From NCBI GenBank assembly GCA_038321865.1, contig JBBQFH010000054.1:1-12346 (forward strand): DNA of 12,346 nt, given 5' to 3'. The translations under genes were made by a program, and so were the position numbers. Shown piece after piece: positions 1 through 12,346 of this stretch. Position 1 is the stretch's first letter. Each line of letters begins with the position of its first letter. The notes under the pieces were generated by a model that saw only the letters and a program-made list of their open reading frames with translations, was not told where the DNA came from and did no database searches. The DNA is from Gemmatimonadales bacterium. Its GTDB lineage: Bacteria > Gemmatimonadota > Gemmatimonadetes > Gemmatimonadales > GWC2-71-9.

Positions 1-828
1 TAGGGTGTTGATCTGGGGGTGGCCGTCCTGAGTGGCCACTACGGCTTGTGTGCATGCCTGGTGGGGGGTTGGGAGGGGGGGCGGGGGGGGGGGGGGCGGC
101 GGGGTGGTCGCCGTGGTCGTCACAAAGTCGGAGACTAGCGCTTCCGCGAGCCGGTCCCCGGTGAGGTCGGTGATGGCGTCCCCAACGCTGAGTGTATAGG
201 CGGTCGTCGAGGCGAGCGGCGCCGCCGGCACGAACTCGATGCCGACGCTCGAGCCCGCGAGCGGGCGCAGCGCCCCCGCCACCGGCTGGCCGTTCTGCAG
301 CAGCCGGACCGTGCTGGAGGTCACCGTCGCCAGATCCACCGGCTCGCTGAAGATCACGGCGACCGACGCGTTGATCGCCACATCGGTGCGGCCGCTGGCC
401 GGGCTGGTGCGCACCACACGCGGCGGCCGGCGGATCGGAACAACGGCCTTCGCCAGACTCACGCCGCCACCGGACAGTACGATCGTGATCGCCAGTGTGT
501 CGCCGGCGGCCGCCGGGATCGCTACGGGATCGAAGCCGCCGTCGACCAGCGTGACCGGGCGCGAAGCGCCGCTCCGCAGGTCACGGATAGTCCCGGTCGT
601 GCCATCGGGCATGGCACCTGGCGTGAGCGACACGAACGCGACTGGCTCAAGCGCTGAGACGTTCGCCGCCACGGCACCTGTGGCCATCACACCGCCCGCG
701 GCCACCGTGTTCGATACGACCGGCGTAAAGCCCCCGGCTGGGACCGGCCCGGTCGCGGTCGGCGCATCGCTGCATGCGACGGCCGACAGCGAGATGAACC
801 AGATCCAACACAGCGCCGAGCGTCGCAT
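1..828 (-). CDS. Putative lipoprotein, 3'-partial: signal peptide, unnamed 'GGFDPV' beta domain, Big_5/SbsA-type Ig-like domain, poly-Pro linker, then probably a Kelch region. Paralog of 920-2836.
   Basis: Not in the ORF track; translated by hand. ATG at 828 follows GGGAGAGGAAG (RBS-like). Reads MRRSALCWIWFISLSAVACSDAPT...GGFDPVAIPAAAGDTL...PRVVRTSPASGRTDVAINASVAVIFSEPVDLATV...IEFVPAAPLASTTAYTLSV...GDRLAEALVSDFVTTTATTPPPPPPPPP, with no stop before position 1. Lipobox-like AVAC. Confidence 0.88.
   Translation of the reverse strand, partial: MRRSALCWIWFISLSAVACSDAPTATGPVPAGGFTPVVSNTVAAGGVMATGAVAANVSALEPVAFVSLTPGAMPDGTTGTIRDLRSGASRPVTLVDGGFDPVAIPAAAGDTLAITIVLSGGGVSLAKAVVPIRRPPRVVRTSPASGRTDVAINASVAVIFSEPVDLATVTSSTVRLLQNGQPVAGALRPLAGSSVGIEFVPAAPLASTTAYTLSVGDAITDLTGDRLAEALVSDFVTTTATTPPPPPPPPPLPTPHQACTQAVVATQDGHPQINTL
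63..104. repeat. G-homopolymer cluster (G6 at 63-68, G7 at 75-81, G14 at 83-96) encoding a poly-proline linker on the minus strand
   Basis: Directly visible. Reads as CCC/CCG codons giving nine consecutive Pro. Confidence 0.9.
341..828. repeat. Direct repeat copy 1 (5' block of the left lipoprotein gene); partner is 2349-2836
   Basis: Ungapped hand alignment at offset 2008 gives about 57 mismatches in 488 bp (~88% identity). Confidence 0.95.
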
Positions 829-919
829 CAAGACTTCCTCTCCCAAGAATGTTGTGGTTCCACACTCCCTATCGCGGCAATAGTATCAAGCGCGCGGCCG
901 CTTCCGCTGATCGACTCGG

Positions 920-2836
920 CTAGCGCCGCGAAGCAGGAGATGGATAGACCACCAGCCCGTCCTGGCCCAGCAGATACAACACATTTCCGTTCCATGCCAT
1001 GCCGTCGCAGATCTGCGCCCAAGCGGCAGATACAGAGTGGATCGTCCATGTCCCAGTCAGCGGCTCATATTCGCCAAGTCCGTCATTGGAGGCCACATAC
1101 ACCCGGCCCGCGTGACCCGCGATGCATGCTGGTAAGATATTCGGCGAATTCCCCACGAGCGTCGGGGGCATCGGAGGCAGTGCGCTCCAGCTGTCGGTGG
1201 CGGGGTCGTACACACTCAACGCCAGATCGCCTTGCACATCGATCAGTCCACCTGCGACGTAGATCAACCCGTTCACGGCCACTGTCCCGCCTCCCGGATG
1301 CTCGATGGGCAGCGATGCCCGACTCGTCCACCTGTTTGTAGCCGGATCGTAGGCGTCAACCGTTGAATCGAAGCCAGAAGCCCCATAGCCGCCAACGGCG
1401 TACAAGATCCCATTCACAACGGCGATGCCAACGCCGGATTTCGGGTGCGGGAGTGGGGCCCGAGTCGTCCAGGTGTTCGAGATCGGGTCATAGGCCTCCA
1501 CAACCGGCGATGGGGATGTGAACCCCAGCTCAGTGTAGCCGCCGACCGCATACAGAATCCCGTTCATCTCAACGATTTGCTCGGCATAGCGAGCCGTAGG
1601 CATCGGCGCGCGGGTGCTCCAGGTATTGGTGGCCGGGTCATAGGCCTCGACCGTTGCCACCACGGATGGGTTTTCGTCGGCCCATCCCGTGGAATGTTGC
1701 CCGCCGATCACATAGACGAGGCCGTTTACCACCCCGCCGCCCACCGAGAGCCTCACCGTTGGATAGGTTACCATGACCCCCGTCGGGCACTGCCCTGGGC
1801 AGATCCCAAATTCCTCGCTCAGAGCGGGATTGAGGCCGCTTCCGGTCGCCTTGAGGCGATGCCTGCCAGCCTCGGGAAACGTGATGTTCTCGAAAATTGC
1901 CCGGCCGTTCACGGCCGCGACCGTGGCAAGTTCACGCGTAACGGTCCAGGCGCCGCCGTCCAGCGTGTAGTTCCAGGTGAGGAGCGCCAGCGTCACCAGG
2001 CCAGTGTAGGCGGGAATCGTGGAGTGCGACGATACGCCCTCGACGGACACACGCAGCAGCGTCGGGATGCCGGGAAAGCCACTGCTGGGCTGGCTCGCGA
2101 AGACGAGCATCATGCCTTCGCCAGCGGTCTGGAAGTCGCTCACCAGCGGCCCTTCGAGTCCGTCGCCGGTGCCATCGGCAATCGTGTTGGTCAGCACCAG
2201 TTGATACGCCGCACCCGACGACAGGGGCTGCGCCGGCACGAATTCGACGCCAACAGCCGACGCGGGATCTGGTCGAATCACGCCGGGCACCGCCACCCCG
2301 TCCTTGAGCAGCTGTAGCGATTGCGAATTGACGGTCGCCAGGTTGATGGGCTCGCTGAAGATCACCGCGATGGTCGCGTTGATGGCCACATCCGTGCGGC
2401 CTGTGGCCGGGCTGGTGCGCACCACACGCGGCGGCCGGCGGATCGGAACAACAGCCTTCGCCAGACTCACGCCGCCGCCGGCCAGTGCGATCGTGATCTC
2501 CAGTGTGTCGCCGGCGGCGGCAGGGATTGCCACGGGGTCGAAGCCACCTTCCACCAGCGTGACCGGACGCGAAGCGCCGCTCCACAGGTCACGGATCGTC
2601 CCGGTCGTGCCATCTGGCACGGCACCTGGCGTGAGCGACACGAACGCGACTGGCTCCAGGGCGGACAGGCTCGGCGCCACCGCGCCGGCGGACGCCGCGC
2701 CCGTTCCAGTCACGGCGTTCGATACGACCGGCGTAAAGCCCCCGGCCGGGACCGGTCCGGTCGGTGTCGGCGCATCGCTGCATGCGACGGCCGACAGCGA
2801 GATGAACCAGATCCAGCAGAGCGCCGAGCGTCGCAT
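920..2836 (-). CDS. Putative lipoprotein (638 aa): signal peptide, 'GGFDPV' domain, Big_5-type Ig-like domain, second Ig-like domain, C-terminal Kelch beta-propeller
   Basis: The track ORF 920..3034 is over-extended into the anti-sigma gene. ATG at 2836 follows GAGGAAGG and matches the paralog start at 828. Kelch repeats: VYVIGG...VEAYDPATNTW, LYAVGG...VEAYDPISNTW, LYAVGG...VDAYDPATNRW, IYVAGG...VYDPATDSW, plus two degenerate blades. Confidence 0.92.
   Translation of the reverse strand: MRRSALCWIWFISLSAVACSDAPTPTGPVPAGGFTPVVSNAVTGTGAASAGAVAPSLSALEPVAFVSLTPGAVPDGTTGTIRDLWSGASRPVTLVEGGFDPVAIPAAAGDTLEITIALAGGGVSLAKAVVPIRRPPRVVRTSPATGRTDVAINATIAVIFSEPINLATVNSQSLQLLKDGVAVPGVIRPDPASAVGVEFVPAQPLSSGAAYQLVLTNTIADGTGDGLEGPLVSDFQTAGEGMMLVFASQPSSGFPGIPTLLRVSVEGVSSHSTIPAYTGLVTLALLTWNYTLDGGAWTVTRELATVAAVNGRAIFENITFPEAGRHRLKATGSGLNPALSEEFGICPGQCPTGVMVTYPTVRLSVGGGVVNGLVYVIGGQHSTGWADENPSVVATVEAYDPATNTWSTRAPMPTARYAEQIVEMNGILYAVGGYTELGFTSPSPVVEAYDPISNTWTTRAPLPHPKSGVGIAVVNGILYAVGGYGASGFDSTVDAYDPATNRWTSRASLPIEHPGGGTVAVNGLIYVAGGLIDVQGDLALSVYDPATDSWSALPPMPPTLVGNSPNILPACIAGHAGRVYVASNDGLGEYEPLTGTWTIHSVSAAWAQICDGMAWNGNVLYLLGQDGLVVYPSPASRR
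2349..2836. repeat. Direct repeat copy 2 (5' block of the 920-2836 gene); partner is 341-828
   Basis: Same hand alignment as copy 1. The first 24 encoded residues are identical. Confidence 0.95.
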
Positions 2837-2859
2837 GATGACTTGGCCTTCCTCAGAAT

Positions 2860-2887
2860 GTCGCAGCTTCGTGAGACGAGGTTTACA
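2860..2887 (-). promoter_or_regulatory. Possible ECF-type promoter TGTAAAC-N17-CGAC upstream of the 920-2836 gene
   Basis: Fits the generic ECF pattern AAC-N16/17-CGWC and lies just upstream of the RBS. Its spacer contains CGTCTCA, which resembles the -10 half of the cluster motif. Confidence 0.3.
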
Positions 2888-2946
2888 ACAACGGCGAGCG
2901 GCTATGCCACAGCTTCGAAAGGAGGACGCGGTGGGAAGCATTGTCC

Positions 2947-3720
2947 TCATTGCAACACCGCGCGCCCAACCGAGAACGCCGTAAGCTCCGACTGGGTCCA
3001 GCGATCGAAGCCGACCCGCGCCTCCACCCGCCACCAGTAAGCGACCCCCTCAGCCAGAGGCACGCTCGCCGGGACGGCCGCCGCGGTATCCGCCGTCGTG
3101 CCTTCCCACACGATGGACCCCTCGGCGTCGAACACCGTTACGCGATACTGGCGCGCCTCGGCCGTCGGCCTCCAGACGAGCCGAATCGGGCGGGACACCG
3201 CCACATCCGCTGGCGTCAGCACCACCGGACCGGCGGCCGCCACTGGAGACACGTCGCGATAGACGGTTTGACCGGCCGGCACGGTGCCTGGCGTCCGGGC
3301 GAGCAGCACAGCGACGGCGACGACGGCCGCGACTGCGCCGAAGGCGAGCGCATGTCGCTGCCAGCCATGGCGCACCGGCCGTTCCAGTCGCTCGATCTCG
3401 GCCGCCAGCGATGCCTGGCCCGTGGCCGAGGCCACGGCCGAGACTTCGGCGCGACACGCGGCGCACTGTGCCAGATGGCCCAGTTCAACGGCCGTGCCGC
3501 CGCCATCTGCCAACCGCGCGACCGTGAACTCGTCCAGGCAGTTTGCTCCGGTCCGTACCCCTTCGTCCGCCCACCGAAGCTCGTCAGCCAGGCCCTTGAG
3601 CTGTTCCAGCGCCGGCCGGCACCATTCACACCCGTCCGCGTGCGCGGCTGCGGCATGGTCATCGGCGCCCAGCGCCAGACGCATGAGAACGGCATCGGAT
3701 GGACAGAACGGGTTGGCCAC
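2947..3720 (-). CDS. Membrane-anchored zinc-binding anti-sigma factor with two tandem ZAS (zf-HC2-like) motifs, one TM helix and an extracytoplasmic FN3/Ig-like domain
   Basis: GTG start with GGAG 6 nt upstream. C6-x20-H27xxxC31xxC34 and C61-x20-H82xxxC86xxC89; hydrophobic segment ALAFGAVAAVVAVAVLLA; C-terminal LVW...YRVTV...YWWRVEA pattern. Directly downstream of a sigma factor gene. Confidence 0.88.
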   Translation of the reverse strand: MANPFCPSDAVLMRLALGADDHAAAAHADGCEWCRPALEQLKGLADELRWADEGVRTGANCLDEFTVARLADGGGTAVELGHLAQCAACRAEVSAVASATGQASLAAEIERLERPVRHGWQRHALAFGAVAAVVAVAVLLARTPGTVPAGQTVYRDVSPVAAAGPVVLTPADVAVSRPIRLVWRPTAEARQYRVTVFDAEGSIVWEGTTADTAAAVPASVPLAEGVAYWWRVEARVGFDRWTQSELTAFSVGRAVLQ

Positions 3721-3760
3721 GATGAGCTCCGGAGGATTGGAATACGCCGAACGATGTCAC

Positions 3761-3790
3761 ATGAAACGGATTGGAGGGCGGGAATTGCTC
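3761..3790 (-). promoter_or_regulatory. Candidate ECF promoter upstream of the anti-sigma gene (GAGCAATT-N12-TCCGTTTCAT)
   Basis: Aligns without gaps to 6949-6978 (GAGCAATC-N12-TCCGTCTCAT) and to 4633-4657. Confidence 0.6.
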
Positions 3791-3824
3791 GGGCGGGATG
3801 ATGGAAGGGGCTGAGGGTCCGGCG

Positions 3825-4589
3825 CTACAGGTCTCCCGGCGTCAGGCCCGCTCGTCCGAGCTCCCCGCGCAGCCTGGCAAGCGCTCGCGAGACCCGGTTG
3901 TAAACCGCCTTCGGGTTGGGCCATCCGACGATCCGGGCGACCTCGGCGGCAGGCAGCTCGTCCACGACGAACAGTTGGACCGCCAGGCGGTCGGTCACGT
4001 CGAGCACCGCGAGGAGCCGGGACACCCGCGCTGCCCCGTCGCTGGCCACTGCGTTCTCCTCCGGCGACGGCACTGCCGATCCGACGAGTTCGGGCATGCC
4101 ACGGCGGCCACCGCCGCCACGGCGGCCGGCCGCCCGGTAGGTCACCCGGAGCGCCTCGGCGAAATCGTGCGCGCTGACAGCGGGGCCATCGGATTGCTGC
4201 AGGCGTCCGAAGCACTCGTCGTGGGAATTTCCCTCCACGAAGACGGCCTGATACACGCGCTGCTGAAGTGCGGTGAGGTTCGCCGGAACCGTGCGTCGCG
4301 GCCGGCCGTCGCGATGGCGGAGCCAGTCGACGGTAAGGTTCCGGACGACAGCGACGAGCCAGGTAGAGAATCGCGCGCCGCCGGATGGCGCATCCGCATA
4401 GCGCCGAAGCCGCGCAAGCTCGTTACGACGCAGCGACTCACAGACGTAGGCGAACACGTCCATGACGTCATCGGCATCGGTGGCGAAATGACGGATCGCG
4501 GAAAAAATCAACCGGCGATACCGGTCGATGAAGAGGGTCCACGCGGCTTCGGCGCGTCCGGCCTGCAACTCCTCGAGCCAGGGATCCAA
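3825..4589 (-). CDS. Sigma-70 family ECF-type RNA polymerase sigma factor (254 aa) with an enlarged linker
   Basis: TTG start with GGAG 7 nt upstream. Sigma2 features: AWTLFIDRYRRLIF, DADDVMD, RFSTWLVAVVRNLTVDWLR. Sigma4: LDVTDRLAVQLFVVDELPAAEVARIVG...VYNRVSRALARLR. Adjacent to a ZAS anti-sigma gene. Confidence 0.93.
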   Translation of the reverse strand: MDPWLEELQAGRAEAAWTLFIDRYRRLIFSAIRHFATDADDVMDVFAYVCESLRRNELARLRRYADAPSGGARFSTWLVAVVRNLTVDWLRHRDGRPRRTVPANLTALQQRVYQAVFVEGNSHDECFGRLQQSDGPAVSAHDFAEALRVTYRAAGRRGGGGRRGMPELVGSAVPSPEENAVASDGAARVSRLLAVLDVTDRLAVQLFVVDELPAAEVARIVGWPNPKAVYNRVSRALARLRGELGRAGLTPGDL

Positions 4590-4632
4590 ACGGCTCTCCA
4601 GGCTGGGAGACGCGCGGTGCGGCAGTCCCGCT

Positions 4633-4663
4633 AGACATACCGTGCGATGCCGATTGCCGCAAG
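4633..4663 (-). promoter_or_regulatory. Candidate promoter region of the sigma gene: GCAATC-N7-CACGGT-N2-GTCT overlapping CTTGCGGC-N15-GTATGTCT
   Basis: Both sub-motifs recur with identical spacing at 6952-6976 and 6979-7009. Confidence 0.6.
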
Positions 4664-4685
4664 CGGGCCGGGTGTGGTACCAGCG

Positions 4686-6881
4686 CTATGGCTGGTAGGC
4701 GAACAGCTGCCGGCCCAGCGCGGCGTACAGGACCTCATTCACGACGCCGACGGCTAGCGTCGTTGCTCCGAAGGGCAGCGGCGCGCCCGGCTGCCAGCTG
4801 TTCGTAGCCGGATCGTACGCCTCGACCGCGCCCTGCGAGCTGCCGTCGCTGCGGCTTCCGCCCACGACATACAGCAGATCGCTCAACACGGCTGCGCCCG
4901 CGTTGAACCGCGCGGTCAGCATCGGCGCCCGGCTCGACCAGATGTTGGCGGCGGGATCGTAGGCGTCCATTGTCTTGGAGTACGCCTGGCCAGTCCAGCC
5001 TCCCACCACATAGAGTTTCCCGTTCAGGCCACTCACCGCCGGACTCTCGAGCGGGGTTGGCAGGGCGGGCCGGGGCGACCAGCTGTTAGTCGCCGGGTCG
5101 TAGGCCTCGACTGTCGCAAGCACCTGTCCGTGACCATAGCCTCCCGCGGCGTAGAGCGTGCCGTTGACGACGCCCACTCCGGGACCCGTGCGCCCGGTGG
5201 GCATCACCTGCCGGGGCGACCAAATGTTCGTTGCCGGGTCGTAGGCGTCCATCGTCGCACTTTCATTGGAGCTGCCATCGAAGCCGCCCACGACATAGAG
5301 AATGCCGTTCACGACGCCTATCCCGAAGTTGCCCCGATCCGATGGCATGGGCGCCTTCGTGCTCCAGCTGTTCGTGGCCGGATCGTATGCCTCTACCGTG
5401 CGCGACGCAGGCGGGTAGTAGTAGTAGGAGGATGACTGGTCGTAGCCACCGACGAGATAGAAAATGCCGTTGATGACCGCTCCCACTGCTCCCGAACGCG
5501 CCGACGGCGGCGGGGCCTTGGGAATCCAGTGGCTGGCCGTGATTGCGAACGGGGTGCTGATCGTCCCCGTGACGCCGGGCTCCGCCGTCGACGCGACGAG
5601 CGTGTAACCGGTACCGGCCGTGCTCAGCCCGAGGTCGGAGAAGTCTGCGACCCCGTTGACCACCCGAACGGTCGTCGTGCCCGACAGCGTCGCGCCGGCA
5701 GGGTGGCTGCCCAGGGCGAGCGTGACGGAACCGCCAAACAACAGATCAACGTTTCCCGCGCCGTTCCGAACCGTTACGCGCACCGGCGGAAGTGCGAATC
5801 CGGCGATGCCGTCGGCCGGCTGCACGGTAAAGAAGAGCGCACTGTTCGATCCGAATGGAAAGCTGGTCGCGCCGGCCATTCCTGCCGCGGTCGCGGTAAG
5901 CGTGCAGCCGCCGCCGGCCCGGTCGATACGCAGGTCAGGGAAATTGGCGATGCCGCTGACCGCGACGACGTGCGTGGTCCCGGACAGGATGCCGCAATCG
6001 GGATTTGCCCCAAGCGCGACGGTCACCTCGCCGACAAACGACGTCAGCGTGACGCCGTTCCCGTCGCGAGCCCGCACCTGCAGGGCCGGCGTGAGGGGCG
6101 CATTGGGTACGAAGAGACCCGGCTGCACGGAGAACTCGAGCGCCGGCACGTAGGAGGCAATAACGCCACTTGCACCCGCTGCAAATCCTGCTGCCGAAGC
6201 CGTCAGGATATAATCGCGTCCGGCCTTGTCGATCCTCAGGTTGTCGAAGGTGGCGACGCCATTGACCGCATGGACCCGCGTCACGCCGGAGAGTACCGCC
6301 CCGGTTGCGTTCGGCCCCAGTGTAATCGTCACTTCACCCGAGAATGTATGCCCGGGGTCCTCGGGGTCCTCGGCGGTGACCTGGATCGCGGGGCTGATCG
6401 GGTCCCCCACCACGAACCCCGTGAGCTGTGGCACGAAACTGAGATAGGCCGCACGCACGACGTCGAACCGGGCACTCGTGGCGCTGCTGCGGGCGGGCGC
6501 GGTGGCCGTGAGCGTGTAGCCCACGCCGCTGGTCATCATGCGGAGCCCGGGAAACAGCGCGATGCCGCGCACAGCCTGGACGGAACGGCTCCCGCTCAGC
6601 GTGCCCGGCGGTGCGTTCTCGCTGACCGCGACCGAGACCAGACCGGTATAGCTCGCGTCGGTGTTTCCGTCGCGAGTGACGGCAGCGACCTGGACGATCG
6701 GGGCCAGCACCGACCCGGCGGGAATGGGCGACCCGGGCGACGAAATGAATACCAGCCCCGGCGCATCCGCCGCCGGCTGGGTGGGGCCCAGCGGTGTGTC
6801 GGCCCGGCAGCCGAGCAACTGTGAGAGGGTCAGGCAACAGACCATCGCGACAGCGCGGCTGGACGCACGACTGAGTGGCAT
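4686..6881 (-). CDS. Putative lipoprotein (731 aa) with four tandem ~100-aa Ig-like repeats and a C-terminal six-bladed Kelch propeller
   Basis: Best start is ATG 6881 (GGAG 6 nt upstream); ATG 6887 is an alternative. Lipobox LLGC. Four repeats of LxFxxQP...V.V...GxVTxxL...LSGT..V.AVxGxAxFxxLxIxxAGxxYTLTA at about 6755-5538. Kelch repeats LYxVGG...(V/M)(E/D)AYDPA(T/A)NxW at about 5528-4689. Confidence 0.93.
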   Translation of the reverse strand: MPLSRASSRAVAMVCCLTLSQLLGCRADTPLGPTQPAADAPGLVFISSPGSPIPAGSVLAPIVQVAAVTRDGNTDASYTGLVSVAVSENAPPGTLSGSRSVQAVRGIALFPGLRMMTSGVGYTLTATAPARSSATSARFDVVRAAYLSFVPQLTGFVVGDPISPAIQVTAEDPEDPGHTFSGEVTITLGPNATGAVLSGVTRVHAVNGVATFDNLRIDKAGRDYILTASAAGFAAGASGVIASYVPALEFSVQPGLFVPNAPLTPALQVRARDGNGVTLTSFVGEVTVALGANPDCGILSGTTHVVAVSGIANFPDLRIDRAGGGCTLTATAAGMAGATSFPFGSNSALFFTVQPADGIAGFALPPVRVTVRNGAGNVDLLFGGSVTLALGSHPAGATLSGTTTVRVVNGVADFSDLGLSTAGTGYTLVASTAEPGVTGTISTPFAITASHWIPKAPPPSARSGAVGAVINGIFYLVGGYDQSSSYYYYPPASRTVEAYDPATNSWSTKAPMPSDRGNFGIGVVNGILYVVGGFDGSSNESATMDAYDPATNIWSPRQVMPTGRTGPGVGVVNGTLYAAGGYGHGQVLATVEAYDPATNSWSPRPALPTPLESPAVSGLNGKLYVVGGWTGQAYSKTMDAYDPAANIWSSRAPMLTARFNAGAAVLSDLLYVVGGSRSDGSSQGAVEAYDPATNSWQPGAPLPFGATTLAVGVVNEVLYAALGRQLFAYQP

Positions 6882-6948
6882 GGTCATCTCCGGGGGGCCG
6901 AACGTTCGCCAGCGCCAGCCGGCGGATCGCGGACGCAATCCATGGGAT

Positions 6949-6978
6949 ATGAGACGGACCGTGGTGGCCGGATTGCTC
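6949..6978 (-). promoter_or_regulatory. Candidate ECF promoter upstream of the Ig4-Kelch gene (GAGCAATC-N7-CACGGTCCGTCTCAT)
   Basis: Shares GCAATC, CACGGT and GTCT (16 of 25 positions) with 4633-4657, and GAGCAAT plus TCCGT.TCAT with 3761-3790. Confidence 0.62.
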
Positions 6979-6983
6979 AGACA

Positions 6984-7007
6984 TACGGCCCGCCGCGCCG
7001 GGCCGCA
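6984..7007 (-). terminator. GC hairpin (CGGCCCG-6nt loop-CGGGCCG) about 20 nt after the MFS stop; possible weak terminator
   Basis: Perfect 7-bp stem 6986-6992/6999-7005, extendable by a G-U and an A-U pair. The U-tract is poor (TATGTCT), and the hairpin overlaps the CTTGCGGC-N15-GTATGTCT motif. Confidence 0.3.
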
Positions 7008-7024
7008 AGATCAGCCGGGGCCCG

Positions 7025-8533
7025 TCAGGCCGCCGGGGCCACCCGCCGCATGTCCCGCGCAACGGTCCGCGCCGCCAGCAGCACCACCAGCCCGCCCGCC
7101 AGCGCCACGCTCGGCAGCACCAGCACCGCGCGGTCGATGCCGAACCGGTCGGAGAGCGCACCGACCAGCGGGAACGAGATCGTGTCGCCGGCGAGGTGGA
7201 TGAACAGCAGGTAGGCACCCGCGACCGTCGCGCTGATGCGCGCTGGCACGACGTCGAAGATCACCGCGGCGATCGGTCCGTTGAACCAGGAGAGGAAGAA
7301 GAATGCCGCGCAGAAGATGGGAACGAAGTGCCCCATGTCGCGGACCGTGAGCAGCCAGATCGCCAGCGGCGCGCCGATCAGCAGCCCGGCGGAGATCGTC
7401 AGGACCCGGGCCATCGCCGTGTAGCGCCGGAGCCAGTCGGCGATGAGTCCGCCAAACAGCGCGCCCGCCGTTCCCGCCACCAACCCGTACGTTCCCAGCA
7501 GTACCGCCGCCTGGCTGACCGACAGGCCCAGCTCCCGTGACATGAACGTCGGCGCCCAGCCGACGATCCCGTTCATGCCGAACGAGATCAGCGCGCCGCC
7601 GAGGAAGACGTATACCAGCGTCGGCGTCCGGAGGACCGTCCGCAACGCGCCCACCAGCTCGTCGAACGCTCCTTCGATCGCCCCGTCGGCCGGGAGGTCC
7701 GAGCCGGGTGCGCGCCGGACGCGCAGCACCCACTGGCGGATGTTCAACGCCAATCCGACCGCCACGGCGGAGCCGAAGAGCGCGGCGTCGGCCTTGCTGT
7801 CGGCGTTGCTGCGGTTGAGCCACAGCGCGCCGATGCCGCCGACGGTCACCGCCACGATGAGCGGCAGGAAGTAGCGCGCCAGCGCGCTCAGGCCCAGCTC
7901 GAGATCCCGCACGTAGGTGCGGAGCGAGAGGGCGTCGAGCGAACGGGATGGGTCGCGGAGCCGGGCGGAAAGCACCGCCAGCAGGAATCCCGGCAGACCC
8001 ACCACCACCAGCGCGGTGCGCCAGCCGTATGCGCCACCCAGTTTGCCGCCCAGCCAGATCCCCACCACGCCGCCCACGGTAATGCCGGCCGAGAGCACGC
8101 CCATGGCGAACGCCCGCCCGCGATGGGGGAAATAATCGGCCACGAGCGACTGCGACGCCGCGCCGAACGCGGCACCGCCGAGGCCGACCGCCGCGCGGCA
8201 GAGGATCAGTCCGCCGAATGAGCTCACCAGCCCGCTCAGCACGGTGAACACGCTCCAGATCAGCACGCCGCCGGTGACCACCGCACGGCGTGACCGGAGA
8301 TCGCCCAGGACGCCGAACGGCAGCGCCGCGAGCGAGAAGACCAGCACGTACGCCGAAGCCACCCAGCCGAGCTGGGCGTCGCTGACGTGAAGGTCGAGCT
8401 TGATCGGTTCGAAGAGGGCGAAGACGACGCTGCGGTTGACGTAGCTCAGCAGGTTGAGCACGGCGAGGAGGCCGAGCGCATACATCGCGTACGGCCGCGC
8501 GGTGACGGGGCGCTCGCCGCTTGGGCGGCTCAC
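7025..8533 (-). CDS. Major facilitator superfamily transporter, spinster-like (502 aa)
   Basis: The track ORF 7025..9028 is over-extended. GTG at 8533 overlaps the LOG stop (GTGA). MFS motif A-like GVLGDLRSRR; N-terminal NLLSYVNRS; SLVADYFP..RGRAFA; GGLIADWLRR; VGALSDRFG. Confidence 0.92.
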   Translation of the reverse strand: MSRPSGERPVTARPYAMYALGLLAVLNLLSYVNRSVVFALFEPIKLDLHVSDAQLGWVASAYVLVFSLAALPFGVLGDLRSRRAVVTGGVLIWSVFTVLSGLVSSFGGLILCRAAVGLGGAAFGAASQSLVADYFPHRGRAFAMGVLSAGITVGGVVGIWLGGKLGGAYGWRTALVVVGLPGFLLAVLSARLRDPSRSLDALSLRTYVRDLELGLSALARYFLPLIVAVTVGGIGALWLNRSNADSKADAALFGSAVAVGLALNIRQWVLRVRRAPGSDLPADGAIEGAFDELVGALRTVLRTPTLVYVFLGGALISFGMNGIVGWAPTFMSRELGLSVSQAAVLLGTYGLVAGTAGALFGGLIADWLRRYTAMARVLTISAGLLIGAPLAIWLLTVRDMGHFVPIFCAAFFFLSWFNGPIAAVIFDVVPARISATVAGAYLLFIHLAGDTISFPLVGALSDRFGIDRAVLVLPSVALAGGLVVLLAARTVARDMRRVAPAA

Positions 8534-9318
8534 TGATCCGGGTACTGAAAATCCGGATCGCCGGCCACCGGCACCTGCGGACGCTCCTCGCGCGCGCGGA
8601 TGACGATGTCGGCCGCCTCCTTCGGATCGTCGGTCAGGCGGAACAGCGTCAGGTCGTTCGGGCCGACCTTGCCTTCCTTCAGTACCGTGTCCTTGATCCA
8701 GTCGATCAGCCCCGCCCAGTACTTCGTGCCGAAGAGGATGACGGGGAAATGCTTCACCTTGCCCGTCTGGATCAGGGTCAGGGCCTCGAAGAGCTCGTCC
8801 AGCGTGCCGAAGCCGCCGGGAAAGACGATGAAGGCCGTGGAATATTTCACGAACATCGTCTTCCGGACGAAGAAGAAGCGGAAGTTGATGCTGCGGCGAA
8901 CGTACGGGTTGGTGCCCTGCTCGAACGGCAGTTCGATGTTGCAGCCGATGGAAATGCCGCCCCCCTCCACCGCCCCGCGGTTCGCCGCCTCCATGATGCC
9001 GGGCCCGCCACCGGTAATGATGGGGCACCCGGCCTCAGCCAGGAGCCGCGCCGTTTCGACCGCCGCCTGGTAGTGCGGATCGGTCGGGGGGGTGCGCGCC
9101 GAACCGAAGATCGAGACGCCGTCGATGATGTCGCCCAGATTGTCGAACCCCTCGACGAACTCTCCCATGATCCGGAACACCCGCCACGGATCGGTCTTGA
9201 GCAGCGCGTCGGGACGGTAGCGGGTCTGCGGCCCCTCGAGGAGAACTTCGTCCTCGGTGGGCCGCTTCATGTCACCGCTCTTGCGGTAGGGGCTGTTCGG
9301 AAAGCTCGAATCAGTCAC
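8530..9318 (-). CDS. LOG family (TIGR00730-type Rossmann fold) nucleotide phosphoribohydrolase
   Basis: Motifs VSIFGSAR, ITGGGPGIMEAANRGA, FFVRKTMFVKYS and PGGFGTLDELFE. The GTG start overlaps the upstream stop (GTGACTGA). Confidence 0.95.
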   Translation of the reverse strand: MTDSSFPNSPYRKSGDMKRPTEDEVLLEGPQTRYRPDALLKTDPWRVFRIMGEFVEGFDNLGDIIDGVSIFGSARTPPTDPHYQAAVETARLLAEAGCPIITGGGPGIMEAANRGAVEGGGISIGCNIELPFEQGTNPYVRRSINFRFFFVRKTMFVKYSTAFIVFPGGFGTLDELFEALTLIQTGKVKHFPVILFGTKYWAGLIDWIKDTVLKEGKVGPNDLTLFRLTDDPKEAADIVIRAREERPQVPVAGDPDFQYPDQ

Positions 9319-10462
9319 GGGTCAGTCGCTCGATGGCGGCGCGGTGGTCGTCCCGCACGTTGTAGAAGTAGGGCGACACGCGAACGTGGCCGGGACGCGC
9401 GTCGGTGACGATGTGCGCATCGGCGAGGCGCTTCACATCGCGGTGGGGATCATCGCTCGGCAGCATGACGATCGCCGTCCGCTCGGCCGCGTCGGGCGCC
9501 ACCTTGGGCCGGAGCCCCGCCGCCCAGGCGCACTCGATCAGATCCTCCGTCAGCTCCATGGTCCGCCGCCGGATCTCGGCACTGCCGAGCGCTTCGAGAA
9601 TGTCCAACCCGCCCAGCTGCGCGTAAACCGGCAGGAGCGGCGGCGTGCCCGCCTCGAAGCGGCGAGCGTCGTCGTGGAACTCGAGCGAGCGCGGGTCGAA
9701 GCGGAACTGCTCCCGGTGGGAGAACCAGCCGGTGGCCTGCGGGAACGACGCCGGCGTGAGGTGCGGCGCGGCATAGAGGAACGCGACGCCGGTGCCGCCC
9801 AGCAGCCACTTGAGCCCGCCCGCGCAGTAGAAGTCCACCCCCAGCGCCTTGACGTCCACCGGAATCTGGCCGGCCGCCTGGTAGCCGTCGATCAGGGCGA
9901 GCGCGCCCCGCCGGTGGGCGATGCCGGCGATCGCCTTCGCGTCCTGGATCGCGCCGCTGGTGAAGAAGACGTGGCTGGTCGCGATGATGGCGGTGCGGTC
10001 ATCGACCGCGCGCTCGATCAGCTCGAGCGGGACCCGGGTGTCGTCCGGACTCTCGATCACGACCACCTCGACGCCGCGCGCTGCCTTGGCCAGCCACTGG
10101 TACGCGATGGTCGGGAAGTCGAGACTGGTGACGACGACCCGGGGCCGCTTCGAGTAATCGAGCGACTCGCCCACCGCGGTCAGCGCCGAGGAGATGTTGG
10201 GATGGAGCGCGATCTCGGATCCCGGCGCGCCGACCACCCGGCCGTACCGGGTCCGCAGCTCATCCAGCGATGCCCACCACACGTCGTACCACGCGGCCGC
10301 ACCCCGAGTCTCCCAGAGATCGAGGTACTCGTTCACCTTCGCACGGGCTCGACCCGACAGCGCGCCCAGGGAGCAGCTGTTGAGGTAGGTCGAATGCCGG
10401 AAGATGGGGAACTCGTCGCGATAGTTCCCCACTGCGGCGCCGGCCGGGGCGGTGGTCGTCAT
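9311..10462 (-). CDS. Aminotransferase class V-fold PLP-dependent enzyme, kynureninase-like
   Basis: YLNSCSLG, DFPT, SHVFFTSG, IDGYQAAG, PLP lysine in GGLKWLLGG, GWFSH, RFEAGTPP, VRVSPYFYN. The substrate cannot be assigned by eye. Confidence 0.92.
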   Translation of the reverse strand: MTTTAPAGAAVGNYRDEFPIFRHSTYLNSCSLGALSGRARAKVNEYLDLWETRGAAAWYDVWWASLDELRTRYGRVVGAPGSEIALHPNISSALTAVGESLDYSKRPRVVVTSLDFPTIAYQWLAKAARGVEVVVIESPDDTRVPLELIERAVDDRTAIIATSHVFFTSGAIQDAKAIAGIAHRRGALALIDGYQAAGQIPVDVKALGVDFYCAGGLKWLLGGTGVAFLYAAPHLTPASFPQATGWFSHREQFRFDPRSLEFHDDARRFEAGTPPLLPVYAQLGGLDILEALGSAEIRRRTMELTEDLIECAWAAGLRPKVAPDAAERTAIVMLPSDDPHRDVKRLADAHIVTDARPGHVRVSPYFYNVRDDHRAAIERLTRD

Positions 10463-10470
10463 AGGGCCGG

Positions 10471-10476
10471 AATATA
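10471..10476 (-). promoter_or_regulatory. -10 element TATATT for the PLP enzyme-LOG-MFS operon; probably a (near-)leaderless transcript
   Basis: TATATT lies 8 nt upstream of the ATG at 10462, and there is no SD-like sequence in between. Confidence 0.55.
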
Positions 10477-10512
10477 CCCGAGTTGCCTAGCGGTGAAACG
10501 GCGGCAAGTTGC

Positions 10513-10521
10513 TGTTAGCTT
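10513..10521 (+). promoter_or_regulatory. Extended -10 element (TG-T-TAGCTT) for the hypothetical-ndh-queG operon
   Basis: TGnTAnnnT pattern; GTGAAA lies 17 nt upstream of the hexamer; GGAG RBS at 10541-10544 precedes the ATG at 10550. Confidence 0.45.
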
Positions 10522-10549
10522 GGTGTAGCCACACACCCATGGAGCCGCG

Positions 10550-10843
10550 ATGGCCGACCCGACGCCGACGCCCGATCCCCGCTACGCGGGATCGTGGAGC
10601 GCACTTGCGTTCCGCCTGGTCGGACGCGCCATCGTGAATCCCCGGCTCGCCGCCGACCTCGTCAAGGCCGGCTGGGCCTTTCGCCGGCGAGGGTGGTGGC
10701 GCTCGCCGCCGTTCCTGCCGCTGCCCGATCGCACCTACCTCCGATGGCGCATGTACACCGCCTACGCCAGCGAGGACGCCGTGCCACCGGCCGACGACGT
10801 GACCCGGTTCGCGCGCTGGCGGCGGGAAACGATGGGCCTGTGA
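10550..10843 (+). CDS. Small Arg/Trp-rich hypothetical protein (97 aa)
   Basis: GGAG RBS; GC3-rich codons; stop overlaps the ndh start (GTGA); fills the gap between the promoter and ndh. Confidence 0.82.
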   Translation: MADPTPTPDPRYAGSWSALAFRLVGRAIVNPRLAADLVKAGWAFRRRGWWRSPPFLPLPDRTYLRWRMYTAYASEDAVPPADDVTRFARWRRETMGL

Positions 10844-12132
10844 CCCCCCGCGTCGTGGTGCTGGGAGGCGGATTCGCCGGCCTTCACGCGGCCAAGGGCC
10901 TCGGCGGGGCGCCGGCGCGGGTGACGGTAGTGGATCGCCACAATCATCACCTGTTTCAGCCGATGCTCTACCAGGTGGCCACGGCGGCGCTGAGCCCCGG
11001 CGACATCGCCTCGCCGATCCGCTCGATCCTCCGGCGTCAGAAGAACGCCGAGGTACTGCTCGCCGAGGCCACTGCGATCGACCTGGCCAACCGGCGAGTC
11101 GTGCTGGCGGACGGCCCGTCGCTGGAGTACGACTACCTCGTCGTCGCCACCGGCGCCAATCATTCCTACTTCGGACGGGACGATTGGGCTCCGTTCGCAC
11201 CCGGGCTCAAGACGATCGAGGACGCGCTGGAGATGCGCCGCCGCGTTCTCCTCGCCTTCGAGCACGCCGAGATGGAGCCCGATCCCGTCAAACGGCAGGC
11301 CTTTCTCAACTTCGTAATCGTGGGCGGCGGGCCCACCGGAGTCGAGCTGGCTGGCGCGCTGGCGGAGATCAAGCGGTACGTGCTGCGCCGCGACTTCCGG
11401 CGCATCGATCCGCGCGAGGCCATCGTCATCCTGATCGAGGGTGGCAAGCGGCTTCTGCCGACCTATCCGCCCGAGCTCAGCGACAAAGCCAAGCAGAGTC
11501 TCCGAAACCTCGGCGTCGACGTGCGGACCGAAATGATGGTGACGGAGATCGGCCCCGACGCAGTGGTAGCCGCGGGGTGGCGCATCCCGGCGCACACGGT
11601 GCTGTGGGCCGCGGGCAACCTCGCCAGTCCGCTCCTCAAGACGCTGGGCGTGCCGCTCGACCGGCAGGGCCGGGTGATGGTGAATCCGGATTGCACCGTT
11701 CCGGATCATCCCGAGGTCTTCGTGCTGGGTGACGCCGCCAACTTTGCCCACGACCCCGCCGGCCCGGTGCCCGGGGTGTGCCCCGCCGCGATTCAGATGG
11801 GTCAGTACGCTGGACGCACGATCGGGGCGGAGCTGCGCTCCTCCGGCGCCCGCGGCGCGGCGGCACGCAAACCCTTCCATTACTGGAACAAGGGCGAGCT
11901 CGCCGTGATCGGCCGGGGCCGGGCCGTGGCCGATATCGGGCGGCTCCATTTCGGCGGGTTCATCGCCTGGCTGATGTGGATCTTCATCCACATCTTTTTC
12001 CTGATCGGTTTCCGCAACCGGGTCATCGTGATGCTGGAGTGGGCCATCTCCTATCTGACCTACTCGCGCGGCGCGCGGCTGATCACCGGCGAGGGCGCCG
12101 GGCCGGCCGGGCAGGAGCCGGCCCGCGGATGA
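10840..12132 (+). CDS. ndh: Type II NADH:quinone oxidoreductase (NDH-2), 430 aa
   Basis: GTG at 10840 (the track ORF from 10594 is over-extended). FAD motif VVVLGGGFAGL, HHLFQPMLYQVAT, YDYLVVATGA, NADH motif VIVGGGPTGVELAG, VFVLGD, C-terminal membrane anchor AWLMWIFIHIFFLIGFRNR. Confidence 0.95.
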   Translation: MTPRVVVLGGGFAGLHAAKGLGGAPARVTVVDRHNHHLFQPMLYQVATAALSPGDIASPIRSILRRQKNAEVLLAEATAIDLANRRVVLADGPSLEYDYLVVATGANHSYFGRDDWAPFAPGLKTIEDALEMRRRVLLAFEHAEMEPDPVKRQAFLNFVIVGGGPTGVELAGALAEIKRYVLRRDFRRIDPREAIVILIEGGKRLLPTYPPELSDKAKQSLRNLGVDVRTEMMVTEIGPDAVVAAGWRIPAHTVLWAAGNLASPLLKTLGVPLDRQGRVMVNPDCTVPDHPEVFVLGDAANFAHDPAGPVPGVCPAAIQMGQYAGRTIGAELRSSGARGAAARKPFHYWNKGELAVIGRGRAVADIGRLHFGGFIAWLMWIFIHIFFLIGFRNRVIVMLEWAISYLTYSRGARLITGEGAGPAGQEPARG

Positions 12133-12346
12133 CAGTCCGAGCGGAAGAGGTTCGGACGCGGGCGCAGGAGCTGGGATTCATCGCCTGCGGCATCACCGAC
12201 ACCGCGCCCACCGCCCATGCCGATCGGCTCGATGCCTGGCTGGCCCGCGGATACGCCGGTACCATGCGCTATCTCCACCGCCAGGCCCGCCGACGAAAGG
12301 AACCGCAGGCGATCAGCATCGACGCGCGATCCGTAGTAGTTGTTCT
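12129..12346 (+). CDS. queG: tRNA epoxyqueuosine(34) reductase QueG, 5' part only
   Basis: Not in the ORF track. ATG at 12129 overlaps the ndh stop (ATGA). Translates to MTVRAEEVRTRAQELGFIACGITDTAPTAHADRLDAWLARGYAGTMRYLHRQARRRKEPQAISIDARSVVVV, matching the QueG N-terminus (ELGF..CGI, WL..G..G.M.YL, R..P......RSV.V). The Fe-S motifs would lie outside the window. Confidence 0.85.
   Translation, partial: MTVRAEEVRTRAQELGFIACGITDTAPTAHADRLDAWLARGYAGTMRYLHRQARRRKEPQAISIDARSVVVV

Follow-up and report, generated by a model that had tools for sequence, protein, structure and literature searches.

A conserved Gemmatimonadota-type cassette of an ECF-type sigma and a predicted anti-sigma, probably related to DdvS/DdvA, with a likely non-cutting TPR-CHAT partner and stalk-plus-propeller lipoproteins

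The DdvS/DdvA pair of Myxococcus xanthus (PDB: 8rot, 8rlz) is the closest described relative of the locus presented here. The pair (PMC11506125) resembles our locus in combining an ECF sigma factor with a ZAS domain, one membrane helix and a TPR-CHAT in the periplasm; DdvA-like proteins are reported in that paper only from Myxococcota and one Comamonas. A TPR-CHAT fold combined with sigma control is also found in the craspase module of type III-E CRISPR (Csx29/Csx30/CASP-sigma). Craspase is cytoplasmic and RNA-triggered and keeps both His585, called a putative catalytic residue in PMC9825189, and Cys627, whereas the CHAT of our assembly has a signal-peptide-like start and has lost the His. ECF54 sigma factors likewise lie near TPR-CHAT genes. 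According to Casas-Pastor et al. (PMC7826278), they are 100% Actinobacteria, with no putative anti-sigma, subtilase neighbours and GTATCAG/CTCC promoters; our locus has an anti-sigma and another motif. The anti-sigma factors of RslA/SigL, RsiW/SigW and ChrR/SigE bear a C-x20-H-x3-C-x2-C zinc motif before the membrane helix, as does ours. RslA, RsiW and ChrR contain one ZAS each.

The window, meaning the whole stretch of 12,346 nucleotides analysed here, holds one copy of a conserved Gemmatimonadota-type cassette. The original prediction had named five co-oriented genes, and all five lie on the minus strand in the places it gave. The features of the window are as follows.

4686..6881, minus strand: KelchA, 731 aa, alternative start at 6887
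3825..4589, minus strand: sigma gene, 254 aa, ECF-type, with sigma2, a predicted extra sigma4-like domain and sigma4
2947..3720, minus strand: predicted anti-sigma gene with zinc motifs, a membrane helix and an outer beta domain
920..2836, minus strand: lipB, predicted lipoprotein
1..828, minus strand: lipC, cut by the contig end
4110..4298, minus strand: predicted extra sigma4-like domain within the sigma gene, from Pfam and structure comparison
6980..7008, minus strand: sigma70-like motif before KelchA, abutting the ECF-like motif; two of the four genome matches lie in the window
6950..6978, minus strand: predicted ECF promoter before KelchA, top genome match, 34.4 bits
4634..4662, minus strand: sigma70-like motif before the sigma gene, also kept in loci L046, L047 and L049
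3762..3790, minus strand: predicted ECF promoter between sigma and anti-sigma, second genome match, 29.5 bits

The long sigma occurs in 28 of 401 genomes sampled. Of 58 clusters whose contig extends 500 nt or more past the sigma, 55 have an anti-sigma as the family gene that follows. Where the downstream sequence reaches 6 kb or more (31 loci), a CHAT is present in 26, a lipoprotein in 24 and a Kelch in 1; conversely, 40 loci chosen by their CHAT contain an anti-sigma in 39 cases and a lipoprotein in 35. These loci are related, and the counts are not independent. The expected association of the pair with stalk-plus-propeller lipoproteins is thus borne out by the neighbourhoods (24/31), and its Kelch part is not (1/31). 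Since the family partner of the sigma/anti-sigma pair, a TPR-CHAT of ~1,060 aa with a signal-peptide-like start, is encoded outside the window, at the end of contig C16 of the same assembly, the cluster is not self-contained as first proposed. Nor is the combination without a described counterpart: because its most conserved partner is an exported TPR-CHAT lacking the catalytic His, we regard the system as DdvS/DdvA-like. In the open-access literature searched, no description of the cassette was found, nor one of a sigma factor with two sigma4 domains. PADLOC returned no match for the five proteins scanned in addition to the CHAT, which matched only a generic TPR model, and no Cas genes were called in the neighbourhoods read of this family.

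The differences from DdvS/DdvA are several. The anti-sigma family profile matches the ZAS and helix of DdvA (E=0.011), and the one-chain layout of DdvA recurs as a single anti-sigma plus CHAT frame in 10 family loci (three loci and seven of the 40 CHAT-chosen ones), and the fused sequences listed show no signal peptide where the two parts meet; usually the two are separate genes, as they are in the window's assembly. Compared with DdvA, our cassette has an Ig/FN3-like domain between helix and TPR, and DdvA keeps H862 and C907 whereas the CHAT of the assembly has Tyr at the His position and keeps the Cys. A predicted additional sigma4-like domain sets the window sigma apart from DdvS. The DdvS/DdvA regulon is CBASS/CRISPR; that predicted for our cassette consists of lipoproteins.

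The sigma protein matches Pfam PF04542 (sigma2; 27.5 bits, cut-off 24), PF08281 (sigma4; 30.8 bits, cut-off 25.7) and TIGR02937 (61.9 bits, cut-off 42.9), and scores 20 bits against TIGR02479, where the cut-off is 189.6. Between sigma2 and sigma4, at about residues 103-157, a three-helix domain is predicted, and a folded three-helix domain occupies the same position in all 120 of the 120 best homologues. Across 33 family members this insert matches Pfam Sigma70_r4_2 in 17 (E<=0.1) and a Pfam sigma3 model in none. Compared alone with 48,161 chains, its best 12 matches are sigma factors aligned through their C-terminal region (Z 6.1-7.0), and even in FliA (182-234) and SigB (199-256) the isolated insert aligns to the sigma4 part. 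The structural scores are middling, Z 7.0 being the best, and Foldseek with the insert alone gave no match below E=0.001. From sequence and model comparison, the sigma is predicted to bear an additional sigma4-like domain. The insert could alternatively be a functional equivalent of sigma3, which would make the protein group-3-like rather than an ECF factor carrying a second, spare sigma4. It does sit in the sigma3 position, the whole sigma model finds the three-domain factors SigB, SigD and SigA as its best Foldseek matches, and a weak FliA/WhiG match spans residues 62-243; against these stand the Pfam distribution, the pairing of the isolated insert with the sigma4 part of FliA and SigB, and a predicted promoter with ECF-like boxes whose spacing is, by eye, that of short-sigma relatives. 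We consider a sigma3 equivalent unlikely and keep the extra sigma4-like domain as our reading. No third DNA element that this domain might recognise was found: in 84 sites that do not follow a sigma gene, as sorted by a rough pattern, information content reaches at most 0.22 bits over 44 positions preceding the -35 box.

The anti-sigma has two HxxxCxxC motifs, each with an upstream fourth ligand (ZAS1: C6, H27, C31, C34; ZAS2: C61, H82, C86, C89), followed by one hydrophobic membrane helix at about residues 123-141, a linker whose Arg155 is invariant in 54/54 anti-sigmas, and a C-terminal beta domain outside the membrane that is predicted to be Ig/FN3-like. The family profile matches RslA, DdvA and ChrR in the PDB; the window protein itself has no Pfam zf-HC2 match, and its paralogue on contig C73 has one. 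By these sequence features it is predicted to be an anti-sigma with two ZAS domains that binds zinc and inhibits the sigma. Unlike RslA, RsiW and ChrR, long-sigma cassettes have tandem ZAS in 18 of 60 cases, against none of 17 cassettes with ordinary sigmas; the other 42 long-sigma cassettes have a single ZAS, so a lock formed by the second one would be dispensable. The doubling announced for the pair is therefore present on both sides, as an extra sigma4-like domain and a second ZAS. A recent duplication is not supported for either: the insert does not match the protein's own sigma4 (hhalign probability below 1%), and ZAS1 and ZAS2 share 25% identity (E=0.012).

Instead of the single motif thought to precede three genes, two different motifs each precede two. 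The sigma70-like TTGCGG-N17-TATGTC stands before KelchA and the sigma gene, two of only four matches in the genome, and 48 of the 73 sigma genes in the family are preceded by a motif of this class, compared with 1.3 in shuffles. The ECF-like TGAGCARt-N12-GKCCGT precedes KelchA and the anti-sigma gene, and with a matrix trained without the window's sites these are the top two genome matches; the third precedes a lipoprotein-like gene on contig C14. In 61 of the family's 74 clusters this motif coincides with the end of the sigma gene, at its stop. At 18 bits or more, 126 sites are found in 853 kb, 122 of them outside genes: 61 before anti-sigma genes, 15 before sigma genes, 14 before stalk lipoproteins and 33 at other intergenic places, mostly before lipoprotein-like genes as judged by eye. 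The motif is present in 19/20 long-sigma loci versus 2/13 short-sigma loci. lipB and lipC have no copy of their own and would be transcribed by read-through from the predicted anti-sigma promoter. As a promoter-like motif precedes many lipoprotein genes, the lipoproteins are likely output; of the two roles offered for them earlier, output is favoured and input less so.

All three lipoproteins are modular. KelchA, a predicted lipoprotein with a lipobox-like LLGC (Cys25), combines a stalk of four ~100-aa repeats, Ig-like by Atlas features (the two tested have no Pfam match), with a tip of six Kelch blades. It is an accessory insertion: no such gene separates the MFS gene from the sigma gene in L046, L047 and L049, metagenome contigs whose sigmas are 85%, 85% and 67% identical to that of the window. 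lipB, a predicted lipoprotein by Cys19, consists of an N-module specific to the family, Big_5, one Ig-like repeat and a six-blade Kelch. Its paralogue lipC (83% DNA identity over 646 nt of the lipC 5' part) has the N-module, Big_5 and a poly-Pro linker before the contig end cuts off the rest. The anticipated Ig4-Kelch protein corresponds to KelchA and the two Ig(+Kelch) paralogues to lipB and lipC; no Kelch is found in lipC within the window, and its tip is likely a PD40 propeller on C16. The 35 family tips comprise 13 RCC1, 11 PD40, 2 Kelch and 9 that are unassigned or Big_2 only. The tie of lipoproteins to the pair stands (24/31 loci); Kelch as the defining tip does not (2/35), and a Kelch-specific system, considered as a candidate, was rejected on these tips and the single Kelch among 31 long loci.

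The window's contig (C54) ends within lipC, and looking left of position 1 yielded, by synteny, a PD40 frame and the TPR-CHAT on C16, though no contig bridges C54 and C16 in the one run containing this DNA. No RNA run was listed as containing it, which carries no information on expression. Synteny places both ends, correctly oriented, at a shared insertion site; in a congener the C16-end genes and the window's MFS-LOG-aminotransferase are on one contig with csoR alone between them. C16 ends in a PD40 frame that is open on its 5' side and matches tips carried by N-module lipoproteins. The window sigma (60%) and the C16 CHAT (61.5% versus at most 48%) have their best match in one and the same locus, L127, and the order anti-sigma-lipoprotein-lipoprotein-CHAT is found in L143. 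Sigma and CHAT similarity rankings correlate weakly over 30 loci (rho 0.31, p=0.10). In sum, the C16 end, with its PD40 propeller and TPR-CHAT genes, is likely the continuation of lipC. Near its contig ends the assembly carries duplicated core blocks (78-89%), among them 3.3 kb of the window that recurs on C5, and given these and the missing bridge C54 and C16 could derive from sibling organisms. The window would then be a reduced sigma/anti-sigma/lipoprotein unit that lost its CHAT, in a mixed bin. Read depth is ~9-10 on most of the tested part of C54 and 8-9 on C16, and CHAT-less loci do exist: in five of the 31 long loci no CHAT follows (it lies upstream in one, a truncated anti-sigma is all that is present in two, and the last two have neither). 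The shared insertion site, the matching PD40 frame, the L143 order and an assembly with one long sigma and one strong full-length match to the family CHAT profile speak for a single cassette, and we think a loss of the CHAT improbable. An ATG overlapping the anti-sigma stop had been considered as the start remnant of a deleted CHAT; this was rejected because the L046 lipoprotein starts there and the CHAT lies on C16.

The TPR-CHAT fold is recognised against solved chains at E=6e-5 to 2e-4. The Tyr of its HLATYG aligns with the His of the craspase "CHG", which is His585 as counted on the alignment. This position is other than His in 32 of 33 CHAT rows and in all 38 readable loci of the CHAT-chosen set; the residues seen in its place are Tyr, Phe, Leu, Asn, Arg, Cys, Ser and Thr. 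L109 is one long-sigma locus that retains the His, and C73 of the same assembly encodes a His-keeping CHAT paralogue. The CHAT tree is a quick tree. Cys964, the catalytic Cys, and His915 are invariant in 31/31 rows; an invariant Cys is odd for a dead enzyme. We take the TPR-CHAT to be an exported, likely non-cutting, caspase-like sensor. It might instead cut with its invariant Cys and a substitute base, such as the first His of HLATYG, and be its own site-1 protease that clips the anti-sigma at the linker Arg. The invariance of Cys964, His915 and Arg155 fits such a protease, as does the self-cleavage proposed for the DdvA linker in PMC11506125. The canonical His position, however, accepts eight residues and looks like a relaxed site, and the first His of HLATYG may be structural, since His-keeping CHATs have it too; active cutting is, to our judgement, unlikely.

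The window holds most of the conserved cassette, for which, taking the CHAT as non-cutting, we propose a switch and give it about an even chance: an ECF-type sigma with a predicted second sigma4-like domain would be held by a membrane anti-sigma capped by a non-cutting TPR-CHAT, and its release would turn on stalk-plus-propeller lipoproteins through a dedicated predicted promoter. Gene order and linkage, domain content, the His loss, the anti-sigma-CHAT fusions and the motif positions are observed; from them we infer the steps of binding, cleavage and transcription. Basal sigma would be supplied by the housekeeping sigma70-type promoter. As other ZAS pairs do, the membrane-proximal ZAS would bind sigma2/sigma4; the distal one, where kept, would form a second lock by gripping the additional sigma4-like domain. 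TPR-CHAT would bind and shield the Arg155 linker and the Ig domain of the anti-sigma until an envelope signal displaces it, upon which a site-1 protease and an RseP-type protease (an RseP-like gene is present in the assembly) would destroy the anti-sigma. Free sigma would then transcribe the anti-sigma operon, giving negative feedback, and the lipoproteins, which would display variable ligand-binding propellers.

The lipoproteins may also be receptors as well as output, with the constant N-module docking on TPR-CHAT, the propellers binding signals and the promoter copies giving positive feedback. N-module and Big_5 are common to all while the tips vary, and in its own genome the N-module, which has no Pfam match and no usable Atlas match, is confined to lipB and lipC. 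KelchA and many motif-preceded lipoproteins lack it, though, L002 and L127 have a CHAT with no N-module lipoprotein within reach, and promoters of their own before lipoprotein genes are more simply read as output; we find a receptor role doubtful. Somewhat less doubtful, and still only tentative, is a broader two-lock switch class, in which the spare sigma4 would be gripped by the second zinc finger of the anti-sigma and not by DNA, and a dead TPR-CHAT gate would read shuffled propeller lipoproteins, amplified by the sigma.

Split and fused CHATs, with and without the His, occur naturally in this family, and two of these variants (C54/C16 and C73) even share an assembly; together with a sharp predicted promoter they open the question "sensor or protease?" to direct testing. 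How rigid the two-domain definition of ECF factors is can be probed with a sigma that has two sigma4-like domains and faces one or two ZAS. As a whole, the cassette points to a variable surface-lipoprotein regulon in a phylum with little bench genetics.

The window spans the whole of contig C54 (12,346 nt), a complete contig within a 3.4-Mb assembly (G000), and its relatives carry the title Gemmatimonadota. As the original prediction had it, five co-oriented genes occupy positions 1-6881 of the minus strand, with core genes to their right.

Genes of the window
Within 1-6881, minus strand: KelchA, a lipoprotein gene
Within 1-6881, minus strand: sigma factor, 254 aa
Within 1-6881, minus strand: membrane protein, 257 aa, with two HxxxCxxC zinc anti-sigma (ZAS) motifs
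Within 1-6881, minus strand: lipB, a lipoprotein gene
Within 1-6881, minus strand: lipC, a lipoprotein gene, cut
Right of the five-gene set: core genes MFS, LOG, aminotransferase and NADH dehydrogenase

At positions 920-6881 the third-position GC of the cassette genes (0.76-0.81) is lower than that of the flanking core genes (0.87-0.91); lipC has 0.84. The poly-G tract at 1-100 codes for a poly-Pro linker. Positions 1-91 are covered by none of the listed contigs of sequencing run X1, so lipC may be unreliable over its final ~20 codons.

Relatives of the sigma factor numbered 961 among 8,000 scored candidates, and strong matches were present in 28 of 401 genomes from the phylum. Grouping the 120 loci with a strong match (set 1) at 90% identity gave 75 clusters. 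Where a cluster has at least 500 nt downstream (58 in all), the family gene that follows the sigma is the anti-sigma in 55. Among the 31 clusters with at least 6 kb downstream, 26 contain a ~1,060-aa gene for TPR-CHAT, an exported caspase-like partner protein, and 24 a lipoprotein with the N-terminal module common to lipB and lipC. The proposed tie of Kelch/Ig lipoproteins to the sigma pair therefore stands for the lipoproteins and falls for Kelch, whose repeats occur in one of these 31. In 40 loci selected by CHAT (set 2), the anti-sigma was found in 39, a lipoprotein in 35 and Kelch in 2. Propeller tips, scanned in 35 of 38 listed lipoproteins, comprised RCC1 (13), PD40 (11), Kelch (2) and unassigned or Big_2 only (9); together with the locus counts, this identifies Kelch as one exchangeable tip. 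Three loci (L046, L047, L049) have no KelchA between MFS and sigma, marking KelchA as an add-on equipped with a promoter-motif copy of its own.

The sigma model (pLDDT 84.6, pTM 0.44) consists of sigma2, a three-helix domain (107-157), a loose linker, and sigma4. This insert is present in 120/120 top homologues, and its profile found only 86 clusters among 1.84 billion, whose full-length members are mostly 250-260 aa long with the insert at about 98-158. Pfam assigned sigma4 to the insert in 17/33 members at E<=0.1 and sigma3 in none, with no match for the window's own insert. Folded alone, the insert retrieved sigma factors as the top 12 of 48,161 chains, aligned over their C-terminal region with middling scores (Z 6.1-7.0, rmsd 2.4-3.1 A); a Foldseek search with it gave no significant match. 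For the whole model, three-domain sigmas came first, which makes a sigma3-like role conceivable, although we consider a sigma3-type domain less likely than a sigma4-like one. A quick sigma2+sigma4 tree sets 60 long sigmas, carrying the extra domain, apart from 17 short sigmas lacking it. Twin ZAS motifs accompany 18/60 long and 0/17 short sigmas (Fisher p=0.008, overstated since kin are not independent). They are scattered over the tree, deepest branches included, a distribution that suggests an old state lost often.

A motif, TGAGCA[AG]t-N12-G[TG]CCGT..A, is located at the sigma stop in 61/74 clusters. With a matrix built without the window, window positions 6978 and 3790 rank first and second genome-wide, and three genome sites reach at least 20 bits versus 0.5 in shuffles. 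Across loci, 122/126 sites lie outside genes, mostly ahead of anti-sigma, sigma or lipoprotein-like genes. That the lipoproteins serve as receptors besides being products of the sigma is rather unlikely. The motif tracks the long sigma (19/20 long versus 2/13 short loci), and short-sigma loci show, by eye, a similar -10 box, another -35 box and the same spacing. No additional conserved element was detected upstream of the motif sites, so that no DNA site is evident for the spare sigma4. Upstream of 48/73 sigma genes, against 1.3 in shuffles, lies a separate motif of sigma70-like type. From their form and position, we infer that both motifs are promoters. At C14:9064-10559, the third-best ECF-like site (24.9 bits) lies ahead of a lipoprotein-like gene, a candidate distant regulon member that presumably resembles an arylsulfotransferase-type propeller. 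Reduced loci without CHAT (L036, L112, L079, L136) hold a long sigma and the motif, then a lipoprotein or truncated anti-sigma; L104 holds a truncated second sigma.

At a single place, the right end of contig C16, the assembly matches the family CHAT profile strongly and over its full length (1,085 bits; next best 236). A 5'-open PD40 frame precedes this CHAT and matches tips found on N-module lipoproteins, of which two link stalk and propeller by a short linker. In the congener G005, seven genes from the C16 end share a contig with MFS, LOG and aminotransferase of the window, csoR alone separating the two groups, which places the C54 and C16 ends at one insertion site in correct orientation; for the window sigma as for the C16 CHAT, the top match is L127. 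Counting against the join, core blocks are duplicated within the assembly at 78-89%, including 3.3 kb of the window: the LOG-aminotransferase-NADH dehydrogenase-queG block occurs twice (window 9038-12346 and C5:5-3309, ~83% identity), and contig ends hold second copies of further core blocks, so the bin may combine two related organisms. No X1 contig spans the gap. We regard the join as very probable and a window cassette without CHAT as improbable. In G005, C10 (L158) 11654-15660 represents an empty site with the order copA-csoR-MFS. The cassette takes the place of csoR in G000, whose contig C7 carries a csoR-like gene; in G003, csoR is followed by a gene for an Ig-like lipoprotein. The C16 CHAT and PD40 frames have a third-position GC of 0.80. 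CHAT is absent from all five congeners examined (assemblies 66-91% complete), and another CHAT fragment starts contig C81 (2-1156) of G000.

The CHAT sequence HLATYG aligns to CHG of the craspase protease, and counting along this alignment reaches His585 and Cys627, named the putative catalytic pair in the portion of PMC9825189 consulted. The His position is non-His in 40/41 rows of long-sigma loci before grouping, in 32/33 after grouping (C16 and L146 included, labelled long), and in 38/38 readable loci of set 2 (2 unread). His is retained in six short-sigma cassettes, C73 of the same assembly among them; some short-sigma cassettes also lack it. The Cys is invariant (31/31). By its missing His, CHAT looks catalytically dead, and activity by non-canonical chemistry is unlikely. 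At the long-sigma locus L109, CHAT keeps its His yet groups with His-less sequences in a quick tree. The C73 cassette (1179-6095, L153) encodes a short sigma (221 aa), a single-ZAS anti-sigma, TPR-CHAT and then a lipoprotein; its TPR-CHAT retains His and Cys, a natural His-keeping control. At L045 (assembly G036), a distinct sigma of 251 aa carries an insert of its own between sigma2 and sigma4; its neighbours are a ZAS protein and a CHAT that keeps the His. In ten loci (L137, L140, L144, L179, L182, L189, L190, L191, L203, L208) anti-sigma and His-less TPR-CHAT form a single frame, which argues for joint action of the two outside the membrane, similar to DdvA.

The nearest system is Myxococcus xanthus DdvS/DdvA, an ECF sigma and an anti-sigma with TPR-CHAT in one chain. 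As far as the consulted portion of PMC11506125 describes it, the window cassette shares its layout but falls outside the DdvA class, having split genes and a CHAT without His, and the ten fusions are DdvA-like single chains beyond the groups named there. With ECF54, a CHAT neighbour is the sole common feature in the part of PMC7826278 seen; later supplement groups may bear on this comparison. Our literature searches found no paper on this cassette, which is a variant of the DdvS/DdvA-like layout not previously described in the literature searched.

Alongside the observed linkage, domains, His loss, fusions and motif positions, we infer every binding and cleavage step of what is most likely a switch for lipoproteins. 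The anti-sigma would hold basal sigma, and the exported pseudo-CHAT would cap the outer part of the anti-sigma, where Arg155 is invariant (54/54). A signal would lift the cap, and proteolysis by an RseP-type enzyme, shown for DdvA in the part of PMC11506125 consulted and encoded by one gene in the same assembly, would release sigma, so that lipoproteins would be produced. The cassette is real and conserved, and its chief interest lies in CHAT, the spare sigma4 and the promoter rather than in Kelch.
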